A program made the translations under genes and the position numbers. Of a DNA stretch of 56,207 nt, positions 1 to 56,207 are shown in pieces (positions within the stretch are counted from its first letter, which is position 1; each line of letters opens with the position of its first letter). Source of the DNA: an uncultured virus (IMG/VR IMGVR_UViG_3300044701_002219) (lineage: Duplodnaviria; Heunggongvirae; Uroviricota; Caudoviricetes); the IMG/VR virus record IMGVR_UViG_3300044701_002219. One strand, 5' to 3'. The notes under the pieces were generated by a model. The model saw nothing but the letters and a program-made list of their open reading frames with translations. It searched no databases and was not told where the DNA came from.

Positions 1-2564
1 TCAGCTCCTTGAGACCAGAAGTTTAAGAAAGTAGGGATACCTTGAGCTTGTCTAAGTAATAAAGGAATATCTGCATAGACACCACCTACAATATTTAGAT
101 CTCTTATAAACTGACTATTAGTTGGAAAAGTAGCTGGTATAGCTGTAGCAAGAGATATCAATCCTAACAAAGGACCTAACCCATTTCCTAATACGTTATT
201 TAAAATCTGACCACCACCTGGAAATGCTGCGGCAAGAGCTGCGGCTATCGATCCATTCATCACACTGACTGCAGCATCGCCACCAGCCCAAGTAGCCATG
301 AATGCTGGTTCTAAGTAACCAAATAATCCAGAAGGCGCTGGTCCTAAGAAACCAGAACTTGTAACAGGATTTGCTGAAGGAAATTTATATGTCCATCTTC
401 TTTCTCCATTTATAGATTGTGATGCTAAACCTATACCTACAATTACAGCTGTAAAGAATGCGGTATTAGAAATAAGTTTTGCTCTAGGATGTTTTTCAGA
501 ATACTCAAACTTTCCTACAACAGTACTAGCCATTTCTTCTACAACCTTTAGTTCTTTACCGGATAAGAAAGGTTGGAAGAAGTTAGTATCTGGAGAATGA
601 AAAGTAAATATGTCCCTTCTAAAAGTTCCCATAGGAGTATAGTTACCATTACCCGGCAACGGTACACCTAAGAAAGTATTAGGCTGATCTGTTTGTGTAG
701 TAGATAAAAACGGATCTATTCTAAGATCATTATACGGATAGTTAGGATAAAGACCGGTTCTAGAGTTACCTTCTATTGTATACTCGGCCATGTTAGATAT
801 AAGACCTTTAGCTAAAACAGTTCTATTACCTTGGCGAGATCCTCTAAGTATCTCATAACCAATTATTCCTGGGATAGGTTTACCATCATTATCTACAGGA
901 GGTCTTACGTTTTCAAACTTTACACCCATTATTCTTATAGCAGGAGTATTTGCAAAGTTTGGAGAAGCTCCTATAAAGTGATTAGTCAAACTACTATTTC
1001 CAATAAAACAATCCGGAAACTTATGGTGACGAATCTTTTCCCCGCACAAATCATAATCATCAAGATTTGTTGTTACATACGGAATTGATGGCGTAAGCTG
1101 TCCTGGACAAGTAATAGGTGAAGGTGATAAAGTTGACCAACAATGTGCAGACGCATTCCATATCTCCGGCATTTTATCTGGATATTCTTCTGTGGATTCC
1201 CAGTATCCCATGTAACCTTCTGCTATTTGGAAACCACCATCTCCTGTCGGAATTATAGCATTAGAAGTAATACTAGCTGTATTTTCTACTTGCCACCTAA
1301 AGTTAAAACCTCCGGATACTTCAGAAATTAAAGCATCCGTAACTTGTAAAGCTGTTTCACCAGCAAATGCGGGTCTACCCGGAATATGATAGCTAGGAGT
1401 TTTATCGCCAGTGTCGTATATCCAACGGATAAAGAAAGCGTAAACCTCATCTCTCATGTAACCTACATTGCTTCCTCCATTTTTGTAGTAGTCTTCTGGA
1501 TACTCTGTAGAAATCCACTTTGTAACTATCTGATTAGCTAGAGGTTGATAATTAAAGTCTAACTTAGACGTAGGACCTACGCGAAGAAGATACGTGTTTA
1601 CATTATACATCGCATCAGACTTGTTATAAACTGTGGTCAGTATAGGTACGCTTTCTATAGGAATAGTGTCCCAAGTAGGGCTAATAATATCAAGATTGAT
1701 AATCTTTTGATTAGTAGAATAAACGCCAACGCGTCTAGCTACAGTCTGTAGATTTACAATAGAAACTAAAACTATTTCTATCTCGTCGTAATCTGGGTCT
1801 GTATTTTCTATAAATATGTTTAGAGAAGAAGCTATATTCTGATGCTCAAACAAGGGCTGAACATTAGAAGGAGTAAAGTAATCACTGATTTTCTCTCCAC
1901 CTATGCAGTAAGCAGCTACTATAAAGTAAGAACCGTTAGGAAGAGTCCCGCCGTTAGTTCCTTTTTCTACTCTATAACAAGCAGGCTGTATAAGTCTAGC
2001 TAGTCGAATTTTTTCACAATCTAAACGATTGGTGTCTATACAAGTAATACATCCAACAGGATCGTAATTAGCCGGTCCCGGAAGAACTACTCCGTTCTCA
2101 TCTGTACAGTTTTGTATCCAAGGAACATCGTTGATATCCAGTACTCTAGAAGGATTCTTTCCATCGTCCCAATATATTTTATATGTACAGTCGCTAGTAG
2201 CTCTAGATACGCCTTTGATAAGATTAGCTCTATCAAAACCTAAGCAAGTATCGTTTACAATAGTATCATACTTGCAACCGTCTTCTTTAAACTTTCCTAT
2301 CTCAGAATTTACATCATCAGTAGAAAAGATAACCCACTCATCCGCATCCAAATGTATTGCACCGATTACAGGATAAGGAGCACTTTTACAAAAACGGTTA
2401 GCAGGCTCGTTACCTAGTTTACCTAAGTCACCCGTAGCAGAGTTGTTGATAGCATTTCTAGCCTGGGTCCATTGGTTTTCACCTAAGTGAAAGTCGCTTA
2501 TATCTTCGTTTAGTTCTTTATCGAACCTTCTTAAACCGGAACTTGATGTATTTTGATTAGCCAT
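1..2564 (-). CDS. Tail nozzle/stabilisation (muzzle) protein, partial (runs off window start)
   Basis: Absent from the ORF track because it has no stop in the window. ATG at 2564 overlaps the TAA of the upstream gene. N-terminus MANQNTSSSGLRRFDKELNEDISDFHLGENQWTQARNAINNS..GNEP.N and IYWDDGKNPSRVLDI resemble crAss-like P22-gp10-type stabilisation proteins. Position after ring-protein genes fits. Confidence 0.75.
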   Translation of the reverse strand, partial: MANQNTSSSGLRRFDKELNEDISDFHLGENQWTQARNAINNSATGDLGKLGNEPANRFCKSAPYPVIGAIHLDADEWVIFSTDDVNSEIGKFKEDGCKYDTIVNDTCLGFDRANLIKGVSRATSDCTYKIYWDDGKNPSRVLDINDVPWIQNCTDENGVVLPGPANYDPVGCITCIDTNRLDCEKIRLARLIQPACYRVEKGTNGGTLPNGSYFIVAAYCIGGEKISDYFTPSNVQPLFEHQNIASSLNIFIENTDPDYDEIEIVLVSIVNLQTVARRVGVYSTNQKIINLDIISPTWDTIPIESVPILTTVYNKSDAMYNVNTYLLRVGPTSKLDFNYQPLANQIVTKWISTEYPEDYYKNGGSNVGYMRDEVYAFFIRWIYDTGDKTPSYHIPGRPAFAGETALQVTDALISEVSGGFNFRWQVENTASITSNAIIPTGDGGFQIAEGYMGYWESTEEYPDKMPEIWNASAHCWSTLSPSPITCPGQLTPSIPYVTTNLDDYDLCGEKIRHHKFPDCFIGNSSLTNHFIGASPNFANTPAIRIMGVKFENVRPPVDNDGKPIPGIIGYEILRGSRQGNRTVLAKGLISNMAEYTIEGNSRTGLYPNYPYNDLRIDPFLSTTQTDQPNTFLGVPLPGNGNYTPMGTFRRDIFTFHSPDTNFFQPFLSGKELKVVEEMASTVVGKFEYSEKHPRAKLISNTAFFTAVIVGIGLASQSINGERRWTYKFPSANPVTSSGFLGPAPSGLFGYLEPAFMATWAGGDAAVSVMNGSIAAALAAAFPGGGQILNNVLGNGLGPLLGLISLATAIPATFPTNSQFIRDLNIVGGVYADIPLLLRQAQGIPTFLNFWSQGA

Positions 2565-3625
2565 TATCTTCCTATATTAGGTAACATTGTTGCAAGATTT
2601 CCAGGATACCATTGGTTCCAAGGATAACTCTTAAACATATTATAGTACTTAGCGTATTGCGCTCTACGATTGGTTTCCCATAACTGCTTCATCTCTGACC
2701 AGTTAGGAGTATTTACAATAGACAACGCATAGTTTCTAGCTGCGCGATATCTAGCCTCAACTAACTGTAACTTCTGAGAAGCTTGAGGTTCATCATTCAT
2801 AATAAGATTCTCAAGTATTCTTTGTTTAAGAGCATACTCGTAGTACTCATTAATCATATCGTGATCCGGAACCATAAGATTGCCGTCATCGTCTTCTAGC
2901 ATTCCTTGGTAGTTGATATAGATCTTCCCGCAATCGAATGTTGTATATAAAAAGTTGTCTCTGATCCAAGCTTGTTCTGGAACATCCCAGTAAAGATTAG
3001 GACAGTCGCAGTCTATATTCTGTGGATTGTTTATAATTTTAACAGGTCTAAGTCTTCTATAAGATCTAGCTTCAGACCTTACTATTTGTACCAACTCGTA
3101 AGCTTCATCTTTACAGTTAAAGAATATTCTAGGTTTATTACAGTAGTTACCAAAAGGTTGTTTAGGATCAAAAGATCCGGTACACTCGCCATCTACATTA
3201 CAAGCTGTTTGACAAGTGGTTGGCCCGCAGCTGCAAGCAGATTGTTTGCATGTCTGGCAGTTTACCGTAGGAGCTGTGCACGGATCTATAACCGCAGGAG
3301 TTTCTCTATACGGTGCTATCAAAGGTCTTTCTTCTATCCAAGTACCTTGAGGCATAGCTTGATGTACCGTCATCTCGTCGCAGATCAAAGCAAAGTTTAG
3401 TACATAGAAATCATCTGGTAGTTTTACTCTACCTTTTTCTACTTCTAGCACAGCTTCTTTGGTCATAAAGATTCTTAGGCCAAGATCATAGTTTACACGT
3501 TTAGCAACTTTGATAAGTTGATGCGGTTCGATGTAAGCCTCTAGATTATAGTTTTGGAAATCTACAAGTACCTCATTTAGAAGCTCTTCAAACGTGCGAT
3601 ATTTTAGGGTATAATTGTAACTCAT
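2564..3625 (-). CDS. Tail ring/adaptor (tail tubular) protein with Cys-rich insertion
   Basis: 353 aa. EVEKGRVKLPDDFY and YINYQGMLEDDDGNLMVPD are typical of crAss-like ring proteins. Synteny: IHF-like, ring, ring, nozzle. Confidence 0.65.
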   Translation of the reverse strand: MSYNYTLKYRTFEELLNEVLVDFQNYNLEAYIEPHQLIKVAKRVNYDLGLRIFMTKEAVLEVEKGRVKLPDDFYVLNFALICDEMTVHQAMPQGTWIEERPLIAPYRETPAVIDPCTAPTVNCQTCKQSACSCGPTTCQTACNVDGECTGSFDPKQPFGNYCNKPRIFFNCKDEAYELVQIVRSEARSYRRLRPVKIINNPQNIDCDCPNLYWDVPEQAWIRDNFLYTTFDCGKIYINYQGMLEDDDGNLMVPDHDMINEYYEYALKQRILENLIMNDEPQASQKLQLVEARYRAARNYALSIVNTPNWSEMKQLWETNRRAQYAKYYNMFKSYPWNQWYPGNLATMLPNIGR

Positions 3626-4293
3626 TATCTAAGAATGTTTTGTTGATTATCTGCGCCGTCTGTAGGAATCTGTCCTGCAGTAAGTATTTCTTTTACAGCC
3701 ATCTGTTCTATCTCTGCAAAAAGGTACTCGGGAATTCTTAAAGCTTGATCTTGTATAGGTAAGCATGTAGTCTGATTACACTTAAAATAAGTTATATCCT
3801 CATCCCACAAACCTTCTATTCTTACGGCATCCCATTCTATGTTTGGGAAATATAGATACCCATCTAGATACCAGAAGTATTTAGTTTTGTTGTACTTAAA
3901 GTTCTTAGTGTGGCTCATCGCAGTATAGGTAGCCGGGTATGTTTTAAACATCTCGATTGACCCATCTATAGATGTAACCGATCTAAATAAAGGACCATAG
4001 GTACCTTCCAAAATCTGTGGTATTCTTTCCTTAGTTCTCTTGATTATACACTTAGATTTTATACCAGAACAGCAAGCTTCTACTCGATCTACTTCGGTAA
4101 GATCGACGCAGGGAAGTACATCAAAAAGACTTTGAAAACGCATGATCTTATTCTGATCATCTTGGCGTTTAATCAAAAGCTTAGCGTATTTGAGTACGAT
4201 ACTTGCTATAAAACGATCTGTTAAAAAAGGATCTTCTTTAACAGCTTTGAGTACGTTCCGCACTCTTGATATACTGTCTCCTACTGTTAGCAT
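3625..4293 (-). CDS. Tail ring/adaptor protein
   Basis: 222 aa, YFWYLDGYLYF motif, TAATG-coupled to its neighbour, crAss-like tail synteny. Confidence 0.55.
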   Translation of the reverse strand: MLTVGDSISRVRNVLKAVKEDPFLTDRFIASIVLKYAKLLIKRQDDQNKIMRFQSLFDVLPCVDLTEVDRVEACCSGIKSKCIIKRTKERIPQILEGTYGPLFRSVTSIDGSIEMFKTYPATYTAMSHTKNFKYNKTKYFWYLDGYLYFPNIEWDAVRIEGLWDEDITYFKCNQTTCLPIQDQALRIPEYLFAEIEQMAVKEILTAGQIPTDGADNQQNILR

Positions 4294-4294
4294 A

Positions 4295-4882
4295 TTAGTC
4301 TAGTTCAAATTCGTTATAGTTGTCTGTAGCAGTATTAATAGTCTGTAACTTCTTCATATAGTTTACTTTGTACTGTTTCAAAAATATCTTAGATATTTTT
4401 TCAAAGTCTTCTATTACTCTATACTTAGGCCAGTCTACTCTATATGCTTTAGAGGTTGCGCTTGTAAAAGGTCTTACGCCTTTAAACTTCCAAAAGTTTC
4501 GATATTTAAAACGAAAACGGTTATGATGATTACTATAGAAGATCTTAGCTAGATATCCATCGGACGCTAGGTTTCTATTTATAACCTTTACTCCTAAGTT
4601 AATAGTAGTGTTTACATCTACATTTTCTCTTTTTACAGGAGTCTTACAGGATCCTATAAAAATATTACCCAAACCATCAGGAAGCTCCACACCATCTCTA
4701 TTATCGATAACTCCTTGCCAGAGCATGCCATTAAAAGTTTTTACTACTTTTTTAAAAAGCTCTAGGTCACAGTCTTTTTCTTCCGGATGCTTATCTAAAA
4801 ATAATTGATAAGTATCTTGGTTTAAGAGTCTTGCACAAGACTGTCTATAACGAGGAGCTTTTCTATCTGGTTGCTTAAACAT
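4295..4882 (-). CDS. HU/IHF-like DNA-binding protein
   Basis: FKKVVKTFNGMLWQGVIDNRDGVELPDGLGNIFI matches the HU/IHF helix-beta pattern. crAss-like phages carry an IHF-like gene beside the tail ring genes. Confidence 0.55.
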   Translation of the reverse strand: MFKQPDRKAPRYRQSCARLLNQDTYQLFLDKHPEEKDCDLELFKKVVKTFNGMLWQGVIDNRDGVELPDGLGNIFIGSCKTPVKRENVDVNTTINLGVKVINRNLASDGYLAKIFYSNHHNRFRFKYRNFWKFKGVRPFTSATSKAYRVDWPKYRVIEDFEKISKIFLKQYKVNYMKKLQTINTATDNYNEFELD

Positions 4883-4889
4883 AGGATTA

Positions 4890-4898
4890 TATAATATA
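4890..4898 (-). promoter_or_regulatory. Putative late promoter motif TATATTATA
   Basis: One of six intergenic copies, each upstream of a minus-strand operon start. Confidence 0.5.
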
Positions 4899-4951
4899 CG
4901 ATTTTTTTCTGAGCTTTAAAAATAAACATTACAGAGATATATAACAAATAC

Positions 4952-4979
4952 AAAAGCCCCAGATTTCTCTGAGGCATTT
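4952..4979 (-). terminator. Probable intrinsic terminator
   Basis: Imperfect GCCCCAGA/TCTGAGGC stem with an A-tract on + (U-tract on -), downstream of the 5019-5684 gene. Confidence 0.4.
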
Positions 4980-5018
4980 GCTGTCAGTCACAGCCAACCA
5001 ACTTTAACTATGACAATA

Positions 5019-5684
5019 TTATGGACAAGTAGTAGATAGGATAACAAATGTTCCCGCATTTCCTACTGAAGTATATGATGATGGTTTAGCGCAGAATGTA
5101 ACGCTAGCACCTGCAGCTACTGTTTGAGTGTTTAGTTGTATAAGAGTACAATCTATATATTGAATGTCGATAGGTGCTCCTGTGGTATTTGTATATCTTA
5201 TTTCGTTACAGTCGTAGCAACAAACTGTTCCGTTAAGAGTCTGAGTATATGTTCCGGGCACTCCTCCAGGAACACCGGCTAGACCACCGGTATAACATAT
5301 CGTAACTGTTTGACCAAGAACTGTGTTATCTTGTGTGCCATACGGATTACCATCACAGTTTGTTCCAGCATTAAAAGCGTCGCAGTTAGCAGCCGTACAC
5401 TCAAAAGTAACAGCCTGACATGGTTCTGTAGGAGTAAAGGTTACTGAAAATGCTATTTCACCAATACCTTCCGGACTACATGCTGCTCTTACATAACCTT
5501 CATAAGTAACTGCGTTACAAGAATCGTTAGTTAAACCCGGAATAGGAATAACTGCTGTACAAGGTCCTACACCTCCGCATGTAATTGGAACACAGGTGTA
5601 ACTAACATCCGTACTTAATTTGTAACAAATGATGTGAGCTCCTGTAGAATAGTTACTATTAAAGTTTATAGTTAAAGTAGACAT
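5019..5684 (-). CDS. Cys-rich beta-rich structural (fibre/decoration) protein
   Basis: 221 aa, Thr/Gly/Cys-rich. C-terminal IQYIDC..TFCA repeat is shared with 7810-10143. Confidence 0.5.
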   Translation of the reverse strand: MSTLTINFNSNYSTGAHIICYKLSTDVSYTCVPITCGGVGPCTAVIPIPGLTNDSCNAVTYEGYVRAACSPEGIGEIAFSVTFTPTEPCQAVTFECTAANCDAFNAGTNCDGNPYGTQDNTVLGQTVTICYTGGLAGVPGGVPGTYTQTLNGTVCCYDCNEIRYTNTTGAPIDIQYIDCTLIQLNTQTVAAGASVTFCAKPSSYTSVGNAGTFVILSTTCP

Positions 5685-5687
5685 ATG

Positions 5688-6245
5688 TTAAACTTGTTTG
5701 GTTGTTAAGATTAGAGATACTGAAGTACAGCCGGTATTATCATCAATATCATAAGGTATGATATTTAGATAATAGCTAGTATTAGGTGTTAATCCTGTTA
5801 CTGTAAAATTAGGTGTAGTATTAGCTGTAACTGTTCCAACCACATTAAAAAGTCCTGTACTTACTGGTGCAACTTGTACTTCATAGTAACTTGCTCCTGT
5901 AAGAGCCGCCCAGCTAAAGTTAATAGTTGTAGTTGTTATAGCACCAGACTTAAGACCGTAAGGAATAGGAAGTCCTGTATCATCACCACAATTGTAGTAA
6001 ACAAAAAATCTTTGCATAATATCACAAAGCCTATCTCCTTGATTTATTACAAAAGGAGCTCCTTGTTTATTAAGACCAGCTGTAGAAAAAGAATCTCCAT
6101 TATGTATTACGCAACAGTCGCTCCAAGTCTCAGCACAAGGCTCCGGGTTAGGACATAAAGTAGTCCCGCAAGGAGATCCTGTAGTCAAAGCTTGATCTTC
6201 GCACCCGCATGGGGATTTTGTACATTTGCAAGTAGGACAGCTCAT
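5688..6245 (-). CDS. Cys-rich protein with C-terminal FN3-like domain
   Basis: N-terminal Cys cluster. ITTTTINFSW..YEVQV..FTVTGLTPNTSYYL is an FN3 signature. Confidence 0.6.
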   Translation of the reverse strand: MSCPTCKCTKSPCGCEDQALTTGSPCGTTLCPNPEPCAETWSDCCVIHNGDSFSTAGLNKQGAPFVINQGDRLCDIMQRFFVYYNCGDDTGLPIPYGLKSGAITTTTINFSWAALTGASYYEVQVAPVSTGLFNVVGTVTANTTPNFTVTGLTPNTSYYLNIIPYDIDDNTGCTSVSLILTTKQV

Positions 6246-6246
6246 A

Positions 6247-7755
6247 TTATATTGTTATTGAAGGTGTTACACTATCAGGAGGTAAACAGTTTGCAGGAGA
6301 TGTAATTACTACCGCAAAAGGACAGTTGGTAGTAGCTCCGCTAGCTGTTTGAATCACAACCCTAAGTTTATATGTTGTTGAAGGACTTAAGCTACCAAAC
6401 GATCCTGTCCAGTTATACGCTGGAGGTACTGTAGTAATTACTGAAGTACTATTTACAAGAGTAGATAAGGTAGTATCCCAAAGTTCTAATGTATATGTTG
6501 TAGTTGTACCAGGAACCGTTATAGTAGTACTAAAGTCTATAGTAGTATCAGTATTAGTATAAACCATTGTAGGACATAAGCCACTGTTTGTGACATTCTC
6601 TACTAGAGTATATTCACAATGTGCTCCGGTAGAACCATTTTCTAGACATGGACTAACTGTTACAGTAAGATTGGTATTTACATCTAAGCTAGAAGAAGCA
6701 AGGTCTATTGTGTATCCTAATGGTGCATTTAGATAAGTTATGATGTTCATATATACAATAGTATAGTTACCATAAGCATCCTGAATCTTAACCGGAGTTA
6801 AGTATGAAGGAGGACACATTCCAAATCCGGCAGGTATGGTACCGTTTACAAATACTGTAAGATCTGTACCGTCTAACTCTACGCTCATAGATAAAACAAT
6901 ACCGTCACAACCAGAAGGACAACAATTAGTTTGGATATTAAGAACCGCAGCTCTAAGATCGCAAATAGTTATCCATAAGTTATTTATAGAATCAGCTAAA
7001 GTACCAACAGGTTCTATCCATCCAGGAAGACTTCCCATTGTTACACTAGAATTATTAAGAGTAGGAGTAGTAGAGGCTACGCAAGGATTAGAAATCGAAA
7101 GTAATATCTCAGGACCTGTTCCTGTTGCAGAAATCAGTAAACAGAACTGCTGTTCTAAAGCAGCTAAAACTATATTGATGTCTGTAGGTACACCTGGCAA
7201 AACACAAGTAGGTATAATCTGAGGAATAGTAAAAGTTGGAGCTGGAGCGTTTTCTAACGCTGTAACTCTAATATCTAAGTTGTTGATCTGTAACTTGATA
7301 ATCTCAATCTCATCTATGATATTACAAACTCTGTTACCAATTGCGGTAACATAATCTGTAAGTTGCATAGTTGTAACTAAATCACCTAGCTCGTTATAAT
7401 ACTGGAAGTTCTTACATATATCTACGATACAATCAGGACAACCTTCTCTAGTTGTACCGTTGTTTGTATTTTGCTGACAGCATGTGTTAAGAGCACATAC
7501 TTTATCGATAAGAAGCTGTATAAGCTGTTGAAAAGTCTGAGGCCCGCAACCCGAAAGATTTAAACAAGTAAGGTCGTAGTTAGTAACCTTTAACTCATCC
7601 ATTATAGTACAAAGTTCTGTAGCTAGTTTTGCTACTACAGCACTTACTGTATCGCCTTTACAAAGTTTTATACACTCGATATCCGGACCCTGCCAGATAA
7701 CGCAGTTGCTTGATATTGGAGTACAGCCTGTTTCGGCGGCGTTTAGTGGCTTCAT
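6247..7755 (-). CDS. Cys-rich coiled-coil tail fibre-like protein with C-terminal FN3-like domain
   Basis: 502 aa. CTPISSNCVIWQGPDI N-terminus, heptad segment IKLQINNLDIRVTALEN, FGSLSPSTTYKLRV FN3-like end. Confidence 0.55.
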   Translation of the reverse strand: MKPLNAAETGCTPISSNCVIWQGPDIECIKLCKGDTVSAVVAKLATELCTIMDELKVTNYDLTCLNLSGCGPQTFQQLIQLLIDKVCALNTCCQQNTNNGTTREGCPDCIVDICKNFQYYNELGDLVTTMQLTDYVTAIGNRVCNIIDEIEIIKLQINNLDIRVTALENAPAPTFTIPQIIPTCVLPGVPTDINIVLAALEQQFCLLISATGTGPEILLSISNPCVASTTPTLNNSSVTMGSLPGWIEPVGTLADSINNLWITICDLRAAVLNIQTNCCPSGCDGIVLSMSVELDGTDLTVFVNGTIPAGFGMCPPSYLTPVKIQDAYGNYTIVYMNIITYLNAPLGYTIDLASSSLDVNTNLTVTVSPCLENGSTGAHCEYTLVENVTNSGLCPTMVYTNTDTTIDFSTTITVPGTTTTYTLELWDTTLSTLVNSTSVITTVPPAYNWTGSFGSLSPSTTYKLRVVIQTASGATTNCPFAVVITSPANCLPPDSVTPSITI

Positions 7756-7771
7756 TCTTAACTATTTATAT

Positions 7772-7780
7772 TATAATATA
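7772..7780 (-). promoter_or_regulatory. Putative late promoter motif TATATTATA
   Basis: Intergenic copy upstream of the 7755 start. Confidence 0.5.
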
Positions 7781-7809
7781 CTCATTTTTTAAAACTTATA
7801 CAAATCTTT

Positions 7810-10143
7810 TTATTCTCCACAGGATCCGTTATTACACTCTAGAAGAGTATTATATACATCCGCATTATTTGTTGTAACACTACCTTCTTTTGCACAAATA
7901 AAGACAGGAACTGTTAAAATCTGAACTGTTTGCTCATTATTGCAGTTTATATAAGAAATACTACTCTGACCTTCTGGAGTTATAATAGGCTCTACCTCAT
8001 AACACGTGCAAGGTGCGCAACTAAGATTAGTTGTACAACCTTCTGATATTAAAGTTACTGTGGAAGTTTCTGGATTATTTAGAACTATAGAACCTATTTG
8101 AGCACAAATAGGAGCTTTACCTAAACTTACTACTTCAACATCTGTAACTATTGTTCCATTACATTCTATATAACTTGCTCTATCTCCTCTCTGAGAACTT
8201 TCAAACTGGTAACAAGCACACTCTATGACAATAGGTAAGCAATCTGTATTACTAGTACAAGCTGTTCCAGAATCTGTAATATTATAAACTACACCATCTA
8301 CTGGACATTTTATTCTAGGATAAATCTGAGAACAAAGATATTCAGTAACACCTGGCTGAATAGTAATGGTATGTAAGCATCCATCACAAGATATATAAGT
8401 ATAATCTGCCGCAAAAGTTATTTGCTCTATTGTGTAGCAAGTACATACTTTAGTAGGAGTTACAAAGTTAGGATCATATATAGCTTTTAGATCTAATATT
8501 CTTTTCTTTAAATCCCACTTATCAATATCGTGATCGCAGCAGATATTTATACCATATCTAGCAATAGCCATCTCTTCAAAAGCCTGCTCGCCAAATGTGC
8601 AGTCTACTTTTTCAGTATATTCTGGAGGACAACCAGGAGTATCATAACCAGGTTTTACACTTCTAGTCTTTAAACCAGTAGGTATAACAGGAGGATTACA
8701 CTCTTCGCATGTAATAAAACAAGCTCCTTCTAGTATAGTGTAACCTCTTGGTAAATCCTGACCATTTGTACAAGGACCTAATTCGTTTACTTTTACACAA
8801 TAACATGTGTTAGTTACAGAATCGCACACTTTTATAATCTGACCTACAGAACCAGATAGGTCTATGTAGTTTCCTCCGATGACTATAAATTGCTCATTTG
8901 TATCACAATATACTAGCTCGTAGCACATTGGAGGATTACAAAATATACAGTTTTGATATTCTAAAATAGTATGTTGACCAGTTATAATAACCGCTCCTTC
9001 ACAAGATTCTGCTTCAGAAACTTGCCAGCAAGTAGTACCATATAGATCTGTTACCTGAATAACAGAACCTACGAAGTTTCCTAGTATATCCCACTTTAGT
9101 ATTTTAGGTTCTTGTACTCCCGCACAATCGCTAAGAACGTAACATATTGGAGGAAAATATAATGTCCAAACTGCATAAAAAACATAGTTATTAGTAGGAG
9201 GAGAAAGACTTACAGTATTAGATACAGCTGCATTATTAGTATTATACATGTACTTAAAGCCTCCGTAGAAACCGTTTTGTAAAGTATAAAAATGTCCTGC
9301 AGCATAATTGTTAGTAATAGTTGGAAACAAAGGACTAACTATAGTCCAGGTTAAACCGCCATCTGTACTTTTTAGTATCTGACTGCTTCTACCAAAAGCC
9401 CATAGATTAGAATCATCTACCCAAGTAAGGTGAGTACCTTGGCTATTCAAAGTACTAGCTATACTAAAAGTTAAACCAGCATCTGTAGATAAGTATACTC
9501 CATCTTTACAAGTAAGAACTATAGTTTGCTCATCTGCTGATATATGAATACCATTAATCTCGTTGTTAGTAAGAGGATCATAAAATACAGGATTACCGCC
9601 ATTTAAAGCGGTCCATGTAGCACCGGCATCTGTAGTTTTATATACATGAGTTTCGGTACCTACTACTCCTATTTGATCAGATATAAAGTGTAAACTATAA
9701 GCATCTTGTATTTGCGGATTGCAAGCAGGACATGATGCTGCTGCAGGAATCTGAGTAGATAGATTAAAATTCGAACCTCCATCAGTACTCTTAGCTATAT
9801 AACCTTGTCTTCCTGCAACATAAATAGTAGAAGAATCTATAACTTGAACTTCATACCATTTAGCTCTATTGTTTATATCTAAGTTAGCCTGATATGCACC
9901 ACCAGGTACGGTCCAGTTAGTACCAGCATCAGATGAAACGTATATACCATAACTAGAAAAAGCTAAAGCTCCTTCACCTACAACAAAAACTTTATCACTG
10001 TCGGCAGGATCTGTTTCAACATCGTATAAAATACCAGATGTTAAAGTACTAGTAATAGATACATCGTTCCAGCTGCCTGTAAGATTATCTAATCTTACTA
10101 TTGCTCCAAGATCCCCTACAGCATATGTTTTTGTGATAGGCAT
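7810..10143 (-). CDS. BNR/Asp-box beta-propeller protein with Cys-rich C-terminal repeats (probable receptor-binding/structural)
   Basis: Asp-boxes SSDAGTNW, STDGGSNF, TTDAGATW, STDAGLTF, STDGGLTW. C-terminal repeats CxCY..Y(I)xC(D/N)(G/N). Confidence 0.7.
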   Translation of the reverse strand: MPITKTYAVGDLGAIVRLDNLTGSWNDVSITSTLTSGILYDVETDPADSDKVFVVGEGALAFSSYGIYVSSDAGTNWTVPGGAYQANLDINNRAKWYEVQVIDSSTIYVAGRQGYIAKSTDGGSNFNLSTQIPAAASCPACNPQIQDAYSLHFISDQIGVVGTETHVYKTTDAGATWTALNGGNPVFYDPLTNNEINGIHISADEQTIVLTCKDGVYLSTDAGLTFSIASTLNSQGTHLTWVDDSNLWAFGRSSQILKSTDGGLTWTIVSPLFPTITNNYAAGHFYTLQNGFYGGFKYMYNTNNAAVSNTVSLSPPTNNYVFYAVWTLYFPPICYVLSDCAGVQEPKILKWDILGNFVGSVIQVTDLYGTTCWQVSEAESCEGAVIITGQHTILEYQNCIFCNPPMCYELVYCDTNEQFIVIGGNYIDLSGSVGQIIKVCDSVTNTCYCVKVNELGPCTNGQDLPRGYTILEGACFITCEECNPPVIPTGLKTRSVKPGYDTPGCPPEYTEKVDCTFGEQAFEEMAIARYGINICCDHDIDKWDLKKRILDLKAIYDPNFVTPTKVCTCYTIEQITFAADYTYISCDGCLHTITIQPGVTEYLCSQIYPRIKCPVDGVVYNITDSGTACTSNTDCLPIVIECACYQFESSQRGDRASYIECNGTIVTDVEVVSLGKAPICAQIGSIVLNNPETSTVTLISEGCTTNLSCAPCTCYEVEPIITPEGQSSISYINCNNEQTVQILTVPVFICAKEGSVTTNNADVYNTLLECNNGSCGE

Positions 10144-10343
10144 TATTTAGTAATGGTTATAGATTTTATATTAGGATCGGTACCCGGATTAAGTTTACCC
10201 TGTATAGTAGTAGACTTAACGGTATTACCAGATTTAGCTTCGTAGCTATTTAAACAGCTTGTGCAAACGGAAGTACCGTCTTTAGCTACTCTTTTTTGAC
10301 ATCCACAAGATAGTTTGCTTTTACAGTTAGGACAGATGCTCAT
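10143..10343 (-). CDS. Small Cys-rich (metal-binding) protein
   Basis: CPNC..CGC..CTSC, TAATG-coupled. Confidence 0.55.
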   Translation of the reverse strand: MSICPNCKSKLSCGCQKRVAKDGTSVCTSCLNSYEAKSGNTVKSTTIQGKLNPGTDPNIKSITITK

Positions 10344-10365
10344 ATTGGTTGTTTTTGTTGGTTAC

Positions 10366-10917
10366 TTAGCATGTTTTGCAATCCATCTTGTTAAGAAGCT
10401 TTACAGCATAGTTAAATAAGTCCATACCTTTAGAAGGCTGGTGGCAGTACTCAACTTTAGCTTTTGCAGCATCAAGATACATCTTGATTAGTCTTAACTG
10501 ATTTAATTTTTCTTTTACAGTAGCCGGAGGATCGCAAGCGGCTAGATCTAAATCACAAAGAAGATTGTAATAGTTAGTTAGAGCTTTTGTCATCCGTAGA
10601 TGATTATACTCTACATAAACTACTTCGTTAGGAGATACACTATATTTGATTACGTAAATACCATCTGGTAGATCCGCATATGTTGTTCCACATTGACTCA
10701 GCTGTACTTCTAAATCGCAAGCTGTAAGATTTACTATAAATCCTGGTTGGATATAGTTTTGATCAAAGTTTACCGGACGATCAAATCCGGGAAGAGTAAC
10801 TTGTAACAAAGGACATGTTACTGCTATTTGGGTATTGTAAACACTCGTGTCTACAATTCGCAATATACTCTTGTTAAGAGTATCTGGTGCTTCAAGACTT
10901 AATACGTGATTTGCCAT
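10366..10917 (-). CDS. Virion structural protein (crAss-like ring/tail-hub family, tentative)
   Basis: LRIVDTSVY and LPDGIYVIKYSVSPN motifs, position in the structural operon. Confidence 0.45.
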   Translation of the reverse strand: MANHVLSLEAPDTLNKSILRIVDTSVYNTQIAVTCPLLQVTLPGFDRPVNFDQNYIQPGFIVNLTACDLEVQLSQCGTTYADLPDGIYVIKYSVSPNEVVYVEYNHLRMTKALTNYYNLLCDLDLAACDPPATVKEKLNQLRLIKMYLDAAKAKVEYCHQPSKGMDLFNYAVKLLNKMDCKTC

Positions 10918-10943
10918 ATTGTTTGTTGTAGACTATGCAAAAA

Positions 10944-10987
10944 TAAAAAAGGGAGAGGAGAGATGCAACTCTCACTCTCCCTTTATT
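10944..10987 (-). terminator. Intrinsic terminator
   Basis: AAAGGGAGAG-GAGAG..CTCTC-A-CTCTCCCTTT stem with a long A-tract on +, after the 11002-12390 gene. Confidence 0.7.
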
Positions 10988-11001
10988 AAGTTAATTAAAG
11001 A

Positions 11002-12390
11002 TTATGGTGCTGGAGGAGGCGTTGGAGCAACATTAGGTACTAAGTCGCATGGTTCGCATCCGTATACTCCTAGAGTATCGCAAGCTCCGTCACAAGCTCC
11101 AATCCAGTTGTTTAAGAAGGTTTCTAACGTAGCATTTCTACCTGTAGTAATAATTTCTAACAAGTATCTATCGTTATCAAATACTCCAGTTGGGTTGTTG
11201 AAACGAGGTACGCTATGTAAGATGTAATAACGAGTATATAACAAGTCACGATCTACAGAATCCAAGATATTGTTACCTTGAGTAATCTCCCTAATCCTGA
11301 TATCAGTACGGAAGTAGTTCTGTAAATAAGACTCAGAAAGAATCAAATCTCTCACAACTTGTTCTCCAAAGCCCATACCTTGTAAACCTTTACAATCGTT
11401 GTATACACAGATACCTTCGAATACGCAAGGATCACCGTTATAGTCTACCATTGAAGCGTAGATTAAAACTAATTCTTTTTCAAAGAAGTCTGTGATTTGG
11501 AAAGAACAGTTACCGAACTTAGTCTCAACGTAAGCTCCGAATAAACGAAGACCTGCGCAAGCACCTGCTGTATGACCAGTAGATACGTAAGCATCCCACC
11601 ATTGAGCTGAAGTTACAGCAGCTCCAGTGATAGGATCTGAAGTAGTTCCAGGAGCATACCAAGCAGTACCAGCTTCATCAAATACTACAGGAAGGATGAG
11701 ATCTTTGATATAGTTGTTAATTACGATAGCTTTTGCCCACTCAATCATTACTAAAGTAGAATCTACTACAGTAGGAGTAGGACCTGAACAACATCCTGTG
11801 TAAGCAGAAACTGTTTGGTAAGCGTTGTGGTTTAAGAAACGAAGCGCAGGAGAACCTTTAACATCGATTCTTAAATAGTATGTTTCTCCACACAAGAACT
11901 CAAAGCAGCATGTATTACATGTAGTTCCGCTTTGGAAGTTATTAGGACTAAGAAACTCATCAGCAACAGCTGCGCAAGCATCATCATAATTACCAGCATC
12001 AGTAACAGTAGGAGTATTACCTATTGATACGACAGCTTGTTGAGGAGTACACTCTTCAACTACATAGTAGCTTTGTACATACTTAGGGTTGATCAATTTA
12101 GACTTGTTAGTCTCTCTGTAACCACCGATGTACTGATTAAGCTTATCCTTCAATAATAAAGAAGAACTTGCTAAAGTTAAAGGGCAACAATCATTAAAAG
12201 TTGTAGGGTTTACGGTTCTATAGTTTTTGTCAAAGAAACCATAGTAACCTGGCTCTAACTCTGAAAGCTGAGCACTTGTAATACTTGCGGTCGTAATAAG
12301 ACCACTTACGGCAGCGATCCCAGCAACTGGTGTGTTGTCTGGATTTGTACCTAAAAAGCGTTTGGTAAACGCGTGATTAAAATAAGCCAT
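11002..12390 (-). CDS. Abundant virion structural protein (crAss 'gene 73'/auxiliary capsid-like, tentative)
   Basis: 462 aa with its own promoter motif and terminator. Codon usage resembles the MCP gene. Third conserved position downstream of MCP. Confidence 0.5.
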   Translation of the reverse strand: MAYFNHAFTKRFLGTNPDNTPVAGIAAVSGLITTASITSAQLSELEPGYYGFFDKNYRTVNPTTFNDCCPLTLASSSLLLKDKLNQYIGGYRETNKSKLINPKYVQSYYVVEECTPQQAVVSIGNTPTVTDAGNYDDACAAVADEFLSPNNFQSGTTCNTCCFEFLCGETYYLRIDVKGSPALRFLNHNAYQTVSAYTGCCSGPTPTVVDSTLVMIEWAKAIVINNYIKDLILPVVFDEAGTAWYAPGTTSDPITGAAVTSAQWWDAYVSTGHTAGACAGLRLFGAYVETKFGNCSFQITDFFEKELVLIYASMVDYNGDPCVFEGICVYNDCKGLQGMGFGEQVVRDLILSESYLQNYFRTDIRIREITQGNNILDSVDRDLLYTRYYILHSVPRFNNPTGVFDNDRYLLEIITTGRNATLETFLNNWIGACDGACDTLGVYGCEPCDLVPNVAPTPPPAP

Positions 12391-12426
12391 TGTTTTTTGT
12401 TTTTTGGGTTATAAATAAAAATATAC

Positions 12427-12435
12427 TATAATATA
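12427..12435 (-). promoter_or_regulatory. Putative late promoter motif TATATTATA
   Basis: Intergenic copy upstream of the 12390 start. Confidence 0.5.
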
Positions 12436-12463
12436 CAAAAAGTTTTTACTGTTTCCAAATCTT

Positions 12464-13039
12464 TTACAAATAATCTTTTAGCTCGTGGTCAAACAGACGC
12501 ATAGCGATCTTATCTGTACCAAAAGCATCCAGCTGATCCATAAGATCCTGCATCTTTCCGTGCTCTTCTACTTGCTCTTTTAAATAGTTAAGACCAAGCT
12601 GATAAAGCATATGATCACTTTTTTTAAGAGCTTCAGAGGATAACTCTTTTATCTGAGTAGTTACCTCGATCTCGTGCTCGTAAGACTTCTGGATAATATC
12701 CGGAAGACCTGAAAAAGTTTGAGGAGGAGCGTCTAACTTAGGAGTTATAGGCTGTACACCCATAGCTAAAAGATACTCTCTAGCATCATTAGCATGCAAC
12801 ATTTCTTCATCAGAATACTTTTTCCAAAGCTTTGCTCCGTTTAAATATCCATTATCACTTAACCACATCGACATTGCCAAGTATATTCTAGCAGAATATT
12901 CTTCTTGCTGTATCCTATAGTTAAGATATTTCATGCAGTGCTCGCTTAGAAGCGGATTCATCTTCTTCTTAGATGAAGGTGCTTTAGGAGCTGGAGTACC
13001 TGTATCCTTTAATGTTCTAGTTAGTACGGTCTTTTCCAT
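12464..13039 (-). CDS. ftn: Ferritin (non-haem, FtnA-like)
   Basis: Ferroxidase-centre pattern QEEYSARIYLAMSMW..EEMLHA..YEHEIEVT..EQVEE. Confidence 0.85.
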   Translation of the reverse strand: MEKTVLTRTLKDTGTPAPKAPSSKKKMNPLLSEHCMKYLNYRIQQEEYSARIYLAMSMWLSDNGYLNGAKLWKKYSDEEMLHANDAREYLLAMGVQPITPKLDAPPQTFSGLPDIIQKSYEHEIEVTTQIKELSSEALKKSDHMLYQLGLNYLKEQVEEHGKMQDLMDQLDAFGTDKIAMRLFDHELKDYL

Positions 13040-13743
13040 TAGTTATTTTGTTCTACAGATTGCGAAGCTCTCTGCATTTGGTTAATAGATTCGATATCAC
13101 CCGCTAGGATTTTTACAGCTTCGTCTATTAAGACTTCTACTAAATCATCCTTAAACTCGCATAGTACATTTGCTGTACTAACTACCTGTGTATACGGATC
13201 TACACAGTTTAATATCTGGATTCTTACCGGCTGACGGTAATAGTAAAGTTCTACATCTTCTAAATCAAACTTCTTATCTGTATAGATTCTTAGTTTATTA
13301 TCTATAAGAGTACAGAAGGTTTCTGCCCAATCAAAACTAGGCTGTTTGTTTTTATCTCTAAGAAGTTCGTCTACGTTAGCCTCTTCTGCTAGGTAGATAA
13401 CCATACGGCGACCATCTGGGCAGCAATCATTTACGGCTTGTGCAGATACTCTTTTCCATTCCATATAACCATCCGGTAGAGGAGCTGATTCTACATAAGA
13501 CTCAAAGTTGTTCATAACTAGAGTCTGAGAAGTTAATAACTTTTGTAAGTCATCTATTCTACGCTTAGACTGCTCGTCTCCTTCTTGCTTAAGGTTTGTA
13601 CCATGAAGGTTTCTACGGCACCATTCTACCTGGCCCTTATTAAAAGCCTCAACAACCTGCCAGCACTCGATATTATCATAATCGTTGCTAGCAAGTTTGT
13701 TTAGCCTTTGTTTTATTTTTAAGTATATGGTGTTATTATCCAT
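13039..13743 (-). CDS. Head-tail adaptor/ring protein (crAss 'gene 74'-like)
   Basis: LNKLASNDY..FNKGQ, EQSKRRIDDL..L, LYYYRQP, LCEF..VEVLIDEAV patterns and synteny downstream of MCP. Confidence 0.6.
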   Translation of the reverse strand: MDNNTIYLKIKQRLNKLASNDYDNIECWQVVEAFNKGQVEWCRRNLHGTNLKQEGDEQSKRRIDDLQKLLTSQTLVMNNFESYVESAPLPDGYMEWKRVSAQAVNDCCPDGRRMVIYLAEEANVDELLRDKNKQPSFDWAETFCTLIDNKLRIYTDKKFDLEDVELYYYRQPVRIQILNCVDPYTQVVSTANVLCEFKDDLVEVLIDEAVKILAGDIESINQMQRASQSVEQNN

Positions 13744-13751
13744 TACCTAAA

Positions 13752-14003
13752 TTACTTTTTCATCCCACCTTTTTTCATCATGGTATTACTCTTCATCATA
13801 GAAGTACCATACATAGCTTTAGGTTTAGCAGATCCACCTTTTTTGTAACCAGCTTTTTCTAAAGCATTTTTAAGTTTAGTTGCTCCAATGTTTCCGCCTT
13901 TTTTGTAAGCTACTGATTTAGATCCACTTAAAGGACCTGCCGTAGCTTCTTTGTTTTGATTTACCATAGCTCCTGTTTTTGCTTTTTTCATCATCTTCTT
14001 CAT
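13752..14003 (-). CDS. Small Lys/Met/Gly-rich basic protein
   Basis: 83 aa with repeated (Y/M)KKGG. Confidence 0.65.
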   Translation of the reverse strand: MKKMMKKAKTGAMVNQNKEATAGPLSGSKSVAYKKGGNIGATKLKNALEKAGYKKGGSAKPKAMYGTSMMKSNTMMKKGGMKK

Positions 14004-14023
14004 ATGTATTTATTTTTTATAGT

Positions 14024-14269
14024 TTAACACTTCCACTTACGCAAAGACTTGTTGATCCTACTGTTAGGATCTTTAGCGGTCTTAGCACTAGTTAATTTTT
14101 TCTTCATACCTTCCATCCTAGCACAAAAAGATTTTTTTCTAGGCCCACCTTCTGGTTGAGGAGGTTTAATATCATGACCTGCTCTTTTAAGAGAAGCACG
14201 TCCTTTAGCATTAAGTCCCCCACTAGGAGACTTACCTTCTTTTCTTTGCCATGCTGGTGACTTTGCCAT
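14024..14269 (-). CDS. Small basic protein (MAKSPAWQRKEGK..GGLN family)
   Basis: 81 aa. GGLNAKGRAS..RKKSFCARM..SRINKSLRKWKC is a recurrent phage family. Confidence 0.75.
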   Translation of the reverse strand: MAKSPAWQRKEGKSPSGGLNAKGRASLKRAGHDIKPPQPEGGPRKKSFCARMEGMKKKLTSAKTAKDPNSRINKSLRKWKC

Positions 14270-14511
14270 TACTTTTTCTTTTTAGGTTTTGGGTAAGGAT
14301 TCTCTCTATGCCATTTCTTAGTAGCGGCTACTCCTTGAGCTACAGTCTTAGCACCAGCTTTTTTGGTAAGATCTATGGTATCCCATTTACCTTTATCCTT
14401 AGTGGGGTGATTTACCATGATGTTTCCTTTCTTACCCTCACCTCTAGCAACGGTCTTCTTGTAGACAACATGTTTTTCACCACCAGCTGATACTTTAACT
14501 TTCTTAGCCAT
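14269..14511 (-). CDS. Small basic protein
   Basis: 80 aa, Lys-rich, TAATG-coupled. Confidence 0.7.
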   Translation of the reverse strand: MAKKVKVSAGGEKHVVYKKTVARGEGKKGNIMVNHPTKDKGKWDTIDLTKKAGAKTVAQGVAATKKWHRENPYPKPKKKK

Positions 14512-14660
14512 TACTTCTTCTTAGCTGTTTTAGCTGACTTAATAAAATCTTGTTTGCTAGGAGCACCTTTGGTTCCTGGCTTACGCATCTTCTCACCAGA
14601 GCCAGCCGCTATGCGCTTTCTCTTGGCATGGATGTTTGCATATAATCCTGGTTTTGCCAT
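14511..14660 (-). CDS. Small basic protein, 49 aa (MAKPGLYANIHAKRKRI..)
   Basis: Read by hand, below ORF-track cutoff. TAATG overlaps on both sides. Confidence 0.75.
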   Translation of the reverse strand: MAKPGLYANIHAKRKRIAAGSGEKMRKPGTKGAPSKQDFIKSAKTAKKK

Positions 14661-14821
14661 TATCCTTTTACTTTTTTAAGTTTTGGGTTAGCTTTCTTTG
14701 CTGCAGGAGATGCTTTACGCGTAGAAGCTGCAAGGATTGCTCCCGCAGCTTTCTTACTAACTCCTTGTTTCTTAGCGATACTAGCTTGTACTGCTTTGAA
14801 TCCTGGGTGTTTCTTTGCCAT
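14660..14821 (-). CDS. Small Lys/Ala-rich protein, 53 aa (MAKKHPGFKAVQASIAKK..)
   Basis: Read by hand. TAATG overlaps on both sides. Confidence 0.75.
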   Translation of the reverse strand: MAKKHPGFKAVQASIAKKQGVSKKAAGAILAASTRKASPAAKKANPKLKKVKG

Positions 14822-14946
14822 TATCTTCCTTGTTTATTATAGACTTTAACAGCTTTATCTTTAGGGCCGGAACGCTTCTTATGCCTTCCAACTTTTCTCT
14901 TACCAAAGGTAAGTTTTACTGAAGATGTTTTAGCTTGCTTAGCCAT
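14821..14946 (-). CDS. Small basic protein, 41 aa (MAKQAKTSSVKLTFGKRK..)
   Basis: Read by hand. TAATG overlap with the downstream gene. Confidence 0.65.
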   Translation of the reverse strand: MAKQAKTSSVKLTFGKRKVGRHKKRSGPKDKAVKVYNKQGR

Positions 14947-14949
14947 GGT

Positions 14950-15129
14950 TTATTTCTTTTTTACAGATCCACCTTTTTTAAAAGCTGGAGCAGGTTTTCC
15001 TGTTTTAGATTTGTTTGGCTGAGGACCTTTATAACCTGGACCATAAGCACTTACAACTCCAGTAGTAGTTTTACCATCTGTTTTCATGGATACTTTACCG
15101 GCAGCTTTTTTTGCAACTTTCTTTTTCAT
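14950..15129 (-). CDS. Small basic protein, 59 aa (MKKKVAKKAAGK..FKKGGSVKKK)
   Basis: Read by hand. KKGG motif shared with 13752-14003. Confidence 0.65.
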   Translation of the reverse strand: MKKKVAKKAAGKVSMKTDGKTTTGVVSAYGPGYKGPQPNKSKTGKPAPAFKKGGSVKKK

Positions 15130-15293
15130 TACTTACCTTTTTTAGGAACGTCGCAAGCAGCTTTATTAAGACCACCTGTGTAACGTGTTGGGTTCATATT
15201 TACTTGTACGGAAGCGTTTTTACCGCCAGTATACCTAGTAGGATTTTTTACTACTTCGGGACACTTGTTTAATCCATTCATCTTTGCTGGCAT
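15129..15293 (-). CDS. Small basic protein, 54 aa, with NPTRYTGG twice
   Basis: Read by hand. TAATG overlap with the downstream gene. Confidence 0.65.
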   Translation of the reverse strand: MPAKMNGLNKCPEVVKNPTRYTGGKNASVQVNMNPTRYTGGLNKAACDVPKKGK

Positions 15294-15312
15294 AACTATA
15301 TAGTTTTAAAAA

Positions 15313-16329
15313 TTATTTTTTCCAATATTCTTCTACTACTGCTAACAAGTCTGCAAGAATCTTATCATTAAGAGGATTCTTTAAGAACTCTAAACAGTCA
15401 GATGGATTCCTACCCATCACAGACATACTAGCCATGTGATAAATAACACCATCAGCTTTAGGAGCTATAAGCTTGTAGAACGTAGCATCTTTTACTAAAG
15501 CCTTGATTTTCAAGGTTTCGATGTCTAAGTTTACAGCATCTAAGAACGACTCCGCAGCTCTTCTAGTATTACTTTCTACACCCTGACCGTTAATAAACGT
15601 ATCCATGTTGTCATAGATAACGTCGATAGGAGTAGACTTCTTATACTGAACGCTATTAGCATCCACAATCTTAGCAACATACATAAGCTTGTTGTGCTTG
15701 CTTCTGTATAAAGTTTCCAATTCTGCAAGAGCTTTATTCTTAAGCTTCTTAAGCTCGGTCTTAGTAGATATAGTGTTAATAGTTTTATCTAAGTAAAACT
15801 TTGGAGGCACTGCTCTACTTCTAGCATCTTCATAGCTTTTAGCCACTATAGAAAATCCACCAGCTTCGATTGCGCAAAGCTTGATTAGATCAAATGGATT
15901 CTTTTGAGGATCTAGAGGAACTGGTTGGTTACCACAACGGATTGTGATCTTTTCCCAGAACTCATGATTATCAGGACGAATCATCTTAACTTTATTCCAA
16001 AAATCCGGATCATCGACAGAAACAATGTTAGAGTTTAACTCTGCTTCTAACTGTGCAACGACCGCATGGATCTCCTTTATTCTTGCTTCTTTTAATTCTT
16101 TAGGTAGAAGCTTGACATCTGGAGAAAAAGGATTAAGACCGGTCACCCATCTCTTGGTTCCATTTACGTCTATACATGCTAACTGCTCTTCGTGGAATAC
16201 TCCATCAAAAAGAGACAAGCCATAATTCTGAAGACCTAAATTGTCTACATTAGGATCAAAGAACGGTTTAATCGAGATCTTACCTTGGTCTGAGACCGTA
16301 GGTAATTCTACTAGGGTTACTTTACTCAT
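15313..16329 (-). CDS. Conserved crAss-like protein following MCP ('gene 75'-like)
   Basis: 338 aa, N..FW..I.I..LDP..NPFDLIK pattern, position directly after MCP. Confidence 0.55.
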   Translation of the reverse strand: MSKVTLVELPTVSDQGKISIKPFFDPNVDNLGLQNYGLSLFDGVFHEEQLACIDVNGTKRWVTGLNPFSPDVKLLPKELKEARIKEIHAVVAQLEAELNSNIVSVDDPDFWNKVKMIRPDNHEFWEKITIRCGNQPVPLDPQKNPFDLIKLCAIEAGGFSIVAKSYEDARSRAVPPKFYLDKTINTISTKTELKKLKNKALAELETLYRSKHNKLMYVAKIVDANSVQYKKSTPIDVIYDNMDTFINGQGVESNTRRAAESFLDAVNLDIETLKIKALVKDATFYKLIAPKADGVIYHMASMSVMGRNPSDCLEFLKNPLNDKILADLLAVVEEYWKK

Positions 16330-16365
16330 AGTTGTTTGTTTGTTGGTTAAGGGTTACTGACATTG

Positions 16366-16458
16366 TCCCCGGCTAGAGTTTCGCTCTCTATAAGATGCAT
16401 CATCGCCGGGGAGAAGTGCCTATTGAGAGGAGGAACACCTAAACCTCCTCTCAGGCAC
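16366..16458 (-). other. Structured RNA element downstream of MCP (two GC-rich stems)
   Basis: TCCCCGGC/GCCGGGGA closes a multi-hairpin junction, and GTGCCT..TGAGAGGAGG/CCTCCTCTCA..GGCAC forms a long hairpin. Confidence 0.55.
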
Positions 16459-16463
16459 GAGTA

Positions 16464-18089
16464 TTAGAATGATCCGCCCGTGATTGGGTTTCTCATCACA
16501 ATCTTAAGAACCTTAGTAGGATCTTTTACCCAGATAGCTGGCATAGTCTGAGTCATGTATACACGGTAACCGTTAAACTGACCAGAAGATGCAAATCCTT
16601 GAGTACGACCCATATAATCCATAGTACCATTCTGATACCACCACTTCAACTGGTTATCCCAGCTAAGCTTCAACATAAAGATGTTGTCGTTTCCAGTATC
16701 AGTGATATCGAAGATAACAAAGCTGTAAGAAGATAACGGATTACCATCGATGATTGGGTTTTCAATATCGTTAGTATGTAAGTTATCGAAAGCAGGATTA
16801 AGCACGAACTTCACGTTAGCTAAGAAAGGAATGATATAGCTAGTGAAGGCGAATCCAAATCCTAGATCCATACCAGTTCCAGTAATACCACCAATACCGT
16901 TAGCACCTGCTAATTCGATGTTAAGACCTGTGTTTGCAGCCTCACGCTTGATAGCTTCGTTAACAAGACGCATACCTCCCATACCAGTCTGAACGATAAG
17001 CTGACGCTTAGGATCTGGACCTTGGAATTCAACACGACCTGCGTAGAAGTTATAAAGCTCAGCACGGAATAACTCTAAGTTAAAGCTTGATTTGTTATAA
17101 ACACGCTTAAAGGAGTTATCCAACTGCTTCCAAAGACCTACAGACATTCTGATATCATCTGGTCCGTCTTGCTTAACACGTCCACCATGTCCCCACATCA
17201 AGTAAGTCTCGATGTCAGTAGCAACCTTAGTTAAGTGAGCTGCTTCCATAGTAGTTAAGAAAGTACGAGTAAGAGTACCATTACCCATAGCACGCTTTAC
17301 GTAATCCTTACCCATTTTAGAAACCATGTCCTCAATCTTAGTGATAGCAGGATCCATAGTCTTATCGAAGTTTCTCCAGATCTCAGTTACAGGAACTGTA
17401 CCATCAGCGTTCATACCGCCACGAGCCATAAGGTCAGCACGGCTAGATACTGAATAATGTACGTGAGCTTCTGCACCTCCTACGAAGTTATAGAACTCAC
17501 GGAAACCTGCACGAGTTTGGATATCAGAAAATCTTTCTCCATATTCTCCACGAGCAGAACCTTTACGGAATACTTTAGTACCGTTAGCTAAGTATTTGTT
17601 ATCCAAAAACTTATAGTTATCGTTGTTTACCAACTGTACAGTGTAGATGAAACCATCTCCCATAGGAAGGATATCATCAGCAGTGATGTACATCTCACAT
17701 CCGTTATACTTGTCATAAGTGATGATATCACCATGTCCAAACTCACGTCTGTTGATTTTAATTTTGAAGGTAGTACCATCGATACCTTTGTTGATGTTTA
17801 GTGGCTCAATATCTTCGATAATGTAAGGAAGATCCTGAGATACAGGAGTTTGCCACTTATACTCTCCACGCGCATTATCAACCATGATAATGTTCTTACC
17901 ACCAAAAGATGATAATTGGTAAAGAGGCATTTCTACTTTCTGGGTCATTGCCCAGATGTCTACTGGACCTAAGTCCATTGGTTCGGCGTCCTTCAACATG
18001 TTCACCAAGTGGTAAGAGTCGATGTGAGAACTAGCTTGGTAGTTAGTATCACGAAGGAACAGACCATTGTTTAAAACTGGAGTGCTCAT
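16464..18089 (-). CDS. Major capsid protein (crAss-like)
   Basis: 541 aa. Order terL-portal-scaffold-MCP. Motifs EYKW, GLWKQL, VQTGMGG, NPAFDN, IWVKDPTK. Confidence 0.9.
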   Translation of the reverse strand: MSTPVLNNGLFLRDTNYQASSHIDSYHLVNMLKDAEPMDLGPVDIWAMTQKVEMPLYQLSSFGGKNIIMVDNARGEYKWQTPVSQDLPYIIEDIEPLNINKGIDGTTFKIKINRREFGHGDIITYDKYNGCEMYITADDILPMGDGFIYTVQLVNNDNYKFLDNKYLANGTKVFRKGSARGEYGERFSDIQTRAGFREFYNFVGGAEAHVHYSVSSRADLMARGGMNADGTVPVTEIWRNFDKTMDPAITKIEDMVSKMGKDYVKRAMGNGTLTRTFLTTMEAAHLTKVATDIETYLMWGHGGRVKQDGPDDIRMSVGLWKQLDNSFKRVYNKSSFNLELFRAELYNFYAGRVEFQGPDPKRQLIVQTGMGGMRLVNEAIKREAANTGLNIELAGANGIGGITGTGMDLGFGFAFTSYIIPFLANVKFVLNPAFDNLHTNDIENPIIDGNPLSSYSFVIFDITDTGNDNIFMLKLSWDNQLKWWYQNGTMDYMGRTQGFASSGQFNGYRVYMTQTMPAIWVKDPTKVLKIVMRNPITGGSF

Positions 18090-18120
18090 TTTTGTTTATT
18101 GTTTTTTGGGTTTATATTAT

Positions 18121-19371
18121 TTATCGTTTAAAAAATCCACCTGTTGGTCTCTGAAGTCTAGGCTGAGACGGTTTTCTTTCGGATCTGTCGTCATCGTCAG
18201 AAACCGAAGAACTTACCTTGTTAGCTTGTTCTGTTTTTAACATTCTAACAGTTTTCTCAGTAGCTTCTTTTTTACCACCCTCTTTTACTTTAGATTTATA
18301 TCCGTCTGGATCAGATAACAACCATAAAGCCTCAGCGATAAGATCGTGTCTTGGCTCTACATATTGGTATTTCTCCAAAAGATGACCTAAAAGGTTGGTA
18401 GGTCTACCCGAGATCGAAGGGTAGTTTGGTTGTACTAATCCGGCATAAAGCATGCTTTGAGTTTTCTTGTCAAGCCTTAAACCGTTAAGCTCACCTGGAT
18501 CAAGTACTTTATATACGTTATCCATGTACATCTGAGCTTGTTGTTGCTGTTGCTTACGCATCTGCTCTTGTTGTTGCAATTGGCGGGCTACAACCTGTTG
18601 CTGCATCGCATCTAATTTCGGTTTGAACTTGTTAGCTTTAGCTCCTAGTTCATCACGATCTTTCCAGCTATTGATCTCTTCCTCAATATCTTCGGAAGTT
18701 CCAAACTGGGTTGCGTGAAGGTATGCTCTAACAATCTGCTCCTGATCAGCTTCTTCTGTAGGATCTAGTTGTCGAACTTCTTCTGATTGCGCTAGCGTGC
18801 GAAACAATGCTTTAAGGTCTTGTCCACCATCTGCTACATATTTAGCAGCGTACTGAAGCTCTTCTGGAAGAGTATCGAAAAACTCTAGAGGAATCTCAGA
18901 ACGTAACTTACGTTCTTTCTCCTGCATATTAGCTTCGAAAAGCTCTTCAAAATCTTGAAGAGTATACTTCTCGATAGGTTTATCATCATCAAATGGAATC
19001 AACTGGTTCTTCTCGATAAGCTTTTTAGCTAACTCGATCATAGCATTTTTCTCCATTTTAGGACGACCTCCTTTATCTGATACTTCTAGATTGATATCAT
19101 CCAGATCAGTATCTATCTGATCCGGTGTAGGTGCTTCTACCTTACCAGCCGGAGCTGGTATGGGATCAGACTCATTGTCATCATCATCTTTGTCAAGGAA
19201 CGTCATGTCTACCGGCTTTGCTGAAAAGATACTAGGCTTTGCAGCTTCTGCCTTCTTTTGTCCGTCGCTAGGTAACATCACGCTATCTGCTCCGGGGGTT
19301 CCTAGAATATTATCTATATCTAGGTCTACGGTTGTTACGGTCGTAGTCCCGTTTTCATTTTGTTCTGCCAT
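18121..19371 (-). CDS. Capsid scaffolding-like protein (crAss 'gene 77'-like)
   Basis: Acidic N-terminus, Gln-rich coiled coil, located between portal and MCP. Confidence 0.65.
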   Translation of the reverse strand: MAEQNENGTTTVTTVDLDIDNILGTPGADSVMLPSDGQKKAEAAKPSIFSAKPVDMTFLDKDDDDNESDPIPAPAGKVEAPTPDQIDTDLDDINLEVSDKGGRPKMEKNAMIELAKKLIEKNQLIPFDDDKPIEKYTLQDFEELFEANMQEKERKLRSEIPLEFFDTLPEELQYAAKYVADGGQDLKALFRTLAQSEEVRQLDPTEEADQEQIVRAYLHATQFGTSEDIEEEINSWKDRDELGAKANKFKPKLDAMQQQVVARQLQQQEQMRKQQQQQAQMYMDNVYKVLDPGELNGLRLDKKTQSMLYAGLVQPNYPSISGRPTNLLGHLLEKYQYVEPRHDLIAEALWLLSDPDGYKSKVKEGGKKEATEKTVRMLKTEQANKVSSSVSDDDDRSERKPSQPRLQRPTGGFFKR

Positions 19372-19401
19372 AACTATTGGTTGGTTTTATTTGACTGACA
19401 T

Positions 19402-19410
19402 TATAATATA
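19402..19410 (-). promoter_or_regulatory. Putative late promoter motif TATATTATA
   Basis: Intergenic copy upstream of the scaffold-MCP operon. Confidence 0.55.
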
Positions 19411-19493
19411 CACAAAACTAGCTATTTAAACTTAAAAAATTTACACCTATTAAGTGGAAGGTAACTTTTTGCGCCACTATATAACTAATAGAT

Positions 19494-22259
19494 TTATTTT
19501 TTCTTATTATCTGGCTTTTTAACATCAAAGCGATTCTTGTTAGTCTTAGCTATATCCAGATCTATTTGTTTAGCATCTCTCATAGCCTGGATTTTTTCTC
19601 TTTCGATACTCATTTTATCCTGGTGAGCAGACATCTTATTATCTTCTTTGGTATTATCCATTTCCATAATCTGACTAAACTCATCGCTTTTACGGATGTT
19701 GTCCATAGTATCCTTAAAGTCGCTTTGCATATTCTGATTAATATCCTGCATAGCACCGTATCCGGCAGCTTTGATTTCTGCAACAAGAAGATCTTTGCGG
19801 CGATCTTTCTCATTCTCCATAGCCTTAGCATCAATTTCCATCTGTTTCATCTGCTGAGCCTGTTCAATCTCCATCTGTTTCATTTGCTGCTCATGCTGCA
19901 TTTGCTCCTGACGCTGCTGATTAGCTTTACGCTCAGTAGTCTTAAGAATATTAGTAAGCTCTGCAAGAGAGTCTGACTGTATGATATTTCCTAAATCATA
20001 GATAGAAGCGCCTGCGGTATTGTTAGATATAGCAAGCTGTTTCATCTGCTCTATCACAGATCTATGATTAGCCTTAGTTGTGCAGTAAACATTTAGATCT
20101 CTGAGCAAAAGATCTGTACCATTCATAGTAAAGTTTACGCTCTCATCTTTGCTGGTCATATACTGTAAACGAAGCGACGGCTTCTTAGAGTGGTAGAACT
20201 GTGCAAGGTCTGTACGCATCTGATGAACTCTAGGCATCAGATAATCAGAGTGTTGTATAAAGTACATTTCCGTCTGAGCGTAGGATCCTGCCACGGCCTG
20301 TTCTATACCTTTAGCTGTATCGGTTTGACCTATCTGTTGGCCCAATCTCTGCGGCGTAATACCAATAGTTTCAAACGCTTGTTGCTTAAAGTAATTAGCC
20401 AACTGTATCCTAGACATCATCCTTTGCGTTTGCTCGAGATTAAGTGTTTGGAAATGCTGGAAGTTTAAAGGGTTTTCCGTATTTGTAATAGATGTGTCCA
20501 AAGGAAGCATCTGGAAGTTCTTCATTGCTACATAAGCTTTGGCTAGATTGTTCTTTCCCCAATCTTCACCCAGCGAATGTCTAGGCAGCGCGTTTTGATC
20601 CAACAAAATCACGGTACCTAGTTCATCCACTAGAATATCTGCGATTTGGTTGTTTACAATATTATAACCAATTTGATATGGTTTCATAAGATCTACAAGA
20701 GCTGTAGATCGTGTATTTCTATCTGAGAACACAGACCCTTCTACAGGAAGCTTACATCCGTAGAGAGTATTGTCTCCTTTAAACTGGAACTTAAGAGGAC
20801 CAATCTTATTTTGACCAATACCTAAGTACATAGGATTTACACCTCCAGGATTATTCATACCCCAGAAACTAGGATGGTTAGGTCCGATCTTTACACCACC
20901 CCAAACTTGGTTGATCCATATCCAATCTAAGTGCTCTCCAAAGACTAGATTATCTTTTGTTTTATTCTTTACAAGCTGGTTGTTATAAACCGGCTTATCT
21001 GTTACTTTGTAAGATTCATCTACTACATCAGTGATTACTTCACCGGATTCTGTGATCTTAGTTAGATGACCGACTTTACGCTGAGATTTCCAGTATGCTG
21101 TAGTTGTTCTAAGCATAAAGGCCATACCCATATCAAAGTAGTCCTCAGACTCACCCATGATCCAGTTTATGATATCCCCGCCATTGTAAACAAAGTTATC
21201 GTACATAGATACGAACTGGCGATATGCAAGACCGGGCATATTAGTATTCCACTCATGAGTCTTAGTAGCATCATAATAACTTCCATCGTTTTGGTAACCC
21301 TGTAGTGGATAACCGGCAGAGCGGACAGGATATATTGCTTCAAGTGATTCAAGCTGTTCTTGTGTCATTAAGTAGCCGTACTTATCGATAACATCGGCTA
21401 CAGTCATCATCTCAATCTTGCCAACCCAGTTGCCCTGCGAGATGTACCTGACATCTGGGGATTTATGATAAAAAGTAAGTACCGGATTCCAAAGTTCGAT
21501 ATCATAATCATCTTCTCCCATACGGAAGTGCCAGAATTCTCTATCGGTAATCAAGCTATCGCGGAAACCTCTTTCTTCTAACTCGTCCATCTTAAAACGC
21601 TCTTCATCAATCTGATGCTGGTGAGAAGCCCACTGCTCACAAAGAGATCTGTAGGACTTATCAAAGAAGGTTTGAATCTCTGGAAGAGACTTAAGATTCT
21701 CAGGTGCCATCTGCTGTTGCATTTGTTCCTGAACCTCTGGATCATTAGGATCCATCCCTTGAGCTATAAGATTTGTTATAAGTTTGTTTTGAGCATCTTC
21801 CAAAAGAACTTTCTCTATAGCCATTCTTTTTTGCTCCATCTTTTCGTTGTAGGTATATTCATCTACACCTCTAAAAGATACACGGCTGTTACGTTTTGCA
21901 AACTCGGATGTAAGAACATTAATAACATTTGGAATAATAGGATAAAACTTTAGTTCCAAAGCGCTAAAGTCCTCTTGCACAAGAGTTTCCACAATATCCC
22001 GCATCTCGTTATCGTTCTCTACTATATAATCAGATTTATCTATGATACCTTTTGCAAGCTTATAGTTCTTCATCAAACGGCGAGCGTTACGACGAATCTG
22101 CTTTAACCCTTGCCATTCTAACCAGTCAAGGTTCCAAGCAGTCCACTCTTGATCCTTTTCTTTTCGTGGTAAAAATTGGATAGGCTGGGTTATGGATCCC
22201 ATGCGGTTGTATTCCGCCTTGGCTCCAGCCTTCATCTGCATCGCGTTTAATACTTTCAT
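19494..22259 (-). CDS. Portal protein
   Basis: 921 aa. FYPIIPNVINVL..E..KR, LVDLMKPYQI.YNI, GITPQRLGQ, long Gln/Met-rich C-terminal barrel helix. Follows TerL. Confidence 0.9.
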   Translation of the reverse strand: MKVLNAMQMKAGAKAEYNRMGSITQPIQFLPRKEKDQEWTAWNLDWLEWQGLKQIRRNARRLMKNYKLAKGIIDKSDYIVENDNEMRDIVETLVQEDFSALELKFYPIIPNVINVLTSEFAKRNSRVSFRGVDEYTYNEKMEQKRMAIEKVLLEDAQNKLITNLIAQGMDPNDPEVQEQMQQQMAPENLKSLPEIQTFFDKSYRSLCEQWASHQHQIDEERFKMDELEERGFRDSLITDREFWHFRMGEDDYDIELWNPVLTFYHKSPDVRYISQGNWVGKIEMMTVADVIDKYGYLMTQEQLESLEAIYPVRSAGYPLQGYQNDGSYYDATKTHEWNTNMPGLAYRQFVSMYDNFVYNGGDIINWIMGESEDYFDMGMAFMLRTTTAYWKSQRKVGHLTKITESGEVITDVVDESYKVTDKPVYNNQLVKNKTKDNLVFGEHLDWIWINQVWGGVKIGPNHPSFWGMNNPGGVNPMYLGIGQNKIGPLKFQFKGDNTLYGCKLPVEGSVFSDRNTRSTALVDLMKPYQIGYNIVNNQIADILVDELGTVILLDQNALPRHSLGEDWGKNNLAKAYVAMKNFQMLPLDTSITNTENPLNFQHFQTLNLEQTQRMMSRIQLANYFKQQAFETIGITPQRLGQQIGQTDTAKGIEQAVAGSYAQTEMYFIQHSDYLMPRVHQMRTDLAQFYHSKKPSLRLQYMTSKDESVNFTMNGTDLLLRDLNVYCTTKANHRSVIEQMKQLAISNNTAGASIYDLGNIIQSDSLAELTNILKTTERKANQQRQEQMQHEQQMKQMEIEQAQQMKQMEIDAKAMENEKDRRKDLLVAEIKAAGYGAMQDINQNMQSDFKDTMDNIRKSDEFSQIMEMDNTKEDNKMSAHQDKMSIEREKIQAMRDAKQIDLDIAKTNKNRFDVKKPDNKKK

Positions 22260-22260
22260 A

Positions 22261-24468
22261 TTATCTTATATTTTTAAACGGGTTCCGAGGTGCTTTCTTC
22301 CCGGAACTTGAAGAGCCCTTCCCGATATGTCGAAAAGGGCTATTATCTAATTTAAACAAATTCTTGGACTTTTCCAAGGGTTTAGTGTTAATATGTTCTA
22401 CTCTTTTACGGTATCCTCTGTTAGCTTGTTGCACTTTAGCAAAAGCTATAAGCGAAGCTAAAGCTACTAATCTATCGACATTTATACCATCCTGATACTT
22501 CTCCATCTCTATGATGGCCATAATATCTGGAATTCTTTCTATACCATATCGTCTTTTTACGATAGTCCCGTCCTCTTTAGTTATCTGATCAATCTCTTCT
22601 TTTAGATATTCGATAAGGTAGCTAAGCATGTGGTTTTTAAATAAGGTGCCGGTATTCTTCCAGCCGTAATCCTGAAACACGTTAGCATTAGAACCAAGAT
22701 CTTTTAGGAAGCTTATCTGATTTTTAGGAACTAGATACTTCTGAAGACGCCGGCTAATCATGTGCCGGATGAAAAGACTTATGTTATTTTCTACTACAGT
22801 CCAAGCGTTATACCACTCGATAATCATCTCGAGTCTTTCGTGTGTTTTATTTAGGTCATCAAATCTTCCGCACCAAGCTGCTACAATTTTATCATGCTCT
22901 ATAAAAACTTCGCTTCTATCACGATCTACTCTAGTTACTTCTACAGGATTCTTGTATACGTAGATAGAACAGAGTGATTCTGAAGTTGTAGTTTTACCTT
23001 CAGAAACAGGATCGACTGAAGCATAGTATGTTCCCCAAGGCGCGTTAGCATCTGGTTTTTCCCATACTACGATTACTCCAGTTTTATCTTCTGTATCTTT
23101 CTTAATAGGAAATTCTCTAATAGGAAGTTTGTTGCTATCTCTAGGAACTACTTTGCCATTAGTATCTCTAGCTAAATCTATAAACTCGTAAGCATATTCT
23201 TTATCCTCAATCCTTCTACGTTGGGCACCTAAAAGATCCTGAGGAAACTTAGACACTGTACGGTAATCAAAAGCTTCTTTAATATTTATAGGATGCTGGG
23301 ATACCCTGAGTTGATACTTTTCTGGAGATAAATCTTTTTTCCAAGTTTCTCTTTCTTTCATGATGGCATCTAAAGCATCTTGTACTAAAGAGTTACCATA
23401 CTGATCAATATACGGAGGCATAGACCACTGCTCTGGAATAAATAAACCAGTAAGAGCAACGGTATCTTTATCATCTACTAGATCTGTTTCTACGGCATAA
23501 ATGCTATTCGAACTTGGAAATAGAATCATATCTTTCAAAGGTTCGCATTGATCTAAATCACCCACAGATCCTGCAGCTATAAAAGTACCGGTAGTAATAT
23601 GTCCAGATTGTAAAGCGGGAAACAAGTATTCTACTGTTATATTCATCTTAGGAGCAATACCAGCCTCTTCGTGAAAGAAGTAAGTACAAGGACCACCGAC
23701 ACCAGATGTAGGATCTTTTTCAAATGTTACACTAGATAACACTCCTTTGAGACCTTTCATATATCTTCTTCCTGAAGAGTTTACCTCTTCAATCTGCTGT
23801 TGCCACATTCCGACTTTACCAGGATTCATAGGACGGTACCAAGCTGTGTGCTCGTTTAAGAAAGACTGATACTCATTAAGAAACTTCCAAGAACCTTTCT
23901 CATTGATATAGTCTTTAAGACTAGCACCTATTTTTAGGATCGGAGTCTCTTCGAACCAAAGCTGGTTGATAAGCTTGGCGCAATGAAAATATGAAGACGC
24001 TATCTGACGTTTCTTTAGGATAGCGCAGTGTAAATAATTAAGTTCTGCTAGAATCTCATAGAGAGCCATATGATACTGAGCATCTCGAACATCTGCGAAA
24101 TCAAATCTTCTAGTCTCTTTATTATTGATAGGTAAGAAGTTGAGCCACATGTAATACTCTCGCGTAAGATACCAAGTCTTACCGTTGTTCTTAAATATTG
24201 CTCCATAACGACACTTCTTCTTTTCAAAATCCCAATACTTTATAAAGTCTTTGCTTCTTATGGGTGCTGCACAATAAAACTTTTGCTGATTGTAAACTTT
24301 AGCTTGCTCGTTAAACATCAAAGATGTTTCATCAAACTCGTACTTCCCAGGTTCTTTAAAACATGATTTTACAAAAATCCGGAAGTCGTCTCTAGTAGCA
24401 AATGCTGTATCCTCTACCCACTCACCGTTTTCCCACGTAGGGACTTCTATAAAGTTAGATTTGATCAT
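22261..24468 (-). CDS. terL: Terminase large subunit
   Basis: Walker A region AILKKRQIASSY, Walker B FFHEEAG, RNase H-like nuclease YYASVDPVSEG..VENN..DRLVAL. Confidence 0.92.
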   Translation of the reverse strand: MIKSNFIEVPTWENGEWVEDTAFATRDDFRIFVKSCFKEPGKYEFDETSLMFNEQAKVYNQQKFYCAAPIRSKDFIKYWDFEKKKCRYGAIFKNNGKTWYLTREYYMWLNFLPINNKETRRFDFADVRDAQYHMALYEILAELNYLHCAILKKRQIASSYFHCAKLINQLWFEETPILKIGASLKDYINEKGSWKFLNEYQSFLNEHTAWYRPMNPGKVGMWQQQIEEVNSSGRRYMKGLKGVLSSVTFEKDPTSGVGGPCTYFFHEEAGIAPKMNITVEYLFPALQSGHITTGTFIAAGSVGDLDQCEPLKDMILFPSSNSIYAVETDLVDDKDTVALTGLFIPEQWSMPPYIDQYGNSLVQDALDAIMKERETWKKDLSPEKYQLRVSQHPINIKEAFDYRTVSKFPQDLLGAQRRRIEDKEYAYEFIDLARDTNGKVVPRDSNKLPIREFPIKKDTEDKTGVIVVWEKPDANAPWGTYYASVDPVSEGKTTTSESLCSIYVYKNPVEVTRVDRDRSEVFIEHDKIVAAWCGRFDDLNKTHERLEMIIEWYNAWTVVENNISLFIRHMISRRLQKYLVPKNQISFLKDLGSNANVFQDYGWKNTGTLFKNHMLSYLIEYLKEEIDQITKEDGTIVKRRYGIERIPDIMAIIEMEKYQDGINVDRLVALASLIAFAKVQQANRGYRKRVEHINTKPLEKSKNLFKLDNSPFRHIGKGSSSSGKKAPRNPFKNIR

Positions 24469-24970
24469 AAGCTAATCCAGCGCCTCCTCTGGTTTTAGTT
24501 TGTTGTTCTTCCATAAGATCTTTGTAAACCCCTTTGTAGCTTTGTCTTATAGAATCAAAGTCTTTTGCTATACGACCTATCTGACTTACATTACCGTCGC
24601 GTCCATCCGTTATAGGCGTATAGGCCATATATTTAGCTATATTATCCAAAGCTTTTTTTATACCGTAATATGCTCTGGATGTTTCTGTTTCGTACATCTT
24701 TCTGCAACGATCAAGAGCCTTAACTATAATTTCGTCTTCTACAGAAAACTCTGCTTCTATCTCATTAAGAATAACCTCTTCTTTGTCTTCTTCTAGAAAA
24801 TGGAAAAAAGGATTAAGATCCGGGTTAGGACAACACATATAAAAAAGATAAGTATAAATCTTAAGATGATCCTGAGGATACTTATCCATTATCTCTTTTA
24901 AAAACTTAAGAGTATAACAGTGTTCTGTAGGAATAAGTTTTCCTTCGTGTACATCAAATAATCTTATCAT
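24455..24970 (-). CDS. Putative terminase small subunit
   Basis: 171 aa helical protein overlapping the TerL start. C-terminal KTRGG motif. Confidence 0.45.
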   Translation of the reverse strand: MIRLFDVHEGKLIPTEHCYTLKFLKEIMDKYPQDHLKIYTYLFYMCCPNPDLNPFFHFLEEDKEEVILNEIEAEFSVEDEIIVKALDRCRKMYETETSRAYYGIKKALDNIAKYMAYTPITDGRDGNVSQIGRIAKDFDSIRQSYKGVYKDLMEEQQTKTRGGAGLAYDQI

Positions 24971-25158
24971 CTTCTACGCCATTTAATAGATATATTAAAA
25001 CACAAAATGGTAATATACATATCTGTGTAATACTCCATAGGAAAACCTATTCCAAAACATATACCTGGAAATACGTTTACTCTGATTTTAAACTTTGGTT
25101 TTTTCATATTTATTTTTTCGCAAAAAAGTCTTCTATGCTCATACGGATTGTTGCTCAT
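24967..25158 (-). CDS. Hypothetical small protein
   Basis: In operon, overlapping neighbours. True start may be the internal MKKPKF. Confidence 0.4.
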   Translation of the reverse strand: MSNNPYEHRRLFCEKINMKKPKFKIRVNVFPGICFGIGFPMEYYTDMYITILCFNISIKWRRR

Positions 25159-25366
25159 TTCTTATAGGACTTATTTTAGTTCTACCCATAGTTACATTCT
25201 TAAATCCTCTAACCTGATCGTTCTTCCAAGCCCACACTTCTCCGGTATCATCCTGTATAACTACCCACTTAAGATCGTGTTCTTCAGAATAGTCTATTAC
25301 AAGAATAGCTTGAGCAGGTCCTTTTGGAGTAACTAAAGGTATCTGGGGATCTAACTGTATAATCAT
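25139..25366 (-). CDS. Hypothetical protein (MIIQLDPQIPLVTPKG family)
   Basis: 75 aa, in operon. Confidence 0.6.
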   Translation of the reverse strand: MIIQLDPQIPLVTPKGPAQAILVIDYSEEHDLKWVVIQDDTGEVWAWKNDQVRGFKNVTMGRTKISPIRNEQQSV

Positions 25367-26196
25367 TTTTTCTTTATTTTATCTCTGTTTTCGTGTAACC
25401 AATTTATCATCGCTATTACTTCTGTCTTTAGGTAAGGTACTTCATAAGGAGTAACTTCTTTAACTATTGGATTACCATAAGAATCCTTCTTAGCTATAGG
25501 ATATCCGAAATCATCTAAACCTTGCTCTTCAAAAGTAATATGATGCAACCAAAGCTTACCTGGTTTATATCTAGGATTATGCTTTAGTATGATGTAAAGA
25601 TAAGTACTTAATTGCAAAGAATAATGATTAAAGTTGCAATCATCTAGATGCATACACGGGCCCAACATCTTTTGAGACAAACCTTCATAATTCTTAAAGC
25701 TTTCTTTCTTTATCTCTTTGTTAGTTTTGTAATCTACAATCTCCACAGTATCCTTAACAATCTCAACTCTATCAGACTGTCCGCATATACCTGCAGACTT
25801 TAGATAAACAAAATGCTCCGGATAGATACCTTCAGTAAGCTTCTGATCCGGAGCCATTTTGAGATCGCCATCATATAAAGGCTTAAAGATCTGTATAGGT
25901 ACACCAGAGCGCTCTATCGTCTCATGAGCCATCAGGTCTTTTTCGCGTTCATTATGATACCAAGTACCAAGATCGGTTGCACGTTTACCTTCGGACTCCC
26001 AGGCTTGCAAAATCTTTTCTACAGATAAGCCGTACCATTTAGACTTCTTATTGCGAGAAGACTTGAGCGCTTGAGCCGGTGCGTCAAACGACTGTTTAAA
26101 CTGGTTAACAAATGAGGTAACACTAATCCAGTTGATGTTCTCATTAGGATCTGAGCTCTTGTAGCTATGATCTTGGGCTGTGAATATGACTGACAT
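25363..26196 (-). CDS. PD-(D/E)xK exonuclease
   Basis: SVT..GTWYH..E..ICGQSD..IVDYKT..Y.LQLSTY motif series. Confidence 0.8.
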   Translation of the reverse strand: MSVIFTAQDHSYKSSDPNENINWISVTSFVNQFKQSFDAPAQALKSSRNKKSKWYGLSVEKILQAWESEGKRATDLGTWYHNEREKDLMAHETIERSGVPIQIFKPLYDGDLKMAPDQKLTEGIYPEHFVYLKSAGICGQSDRVEIVKDTVEIVDYKTNKEIKKESFKNYEGLSQKMLGPCMHLDDCNFNHYSLQLSTYLYIILKHNPRYKPGKLWLHHITFEEQGLDDFGYPIAKKDSYGNPIVKEVTPYEVPYLKTEVIAMINWLHENRDKIKKK

Positions 26197-26695
26197 CTTG
26201 AGTGGGTGTTTGAGTGGGCGTTTGAGTTGGTGGGTTTTTTAGAGATTCTGGAGAGGGCGTCATCCAATTGTTTATTTCCTTTGCGATATACTCTTGAACT
26301 TCTGCCTGCTTCTCGCATGCAAAAAGAGATTGATGGTTTGCTAAACAAGGATCCTCTAAAGGTTGAAATATATTAGGTTTTTTTAATTCTTTAGCCATTT
26401 TTTTTAATAGTTCAGCATTTTTTCTTCCTTGCTCTTCCACAGCTTGCTGATCAATAGGATTAGCTTCTCTTTCTTTTTGTAAATCGCATACCCATTTATG
26501 TTGATAATCTGATTCACAAGGCTCTACTGGTTCAAATAAGCTGTGTTGTTGTAAACCAGTAGGAGGAATACCTGTAGTATCATCTATTATTCTTGCGCCT
26601 TTGCAAGTAGGACAAGGATACTCTAATTGAGATCCTAGCGTTATGTAAGGATTATTTCCCGTACCCTCACATATTGGACATTTCTGAAAGCTCAT
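26165..26695 (-). CDS. Protein with N-terminal DnaJ-type Zn finger
   Basis: CPICEGTG..CPTCKGAR, low-complexity PTQT tail. Confidence 0.5.
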   Translation of the reverse strand: MSFQKCPICEGTGNNPYITLGSQLEYPCPTCKGARIIDDTTGIPPTGLQQHSLFEPVEPCESDYQHKWVCDLQKEREANPIDQQAVEEQGRKNAELLKKMAKELKKPNIFQPLEDPCLANHQSLFACEKQAEVQEYIAKEINNWMTPSPESLKNPPTQTPTQTPTQDVSHIHSPRS

Positions 26696-27027
26696 GGTTT
26701 ATCTGGATTATAGTTTATTTTTTTATAGTAAGCATCTTGTTCTTCCTCTGTCATCCAGGATTTCCACTTAGGACCATTTGGATGAGAACACTGGGCAGAT
26801 AAGGATCTTGTCATGTAAGCAAGTTTGCAACCACATGCTCCGCAGCATGGGTTTGTTCCTGGAACCAAACATTTAGAACCCTCTTTGTCTATAAGTTCGC
26901 ACTCGTTACAAACTTCTAATCTATCAAAGGCTATAGTTTCTATCTCAGGCTTTCTTATCCAAGAGTTTCTAAAACCCTCCATAATCTGGTGCCTAGTCTT
27001 CCAAATCTTTTTTATTGCTTTTAGCAT
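26692..27027 (-). CDS. Cys-rich Zn-finger protein
   Basis: RLEVCNEC..C..CCGACGC..TRS..C..KW. Confidence 0.65.
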   Translation of the reverse strand: MLKAIKKIWKTRHQIMEGFRNSWIRKPEIETIAFDRLEVCNECELIDKEGSKCLVPGTNPCCGACGCKLAYMTRSLSAQCSHPNGPKWKSWMTEEEQDAYYKKINYNPDKP

Positions 27028-27397
27028 CTCTTTCTTGTTTTTTTGAGTTTTTCTTTTCTAAATCTTTTTTAACCATTTCTCGCATAGCTTCTATTTCTAT
27101 TATCCTCTGCTCCATATCTGCTCGAATTCTATGCTTATTAAAAGTCATATTCTCTGGCTGATTCTTTTCTAGATATTCTTTATAGCCTTTTACTTGCTCA
27201 TCAATTATCCAGTGTTTAACTTTAAAAGAACCAAAGTTTGCTATTGTTATTCTGGGCGCCCTCAAACTTGAGAGAGCTTTTCTTACCTCTTTCCAATAGA
27301 TGTCTACAATCTTTTCTACAAGCTCTTCACTTAATCCTAGTTTATCTGCTGTAGGTTTAAAAAAATCTTTAGGCTTCTTGGGTACCAACGTGTACAA
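26993..27397 (-). CDS. HU/IHF-like DNA-binding protein
   Basis: ADKLGLSEELVEKIVDIYWKEVRKALS..ITIANFGSFKVK is the HU/IHF signature. Confidence 0.7.
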   Translation of the reverse strand: MYTLVPKKPKDFFKPTADKLGLSEELVEKIVDIYWKEVRKALSSLRAPRITIANFGSFKVKHWIIDEQVKGYKEYLEKNQPENMTFNKHRIRADMEQRIIEIEAMREMVKKDLEKKNSKKQERDAKSNKKDLED

Positions 27398-27740
27398 ATT
27401 TATAGTCCAACATTATATTACCAGAAGCTTGAACCTTGAGGTCAGGATTAATAAAGATCTTCTTTTTGTTCTTACCCTCTTTCTTTATAAAACTAGCTTT
27501 ATCCATCTTAACTATACAGTTTCTAACGCTTTGAGTAGTCTTAAAGATTTTCTGGTTTGCAGCAAGATCGCAAAATTCCGCAAGATCGTAATCACCTTTT
27601 ATAGCTAATAAGGTAAGACAGTCAAGCTCAGAATCGCTCATAACTATCTTATTTAGATAGCAATGAGTCATAAACTGATACTTGACCGTATCCCATAGAT
27701 CAAGCCTAGCACGCTTATCTACTAGATTAACCTTTGCCAT
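27369..27740 (-). CDS. Putative winged-HTH DNA-binding protein
   Basis: MSDSELDCLTLL..TQSVRNCIVKMDKASFIKK..IFINP. Confidence 0.45.
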   Translation of the reverse strand: MAKVNLVDKRARLDLWDTVKYQFMTHCYLNKIVMSDSELDCLTLLAIKGDYDLAEFCDLAANQKIFKTTQSVRNCIVKMDKASFIKKEGKNKKKIFINPDLKVQASGNIMLDYKFVHVGTQEA

Positions 27741-27742
27741 GG

Positions 27743-28099
27743 TTATTGTTTTTTGAGCTGTCTTACTTTCTTAGGAGATTCCTCTTCTTCTTCCGTTTCT
27801 GGAGTAGGCTTAAGATCTTCCTCTTGTTCCTGCATAGCTTCTTGCATTCTTTCTCTAGCCTCATCCATTTCTTCTTGAGATGGTGGTTCCGGAGGGCCTG
27901 CCATAATCTGCGCAATACGCATGTTCATAGTGATGCGTTTTAGTCTAGCTTCTTCAATATCAGCTAGTAAAGACTCGTACTCTTTTTGCTTTTTAAGCAT
28001 TGGTATTTGAGTATCATAGAACTTTTTCATGTTCTCGCGGTACTCGTTGAGCTCCTTTTGTGTAGGTTCTCTTTCTTCTTGGTTGGTTGGTTCTGACAT
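27743..28099 (-). CDS. Acidic coiled-coil hypothetical protein
   Basis: Start placed at ATG 28099 (MSEPTNQ). The longer ORF-track start runs through a promoter-like region (TATATTCG). Confidence 0.6.
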   Translation of the reverse strand: MSEPTNQEEREPTQKELNEYRENMKKFYDTQIPMLKKQKEYESLLADIEEARLKRITMNMRIAQIMAGPPEPPSQEEMDEARERMQEAMQEQEEDLKPTPETEEEEESPKKVRQLKKQ

Positions 28100-28160
28100 A
28101 ATAATTGGTTTAAACTTACGCGAATATATACAAAAAAGTTTAAACCTACAACATTTAAAC

Positions 28161-28188
28161 AAAAACCCCTAGATTAACTAGGGGCTCT
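28161..28188 (-). terminator. Intrinsic terminator
   Basis: CCCCTAG-ATTAA-CTAGGGG stem with an A-tract on +. Confidence 0.6.
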
Positions 28189-28216
28189 TGATGTTATGGA
28201 AACAGGAAACAGAGAA

Positions 28217-28903
28217 TCAATATAAATCGTATCCTTCAAAAGGAGTTTGCCATTGTCTTATTCCAGTGTATCTATAGTAAAATATAGTCTCTCCAGCTGG
28301 TTGATATATAGGTGCTAGGTAAGGAGTTATCACTCCAAGAGCTGCATCCGCTGGAACTTTTAAAGTATTCCATCTATTAGCATAAACAAGGCCTTGGTCA
28401 AAAGTACCTATAAGGTTGCCATCAGCATCTAAAAGCGCTTTACTAGGAGTTGTCCCGCCACTAAAAACACCCATCTGTGAAAACATATTATTAATATCCG
28501 CAGCAGTGTAGTAACCAGATGTTTGTAATGTTTCTAGCTGCTCAAAAGGATATATGATGTTGAATAACTTACTAATAGTTACCTGTAGCTGATCCCATTC
28601 TAGTTCTGAAAAAGCCACTATAGTACCAACTGTTTTATAGTGGTTAGATTGGACTACTACGTATTGGTCAGTTTGAGGTTCCCCGTTTACTAATCGCTTA
28701 TCCCAATCTGCGTTAAAGTTTGCTATTTTTACTTCTTTAGCATATACGCTAGCCATAAAGTTTACAGCATCAATAACCGGATTCTGCCACTTAGAAGTCT
28801 TCCTAGATGGTAGTCGATAACTACTAGATGTGTTTAACTTTATGCCTTTAATGTTATTAGCTATGCTATAAGCCTTAGGTAAAAGTTTATTATCGGTAAT
28901 CAT
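28217..28903 (-). CDS. Hypothetical protein
   Basis: 228 aa ORF, in operon. Confidence 0.55.
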   Translation of the reverse strand: MITDNKLLPKAYSIANNIKGIKLNTSSSYRLPSRKTSKWQNPVIDAVNFMASVYAKEVKIANFNADWDKRLVNGEPQTDQYVVVQSNHYKTVGTIVAFSELEWDQLQVTISKLFNIIYPFEQLETLQTSGYYTAADINNMFSQMGVFSGGTTPSKALLDADGNLIGTFDQGLVYANRWNTLKVPADAALGVITPYLAPIYQPAGETIFYYRYTGIRQWQTPFEGYDLY

Positions 28904-28904
28904 A

Positions 28905-29183
28905 TTATCTGCTCATTTGGATTTGTACTAGTTGCTCAACGCTGTCCGATAGCTTACCCACGGTCTGAGCTAAGTTTCTTAGTTCTAACTGTGTGGTTTG
29001 CTCTATTCTTTTTACATCGTTATTAAGCTGTTGCTCAACAAGTTCTATTCTTCCTTTATTTTTTCCAGCTTCCACCATAACAAGTTTAAGATCGCTGTGA
29101 ACTAGTTTAAGAAAATACCCTAAGATAGAAACTAATAGGGTAATTATTACTCCGGCTATTGCTAATACAAACTCCATATTCAT
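28905..29183 (-). CDS. Membrane-anchored coiled-coil protein (holin/spanin-like)
   Basis: One N-terminal TM helix followed by a coiled coil. Confidence 0.55.
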   Translation of the reverse strand: MNMEFVLAIAGVIITLLVSILGYFLKLVHSDLKLVMVEAGKNKGRIELVEQQLNNDVKRIEQTTQLELRNLAQTVGKLSDSVEQLVQIQMSR

Positions 29184-29184
29184 C

Positions 29185-29418
29185 TTAGTTTTGAGTTGGT
29201 GTTTCTTCTTCTTTGAAGAAGTTAGTTAGAAACTTGCCTATAACTCCTAGTACAAAAGCGGAGGCTATAATAATCTTTACTTCTTGCGGTGTAAAGATTT
29301 CTTTTAACTGATCATAAGCTATTAAGCTACCACCTGTTATAAAGGTACATACAGCTAAAATTGTATCACCTATCATTCTCCATTTCTTAGGAGTGGGTTT
29401 CCAGTAATTCTTAAGCAT
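29185..29418 (-). CDS. Holin-like two-TM protein
   Basis: YWKPTPKKWRMIGD followed by two hydrophobic segments. Confidence 0.6.
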   Translation of the reverse strand: MLKNYWKPTPKKWRMIGDTILAVCTFITGGSLIAYDQLKEIFTPQEVKIIIASAFVLGVIGKFLTNFFKEEETPTQN

Positions 29419-29420
29419 AT

Positions 29421-29705
29421 TTATTTTTTTACAAAGTATTTATAATGAAACCAGGCTGCCCATACAAAAACGATAGCTAGGCCGGAATTGAATATTACCT
29501 CAGATATACTAGGGTCGGCTACTGTAAGAACATTAAGAAATGCGCCAGAAGCAGTCATAGCTAAAGCTGTTTTTATAATAGATCTCTCAAAAAAGTGAAG
29601 TTTATCTATAGTACCCGATCTTCCATATACAAAGATCATAAACATAGACAAAGCTACGGTTAGCAGCGTATTAGCTGCTAGATTTATCAACTGGCTTAAC
29701 GGCAT
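29421..29705 (-). CDS. Three-TM membrane protein (holin-like)
   Basis: Three hydrophobic helices, basic C-terminus. Confidence 0.5.
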   Translation of the reverse strand: MPLSQLINLAANTLLTVALSMFMIFVYGRSGTIDKLHFFERSIIKTALAMTASGAFLNVLTVADPSISEVIFNSGLAIVFVWAAWFHYKYFVKK

Positions 29706-29976
29706 CTCTTACAAATTTTTTACTTATAGTTTCTACAGATCTTAAACCTAAAAATCCTAGGACAAAGCCTACAGATACCTGGTATTTAACATCCATTCTT
29801 GTTATATCTAATATGATGGGGGTGATATAGTTAGCACAAGCTACTCCGGATATCATGGAAAAAATAGTAGTTTTCCAAGTCTGGGCTGCGTTCTTGCCAA
29901 TCATAAGCAAAGAACCAAACAGGCCTGCTATAGAGATAGCTATGTTTATTCCCAACTGTTCTACAAATTCTTTCAT
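29671..29976 (-). CDS. Holin-like membrane protein
   Basis: IAGLFGS..G..ANYITP..GFVLGFLG pattern. Confidence 0.6.
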   Translation of the reverse strand: MKEFVEQLGINIAISIAGLFGSLLMIGKNAAQTWKTTIFSMISGVACANYITPIILDITRMDVKYQVSVGFVLGFLGLRSVETISKKFVRDAVKPVDKSSS

Positions 29977-29978
29977 AC

Positions 29979-29987
29979 TATAATATA
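29979..29987 (-). promoter_or_regulatory. Putative late promoter motif TATATTATA
   Basis: Only 2 nt before the ATG at 29976, which would give a near-leaderless transcript. Confidence 0.4.
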
Positions 29988-30019
29988 AGGATTATTGTGT
30001 ATATATCCAAATATATGTT

Positions 30020-31825
30020 TTACCCAGTAATCTTTTGTATGATAACATTCACATCACTAAGAGTAATATTCTGTGTACCTGTTTCGTTTCTAATAAATAC
30101 CTCAAAATAGTCTCCGGTAGATACCTGGATAATGTCTTGCACAGAGAAGGAGAAAGGTACGTTTAAGGTTGTTGTTCTTACTGATACAGCACTTTCTAAC
30201 TGTATTGCTCCATTTTCAGCAACACCTACACCCAATGTAGCACCACTTACGGTTGTGGAAATTGCTCCTACTATAGTAATAACAAATTCTGTGGTAACAG
30301 ATCCTACATAGGTAAGTCTATTAGTAACTGCAGTAGTCCACTTAGGTGAGTTACCCAGTCCTTGAATAGTTGTTCCGTTAGCTTTAAACCATACGTTCTG
30401 ATTACCAGCACCTATGGTGGTAACTGTAGCATTATTCTGCATGTAGTAGTGACCTACATTTGAGGTATTAGTAATACCTATGTTATTGATAAACAATGCT
30501 TCTAGAGATGTATGGTCTACACCAGCAAGGTAAGTACCACCACCTGAGAAATTACAGTATGTGAGAATGTAACCGTCATTAGGTACAGTAGCTAAGGCAC
30601 TAAGATTTATACCAGTCTCCCCTGCTAGAACAAGGAATGAGGAGTATATAACCCGGAATCTTCTAGTAATAGTAAGTGTTGATGGAAGTATAAATACGGT
30701 GCCTGCAGGATCACAGTTAAATAAACACTGACTAAACCCTACAGTACCTATGGTACCATCAAAGGTAAGATTACCTGAGTTTAGAAAGGCTGAGTCAGCC
30801 ATGATTACATTTGTGTAATCCTTGATAAGACCTACAGTATTACAATCTGTAAAGTTTACACCAAACCAGTCTAGTGCTGTAGTAGTAGCATCTCCATCTA
30901 AGTTAAGAGCTACATCTGCTTCTATTGTTATATTCCTCATAGGTAAAGAATAGATAGACGTGATGAGTGCTGTTCCCACGAGACCTGTAGATTTTATCCT
31001 ACAGTTTTCTGAGGATCCTCCTATTATAGTAGTGTTTATGCCGGCAACTATTCTGTCTCCTAGTAGGTCAATAACAGTAGTAAAGAAGTAAGTAGTATTA
31101 TCTGCTAGAGTAATAATTCCGGCAACAGGAGCAGGAAGATCTGCTAGAGTTTCTACAAATACTAGATAAGTAAGTAGAGGCTGATAAGTAGCAGCTGCAG
31201 TTGCACTAGTTAAATATGGAGTAAGTGCTGTAGCATCAATATATCCTGCCGGATTAGTAAGCGGATAATATGTAGCTGCAGCTGTTGCTGAAGTAAGGTA
31301 TGGAGCTAAAGCTGCTGAAGTTATATAACTCGCTGGGTTGAGTGTTAGAGGATAATACTGTAGATTATAGGTAGGTAATCCGTTTGCCCAGTTTACCCCC
31401 GGATTAGGATAGGTACCAGTAAGATCTCCGCCAGCGGGCCCTGAGGGAGAAGCAGAAGATCCAGTACCTAAAATCAATTTACCATAACCGGTATCTAAAG
31501 ACGTAGCGCTAGTAGCTTTACCTATAATCTGAACAACGGCTGTTCCCGTAGGCATAACCGTAGTAATTCCTCCAGGAGTCGTAGGATCAGCATAATAAGT
31601 AGCACCAGGAGTAAGTCCTGATAAATAATTATTTGCAAAACCTAAAGGTGTATATGTAGTAAGTTCTCCTGTATTTCGGGTACCATCTACATATCCTATA
31701 TAGTTTGTAAGAGAATTTATTATTCCCTTTCGTAGACCTAAAGTTCCTCTATATACGATTTCTACGGATACAAAATCCCCAGGTGATAAGCTTTCGAGTG
31801 CGTAAATAGGAGGACTTTGCATCAT
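30020..31825 (-). CDS. Tail fibre/spike protein
   Basis: 601 aa. GLTPGATYY and AGGDLTGTYPNP, repeated YLTSATAAATY..NPA.YI, beta-helix-like middle, C1q/TNF-like C-terminal end. Confidence 0.7.
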   Translation of the reverse strand: MMQSPPIYALESLSPGDFVSVEIVYRGTLGLRKGIINSLTNYIGYVDGTRNTGELTTYTPLGFANNYLSGLTPGATYYADPTTPGGITTVMPTGTAVVQIIGKATSATSLDTGYGKLILGTGSSASPSGPAGGDLTGTYPNPGVNWANGLPTYNLQYYPLTLNPASYITSAALAPYLTSATAAATYYPLTNPAGYIDATALTPYLTSATAAATYQPLLTYLVFVETLADLPAPVAGIITLADNTTYFFTTVIDLLGDRIVAGINTTIIGGSSENCRIKSTGLVGTALITSIYSLPMRNITIEADVALNLDGDATTTALDWFGVNFTDCNTVGLIKDYTNVIMADSAFLNSGNLTFDGTIGTVGFSQCLFNCDPAGTVFILPSTLTITRRFRVIYSSFLVLAGETGINLSALATVPNDGYILTYCNFSGGGTYLAGVDHTSLEALFINNIGITNTSNVGHYYMQNNATVTTIGAGNQNVWFKANGTTIQGLGNSPKWTTAVTNRLTYVGSVTTEFVITIVGAISTTVSGATLGVGVAENGAIQLESAVSVRTTTLNVPFSFSVQDIIQVSTGDYFEVFIRNETGTQNITLSDVNVIIQKITG

Positions 31826-32751
31826 AAAGACATCAACAAATCAAGAAGTTCTTGTTGTGGGAACATATCGGTTTTACCTGCTAATACGTTAGTGTGACTC
31901 CATAATCCCGGGTTAGCGCTAACATGTGGTACATTTAAAAAGTCAAAAGCATCTGCTCCAATAGACTTAACCATAGCAGGTAGACCTTTTCTTACATCTA
32001 TTCCGTCTCTATTAGCTACATAATATATAAGATCTTTAAGAATATCAAGCTGCTTATTAGAGTATTTATGCCAGAACTTATGTCCGCGGAAAGCTTTCTT
32101 AAGCTCTACAATTTGAGATGGGTGTACTTCTACTCCTACATAAGTATAAAATGAATTAGGTTTAAGGGGAACCCATACTTTATTTTTTGTATAACCACCT
32201 TTAGTTAATTGACCAAAGTTACATACTTCTACACCTACAGAGTTAGAGTGCATTATACCTCTACCAGTTCCCAAATGCCATCCCCATCCTCCTTCAGGAA
32301 ATGCTTGTACTAAAACACCATCTCTAGTATTATCATCTCCTTTAACAGACTGACCACCAATTACAAACTCAGTAGCAACCTCTCCTCTAGTATCTCTACC
32401 CCAAGCTTCAATAGTCTGAATAGGATTATGCCAACCAGCGGTATGATGTAAGAATAACCACTGTTTCTTAGTCGGCCCTACAAAGTATTCTCCTTTAGGT
32501 AAATATGATTTCTCTATAACAAGAATATCACTTAGCTTATCTGGAGTATCAGCTAAGTCTGTATCAATCAGGCCCATAGCTGCCTGTGTTTTAGGACCAA
32601 CTACACCATCAGCTGTAAGTCCATAAGTAGCTTGCCATATCTTTACAGTCTTTTGAGTCTCAGGACCAAATACCCCATCTGCTGTGATATTTAAAAATTC
32701 TTGTAGAACTTTTACATCATCTCCTGTACTACCTAATTTAAGTGTTTCCAT
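31822..32751 (-). CDS. Endolysin: PG-binding domain plus N-acetylmuramoyl-L-alanine amidase
   Basis: LKLGSTGDDVKVLQ..ADGVFGPET..ADGVVGPKT PG-binding repeat. LHHTAG, SVGVEVCN and SH..KTD are amidase_2 motifs. Confidence 0.85.
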   Translation of the reverse strand: METLKLGSTGDDVKVLQEFLNITADGVFGPETQKTVKIWQATYGLTADGVVGPKTQAAMGLIDTDLADTPDKLSDILVIEKSYLPKGEYFVGPTKKQWLFLHHTAGWHNPIQTIEAWGRDTRGEVATEFVIGGQSVKGDDNTRDGVLVQAFPEGGWGWHLGTGRGIMHSNSVGVEVCNFGQLTKGGYTKNKVWVPLKPNSFYTYVGVEVHPSQIVELKKAFRGHKFWHKYSNKQLDILKDLIYYVANRDGIDVRKGLPAMVKSIGADAFDFLNVPHVSANPGLWSHTNVLAGKTDMFPQQELLDLLMSL

Positions 32752-32752
32752 A

Positions 32753-32980
32753 TTATTCTGTTATTGGTGGTTCTGGTGGTGTTGGTGGTACCCACTCTAT
32801 GAGAGGCAGGTTTTTTACCCACATAAACTCAGGGTTTACACACTGATCTATCTCTTGTGTGCTTATGATCCAGTTAGGAGGTGTGTTTCCATCTTCTACT
32901 GGGTTAAAGTAACTATCAGGAGCAAACCATTGTCCTACTAGTTGATCTTTCTCTTCTACTGTTAATAGTCCTACTTCCAT
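32753..32980 (-). CDS. Small protein (possible fibre chaperone)
   Basis: 75 aa, directly downstream of a fibre-like gene. Confidence 0.55.
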   Translation of the reverse strand: MEVGLLTVEEKDQLVGQWFAPDSYFNPVEDGNTPPNWIISTQEIDQCVNPEFMWVKNLPLIEWVPPTPPEPPITE

Positions 32981-32992
32981 ATATATTTGTTT

Positions 32993-34636
32993 TTAAACTT
33001 GTCTACCAAGGGTTGTGTTAAATGTTTGAACAATAGTAGATAAATTAGAATTTTCTGTTGCACTTAAGCCTTCACAAAAAAAACTAAAGGCATGCTGCCT
33101 ATTTGAATATAAATTAGCAGTTCCTGTTCCATTTTCAGCACCTAAATAAAAACCGTATGTACCTACCTGTGTAGCATTTGAAGTGTTTGAACCTAAAGCA
33201 GACCCATTTTTATAAATAACCTGTGTAGTTGTTAAGTTTGAACAAAGAACATGTAAACCTAATGTATTAGGGTTACTAACTAGAATTCTATTTGCTGAAG
33301 TATTTGTTTGTCTTAAATTGTAACCTAGTGCAAGTGAACCGGGCCCGGCTGCCCATAGTTGTCCTGAAGGGTTGCCAGAAGCAGCACCATTTGTAACCCC
33401 AATATCTATGTAATTTCCTACACTATTTGTCCGTGAATAAAAACCAAAAGAGATGTTATAAACATTTGTGTAAACTGTTGCCGGTACTATAAATGTTTGG
33501 GCATAAGCGTTAGTACCATTTGGTAAAGCACCAGTAGAACTATGTGTCCAACCACCTACAAAATTTAGTCTAAATGCAGCATTAGTATCTTGAGGGTCTT
33601 TTAAGTTATATTTATGAGTTGTTGCAGTACCACCTACCATTGGATAAATAGCCTTCATCTTAGTCCACAAGTTAGCAGTCTTTAAATCAGAAACTAAAGT
33701 ATTTGTTGCTGTCTGGATTGTAGTATCTGTTATCTGAGTAGAGAATAAGAAAAGATTAGTCTCATTACTGTAAGCAGGATTGTAGTAGAATGACAGAGCA
33801 GGATTAACATTTCTACCTAGTTCATATTGATAACCTTCTACTATTTGATAAAACAACTGAGCTTCAGTGTCAGTTAATCCCTCTCCTATTGATGCAAATG
33901 CTTGTTCTCTTGCAGAGTTTCCAAAAGCAGATGTTCCGCTTCTATATGCTGCTAAGTATAGGATTTGATTTGTCAATCCTAAATTACTTGAAAGAGTTGT
34001 AGATGCTACCTGAGAACCATTTTTATACAGTTTGTGGTTGTTTATTGCTAGTCTATTACCAATGTAATGTCCTAAAGTATTAGTATTGACATATTGTATC
34101 CTAGATTGTGTATTTGAATATTGATCTGACACTGCAGAACCTACAGAACCGTTATAAGCTGATAATAAAAAACTTGAAACTCCACTAGCAAAATACCCCA
34201 TATCAAATTGGTTTCCACCTGTTGATTGTGTACGAGAGTAAACACTCACATGAGTGTTGTAAACAGTAAAATTTGCTGATGCTGATAAAAAAGTGTTTGC
34301 AAAAGTATTAGTACCATTAGGGAGCATACCTGTTGCCGAATGTACCCATCCTCCACTAAAGACTAATCTAAATGCTGCATCAGTATCAGCAGGATTTATT
34401 AAGTTAAATTTATGAGCTGTGGCAGTACCTCCAACAATAGGATATAAAGCTCTAAACTTAGACCATATACCAGCAGCCTTTAAGTTTACTACTAGATTAT
34501 TTACAGCAGTTTCTTGAGTAGAAGTAAGTGTTACTCCTGCAGCAGCTTCAGCAGTAAAAAATGCTTGAGCATCCGGATCATAAGGAGCCGAAGCAGTAGC
34601 AAAAGTTCCTGCACCTAATAATAACGGAGTACCCAT
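32993..34636 (-). CDS. Fibre/decoration protein with two tandem homologous lectin/LamG-like domains
   Basis: Two copies of LV..LK.A..W.K..A.YP.VGGTAT.HK.NL..P.DT.AAFRL.F.GGW.HS.TG.LPNGTN. Confidence 0.7.
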   Translation of the reverse strand: MGTPLLLGAGTFATASAPYDPDAQAFFTAEAAAGVTLTSTQETAVNNLVVNLKAAGIWSKFRALYPIVGGTATAHKFNLINPADTDAAFRLVFSGGWVHSATGMLPNGTNTFANTFLSASANFTVYNTHVSVYSRTQSTGGNQFDMGYFASGVSSFLLSAYNGSVGSAVSDQYSNTQSRIQYVNTNTLGHYIGNRLAINNHKLYKNGSQVASTTLSSNLGLTNQILYLAAYRSGTSAFGNSAREQAFASIGEGLTDTEAQLFYQIVEGYQYELGRNVNPALSFYYNPAYSNETNLFLFSTQITDTTIQTATNTLVSDLKTANLWTKMKAIYPMVGGTATTHKYNLKDPQDTNAAFRLNFVGGWTHSSTGALPNGTNAYAQTFIVPATVYTNVYNISFGFYSRTNSVGNYIDIGVTNGAASGNPSGQLWAAGPGSLALGYNLRQTNTSANRILVSNPNTLGLHVLCSNLTTTQVIYKNGSALGSNTSNATQVGTYGFYLGAENGTGTANLYSNRQHAFSFFCEGLSATENSNLSTIVQTFNTTLGRQV

Positions 34637-34639
34637 AGT

Positions 34640-35287
34640 TTATTTATAAAAACCGTTAGCTGATACATAAACTTCTGATCCTGTAGTAGTACATGATACC
34701 TCTAAAGGATTAGAGCCAGATAAAGCTAAAGGAGTAGAAAAGTTTATAGAAAATCCTCCACCAGCAGGTGCAGCATATCCTACATAAATTTTAGTTCCTC
34801 CTTCTAGTATATTAACTACAGTACCTACGGTAGCATGAGCATTAGTAACCAAAATCTGAGTTACATAAATTATTGTAGATCCACCAGCAGGAATCAAAGT
34901 ATAAGTTAAAGTATCAGCTATAGCTTCTACATACCCTGATACAGGGGTATCTGGTAAAATAGTAACATTTGTTGGAGCAGTAAAAGGAATAAGATCTGCA
35001 GCTGTAGGGGCTGGAGTAATAGTAGTTTGAGTAGTTTGATTAAACCACACAGTAGATGTTACAGTAGATGTTGCTACATCTATAATATCGTATCTTACTA
35101 CAATATCTCCTATAGCATATCCTGTACCAGCAGCAGTTGCCTCATAAGTTGTAGTTCTTGTTTCATAGTCTACTCCTGGTAAAGCATTAATGCTATTATT
35201 AATCTCACCCAATAACTGGAGAGTTCTTAATTGGTAGGGGAAGTTATTGCCCTGGTTACCTTGTGTTTTTAAATTTCCTACTGACAT
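34640..35287 (-). CDS. Structural protein with shared N-terminal anchor motif
   Basis: MSVGNLKTQGNQGNNFPYQLRTLQLLG N-terminus, near-identical to 35305-36627. Confidence 0.6.
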   Translation of the reverse strand: MSVGNLKTQGNQGNNFPYQLRTLQLLGEINNSINALPGVDYETRTTTYEATAAGTGYAIGDIVVRYDIIDVATSTVTSTVWFNQTTQTTITPAPTAADLIPFTAPTNVTILPDTPVSGYVEAIADTLTYTLIPAGGSTIIYVTQILVTNAHATVGTVVNILEGGTKIYVGYAAPAGGGFSINFSTPLALSGSNPLEVSCTTTGSEVYVSANGFYK

Positions 35288-35304
35288 GTTATATGTTTTA
35301 TATT

Positions 35305-36627
35305 TTATCTACTTATTTCTTCCCAATCCATAGAAGCATATATAAGTTCTGTATTTGTACTAGCTGCTACTACTAAAGTTATCTCATAAGAAGTGCTTGT
35401 AAAACTATTTCTTTCTAGCTGAAAAGCAAACAAAGCTTCTTTTAATATATCTAAGTTTACTGAGGATTGAGTACTTGAAGTAAGGAATCCTGATGCCAAA
35501 GTTCTACCTCCTGCAAAACTAGTTCCTGTGATATTATATTCTACAGCAGAGTCTACTGCAGCAGGAACCCATGCTCCCCCTGTTGTAGTACCAGTAGCTA
35601 CTAGCTTCCAGTTATAAATACCTGTTGCAACACCCATAATAGATAATGCTGTTAATATAACTACACCATCTAAATAGCCTGCTCTGAGTTTTATACTTAC
35701 AATAGGATATTCTACACCGGCAGTTGCTAAACTTGTAGGTGCTGTAATAGGAGTACCTATTGCTAATTGGGCACCTCTTAGTTCATAACCTCCTTCTGAT
35801 ATTACTGTAGAGCATACTTGTTTTAAAGTACTAGGATTAGTAGTAACTCCAAGATTTGTAATCTCATATCTTAAAGGTAAAGAAGCTGTGGTAATATAAG
35901 TAGAGGTAATAAGATTAGCATGATTAAATTTGTGACAAAGTATAAATTGCCCATCAATAACAAAACCTAGTCTTACAGTTCCTTCACCTAACCACTCTAT
36001 ATCAGCAAATAAGATCTGTGCTTTGGTTATATCAAGTACAATACCTGAAGGACCAGTACCATCCATCTTATCTACATTCCAAGAAGATTGGTTTACTACA
36101 CTTTCTGTAACAACACCTGTGACCAAGCTTCTTTCAACAAAGCTTAAAGTGTTATCATTTAGTTGAATATACACCCCATTTTGTGTACCAAAATATCCTA
36201 CTCTCTGTCTAAGGTTAGTCTGAGCAGGAGCCATTACAAAAGTGTTAAACACTAGTAAAGACTTACCTGGCTGATAAGAAAATACTTTTGTAGTTTCTCT
36301 TAGAACCTCAGAACCAGCAGCTGCAGTTACATTAAGGTTTACTAGTCCTTGATTAGCACTAAAAACTGCAGCACCACCGCTAGCTGTAGAAGTATTCCAC
36401 AGACCATTATCCTTATATCTATGAGAAGAATCAAATAGAGTTAAAGGACTAGATACTCTTAATCTACCAAAGGCATCATTAGCCATAGCCCCTACAGACT
36501 CAGAGCTTACAATAGAAGTAAGAGTATTAATACCTTCTTCAATGCCTCCTAGAAGCTGTAGATTTCTAAGCTGATAGGGAAAGTTATTACCCTTATTACC
36601 TTGGTCTTTAAGATTACCTATACTCAT
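35305..36627 (-). CDS. Structural protein (DAFGRLRVS family) with shared N-terminal anchor
   Basis: MSIGNLKDQGNKGNNFPYQLRNLQLLG, DAFGRLRVSSPLTLFDS, YQPGKS, IEWLG.G.VR.GF. Confidence 0.65.
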   Translation of the reverse strand: MSIGNLKDQGNKGNNFPYQLRNLQLLGGIEEGINTLTSIVSSESVGAMANDAFGRLRVSSPLTLFDSSHRYKDNGLWNTSTASGGAAVFSANQGLVNLNVTAAAGSEVLRETTKVFSYQPGKSLLVFNTFVMAPAQTNLRQRVGYFGTQNGVYIQLNDNTLSFVERSLVTGVVTESVVNQSSWNVDKMDGTGPSGIVLDITKAQILFADIEWLGEGTVRLGFVIDGQFILCHKFNHANLITSTYITTASLPLRYEITNLGVTTNPSTLKQVCSTVISEGGYELRGAQLAIGTPITAPTSLATAGVEYPIVSIKLRAGYLDGVVILTALSIMGVATGIYNWKLVATGTTTGGAWVPAAVDSAVEYNITGTSFAGGRTLASGFLTSSTQSSVNLDILKEALFAFQLERNSFTSTSYEITLVVAASTNTELIYASMDWEEISR

Positions 36628-36645
36628 AATTTTAGTTATATACTC

Positions 36646-37080
36646 TTAGCTTATTGTGTATAGCTCGTAGTAAATATAAAAAGAACCTTCACCTTCGTTA
36701 GCTCCAGGTCCTGCTGGATTAGCATTATAAATATTAATACCCAATCCATTAGGAGTTACAAATCCTTTTGGTAAAACATAAGGTATAACATTATCATCAC
36801 CAGAAGGACTATAATAAGGAGTAATCTGTACGTAGATGTTATCCCTATTAGCTGTAGTAAGAAGAAGTTCAGGATTATTTATCCACATTTGAACAAAGCC
36901 ACTATAATCACCAGCAGGTACTACGGCTGCAAAGTTTTGGATTTCTATAATACCTTTAAGAGTAGCAACCTGTACTACAGGTGCAGGTACATCAACATCT
37001 AATGTATAAAAAGCTGTTTGAGGGATAGGCTTGCTATCTATCTGCCAGTTATACTTTACGGGTACTTGGTATTCTTTCAT
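36646..37080 (-). CDS. Structural protein (MKEY..P..YNWQ anchor)
   Basis: N-terminus shared with 37238-37813. Confidence 0.55.
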   Translation of the reverse strand: MKEYQVPVKYNWQIDSKPIPQTAFYTLDVDVPAPVVQVATLKGIIEIQNFAAVVPAGDYSGFVQMWINNPELLLTTANRDNIYVQITPYYSPSGDDNVIPYVLPKGFVTPNGLGINIYNANPAGPGANEGEGSFYIYYELYTIS

Positions 37081-37086
37081 AATATA

Positions 37087-37218
37087 TTATCTAATAACTT
37101 TATCTGGAGCCGCGCCTTTAACAGCTCTTATTTTTTCATAAGCTTTTTTAGCATATTTCTCACCAAATCTTTTTACAAGTCTTTGGTATAAAGCATCTGT
37201 TGGAGTTTCTTTTGCCAT
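37087..37218 (-). CDS. Small basic protein, 43 aa (MAKETPTDALYQRL..)
   Basis: Read by hand. Fills the gap between two genes and has an A-rich start context. Confidence 0.6.
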   Translation of the reverse strand: MAKETPTDALYQRLVKRFGEKYAKKAYEKIRAVKGAAPDKVIR

Positions 37219-37237
37219 TTTATTTAAGTTTTAAAGG

Positions 37238-37813
37238 TTAGGGATAGATAGTTATTTCTAAAAGATTCTGTGTAGCAGCACCTAATGTATCATCTACAAA
37301 GTCTCCTGTTATTACATCTGTAGAAAGCATAACAGCAGCAAACGGAACAAAGAAAGGAAATGCTATAATATTATGACCTCCAGGGCCTGATGTAAAGAAG
37401 GTACTATTACTTACACTAAGCTGCACTTTATCTTGATCTAAGAAAACATCTTTATCAGCTATAATATAGTATACACCCGGAGAATCGTATACAAAACTAA
37501 AAGATACTCCTGTTTCGTTTACAAGAACTGTAGCTTGAGGAGCAGATGCTTCCACATCAATAACAGCTGTACCATTAGTCCAATCTGTAGGTGTAGTTCC
37601 GGTAGCAGTAAAAGGAACCCCGGCAGTTACAAATCCTACATTAGTAAAGTCATCTCCCAAAACCAGAGCATCAATAAGATATTCTCTTCCGACTACTAGT
37701 GTTCCGGATGTATTAGTAGATGCCGATTGTCTAAGACTAGCTACGTACTTCTTAATATAGGGATCAGATCCGTACTGCCAGTTATAATTCTTTGGCGCTT
37801 TGTACTCTTTCAT
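37238..37813 (-). CDS. Structural protein (MKEY..P..YNWQ anchor)
   Basis: 191 aa. LVVGREY.I..DFTNVG..F.ATGTTPTDW motif. First gene of the late arm. Confidence 0.6.
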   Translation of the reverse strand: MKEYKAPKNYNWQYGSDPYIKKYVASLRQSASTNTSGTLVVGREYLIDALVLGDDFTNVGFVTAGVPFTATGTTPTDWTNGTAVIDVEASAPQATVLVNETGVSFSFVYDSPGVYYIIADKDVFLDQDKVQLSVSNSTFFTSGPGGHNIIAFPFFVPFAAVMLSTDVITGDFVDDTLGAATQNLLEITIYP

Positions 37814-37838
37814 AAAAAATGGTTTATAGTATTATACC

Positions 37839-37847
37839 TATAATATA
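37839..37847 (-). promoter_or_regulatory. Putative late promoter motif TATATTATA
   Basis: Heads the entire minus-strand arm. Confidence 0.55.
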
Positions 37848-37879
37848 GTAAATATTTTATAAAAATACAACTTTAATCA

Positions 37880-37887
37880 TATCTTTG
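37880..37887 (+). promoter_or_regulatory. Bacteroidota sigma70 -7 box (TATCTTTG)
   Basis: Matches TAnnTTTG, 4 nt before the ATG at 37892. Confidence 0.6.
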
Positions 37888-37891
37888 TAAC

Positions 37892-38248
37892 ATGCGCCAC
37901 GAGATAAATCTAATAAACCTAAAGAAACAGAAGATAGGCGATGTAAGGCAGGCCTATATAGAAATGAACAGTAGATACATAAACTATGTTCTAGATTTTG
38001 ATACAGAACTGCCGGTAAGCGAGGACGACGAAGCCTTGGGTTGGAAAGACGAGGCCGTAATATTCAACACCATCTTTCTAAAAGAACACATCACCTCAGT
38101 AGAATTATCAACGCTGCCGGACAGCAAGGTAATAGTAGTCTGCATACAGAACTCCTCTATGGAAGAAATAAAGCTCTTCTATAAGAGAACAGATATAGAC
38201 CTAGCCTATATAATGAGAGATATAATCCTAGATTGGTTATTATCCTAA
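37892..38248 (+). CDS. Hypothetical protein
   Basis: 118 aa, preceded by a host-type promoter. Confidence 0.65.
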   Translation: MRHEINLINLKKQKIGDVRQAYIEMNSRYINYVLDFDTELPVSEDDEALGWKDEAVIFNTIFLKEHITSVELSTLPDSKVIVVCIQNSSMEEIKLFYKRTDIDLAYIMRDIILDWLLS

Positions 38249-38622
38249 TTTTTCCTTGGGTATAAGAGGTCGCTCTATATTAGAGGATGTTATGGGTATG
38301 GAGATCCATTGCATATTGGAGAATGTGATGGGGGCTCCTTAAGACCTCCCCCCCACAGTCAGCGTTCCGGGGCTACCCCCACCCTTCGCTGCCGGGAAAA
38401 GAAAATCCTAGAAAACATTTAAGAAAAAAAGTCTAGTGGAAAGTGTTGTTGCTTAGCTAGAAGAGACTGAGCTACTTGCTTTGGTTGTCCTTGGTGAAGA
38501 GAGAAGAAGTGTGGCCAGCGCACCAGGCCTCAGCTCTTCCTATATAATAGTATATATAGAAGCCTGAAGACATAACCCCCTTTTAATAGGAAATATTGTT
38601 TAACCATTTAAAACCTAAAGCT

Positions 38623-38688
38623 ATGTATACATTCGTAGACGGTGTATTGGTGTTACTTGAAGACGCCGTACAGTGGGACAAAAAGTAA
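38623..38688 (+). CDS. Mini-protein, 21 aa, MYTFVDGVLVLLEDAVQWDKK
   Basis: Has its own motif, A-rich start context and terminator. Paralogous to 39882-39950. Confidence 0.7.
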   Translation: MYTFVDGVLVLLEDAVQWDKK

Positions 38689-38697
38689 CCCACAAAG

Positions 38698-38726
38698 AAA
38701 TAGCCCGAAAGGGTTATTTTTTTTTT
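38698..38726 (+). terminator. Intrinsic terminator
   Basis: AAATAGCCC-GAAA-GGGTTATTT followed by a T-tract. Confidence 0.8.
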
Positions 38727-38766
38727 CCACAGGCTTTACCCCCTTTTACTATTAAAAATAAATCAT

Positions 38767-39102
38767 ATGGAAACATTAGACAAAGTACTTAAGTTGTTTG
38801 AACTAGGCCACAAACTACGTGTTGAAAAGAACTATCAGTTCGAGCCAAGCCTAACCTTAATCCAAAAAGAAACAGGGATAGAATTATCTAAAGATGATGA
38901 TATCCAAATACTTAAGGAGTATAGGAGTAAGTTGAGAACCATATCTGTTTGGGATTTTGAAGAACCTGAGTGGTATACGCTTGGAACAATCAACTACATC
39001 ACAAGCTTGAGGGCATTCTTATTAGATGTTATAAATAAGATAAGCTTCTTGAGAGAAGATAATGATTGGATACTAGTAGGCCTTGGCTTAGCCCATCAGT
39101 AA
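38767..39102 (+). CDS. Hypothetical early protein
   Basis: 111 aa, motif/ORF/terminator cassette. Confidence 0.65.
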   Translation: METLDKVLKLFELGHKLRVEKNYQFEPSLTLIQKETGIELSKDDDIQILKEYRSKLRTISVWDFEEPEWYTLGTINYITSLRAFLLDVINKISFLREDNDWILVGLGLAHQ

Positions 39103-39103
39103 C

Positions 39104-39133
39104 AAGAGAGTCTGCTATCGCAGACTTTCTTTT
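39104..39133 (+). terminator. Intrinsic terminator
   Basis: AGAGAGTCTGC-TATC-GCAGACTTTCT followed by Ts. Confidence 0.75.
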
Positions 39134-39172
39134 AACCCCCTTTTTTAGTAAACCATTAAAAACCATATAATT

Positions 39173-39412
39173 ATGAAAACGTCAGTAGCAACACTAGTAT
39201 TTATTATCGCCTTCTTTGGTATGTACTTCGTATTATCAGCCTTCGGCTTAGCCTTTGGTCTTGATTATAGCGAGTGTGTATCTCGAGTAGATTGGTTTAT
39301 CATCTATTCTCTATTCATTGGTTGGTGGTTAGCAGGTATCTTCGCACACGATGTGTATGAAGATATGGAAAAGAGAGAAGAAGCTGCGTGGAGAAATCGC
39401 AGTACCTTCTAA
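39173..39412 (+). CDS. Small two-TM membrane protein
   Basis: 79 aa with two hydrophobic helices, in a cassette. Confidence 0.65.
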   Translation: MKTSVATLVFIIAFFGMYFVLSAFGLAFGLDYSECVSRVDWFIIYSLFIGWWLAGIFAHDVYEDMEKREEAAWRNRSTF

Positions 39413-39415
39413 GAT

Positions 39416-39438
39416 AAGGGGCTAACGCCCCTTTTTTT
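39416..39438 (+). terminator. Intrinsic terminator
   Basis: AAGGGGC-TAAC-GCCCCTT followed by a T-tract. Confidence 0.75.
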
Positions 39439-39567
39439 CTACCCCTAAACACAGGAAGATATTTACTATCATCCCCTGCGCCAATCCCATACTCCACGCT
39501 CTCTCGCCCTCTCGCTCGTCTAAGACAAAACCCCCTTCTTTTAAGAATAATCATAAACCTAAAAACT

Positions 39568-39840
39568 ATGCAGTCAACAAACAAATTCGACACAATCCGT
39601 AGCATCAATGCTAACTTCGAAACCATCAACAATCGCTCTATCGACTCTGACGAGTTCGATGTGCTCATGGATACCGAAGACAACTTGCTTAGCATATTTG
39701 AGAATAAGCTAAGCAATACGGCCAAGCTAATAGGCGAATTACGCCTAAGCAATAGCCCTTTGCTGCCTGTTGCCCTACAGTTCAACAGTCCGCAGATGCT
39801 ATTCGCACCATTAGTAGCTAGTATCTCCTTCCGGAGATAA
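39568..39840 (+). CDS. Hypothetical early protein
   Basis: 90 aa, in a cassette. Confidence 0.6.
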   Translation: MQSTNKFDTIRSINANFETINNRSIDSDEFDVLMDTEDNLLSIFENKLSNTAKLIGELRLSNSPLLPVALQFNSPQMLFAPLVASISFRR

Positions 39841-39881
39841 CTAGCAAAGAGGGGGGAACAAAACCCCCTTTTTTATTTACT

Positions 39882-39950
39882 ATGCTGTACACCATCATAA
39901 ACGGTGTCGTAGTTTCGATCGAAGATGCGATCGAATACGACCACAAATAG
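39882..39950 (+). CDS. Mini-protein, 22 aa, MLYTIINGVVVSIEDAIEYDHK
   Basis: Motif upstream, terminator downstream. Paralogous to 38623-38688. Confidence 0.7.
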   Translation: MLYTIINGVVVSIEDAIEYDHK

Positions 39951-39983
39951 TTAACACTATTTGTCCGCCGGCCTAAAGGCCTC

Positions 39984-40010
39984 AAGACTGCTTCGGCAGT
40001 CTTTTTTTTT
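39984..40010 (+). terminator. Intrinsic terminator
   Basis: AAGACTGC-TTCG-GCAGTCTT followed by a T-tract (cUUCGg loop). Confidence 0.85.
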
Positions 40011-40135
40011 CTCCTATACGTTATATATAGGAGTATGAATAAGCAAACCCTCGCCGGCTCCGCTCTACACCCGATTCGCACTTCCGGCTCAGTCTAAGAG
40101 AATACAAACCCCCTTTTTTTTAAAAACTAAATACT

Positions 40136-40573
40136 ATGGAAAAAATTATGAAAGCCCTATTAGAGGCAAAGCACCCAACACTCGACGCTAACACAATACT
40201 TGAAATAGCAAGTATGACACCTAATGCAAAACTCGCAGTCGAAAAGCTATGCGGCATCTATGAACCCTGTGGAATAACTCAGGGAGAAATGCGCCGTGAT
40301 AACCACTCCGGCATAATACAAACAGTAACCGCCATACAGGAGTGGGAAAACCGAGTACATTATAGCTACGTAAGAGAAAAGACCGTGGGCATTTATATCC
40401 CTAACGATATAGATGAAAACGTAGTAACCTATGAAAACTACAAAAGCTACGAGTGCAACTACCAAGGCGGTGGAAAGACAAAATACATATACCTTAAAAC
40501 AGGTGTAATAGAGACCGCTATGAGCAGCTGCGAAATCGAAGAGTGGCTAACCCGCGAGATAGTCCAAGACTAA
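40136..40573 (+). CDS. Hypothetical early protein
   Basis: 145 aa, in a cassette. Confidence 0.65.
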   Translation: MEKIMKALLEAKHPTLDANTILEIASMTPNAKLAVEKLCGIYEPCGITQGEMRRDNHSGIIQTVTAIQEWENRVHYSYVREKTVGIYIPNDIDENVVTYENYKSYECNYQGGGKTKYIYLKTGVIETAMSSCEIEEWLTREIVQD

Positions 40574-40604
40574 GAAAGAAGAGCCTAAGGGCTCTTTCTT
40601 TTTT
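40573..40604 (+). terminator. Intrinsic terminator
   Basis: AAGAGCC-TAAG-GGCTCTT followed by a T-tract. Confidence 0.75.
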
Positions 40605-40698
40605 TAATACCTATGTCTTATTTACTATCATCCCACAAATCCTAACTCTGCTCGCGCACGCTCCAAGAAAACCCCCTTTTTAATCTAAAATATTTATT

Positions 40699-40884
40699 AT
40701 GGAAAACTCAAACAACTACGACGCCTACACACTATTATCAATCATAGAAATGATTGATGTAAGAATCGAAAGGCTATCTAAAGCGTATATAGATAAAAAT
40801 ATTACCTTCGAAATGCCTATAATCGCAGAGCTTCGTAGTCTAAAACGAGAGCTTCAAATCTTATACTATAATAAAGGGGAATAA
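40699..40884 (+). CDS. Hypothetical early protein
   Basis: 61 aa, in a cassette. Confidence 0.6.
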   Translation: MENSNNYDAYTLLSIIEMIDVRIERLSKAYIDKNITFEMPIIAELRSLKRELQILYYNKGE

Positions 40885-40921
40885 CCCCCTTTTTTTCTAA
40901 AACATTAAAACCCAAATACAT

Positions 40922-41146
40922 ATGCAGGAAAGAAGAACCAAAGGTATGGACAAGGACATCTATGCGATATATTATAAAGCAAATATCGAAGATGTCCTTT
41001 ACATAAAGTCCAAGAACAAAGCCATCGCCTTCTGCCGTGGCTTAGATATCCTAACTAACCGGTTTGGGCTTACACCTAATGATTACGAAATCATTAGCGT
41101 GTATCACAGACCCGACTACACCGGTTGGTATTGGGAAGAAGAATAA
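40922..41146 (+). CDS. Hypothetical early protein
   Basis: 74 aa, in a cassette, followed by the AACAGGGGA-GTAA-TCCCCTGTT terminator. Confidence 0.6.
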   Translation: MQERRTKGMDKDIYAIYYKANIEDVLYIKSKNKAIAFCRGLDILTNRFGLTPNDYEIISVYHRPDYTGWYWEEE

Positions 41147-41311
41147 GAACAGGGGAGTAATCCCCTGTTTTTCTAATACATTCCCACAGCCCTCGCACTA
41201 ATGCTCGCCCACGGCCGGCCCGCTTCGCACTCGCTTCGCTCGCCTCGCTCAAAAACCAAGACCAACCCCCTTCTTTTTTAAATCATTTATAAACCCTTAA
41301 AACTTAAAACT

Positions 41312-41716
41312 ATGTTACAAGCAAGCTACCTCCGCGACTACCCAAGCAAAAAGAAAATTGGTGAAACTGTCTTCGTTTATGCCGTTACCGGCACACCCGA
41401 AGAACTTTCACAATTTAAAACAGCCCAAGGCACCCACTACCGGGTCGATGAACACACGGGCACCCCACTGTATTTTGACACGATTTATGCGGGCGACGTA
41501 GTCACCCTTAAAATCTCGTCAAATAACAAGACCTTCATCGACCTCAGTGAAATTCGAAAGGCTGTCGCACTTTCGAAAATCACCGGTGGCAACTTCGGGC
41601 AGGCATTAGCTTCGACCCTTGCGAGTACCCTCGCACCTCAGCTAACTGCCCGTCCTACGTCAGCACCGTCTTCCGCACCGAAGACCGAAGAAGATAGCAC
41701 CGACGCACCGTTCTAA
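41312..41716 (+). CDS. Hypothetical protein with SSB-like acidic C-terminal tail, paralog of 42556-42945
   Basis: Ends KTEEDSTDAPF. Shares TVFVY.V.G..L..FK.AQG..YRVDE.TG.PL.F and SNNK..D.SE..GGN.G..LA. Confidence 0.65.
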   Translation: MLQASYLRDYPSKKKIGETVFVYAVTGTPEELSQFKTAQGTHYRVDEHTGTPLYFDTIYAGDVVTLKISSNNKTFIDLSEIRKAVALSKITGGNFGQALASTLASTLAPQLTARPTSAPSSAPKTEEDSTDAPF

Positions 41717-41723
41717 CGAACGG

Positions 41724-41758
41724 AAAAAAGAAAGCCCTTAGGGGCTTTTCTTTTTTTT
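41724..41758 (+). terminator. Intrinsic terminator
   Basis: GAAAGCCC-TTAG-GGGCTTTT followed by a T-tract. Confidence 0.75.
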
Positions 41759-41907
41759 CTCCGGCCTACGCACTTTTAAAACGAAACTCCTACCAACCCT
41801 TAAAGACATAAGACACATAGTTAGAAAGTTACTATCATCCTCTCATAGTGACTCTCTCACTCTCTCCGGCTCTTGCACAACCCAATAATTATCTGTATAT
41901 TTACTCT

Positions 41908-42210
41908 ATGGCAAAATCTAAACGTAACTCAAACGCCGGCAAGTTTACCGGTAAGTCAGCATCCTCAAGATACTTCGCTAACAATCCAGAAGCTAGGAAG
42001 AAGAAGAATGAGTATAACTCTAAGTACCACTCTACTGAAGAGCGTAAGAACTATCGTGAAGAACTCAACAAGATTAACCGCCGTAATAATGATGCGGGAT
42101 ACGGGGATCGCCTAGACCTTAGTCATACCCGCTCGGGTAAGTTAGTCAAAGAATCTCGCTCTAGGAACCGTGCTCGTAATGGCAAAAACGGTAAGAGCTC
42201 CAAGAAATAG
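41908..42210 (+). CDS. Basic protein with degenerate HNH-like motif
   Basis: Start placed at ATG 41908. DLSHTRSGKLVKESRSRNRARN resembles a minimal betabetaalpha-Me motif. Confidence 0.55.
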   Translation: MAKSKRNSNAGKFTGKSASSRYFANNPEARKKKNEYNSKYHSTEERKNYREELNKINRRNNDAGYGDRLDLSHTRSGKLVKESRSRNRARNGKNGKSSKK

Positions 42211-42555
42211 CGCACTGATTTCGACGAACTGGCTCTTTTTTAGTCAAAAGCCGGCTTTTTAGGTATCTCTTCTTCGACGAATAGCCATTTATCTTCGATA
42301 AGACATTTTAAGATACGTAGGATATTTAACTCCTTCCAACCCCCTTTTTTCTTAAATCTTTATATAAGCTCTTGAGTCAGGGGAGTCGGATATAGCCATT
42401 TAGTCGAACCTCAGCTAACCCATTAGGTTACAGGTTATTAAGTAATAAATGTCATATTAGCTATTACCAACCCCCTTTTTCATTAGCTATTGCTCTCACT
42501 GTCAGGAAGTTAGAGCTATAAAGTAATAAACAATAACCCTTAAAAACAAAAAAAG

Positions 42556-42945
42556 ATGAAAGCAACACTATTACGCAACTACAAGTCGCAAGCAGGTAAC
42601 ACAGTATTCGTATACTCAGTAGACGGAGATGTACAGCAATTAGAGAACTTCAAAAGTGCTCAAGGTTCTAACTATAGAGTCGATGAGAAAACAGGCGCAC
42701 CTCTTTGGTTTACAACACGTTGCATCGGAGACGAAGGAACTCTGATTATCACAAGTAACAACAAAGTTGTGCCAGATATGTCTGAATATGATAAGATGGC
42801 AAGCTTAGCATCTCAGTATGGCGGTAACTTAGGCGAGCAATTAGCCCGTGCAGCAGCTGAGGCATTGCTATCTAAGACAAAAGCAGTAGCAACTAAGGTA
42901 GAAACACCTGTTGCAGCAGCTACTAAAGACCTTGGAACTTTATAG
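42556..42945 (+). CDS. Hypothetical protein, paralog of 41312-41716
   Basis: 129 aa, end-to-end motif sharing. Confidence 0.7.
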   Translation: MKATLLRNYKSQAGNTVFVYSVDGDVQQLENFKSAQGSNYRVDEKTGAPLWFTTRCIGDEGTLIITSNNKVVPDMSEYDKMASLASQYGGNLGEQLARAAAEALLSKTKAVATKVETPVAAATKDLGTL

Positions 42946-43064
42946 TTCGGGGTTTAAGTAGTTGAAAGTTAGAGAGTTAGGAAGGCTATAATCCTTCCTA
43001 CTCTTTTCTAACTATCTAAAAATCAGTCAAAAACTCCCTAAATAAAAAAACAAAACAGCAATAT

Positions 43065-43307
43065 ATGTCTAATACTCTTAAGACTCTTTACACAATAGGT
43101 CTCTACCTATTAGTTACTCTGTCTCTTGTCTTCTTATATTCTTGTAATGGGCATAAGGAGATATCTGTCAACGCCTGCCCGGTATGGGCTGATAATATAC
43201 ATAACCCGGATAACCAAGAGTTTGTAGAAGAGGTAGCTTTTAATCTGGATATCCCTCCGGCTCAGGTTACCCAACAAATGTTTGATGAGAGATATGGTTC
43301 TCATTAG
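43065..43307 (+). CDS. Putative lipoprotein
   Basis: Signal peptide ending VFLYS-C (lipobox-like). Confidence 0.5.
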   Translation: MSNTLKTLYTIGLYLLVTLSLVFLYSCNGHKEISVNACPVWADNIHNPDNQEFVEEVAFNLDIPPAQVTQQMFDERYGSH

Positions 43308-43420
43308 ACTCCTATAGGTTTGCACCTTAATAGCTTGTATAGGTTTTAAGTAAGAAAAGTTTAGGGAGAGTAGTCTCTATTTATAGTATACGGCCACGGA
43401 TAAGATCACTCGCCGACTAA

Positions 43421-43570
43421 CTTTGGGAATGCACCACAACTCCATTCCCAAGGTGGAGCAGTTGTAATTCAGAGTATAAGCACTGATAAGTACTTCCTAG
43501 AATACCTCTTATAGATATTCTATGTAGAGGAAAGCAGCAAGGGTATTACAACTGAGTGCAGAGGGGTTAT
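43421..43570 (+). ncRNA. Twister-like ribozyme candidate (variant)
   Basis: G|AA-TGCA-CC..CTCCA[TTCCCAAGG]TGGAG-CAGTTGTAAT..ATTACAACTG-AG-TGCA-GA-GGG. P2, P4, P5 and both pseudoknots (CCC/GGG, CC/GG) map onto twister topology. P1 is weak, L4 is 1 nt long and T2 is CC/GG rather than GC/GC. Confidence 0.45.
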
Positions 43571-43700
43571 AGGCAATTGTAATAAACTAACCTCTACAAA
43601 ACCTTACATAGATAAGGAATAGATACCTGTATAGGCAACCAACAGCCGTTGAGGGGTGATAATAATATTACAGGGATATGTTACAACTGAGTGCAGAGGG
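43546..43700 (+). repeat. 20-bp direct repeat TTACAACTGAGTGCAGAGGG (43546-43565, 43681-43700)
   Basis: Exact copies 135 nt apart, each preceded by a complementary CA(G/A)TTGTAAT. Confidence 0.85.
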
Positions 43701-43732
43701 ACACAATACTAACCACTCAAAAATTTTAAACT

Positions 43733-43858
43733 ATGATTATCAAAGACCACCCAATCAACAAGCCAGAAAGAGATGGATTCGTTATGAATTTTGTAGAAGA
43801 AGCTATACGTGAGTATGAGTTTGACTACTACGACGACGACTTTAACGGAATATTTTAA
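43733..43858 (+). CDS. Small acidic protein, 41 aa (MIIKDHPINK..EYEFDYYDDDFNGIF)
   Basis: Read by hand. Typical A-rich start context (TTTTAAACTATG). Confidence 0.55.
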   Translation: MIIKDHPINKPERDGFVMNFVEEAIREYEFDYYDDDFNGIF

Positions 43859-43868
43859 TCTATCTAAT

Positions 43869-44051
43869 ATGAAACAGATCGATGATAAGGTACAAGAGTT
43901 GATAGACTCTATAGTTAGAGCAGCTAAGGCTATACACGAAAAGCCTAATGCCGAAGCTTATATTAGAAGAAAGATTGCTGACATCTATTACGCAGGTAAA
44001 GAAGTTGGCAAGATGAGTTTAACTGATGAGATCTTTAACGGGTCTCATTAG
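43869..44051 (+). CDS. Hypothetical protein, 60 aa
   Basis: Start placed at ATG 43869 (MKQIDDKV..). The GTG extension overlaps the 41-aa gene. Confidence 0.6.
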   Translation: MKQIDDKVQELIDSIVRAAKAIHEKPNAEAYIRRKIADIYYAGKEVGKMSLTDEIFNGSH

Positions 44052-44058
44052 TTTTTTA

Positions 44059-44119
44059 AGTGTACTGATGAGTCCTGATGGGACGAAACACAAAGATTTA
44101 TTATCTTTGTGTCTGCACT
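44059..44119 (+). ncRNA. Hammerhead ribozyme (type I)
   Basis: Stem I AGTGTA/TGCACT, core CTGATGA (44065-71), stem II GTCC/GGAC, GAAA (44085-88), stem III CACAAAGAT/ATCTTTGTG, GTC cleavage triplet ending at 44113. Confidence 0.92.
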
Positions 44120-44222
44120 GTATGAAGTTTGTGAGTACACGCCATTCGTGCGAACTCACCGGCAGATAGAGCCGTGTCTAACTGAATAACAGTAAGTTAG
44201 GCAGAATCTATAAGATTTTTAA

Positions 44223-44274
44223 GGGATGCTAACAGCACTTATTAACTTTTGGTATAAAGTAAAAATGGCATCCC
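44223..44274 (+). ncRNA. Structured element 1 (GGGATGC-TAACAGCA..GCATCCC)
   Basis: 7-bp closing stem, CAGCA bulge, inner hairpin. Same architecture as 44281-44386. Confidence 0.5.
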
Positions 44275-44280
44275 GCAAAC

Positions 44281-44386
44281 CGAGTTAAAGGATACATCAG
44301 CAACTTATAAATTATAAACATAAGTTAAACCGGGGAAATCTACTTCACAAGTAACTTGTGGTAGGTAAAGTATCCTGTAACGCTCG
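44281..44386 (+). ncRNA. Structured element 2 (AGGATAC-ATCAGCA..GTATCCT)
   Basis: Closing stem with a compensatory change relative to element 1, CAGCA, two inner hairpins, outer CGAG/CTCG pairing. Confidence 0.5.
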
Positions 44387-44463
44387 ACACCTTACCACCT
44401 GTAAAAGGGTGGTGGGTTTCCCCAAATTTTATCACTCAGTAAAAACCAAAAAACCAATCAACT

Positions 44464-44733
44464 ATGAATCCAACTTTGTTTGTGGTTAGTCTCTTCCCAG
44501 AAAAAAGAGACCTTCCTTGTGTATTAGGTATTACGGAAGAAAGATCTGAGGCTCTATCTAAAAAGGTAGTAGAGCTAATGGCATCAGAAGAGTTTCCTAA
44601 AATCACTGATAAGATGTCCGAGCTATCTAAGATATGCTTGCACGCCAATGAGTTAGCATTTTGTTGCTACGCTCTCGGGCACTCAGCAGCTCACGGAGAA
44701 TTTATGCACCGTATGTTTGGAAGGGGTATGTAA
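44464..44733 (+). CDS. Hypothetical protein
   Basis: 89 aa, LGITEER..L..HANELAF, good start context. Confidence 0.65.
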   Translation: MNPTLFVVSLFPEKRDLPCVLGITEERSEALSKKVVELMASEEFPKITDKMSELSKICLHANELAFCCYALGHSAAHGEFMHRMFGRGM

Positions 44734-44783
44734 TAATACCCCTCTTTCTCGCTCTCATTACTAACCACCTAAACCTAAAAGAA

Positions 44784-46031
44784 ATGAAAGAAGAAATATT
44801 CAGCAAGATTGTAGACCTGTATAATACCTACTATAAGTTTAACTCTGTAACATTTACAGATGAGTATGAGGTATATACCTTTGAGAACAGTCATCAATGT
44901 AGCCAAGACTTTGATACGATGAAGGAGAAAGCAAAGATGTTCTTGAAAAAGGGCAGCTGTGTGAAGCCTGAGGATAAGGGATATGGTTGCTTTAAGAAAT
45001 TTATTTCTGTTGTATATAACAAGAAACGTCAAAGTATATCTTCCTCGAGTTTGTTGGTAGAGTATAGATACTCGAGGAATCAGAATCGTTATCTACCTAT
45101 AAGAAGGAAAGATTATCAGTTTTGTTATAGCGATAAGCTCTATACTTTTATGTACATAAGAAATAAGAGATGTATACGCATTGCGACTCCAAGTAATATA
45201 GATAAGAATATCTTTAATATCGTGACCGGCACAACAGCCGATATCGAGTATACTGCGATACCTTATAACTATTATATTGGGACTAACTCTCATTGGGAAG
45301 CTTTGTCTAAATACGTAAAGGCTCCTATACCTAAGGCTCTACATAGATTTCACGTGAACGATGTTCACAATCTATATAAAGTAATGAAGGATAAGAATGA
45401 GATAAACAAGCTGTGTCAGTTTATTGCTAAGACTCCCTTACCGGGTTGGACAGGACTATACGATACTCTGTCTCGTATGATGTTAGAGTCTATGACACAT
45501 ACGTGGTTGATTAGAGATTGGATCGCTGACCACGTGACTCTTAAGAAAAAGTTATCTTTGAAGATAACTTCTGAGAAGAGGATAATGGACGAGCACCTTC
45601 GTATGAGTAGACAGATTCAGCTTAGAGGTATAAAGGATATATCTGTTAAGCCTATCTACAAAAAGATTATGAAGAATTTTCCTATCGATAAGGTAGAGTT
45701 GATAGCAGACAAAGACCGTTTGATGAAGGAGGGTATAGAGATGGAACATTGTGTAGCCTCCTATGCTCAGATGATAAACAGAGGTCAGTGCTGTATCCTA
45801 TCTATCCCTTATGAAGGAGAAAGATATACGGCTGAGATAGGCTTTACAGGAAGAATGATGGCAGATAACAACAGTCATTCTGAGTATAAGCTTAAACAGC
45901 TACGAGGGTTTAGAAATAAACCTGCGCCGGAAGGACTTGTAAATGAGGTAACAAACTATCTCTCTAAATATACTATCGATAATCGTACAGATCTCGATAA
46001 GTTTTTAGATGAGGTGGAGTTGCCCTTTTAG
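44784..46031 (+). CDS. PcfJ-like domain protein
   Basis: C-terminal LMKEGIEMEHCVASY..CILSI..YTAEI..QLRGFRN. Start placed at ATG 44784. Confidence 0.75.
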   Translation: MKEEIFSKIVDLYNTYYKFNSVTFTDEYEVYTFENSHQCSQDFDTMKEKAKMFLKKGSCVKPEDKGYGCFKKFISVVYNKKRQSISSSSLLVEYRYSRNQNRYLPIRRKDYQFCYSDKLYTFMYIRNKRCIRIATPSNIDKNIFNIVTGTTADIEYTAIPYNYYIGTNSHWEALSKYVKAPIPKALHRFHVNDVHNLYKVMKDKNEINKLCQFIAKTPLPGWTGLYDTLSRMMLESMTHTWLIRDWIADHVTLKKKLSLKITSEKRIMDEHLRMSRQIQLRGIKDISVKPIYKKIMKNFPIDKVELIADKDRLMKEGIEMEHCVASYAQMINRGQCCILSIPYEGERYTAEIGFTGRMMADNNSHSEYKLKQLRGFRNKPAPEGLVNEVTNYLSKYTIDNRTDLDKFLDEVELPF

Positions 46032-46124
46032 ATACTAGGTTGATGGTGTAAACAAAGAAGAGTCCGGCGGAGAAATCCGTCGGGCTATTCAAACTTATTA
46101 ATTAACAACTCAAAACAGATTACT

Positions 46125-47507
46125 ATGTCAAATCTTATTAATGCTACAAGAACTGAGAACTCTTTTACCTTTAACGGTGCGGTTACTAATTCTACCTCGC
46201 TCGATTATTGTCTCGATATGTTCTTCTTAGCAGGAGCTTCGAGAAAAATGACGCAAGGAGATATCCTTACAGTATTCTGTAAGGCTCTGTATGAAGATAC
46301 AGCGCTCGCTCTAAAAATATTATTTTGGGCAAGAGATGTAAGGGGTGGTGCCGGAGAAAGAAGATTCTTCAGGTACTGTATGGAGTATCTAAGTAAGATG
46401 CACCCTGATATCTTTGACCAATTGGTAATATTTGTACCTGAGTATGGTTATTGGAAAGATGTTTTCGCTATCGATAAGCCTAACAACGACTCGCTCGATT
46501 GGATAATGCGTGGCTTAACCGAGAGAAACGATGGTCTATTAGCTAAGTGGTTCCCAAGGAAAGGTCCTTGGTTCACAGCTATGCACAAGTTTATGAAGAT
46601 AACTCCTAAGGAGTTACGTAAGTTGCTTGTGAGTATGACCAACGTAGTGGAAACACCTATGTGTGCCAATAAATGGTCGGAGATAAACTATAGTCACGTT
46701 CCTTCTGTAGCTATGAATCGTTATCGTAACGCATTCTTTAAGCGAGATGGAGAACGTATGGCTAAGTTTATAACTGACGTTCATAACGGGAGTGCTAAGA
46801 TTAATGCCTCTGCTTTATATCCTCACGAGCTTTATGTAGCTATGATGAATGAGGATAACGAGTCAGCAATCGAAGCACAGTGGAATGCCCTACCTGATTA
46901 TATGGCCGGCAGCACAGAAAGGATTCTTCCTGTATGTGATGTGTCGGGCAGTATGCAAGGTACGCCTATGAATGTAAGCGTCGGTTTGGGATTATATATC
47001 TCAGAACGTAACCGCGGTATATTCAAGGACGCCTTTATAACTTTTTCAGAATCTCCTGAGATGCAGTATCTACACGGTACTTTGTCACAGAGAATGAAGC
47101 AGTTACAAAGTGCGGATTGGGGTATGAACACTAACCTTAACGCAGTCTTTGACCTTGTCTTAACAAGTGCTGTTAGAGAGAAACTTCCTGAGTCCGAGAT
47201 GCCTACTAAACTACTTATCATATCTGATATGGAGTTTGATGAGGCAGACAGAGGACGCACAAACTTTCATATGATACGTAAGAAGTATGCCCACTACGGG
47301 TATGCCGTACCACAAATCGTATTTTGGAATGTGAATGGTAGGATGGGTAACTCTCCGGCGCAAGTACAAGACAAAGGTGTAGGACTAGTGTCAGGTTTCA
47401 GCCCGGCTATCCTTAAGTCAATCTTGAAAGGTGAGATATACTCACCTAAACAGTTGATGTTGGATACGGTTATGACCGATAGGTACAAGCGGATACGAAT
47501 TGACTAA
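46125..47507 (+). CDS. TROVE-like plus vWA domain protein (Ro60-like / DUF2828-type)
   Basis: TENS..NGA..S..CLD.FF, ALKILFWARDVRGGAGERR.F, EYGYWKD, LAKWFPR, INYSHVPS.AM, MIDAS CDVSGSM, WGMNTN, IISDMEFD, PQIVFWN, LVSGFSP. Confidence 0.85.
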   Translation: MSNLINATRTENSFTFNGAVTNSTSLDYCLDMFFLAGASRKMTQGDILTVFCKALYEDTALALKILFWARDVRGGAGERRFFRYCMEYLSKMHPDIFDQLVIFVPEYGYWKDVFAIDKPNNDSLDWIMRGLTERNDGLLAKWFPRKGPWFTAMHKFMKITPKELRKLLVSMTNVVETPMCANKWSEINYSHVPSVAMNRYRNAFFKRDGERMAKFITDVHNGSAKINASALYPHELYVAMMNEDNESAIEAQWNALPDYMAGSTERILPVCDVSGSMQGTPMNVSVGLGLYISERNRGIFKDAFITFSESPEMQYLHGTLSQRMKQLQSADWGMNTNLNAVFDLVLTSAVREKLPESEMPTKLLIISDMEFDEADRGRTNFHMIRKKYAHYGYAVPQIVFWNVNGRMGNSPAQVQDKGVGLVSGFSPAILKSILKGEIYSPKQLMLDTVMTDRYKRIRID

Positions 47508-47540
47508 GAGTCGGAGTCGTAAGACTTGGCAACAGAACTT

Positions 47541-47582
47541 AGACTGAGAGACAAAGAGTCTCTTAGTCTTTCTTTTTTTTTT
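47541..47582 (+). terminator. Intrinsic terminator
   Basis: AGACTGAGAGAC-AAAGA-GTCTCTTAGTCT followed by a T-tract. Confidence 0.8.
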
Positions 47583-47593
47583 ATCATATCTAT

Positions 47594-48037
47594 ATGGAAA
47601 CTTTATCAATAACTTTCTCGCTCGAAGAAATAAAGGGTATGCTTTATCAGAAGCTTAATCCTAATATGGGCGTAGAAGAAAGAAAATTAATCACCGAAGT
47701 ATTAATAGGAAACTTATCTAAGACTCCTGTAGGTATCTCTCAGATGTATAAATCTTTTTTAGGTATAGCGCCTGAACTAAAGTATAGCGCAGATACCGAT
47801 GTTTATGTAAGATATAGTAATCTGTATACGTGGCGTTTCGATGAAGATATTATGAAGGAGCGCATACATAAGGGAGGTATATCCGTAAAAATATTAGACA
47901 CGGATTTATATAGAGAAGATCCTTATTGTATACATTATTTTTTTATAAACAAGGATGGGAAAGATGACACCGCGCAACACTGGGTAAGAGAACAAGATAT
48001 CCTAGGTATAGTAGACGGGTATCCTCTAAATATGTAG
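47594..48037 (+). CDS. Hypothetical protein
   Basis: 147 aa. Confidence 0.6.
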   Translation: METLSITFSLEEIKGMLYQKLNPNMGVEERKLITEVLIGNLSKTPVGISQMYKSFLGIAPELKYSADTDVYVRYSNLYTWRFDEDIMKERIHKGGISVKILDTDLYREDPYCIHYFFINKDGKDDTAQHWVREQDILGIVDGYPLNM

Positions 48038-48041
48038 GAGT

Positions 48042-48245
48042 ATGGAAAACGTAGAGCACAAAGGTAACAGATACCTTTATTTAAAAAATTTTAATAATTA
48101 CAGATTGCAGACTGATAGCAAGATTCTCACGCTCGAAAATAGCTTATATCACCTTAAGTCTGAGACAAAGAGACTCAGAGTTTTTGTGACGGTTCTTACT
48201 ATCATCCTCACATCTGTCATATCTATAAGTTTTATTGCGAAATAA
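48042..48245 (+). CDS. Small protein with C-terminal TM helix
   Basis: 67 aa. Confidence 0.45.
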   Translation: MENVEHKGNRYLYLKNFNNYRLQTDSKILTLENSLYHLKSETKRLRVFVTVLTIILTSVISISFIAK

Positions 48246-48246
48246 C

Positions 48247-48276
48247 TTGCGATAATCTCAAAGATTTTTATCTTTG
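48247..48276 (+). promoter_or_regulatory. Bacteroidota sigma70 promoter (TTG -33, TATCTTTG -7)
   Basis: TTG at 48247-49, 19-nt spacer, TATCTTTG at 48269-76. Confidence 0.65.
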
Positions 48277-48291
48277 TTGCGTTATCCCTTT

Positions 48292-48579
48292 ATGATTTAT
48301 CAGCTGCCTAACGGTAAAATAGTACACCTAACTGTAGAAGAATTCTTAGATCTTACTGATCAAGATATCCAAGCACTTATGAGTGTCAACGCTGGCGACT
48401 TTGCTAGCTCACCGTTCTATGGCTCCGCGATAAGAAACCGCAAAAAGGAAGAAGATATAGAAGAAGACAAAAGTATAGACTTCAGTCCTGATCTAGAAGA
48501 ACCACTGTATCATACAGATATCACAGAAAATACCGAGGAAGACTTTCCCGAATTTCCTGAGGATATGTATGGTATCTAA
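48292..48579 (+). CDS. Hypothetical protein with acidic C-terminus
   Basis: MIYQLPNGKIVHLTVEEFLDLTD. Start placed at the ATG after the promoter. Confidence 0.65.
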   Translation: MIYQLPNGKIVHLTVEEFLDLTDQDIQALMSVNAGDFASSPFYGSAIRNRKKEEDIEEDKSIDFSPDLEEPLYHTDITENTEEDFPEFPEDMYGI

Positions 48580-48674
48580 AAGCATTTGTGTCCTGACCAC
48601 AAATATAAGACCGCAAGAGCTGCCGGTCTTTTTTTATTTATAGTAGCTCGTAATCAATTAAAAAACAACTAAAC

Positions 48675-49139
48675 ATGAACTCAAGAGTAAAAGTAACAGC
48701 TGATCCAGCAGGTAACGTAATTATCCCTTCAACTAACAATCCTGATTGGGGATATATCCGTGTAGAACAAAACAGAATGATTATCGACGAAAGAGGTTTC
48801 GCTCGTAAGAAGACTGTTAGTGCGCTTATCCCAGGTAAATTGGAAGACTTAAAAGCTTTTGGTTGGACCGCTAATCAAGAAGTAGATGGTAAGATCGTAG
48901 TTAAGGAAAGAACAACACCTTTTAACGAAGATCAACCAGAGCGCGATTATAAGATTGCCGGTGAAACTGGCATCGTATGCTGCTATTATGGCGAGCCTAT
49001 CTATCGTAAAGCATTCTATACTTTAAACATGAATGCTTATGATGAGACCGTTGAGCATACAAATGGTGAAGACATCAAAGCTGCTTATGCGGATCTTTTG
49101 GAGAGCCAAAACAAATCCGGAAGCATGAACAGGCTGTAA
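48675..49139 (+). CDS. Putative ssDNA-binding (OB-fold-like) protein
   Basis: Beta-rich 154 aa with highly-expressed-type codon usage and its own terminator (49145-49192). Family call is tentative. Confidence 0.4.
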   Translation: MNSRVKVTADPAGNVIIPSTNNPDWGYIRVEQNRMIIDERGFARKKTVSALIPGKLEDLKAFGWTANQEVDGKIVVKERTTPFNEDQPERDYKIAGETGIVCCYYGEPIYRKAFYTLNMNAYDETVEHTNGEDIKAAYADLLESQNKSGSMNRL

Positions 49140-49241
49140 ATTAAGAGAGGTGACTCGGGGGATATATTTTCCCCTGAGTTGCCTTTTTTTTTCGAGTAAC
49201 GCTAAGTTGGCTATCTAAGTAATCATCTTAATCAAACAACC

Positions 49242-49703
49242 ATGGAAAAACACGTTCAACCTTTAGAGTATAACGGCTCTTTAGGTAAACAACAACTCGA
49301 AGGTACTTCTAAATATCAGCGCATAGAACTCGAAGAACTAAGCGAATATCAGAATCACCTGTATCACAGGGCTTTGTTCGGCCTAAGTATCTTTTCACAA
49401 GAGGAGATTAAGAAGATGAACAAGGAGAAACGTAAACGTATTATAAAGGTTCACAAGAAGACTCAGAAGGTACTTAATATATGGAAGCAGGAAGTTGTGC
49501 TAGCCTTGTCTAATAACTTTTTTATGACTATCTTTCCTGATAGTCCTATGACTAAGACTTTATTAGATGTGCATAGCGAAACAGACCCTACATATAAGTG
49601 TACGCTAAGTTTCAAAACTCTTAAGATGAACAAGTCTTCTATTATCGAGAGATTGATAACAGAGGGCATATTACCACACAATTTTAACAACTTAAACACG
49701 TAA
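49242..49703 (+). CDS. Hypothetical protein
   Basis: 153 aa, YHRALFGL..SFKTL..I..LI.EG.LP.NF. Confidence 0.65.
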   Translation: MEKHVQPLEYNGSLGKQQLEGTSKYQRIELEELSEYQNHLYHRALFGLSIFSQEEIKKMNKEKRKRIIKVHKKTQKVLNIWKQEVVLALSNNFFMTIFPDSPMTKTLLDVHSETDPTYKCTLSFKTLKMNKSSIIERLITEGILPHNFNNLNT

Positions 49704-49706
49704 ATT

Positions 49707-49967
49707 ATGCAAATAGAAGTATTGGTAAGCGATGGTGTGACTGTCGTATTATCTCCAGAAAACGAGATGGAAGAGGCTTTGTTAAAACAGTTGATGAAGC
49801 AATCTAATGATATTACGGAAATCAGAAGCACCGTTATGCTTCTAAATAAAACGTATAGATCTGGAATAGTAATAGGTAAGACTACTAACGGTGTTAGAAA
49901 TGTTTTCGAACACGATGGTGGTAAGCCGTCAACCACAACAGATGAAGACCAAACCAAAGAAGTGTGA
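49707..49967 (+). CDS. Hypothetical protein
   Basis: 86 aa. Confidence 0.6.
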   Translation: MQIEVLVSDGVTVVLSPENEMEEALLKQLMKQSNDITEIRSTVMLLNKTYRSGIVIGKTTNGVRNVFEHDGGKPSTTTDEDQTKEV

Positions 49968-50358
49968 TCGATGTGAAGAGCTAAAACCTATATGGAAAAA
50001 TAGTGGGGGGAAGCGATATTGCCGGCAGTGCTGGAGTGCTCATTCAGTAACTACCAAAACTCAACCAACAGTTAGGCAAAAGAAGCCGATCCCCGCTCGC
50101 TCTTCAAAAAGATCTAAACAAGAGGCAGACTATAGCAAACTAAGAAAAGTATTTCTAGATAAACATCCTATGTGCCAGGCACATTTGCCACAGGTATGTA
50201 CTAAAGCATCTACTGATGTACACCATATGAAAGGTAGAGTAGGTGATTTATTATTAGATCAGACTCATTGGCTAGCTGTATGTCGAGGGTGCCACTACTG
50301 GATCGAAATGAGACCAGAAGCGGCTAAGTTATTAGGATATTCAAAATCAAGACTTTAA
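49942..50358 (+). CDS. HNH endonuclease with N-terminal Zn finger
   Basis: CDRC..CRQC and CQ..C..TDVHH.KGR..WLAVCRGCH. Start placed at ATG 49942. Confidence 0.75.
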   Translation: MKTKPKKCDRCEELKPIWKNSGGKRYCRQCWSAHSVTTKTQPTVRQKKPIPARSSKRSKQEADYSKLRKVFLDKHPMCQAHLPQVCTKASTDVHHMKGRVGDLLLDQTHWLAVCRGCHYWIEMRPEAAKLLGYSKSRL

Positions 50359-50360
50359 AC

Positions 50361-50666
50361 ATGGGAAAAATGAAAGCTTTATCTCTAGACTTTAAGGGAT
50401 ACAGTATACAAGGCGAAGCACATATGACATTATGGGGCGGCGCACAAGGTAGCATAAACATGCAGGAAGTATTTATAGAAGACGGCCAGCTTTCTGCAGA
50501 TAGATTAAAAGAATCTGTAAACGATAACGGATTCGGCTGTCAAAGTATAGACTATGCAATAGTAGATATCTATAAGTGTTATGGTGAATATCCATATTAC
50601 AAAGAATACGATAGAACTATTGTGCTTAACGATAAACAATGTAAACCAGTAAGATTATACAAATGA
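50361..50666 (+). CDS. Hypothetical protein
   Basis: 101 aa, NDNGFGCQSI motif. Confidence 0.6.
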   Translation: MGKMKALSLDFKGYSIQGEAHMTLWGGAQGSINMQEVFIEDGQLSADRLKESVNDNGFGCQSIDYAIVDIYKCYGEYPYYKEYDRTIVLNDKQCKPVRLYK

Positions 50667-51007
50667 AAAATTTAAGATTTATAAAAGAAGGAGATCTATG
50701 GTATATAGATCTGCCTGAATGGGAAGGTGACAAAGCAGACTTACTCATGGTAGCTGGTGCAGATGTGTTACTTGATAGAGTATCATACGGCCAGGATAAT
50801 GTAGAATTAAGTGTAGTAGAAGCACCTGTAGATGATTTTTATAAGCTAACTTTGTTAGAGGAACCACAAACAGCAGGCGGAGGTACATATCGGGTCGCAG
50901 GACCAGATACTTTTCCACCTATAATCTGGTTATGTAACGTAACAAAATATGTTTTCGGTGGCTATATGCCAAGAGAAATATATTTTAAACCAACATTCTT
51001 ATTATGA
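50663..51007 (+). CDS. Hypothetical protein (DUF6717-like)
   Basis: WYIDLPEW.G.KADL.MVAGAD.LLD..WLC.VT.YVFG..P..IYF. Confidence 0.65.
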   Translation: MKNLRFIKEGDLWYIDLPEWEGDKADLLMVAGADVLLDRVSYGQDNVELSVVEAPVDDFYKLTLLEEPQTAGGGTYRVAGPDTFPPIIWLCNVTKYVFGGYMPREIYFKPTFLL

Positions 51008-52104
51008 CAAACAACGACACAAGAAAGAAGATACAAGATGAAGCATTAGCAAAAGCTGCACCGTACAAACGGTGCGGCATTGCTGCCTCTATGGGTATAG
51101 GTAAAACTCTTATAGGCTTGCGTCATATGGATCAGTATTTACAGAAGAATCCGGAAGCTTCTTTCTTGGTAGTAGCGCCCAAGAAAAGTATTCTAACCGA
51201 ATGGCAAAACGAATCTTATAAGCATGACGTAAGTTATTTATTAGAGCATATCACTTTCTGCACTTACTTATCACTCGAAAAACAAGATCTAAACTATGAT
51301 GTAGTATATCTAGACGAATGTCATTCCTTACTATATAGTCACGACTTCTGGTTGAAGACTTATACTGGAAACATATTTGGCATGACAGGTACTCCACCAA
51401 AGTATGAGACCTCAGAGAAAGGTCAGATGGTAAACAAGTATTGCCCTATCGTGTATACTTATGTAACAGATGAAGCGATAGAAGATAATATTCTTAATGA
51501 TTACCATATCTATATCCATCCTCTTACTCTAAATAGAGAAAAGACTATGGCTATGGAACAGAACGGTAGGAAATGGTATACATCCGAGCAAGCTACTTAT
51601 GATTACTGGACAGGTAGAATAGATAACGCAAAAAGCAGTAAAGAGAAACAGATAATGCAGGTGATGCGTATGAAAGCCATTATGAGTTTTCCTAGCAAAG
51701 AAGTATATGCTAAAGATCTCTTGACTAGTATTGATGAAAAATGTATCTTGTTTGCTAATACACAAGAACAAGCAGATAAGATGTGTCTTTATAGTTATCA
51801 TAGCAATAATCCAGAATCAGAAAGAAATCTACAAGATTTTAAGAAAGGTATGATTACTAGATTATCTTGCGTGCTCCAACTAAACGAAGGTGTGAATATA
51901 CCTAATCTAAAAGAAGGTATTATTATGCACGCATATGGTAACGAGAGAAAGACTAGTCAAAGACTTGGTCGTTTGTTGAGACTTAATCCTACAGAAAAAT
52001 CTACTATACATATCTTATGTTATGTAGGTACTGTGGATGAGAAGTGGGTTAAAGATTCTTTAGATAACTTTGATGAAAACAAAATAACATGGTTAAAACA
52101 CTAG
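51004..52104 (+). CDS. Superfamily 2 (DExH) helicase
   Basis: MGIGKT, VVAP, LDECH, GMTGTP, LNEGVNIP, QRLGRLLR. Confidence 0.9.
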   Translation: MTNNDTRKKIQDEALAKAAPYKRCGIAASMGIGKTLIGLRHMDQYLQKNPEASFLVVAPKKSILTEWQNESYKHDVSYLLEHITFCTYLSLEKQDLNYDVVYLDECHSLLYSHDFWLKTYTGNIFGMTGTPPKYETSEKGQMVNKYCPIVYTYVTDEAIEDNILNDYHIYIHPLTLNREKTMAMEQNGRKWYTSEQATYDYWTGRIDNAKSSKEKQIMQVMRMKAIMSFPSKEVYAKDLLTSIDEKCILFANTQEQADKMCLYSYHSNNPESERNLQDFKKGMITRLSCVLQLNEGVNIPNLKEGIIMHAYGNERKTSQRLGRLLRLNPTEKSTIHILCYVGTVDEKWVKDSLDNFDENKITWLKH

Positions 52105-52264
52105 TCACTGTGACGGAATAGGTAGACGTGCCACGATGATGCTCGGCGAGCACTTCCCGGTGCAGAAATATGGCTCCGCATCGATTGAGTGGTTTGTAGG
52201 GAAAGTTCTCATATCGGGAACTGTTTGGATACAAGTCCTGTGGGTTCGAATCCCACCAGTGACA
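52104..52264 (+). ncRNA. Leu-type tRNA-like RNA with expanded anticodon and variable arms (161 nt)
   Basis: Acceptor GTCACTG/CAGTGAC plus A73, D arm ACG-GAATAGGTAGA-CGT, T arm GTGGG-TTCGAAT-CCCAC. Anticodon stem CCAC/GTGG encloses about 54 nt of branched structure. No encoded CCA. Confidence 0.75.
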
Positions 52265-52278
52265 AAATATTAAAGCAT

Positions 52279-52563
52279 ATGGAATTAAAAAATATTACCC
52301 CGGAAGTAGAGAAGGAGTTAGATGCTCAGATAAAAGAGTCTTTATCTCATAAACTGATGCTATTTAACGACGACTATAATACTTTCGAACATGTGATAAG
52401 GTGTCTAGAGCTATATTGCGGTCATGGCTCTATGCAAGCAGAACAATGCGCACTAATAGTCCATAACAATGGACAGTGTGATGTAAAGAGAGGTCCATAC
52501 GAAAAGTTGGAGCCGATCTGTACAGCCTTACAAGATGCTGGGCTTACAGCAGATATAATTTAA
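52279..52563 (+). CDS. clpS: ATP-dependent Clp protease adaptor ClpS
   Basis: LMLFNDDYNTFEHVI..L..C.H..QAEQCALIVHNNG..VK.G..L..AGLTA.I. Start placed at ATG 52279. Confidence 0.9.
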   Translation: MELKNITPEVEKELDAQIKESLSHKLMLFNDDYNTFEHVIRCLELYCGHGSMQAEQCALIVHNNGQCDVKRGPYEKLEPICTALQDAGLTADII

Positions 52564-52577
52564 CTAACAAAATTATT

Positions 52578-52922
52578 ATGAAAAAAAGAGGCAGACCTTT
52601 TAGCAAATTGGTTGCAAATACTCAAGTAACAGATAACGTATTTAAGATTGAGAAAGGACATCCTAGAATAGCTAGGGGAAGAAGAGCAAGCAATCGTTAC
52701 GCAGCAATGCTATTAGAAAGAGTGATGGAACTTACTCCGTTATCTAACGAGTCTATTACTATTACTAAAACTATCTGCGAAACTAGAAACGCAGCTTTCA
52801 ACCTATTACTAAACGTAAGAAGATTGATTAAGACTAAAAAGCTTGGTATTGTTTTAGTTCCTACTACTCTAGCTGATGCTGATAAAAACTACGTAGGAAT
52901 ACGTATATGGAGAGAAGCTTAG
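52578..52922 (+). CDS. Basic hypothetical protein (AT-hook-like KKRGRP N-terminus)
   Basis: 114 aa, FKIEKG.P and GIRIWR. Confidence 0.55.
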   Translation: MKKRGRPFSKLVANTQVTDNVFKIEKGHPRIARGRRASNRYAAMLLERVMELTPLSNESITITKTICETRNAAFNLLLNVRRLIKTKKLGIVLVPTTLADADKNYVGIRIWREA

Positions 52923-53128
52923 ACTTATCTAAGGATGAAATAGTATACTATATGAAAAAGATATTAGAAACAAGTTACGAACTCAAGGATATAAAAACTT
53001 TACTAGAACGTAAGTATTGTCCTGATGGTAGAGAACACTCTTTTGAAATAGTTAAAGGTACCGGAGCAGAATCCGGTACCTCTATTTGGGAATGTTCTAA
53101 CTGTAAGAAACAAGTTAAATCAAACTAA
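52907..53128 (+). CDS. Small Zn-ribbon protein
   Basis: C..H..CSNC. Confidence 0.5.
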   Translation: MERSLDLSKDEIVYYMKKILETSYELKDIKTLLERKYCPDGREHSFEIVKGTGAESGTSIWECSNCKKQVKSN

Positions 53129-53133
53129 ATATT

Positions 53134-53141
53134 TATATTTG
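53134..53141 (+). promoter_or_regulatory. Bacteroidota -7 box (TATATTTG)
   Basis: TAnnTTTG, 3 nt before the ATG at 53145. Confidence 0.5.
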
Positions 53142-53144
53142 CAT

Positions 53145-53444
53145 ATGGCTATAACATCTATTAGAATGCCGTGGAGAGACGGTACCGTAAGAAATCTACA
53201 ATTTGTAACCGAGCAGTTTGAAACAGGACTATATGTAGGTGTCCACATTTGTGATGAGAATTGGACATACATCGACAAATGGCCTGGTCAAACTACAGAT
53301 GATCGCACAGAGGAAGAATACCATAAAGAACTAAGGTCTACGTCTGCACAACAAGGACACTTTATTCCTCAGTATTCTACAGATCCCGAGTGGAATCCTG
53401 GTTATGTACCTCCTATAGAAGAAGCAGAAGAACCAAATGAGTAG
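53145..53444 (+). CDS. Hypothetical protein
   Basis: Start placed at ATG 53145. Confidence 0.6.
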   Translation: MAITSIRMPWRDGTVRNLQFVTEQFETGLYVGVHICDENWTYIDKWPGQTTDDRTEEEYHKELRSTSAQQGHFIPQYSTDPEWNPGYVPPIEEAEEPNE

Positions 53445-53742
53445 TTTCCAAGTAGTTTGTATTAACGATTCGGACAAACCAGATGGGATACCTATGTCCC
53501 GCTGGATCAAAAAAGGTATTACCTATACCGTAATAGAGGTGGCTAAACTAAGAATGCAAGGAGGTATGCTGGGATATAAACTAGAGGAGATAAACATAGA
53601 TGATTGTTTTCCTTACCAGTTTTTTTCAGCAAACAGATTTGCTTTATTAGTAACACCGTCTCAACTCTGGGCAGAGCAGACTCTAAAGAAACTTTTAGAG
53701 GAAGCTAAGAAAGAAGCTGAAGAGGAAATCCAAGTATTGTAA
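53437..53742 (+). CDS. Hypothetical protein
   Basis: VVCINDS.KP..W.KKG..YTV..Y.LEEI..F...RF. Confidence 0.65.
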   Translation: MSSFQVVCINDSDKPDGIPMSRWIKKGITYTVIEVAKLRMQGGMLGYKLEEINIDDCFPYQFFSANRFALLVTPSQLWAEQTLKKLLEEAKKEAEEEIQVL

Positions 53743-53745
53743 CAT

Positions 53746-53910
53746 TGACCAGGAGAACAAGCGGAAAAGGTATTCAGGTAATGCTGTGCCGTTGAAACAT
53801 CCCTAAAAAGACATCTCTGAGGACATGTTGCTGGCGTAGCTGAGCTAGGGGAGAGTTAGGTGAGTACTGGCTCTCGCGGTAATACCACTCACAGCCTCTG
53901 GTCCTGGTCA
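53746..53910 (+). ncRNA. Candidate pseudoknotted ncRNA (165 nt)
   Basis: Ends pair as TGACCAGGA/TCCTGGTCA. The loop of hairpin GAGAGTTAG[GTGAGTA]CTGGCTCTC can pair with ACTCAC (53887-92). Confidence 0.6.
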
Positions 53911-53913
53911 TAT

Positions 53914-54016
53914 AGCAGAGTGGTGGAACTGGTAGACACACCCCCAGAGTGAGGGTATACTTCTAGTAATCACTATAATAAATAGGGTGTTACAGGTTCG
54001 AATCCTGTCTCTGCTA
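53914..54016 (+). tRNA. Atypical/pseudo tRNA-Leu-like RNA
   Basis: Acceptor AGCAGAG/CTCTGCT plus A, D arm GTG-GAACTGGTAGA-CAC, T arm ACAGG-TTCGAAT-CCTGT. Anticodon arm is malformed (ACCC-CCAGAGTGA-GGGT, no U33) and the variable region is about 35 nt. Followed by CTA rather than CCA. Confidence 0.65.
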
Positions 54017-54018
54017 CT

Positions 54019-54558
54019 ATGGAAAAAGTAACAAACCACAAAGGTATAGAGCTTAGAGTTGGTGATAAGATCATAATCATATCTGATAAACTAGGAGATA
54101 GATCTCTGAGTACTGTAACCCTGGGGGAAGTACTAACCATAACAGGTTTCTCAGATAATGGTAAGATACTATATCACCACAACTCTCTAGCTCTACCTAT
54201 TAACAGTAATCTTTATAAAAAAATAACTATGGAAAAAGAATTTGTAACTTATATACAAGCTGTAGATCTTAAAGAACTAGGCTTTGATGAACCATGTTTT
54301 AAAGTGCTAGAGGGTGGACCTGTAGATGTTTTTCCATATGAAAAGCTAGATATACCACTCAAACAACAAGCCTTTAGATGGTTTAGAGATAAGCATTGTA
54401 TCCATCATGGAATAATAGGTGATCTAAGTAATAATTTAACTAATATAGTTTATGTGTATACCATATTTGCAGCAGGTAGGTCAGAAGAATACAAAACCTA
54501 TGAAGAAGCAGAACAAGCCTGTCTAAATAAACTAATAGAAATCTGTAAAAACAAATAG
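54019..54558 (+). CDS. Hypothetical protein (apparent fusion of two small phage genes)
   Basis: Internal in-frame ATG at 54229 with its own start context begins MEKEFV.Y..A..LKELGFDEPCF. Confidence 0.55.
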   Translation: MEKVTNHKGIELRVGDKIIIISDKLGDRSLSTVTLGEVLTITGFSDNGKILYHHNSLALPINSNLYKKITMEKEFVTYIQAVDLKELGFDEPCFKVLEGGPVDVFPYEKLDIPLKQQAFRWFRDKHCIHHGIIGDLSNNLTNIVYVYTIFAAGRSEEYKTYEEAEQACLNKLIEICKNK

Positions 54559-54559
54559 T

Positions 54560-55165
54560 ATGGAACACAAGATTATAAACACAGGAGATTATCTGCTAAT
54601 AGTAGATGAATCAGAGATTAAAGAGGGTGATTGTTACTTATCCCCAAGCGGTATATGGTTTTATAATCATCTTAACCCAAACCATAATAAAAATTGTAAA
54701 AAGGTATTAGCCCACCTACCACTCAACAACTCACCAATACTTGAAGGTGTAGATTTATTACCACCACTTGAAGATGAGGTTGAGAAGCTTTTAAATGATG
54801 AGATAAATTATTGGTATCGTGAAACAGGAAGTTTAACATCTGAAAAAATAGTTAGAAGAGCTTTTTCAATAGGGTTAAAAGCCAAAGAAAAGTATAAGTA
54901 CACAGAGGAGGATATGATAGAGGCAATGTTGCAAATATCAGAATATTATGCCAACAATATTAATAAAGATGTGGATGGGCATAAGAAATCATTAGATATC
55001 ATCCAATCCCTCCAACAACCAAAGATGCCTGTCGGGTTTAAGTGTGAGATAAAGCAAAAATCAGTAAATGGTAGCATCCCTGTTAATCAAGAATGGGAAT
55101 ATGAACCTAAAACAACAACCAACCCACAAGGTCTTACTCAATGGGTAGGAGAATATATTTATTAA
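54560..55165 (+). CDS. Hypothetical protein
   Basis: 201 aa. Confidence 0.6.
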   Translation: MEHKIINTGDYLLIVDESEIKEGDCYLSPSGIWFYNHLNPNHNKNCKKVLAHLPLNNSPILEGVDLLPPLEDEVEKLLNDEINYWYRETGSLTSEKIVRRAFSIGLKAKEKYKYTEEDMIEAMLQISEYYANNINKDVDGHKKSLDIIQSLQQPKMPVGFKCEIKQKSVNGSIPVNQEWEYEPKTTTNPQGLTQWVGEYIY

Positions 55166-55184
55166 CTATTAAAACTTAGAAATC

Positions 55185-55736
55185 ATAGGACAATATTACA
55201 TAGCAGTAAATGTGGAGGACATGGAACATGTAGAACCTCACACGTATAATAATGGTGCTAAACTAATGGAGCACAGTTACATAGGTAACAACTTTGTAGA
55301 AGCTGTAGAGTTTCTACTACTAGAAGGTGGTCGCTGGCACAAGAAGCCTGTAGTATGGGCAGGTGAATATGCTGAAGAAGAAGGTTTTTTTAACTTATAC
55401 AATACGTGTAAAGGTGATGGTCTACAGATGCTTATAGAAGCAGTACCACAAGATCATTACTTCTTAGTAAACTATGATAATGAAGAATATGTAGATAAGA
55501 GAAAGTGTCCTAAGATAGGATTTCTACCGGGGCAAAAAGCTGGTGATGACCACTGGCAGATACATCCTCTACCTATTCTAGTATCAGAAGGTAATAAGTT
55601 TAGAGGTGGTGGTGACTACTACCCTACATCTGAAGAACAAGAAAGATTTGTAGGATCCTGGGCAAGATGTAGAATAGGACTAGTAAAAGAAGTACCTGAA
55701 GGTTTTAAAGAAATAGTACCAAACTTTAATGAATAA
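55185..55736 (+). CDS. Hypothetical protein (GQYY..KLMEHSY family), probable ATA start
   Basis: In-frame ATA-GGA-CAA-TAT-TAC lies 27 nt upstream of the ORF-track GTG. Confidence 0.6.
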   Translation: MGQYYIAVNVEDMEHVEPHTYNNGAKLMEHSYIGNNFVEAVEFLLLEGGRWHKKPVVWAGEYAEEEGFFNLYNTCKGDGLQMLIEAVPQDHYFLVNYDNEEYVDKRKCPKIGFLPGQKAGDDHWQIHPLPILVSEGNKFRGGGDYYPTSEEQERFVGSWARCRIGLVKEVPEGFKEIVPNFNE

Positions 55737-55741
55737 CAAAT

Positions 55742-56053
55742 ATGAGATACATAACAACAACAGTAGATGTAGATATAGACTATGATGATATAGATGATGA
55801 TCAGCTATTAGACATTGTAGAAGATAGGGTAAAGACCTATAAGAAAGATATAGATAAGTACCCCCATGTAGCAGCCTCTAATACTAAAAAGCTAGATAAG
55901 TTTATATCTGATATCAGAGAAACAGTAGGACTACCTAGCAAATCAAGTGAAGGTAGTACTCTCCTAGATGAGATGTATGAGGATGCTTTTAAAAAGATCC
56001 GGGATAAGTTCTCTATAGATGAGGTAGAAGCATTTTTAAAAAGTAAACTATGA
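55742..56053 (+). CDS. Hypothetical protein
   Basis: 103 aa, acidic N-terminus. Confidence 0.6.
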   Translation: MRYITTTVDVDIDYDDIDDDQLLDIVEDRVKTYKKDIDKYPHVAASNTKKLDKFISDIRETVGLPSKSSEGSTLLDEMYEDAFKKIRDKFSIDEVEAFLKSKL

Positions 56054-56207
56054 CACCAAAAGAAAAAGCAAAGCAGCTTATAGATAAGTTTGAATCACAT
56101 TCTTTCATGGATATAGACATGAGAATAAGCTCTTATGAGTCAGCTAAACAATGTGCTTTGATAGCAGTAGATGAACTTATAGTAAGTGTAAGTGATGATA
56201 ATGTATA
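56050..56207 (+). CDS. Hypothetical protein, partial (MTPKEKAKQL..AKQCALIAVDE)
   Basis: ATGA overlap with the previous stop. Open to the window end. Confidence 0.6.
   Translation, partial: MTPKEKAKQLIDKFESHSFMDIDMRISSYESAKQCALIAVDELIVSVSDDNV

What the first reader, a model, noticed from the sequence alone, without database searches (positions are those of the whole stretch)
43421..43705. Twister variant with one 5' half, two alternative 3' halves and a built-in inhibitory hairpin
The twister-like 5' half occurs once (43427-43468), but the 3' half TTACAACTGAGTGCAGAGGG occurs twice, each closing a different structured insert in P5. An 11-bp hairpin (CTTTGGGAATG/CATTCCCAAGG, 43421-31 with 43443-53) would sequester both the cleavage site and the CCC pseudoknot strand. 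The pseudoknot normally formed by GC/GC is a compensatory CC/GG here. This suggests a switchable or delayed ribozyme, or a non-catalytic RNA derived from one.
Basis: partly seen in the sequence, partly recalled or inferred. Interest (0 to 1): 0.75.

Follow-up and report, generated by a model that had tools for sequence, protein, structure and literature searches.

The report
Self-blocked phage twister ribozyme variant
A lake phage carries a copy of a widespread, uncatalogued variant of the self-cutting twister RNA, but this copy looks jammed by a five-base insertion found nowhere else and is followed by the headless remains of a second copy, so it is more likely a damaged duplicate than a designed switch.

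Summary
The sequence features are real: one 5' half, an exact 20-mer twice, and an 11-12-bp hairpin. The window is a crAss-like freshwater phage. The element belongs to a large phage family with the twister-P1 fold (P1, P2, P4, P5 and T1 all covary) that Rfam misses; the scan found this family before on other DNA.

Three readings change. (1) The second pseudoknot is not a compensatory CC/GG. The first C pairs in a 5-bp P2 (C-G ↔ U-A), the loop-end G closes L4, and only one T2 pair remains. A canonical twister does not tolerate loss of that G. (2) The second 3' half has its own P5 strand. It is a tandem unit that lost its 5' half, as other family copies have. (3) The hairpin occurs in none of 134 other copies. 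It fits a 5-nt insertion at the cleavage site that exactly complements L4, as a template-switch mutation would.

Best reading: a largely silenced copy of a probably self-cleaving twister variant, not an evolved switch. Cleavage is untested. The family's rewired T2 is the interesting part.

The parts
43418..43421 (+). Displaced P1 5' strand (UAAC), complementary to 43566-43569; 43422 is the likely original U before the cleavage site
   Evidence: 4-bp P1 only at offset 5 among offsets 0-10; coordinates; role inferred
43423..43427 (+). Likely 5-nt insertion, exact reverse complement of 43447-43451; 5' arm of the inhibitory hairpin
   Evidence: no comparable helix in 134 other copies; absent in the 4 distinct P4-sharing relatives; insertion itself inferred
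43420..43454 (+). Inhibitory hairpin, 12 bp (9 perfect DNA pairs 43423-31/43443-51), covering the cleavage-site AA, part of P4 and the CCC of T1
   Evidence: -14.6 kcal/mol against -7.4 for P4
43428..43429 (+). L1 AA; predicted cleavage 5' of A43428 (general-acid A by analogy with twister)
   Evidence: position in alignment A1; cleavage not tested
43430..43434 (+). P2 5' strand (5 bp, with 43556-43560)
   Evidence: covariation
43435..43435 (+). C of the single remaining T2 pair (with G43452)
   Evidence: C-G in 134 of 135, U-G in 1; no covariation, so the pair is inferred by analogy; 0 of 42 non-C hits are family members
43440..43458 (+). P4 (5 bp plus a closing U-G) with 7-nt loop holding the CCC of T1
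   Evidence: 27 different paired P4 versions; closing pair U-G, C-G or U-A across family types
43459..43554 (+). P5 of unit 1 (9 bp) enclosing insert 1 (43468-43545, 78 nt)
43555..43569 (+). 3' half of unit 1: junction A, P2 3' strand, GAGGG (general-base G and T1 strand), P1 3' strand
43570..43700 (+). Unit 2, 5'-truncated tandem copy: P4-like remnant 43570-73, own P5 strand 43574-82, insert 2 (43583-43680, 98 nt), 3' half 43681-43700
   Evidence: a related contig carries 43573-43755 in another gene order behind 166 other letters

Best explanation
The family is a twister-P1 variant of freshwater crAss-like phages. It has no P3, a long P5 with a swappable insert, a 5-bp P2 and a one-pair T2 (shown by covariation). 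It most likely self-cleaves to cut early-region transcripts (inferred). This locus is a tandem of two units. Unit 2 lost its 5' half at the junction 43569/43570 (inferred). Unit 1 gained a 5-nt insertion at the cleavage site, copied from the complement of its own L4, most simply by polymerase template switching at a 4-bp seed that this P4 version offers (inferred). The resulting hairpin folds before P4 is complete and hides the cleavage site and T1 (computed). So this copy probably cuts slowly or not at all and remains as a stable structured spacer, not a regulated switch.
For: Fold: 95.8% of cells paired, 20 of 28 pairs with double changes, 0 of 500 shuffles, slid controls 30-54%. P1 of 3 bp or more in 77 of 135 against 23.0 +/- 3.7 in shuffles; the parser did not require P1. 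Hairpin private: longest such helix 12 bp here, 7 bp or less in 134 others; 0 of 11 G(-1) pattern hits and 0 of 121 hairpin-arm hits are family members; the 4 relatives with the same P4 keep U-AA. Inserted 5-mer is the exact complement of L4, and P1 is displaced by exactly 5 nt. Cost of the cleavage-competent fold is 9.0 kcal/mol against a family median of 3.4 and 1.3-1.7 for P4-sharing relatives; it falls to 1.3 when folding starts at 43427. Full tandems (L451, L489, L495) and units without an intact 5' half (15 clear cases among 26 rows) recur. A relative has unit 2 in another place. Other self-cleavers share the setting: hammerhead at 44060-44118, hatchet above gathering in 4 of 38 family loci.
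Against: No cleavage data and no RNA data. The un-inserted ancestor of this exact locus was not found. A 4-bp P1 at a given wrong offset arises in about 3% of copies. The stretch is identical in two samples, so it is not obviously being purged. ViennaRNA ignores pseudoknots and Mg2+; in 43400-43575 the P2/P4 fold reaches 0.25. 2 of 134 other copies have an equal or higher folding cost. Family activity is itself in doubt: in Osa-1-4, loss of G13 or extension of P2 nearly abolishes cleavage.
Confidence: 0.62

Rival explanations
1. Evolved switch or delayed ribozyme. The hairpin holds the ribozyme off until a protein, antisense RNA or upstream cut removes the 5' arm; the 5' half then chooses between two 3' halves, giving short or long products.
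For: The hairpin is strong and exact. Without the 5' arm the twister fold returns, pairing with the second 3' half at 0.94 in 43429-43720 and with the first at 0.89 in 43429-43575. Natural twisters with upstream P0 hairpins cleave less, 0.40 against 0.85 (PMC11662667 section 33).
Against: No conservation: 0 of 134 other copies; among the 18 other copies with low P4 probability, none pairs its CCC upstream. The two 3' halves are identical, so the core would be the same. The second half has its own P5 partner and no P1. No trigger is evident.
Confidence: 0.12
2. Promoter replacement. 43418-43425 matches the Bacteroidota -7 box TAnnTTTG (-12 to -5), putting a start near 43429-43430. The RNA would begin where cleavage would have put its 5' end, without the inhibitory arm; the hairpin would be a by-product.
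For: Motif at 43418; box position from PMC9723704 passages. A transcript from 43427-43429 folds into the family structure.
Against: The motif is at chance level in the window, 63 against 59.4 +/- 7.1. Only 1 of 132 other copies has it within 25 nt upstream. No TTTG is visible at the -33 spacing (spacing recalled). The insertion would create TTTG automatically.
Confidence: 0.1
3. The whole family is a non-cleaving, twister-derived scaffold that closes and protects variable cargo RNAs or marks recombination joints. The hairpin then destroys nothing essential.
For: The family lacks the G13-C31 pair that Osa-1-4 needs (G13C 0.03, G13U 0.03, G13C/A40G 0.03, A40C 0.09). P5 is unusually conserved in sequence. 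Inserts are shared between different cores (14 of 23 sharing pairs). Copies without catalytic loops persist.
Against: The cleavage-site AA, U at -1 (131 of 135), the GA of GAGGG and T1 are kept, and P1 covaries, which a passive clamp would not need (AA and GA were required by the parser but are also invariant in alignment A1). The missing T2 pair is replaced by two new covarying pairs.
Confidence: 0.16

Closest known systems
Type-P1 twister ribozyme (Rfam RF03160; Oryza sativa Osa-1-4; review PMC5408937, parts 1-2 read)
   Same: Order of P1, L1, P2, P4, optional P5; double-pseudoknot core with CCC/GGG T1; AA at the cleavage site and GAGGG; P1 dispensable; any base tolerated at -1 (PMC11662667 section 32).
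   Different: P2 has 5 bp, not 4. The first T2 pair (G13-C31) is absent and L4 is a 7-nt loop closed by U-G, C-G or U-A. No P3. P5 is long, conserved in sequence and carries 18-153-nt inserts. Best Rfam score 18.8 bits against gathering 67.2. This copy adds a self-complementary insertion and a headless second unit.
Schistosoma T-variant twisters (PMC8501958; abstract and section 17 read)
   Same: Natural twisters with altered L1/P1 around the cleavage site.
   Different: The listed T-variants keep GC and the GUCCCAAGC loop and vary the number of As; they sit in retrotransposons, not phages.
Quasipalindrome template-switch mutation (PMC7202029; abstract and introduction read)
   Same: An imperfect inverted repeat is made more perfect by copying one arm from the other; first described in yeast CYC1 and phage T4 rIIB, as cited there.
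   Different: Here it is inferred from one sequence and its family; the ancestral allele was not seen.

Membership tests
Twister ribozyme, type P1 | Stems P1, P2 and P4 in P1-type order | tested here: met
   Family: covariation in all three. This copy: P2 and P4 intact; P1 only 5 nt out of register.
Twister ribozyme, type P1 | Pseudoknot T1 (L4 CCC with L1 GGG) | tested here: met
   CCC/GGG 110, CAC/GUG 25 of 135; 11 double changes in 42. In this copy it is predicted to be hidden by the hairpin.
Twister ribozyme, type P1 | Two-pair pseudoknot T2 (GC with GC) | tested here: not met
   Position 13 covaries with the 3' P2 strand, not the loop; the loop-end base covaries with the base before the loop. 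One C-G pair remains, without covariation.
Twister ribozyme, type P1 | Conserved catalytic A (+1), A (+2) and general-base G of GAGGG; conserved L4 U and AAG | tested here: met
   Invariant in alignment A1 of 42; present in the window.
Twister ribozyme, type P1 | Score at or above Rfam gathering for RF03160, RF03154 or RF02684 | tested here: not met
   No twister hit in the window or in 38 family loci; 18.8 bits against 67.2 for the shortest-insert copy.
Twister ribozyme, type P1 | Site-specific self-cleavage at N^A | not testable with these tools
   Needs a bench assay.
Regulated (switch) ribozyme | Alternative pairing conserved, with compensatory changes, across homologues | tested here: not met
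   0 of 134 other copies; 0 of 4 distinct P4-sharing relatives.
Regulated (switch) ribozyme | A trigger that shifts the two folds | not testable with these tools
   No candidate found; needs probing and kinetics.

The most novel reading that the evidence does not exclude
This copy is a functional gate on a rewired twister scaffold. The hairpin keeps read-through transcripts uncut, while transcripts that start or are trimmed near 43428 (possibly from the overlapping Bacteroidota-type -7 box) fold the twister core and can close either a 78-nt or a roughly 213-nt cargo. That would be a natural ribozyme whose activity and product length depend on where transcription starts.
Probability: 0.12. Interest if true: 0.75.

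Novelty: new variant of a known kind. Interest (0 to 1): 0.45.

Why it matters
If intact family copies cleave, the twister active site can be built with only one T2 pair, an arrangement that mutagenesis of the model twister says should be nearly dead. That would widen the twister consensus and explain why Rfam misses a family present in well over a hundred phage contigs. It is testable with a one-day transcription assay. This particular copy matters less: it shows how such units decay and shuffle (tandem gain, 5' loss, self-templated insertion) and offers a natural on/off pair for folding studies.

Tried and rejected
Own genome: not held; the nearest record G001 has no match to this region. 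ORF 43065-43307 as an anchor for the ancestral allele: 2 loci, neither with the element. T2 covariation at the remaining C: 42 hits, none family. Annotated phages (INPHARED): only 7 chance-level matches. Sequencing runs: no RNA holder listed; gaps in cover in runs X5 and X6 prove nothing. Minus-strand fold z -1.6 against plus -2.4; the motif order fits the plus strand. CRISPR-like repeat or attC reading: rejected by inspection (two copies only, inverted arms, ribozyme core). Insert structure: weak (median z -0.96, 23 of 121 below -2). Upstream hairpin before the cleavage site: modest in the family (35 of 122 below z -2 against 19 and 11 in controls), absent here (z 0.36). Two pair sets (unit-2 P5 and the cross pairing) were indexed one base off and are not used. 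The classifier mis-assigned 11 of 26 'D' rows and did not list the window's unit 2. The parser missed short junctions and was replaced. Literature: ten searches showed no listing that describes this family. Six readable supplement files of PMC10690425 lack the motifs, three were not searched; the supplement of PMC11662667 could not be read. Either could hold members.

Full report
Setting. The window is a crAss-like phage: Crassvirus major capsid, tail ring, portal and terminase matches on the minus arm, and small plus-strand genes with PcfJ and DUF2828 matches near the finding. The finding lies in a gap between ORF 43065-43307 and a short ORF near 43735. All 12 runs listed for the region are DNA, the best holders freshwater metagenomes. 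Rfam finds only a tRNA at gathering level in the window and no twister at E up to 10 in 42900-44500.

Observation. The 20-mer repeats exactly at 43546 and 43681, with 0 matches in 100 shuffles. The hairpin 43420-31/43443-54 is predicted at 0.98-0.99 in two long spans. Contigs from two samples cover 42900-44400 with no difference, so an assembly slip is unlikely, though they may be the window's source.

A family. The 20-mer alone hits at least 121 stretches of IMG/VR; the scan stopped at its limit. Further scans were aimed at variants and one at metagenomes. A parser recovered 135 distinct compact copies, the window included. Frequencies are biased by my patterns, and the parser required P4, four P2 pairs, most of P5 and two T1 pairs. 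It did not require P1, the fifth P2 pair or the loop-closing pair. T1 is CCC/GGG in 110 and CAC/GUG in 25. P4 occurs in 27 paired versions. P1 has 3 bp or more in 77 of 135, against 23.0 +/- 3.7 (maximum 34) in 1000 partner shuffles. Inserts are 18-153 nt. On an alignment of 42 short-insert copies, 95.8% of cells pair and 20 of 28 pairs show double changes; 0 of 500 shuffles reach this, and slid controls give 30-54%. These counts are not corrected for relatedness. Rfam gives no twister hit in 38 family loci and 18.8 bits against 67.2 for the copy with the shortest P5. Earlier scan notes describe the same family in other genomes; I reached the family reading before seeing them.

T2 is not CC/GG. 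Using Osa-1-4 numbers, position 13 pairs with 40. It is C-G in 75, U-A in 58 and U-G in 2 of 135. Two directed tests agree. Copies selected for non-C at 13 have A at 40 in 29 of the 30 with a 3' half found (34 rows kept of 121 matches). Copies selected for A at 40 have U at 13 in 50 of 50 parsable unique cases (68 matches: 12 duplicates, 4 without L4, 2 unparsed). The loop-end base pairs instead with the base before the loop: U-G 121, U-A 1 and U-U 1 in compact copies, C-G 26 and U-A 2 in copies with extra stems inside L4. One C-G pair is left for T2; it is nearly invariant, so it is inferred, not shown. This matters because in Osa-1-4 any change at G13 gives relative activity below 0.2 and A40C, which would extend P2, gives 0.09 (PMC5113685, whole text read). 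From its supplementary matrix, as I read the columns and cross-checked on mirrored cells: G13C 0.03, G13U 0.03, G13C/C31G 0.06, G13C/A40G 0.03, G13A/C31U 0.89. So the family is either a rewired active site or a non-cleaving derivative. I favour activity (about 75%, judgement): the catalytic A and G, U at -1 in 131 of 135 and a covarying P1 are kept, and other self-cleavers sit in the same regions (hammerhead at 44060-44118; hatchet above gathering in 4 of 38 loci).

The second 3' half. It has its own P5 strand at 43574-43582 and closes its own 98-nt insert when folded alone. The four bases before it resemble the end of a P4 strand seen in other copies. Complete head-to-tail tandems exist (L451, L489, L495), and so do units without an intact 5' half: 15 clear cases by eye among the 26 'D' rows, beside 118 complete, 27 expanded, 4 altered and 12 unresolved. 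In run X5, one contig carries 43573-43755 (5 differences) behind ORF 43867-44059 and 166 other letters, so unit 2 moves as its own module; I could not read those letters. That follows from any tandem of identical arms.

The hairpin. It is private. The longest helix between the upstream 16 nt and the P4/L4 region is 12 bp here and 7 bp or less in the other 134. G at -1 occurs only here among 135. A complete scan for G at -1 with family spacing gave 11 hits, none in the family. Four distinct relatives share this P4; all have U before AA and no hairpin. Of the 18 other copies with low P4 probability, none pairs its CCC upstream. The sequence suggests how it arose. 43423-43427 is the exact reverse complement of 43447-43451. 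It sits between a U and the AA. Four bases before that U pair with the four after the first GAGGG, a P1 displaced by exactly 5 nt. This P4 version already gives a 4-bp seed for such a hairpin. That is the pattern of quasipalindrome template switching (PMC7202029, abstract and introduction). The ancestral allele was not found, and a 4-bp P1 at a given wrong offset occurs in about 3% of copies, so this step is inference.

Effect. The hairpin is -14.6 kcal/mol against -7.4 for P4, and holds at 0.87-1.0 at all 10 transcript lengths tried. The cleavage-competent secondary structure costs 9.0 kcal/mol here, against a family median of 3.4 (2 of 134 as high) and 1.3-1.7 for three P4-sharing relatives; it costs 1.3 if folding starts at 43427. 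Against a full block: tertiary contacts are not modelled, and the P2/P4 fold reaches 0.25 in 43400-43575, though there U-rich bases pair with the GGG strand. G at -1 and loss of P1 would not by themselves stop a twister (fraction cleaved 0.68 for G; PMC11662667 section 32).

Rivals. An evolved switch (0.12) lacks conservation and a trigger. A promoter reading (0.10) rests on a TAnnTTTG box at 43418-43425 that would start transcription near 43429-43430 (PMC9723704 passages); the motif is at chance frequency in the window and rare before other copies. A non-cleaving scaffold family (0.16) is kept alive by the mutagenesis data.

Novelty and verdict. Ten paper searches showed no listing of this family; PMC10085705 (passages on twister) reports no new twister permutations; two supplements could not be fully seen, and subscription papers are outside the library. 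It works like a type-P1 twister but fails two membership tests (two-pair T2, Rfam score), so I call it a new variant of a known kind. Interest 0.45, carried by the family's T2 architecture.

Noticed in passing
window 44060-44118 (+): Type-I hammerhead with intact core and three stems, predicted cut after C44113, directly behind a terminator-like hairpin (44021-44053). Below Rfam gathering. In L070 a family element without an intact 5' half lies directly upstream of the same hammerhead.
   Followed up: partly
window 44114-44445 (+): About 330 nt of ORF-free, strongly folding RNA (z -4.5) just behind the hammerhead cut; 90% identical in L070; no credible Rfam match.
   Followed up: partly
L008, L013, L027, L033, L036, L060, L088, L100 and others (27 rows): Expanded family type with two conserved extra hairpins, each with its own variable insert, inside L4.
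   Followed up: partly
L007, L011, L050, L061, L101, L111, L115: Derived copies in which a CC- or CCC-bearing strand just before P2 could pair directly with GAGGG, turning the core into a plain stem.
   Followed up: partly
L072:1629-2021 (-): GOLLD-like RNA (85 bits, gathering 150) ends immediately upstream of a family copy.
   Followed up: no
L003, L011, L045, L078, L450 upstream of the element: A recurring short motif (CCTAAGCA ... AAACTGCTT) just upstream of several copies; may be the end of another unannotated RNA.
   Followed up: no
L070:900-1405 (+): An ORF ends directly at a copy whose 5' end is altered; by eye it resembles a homing-endonuclease gene (recalled, not tested).
   Followed up: no
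window 46125-47507 (+): DUF2828/DUF7788 protein (PHROG 850, RNA-binding); homologues lie next to family copies in L039, L070, L418 and L423.
   Followed up: no
window 41312-41716 and 42556-42945 (+): Two small ORFs that look like paralogues by eye; no family match.
   Followed up: no
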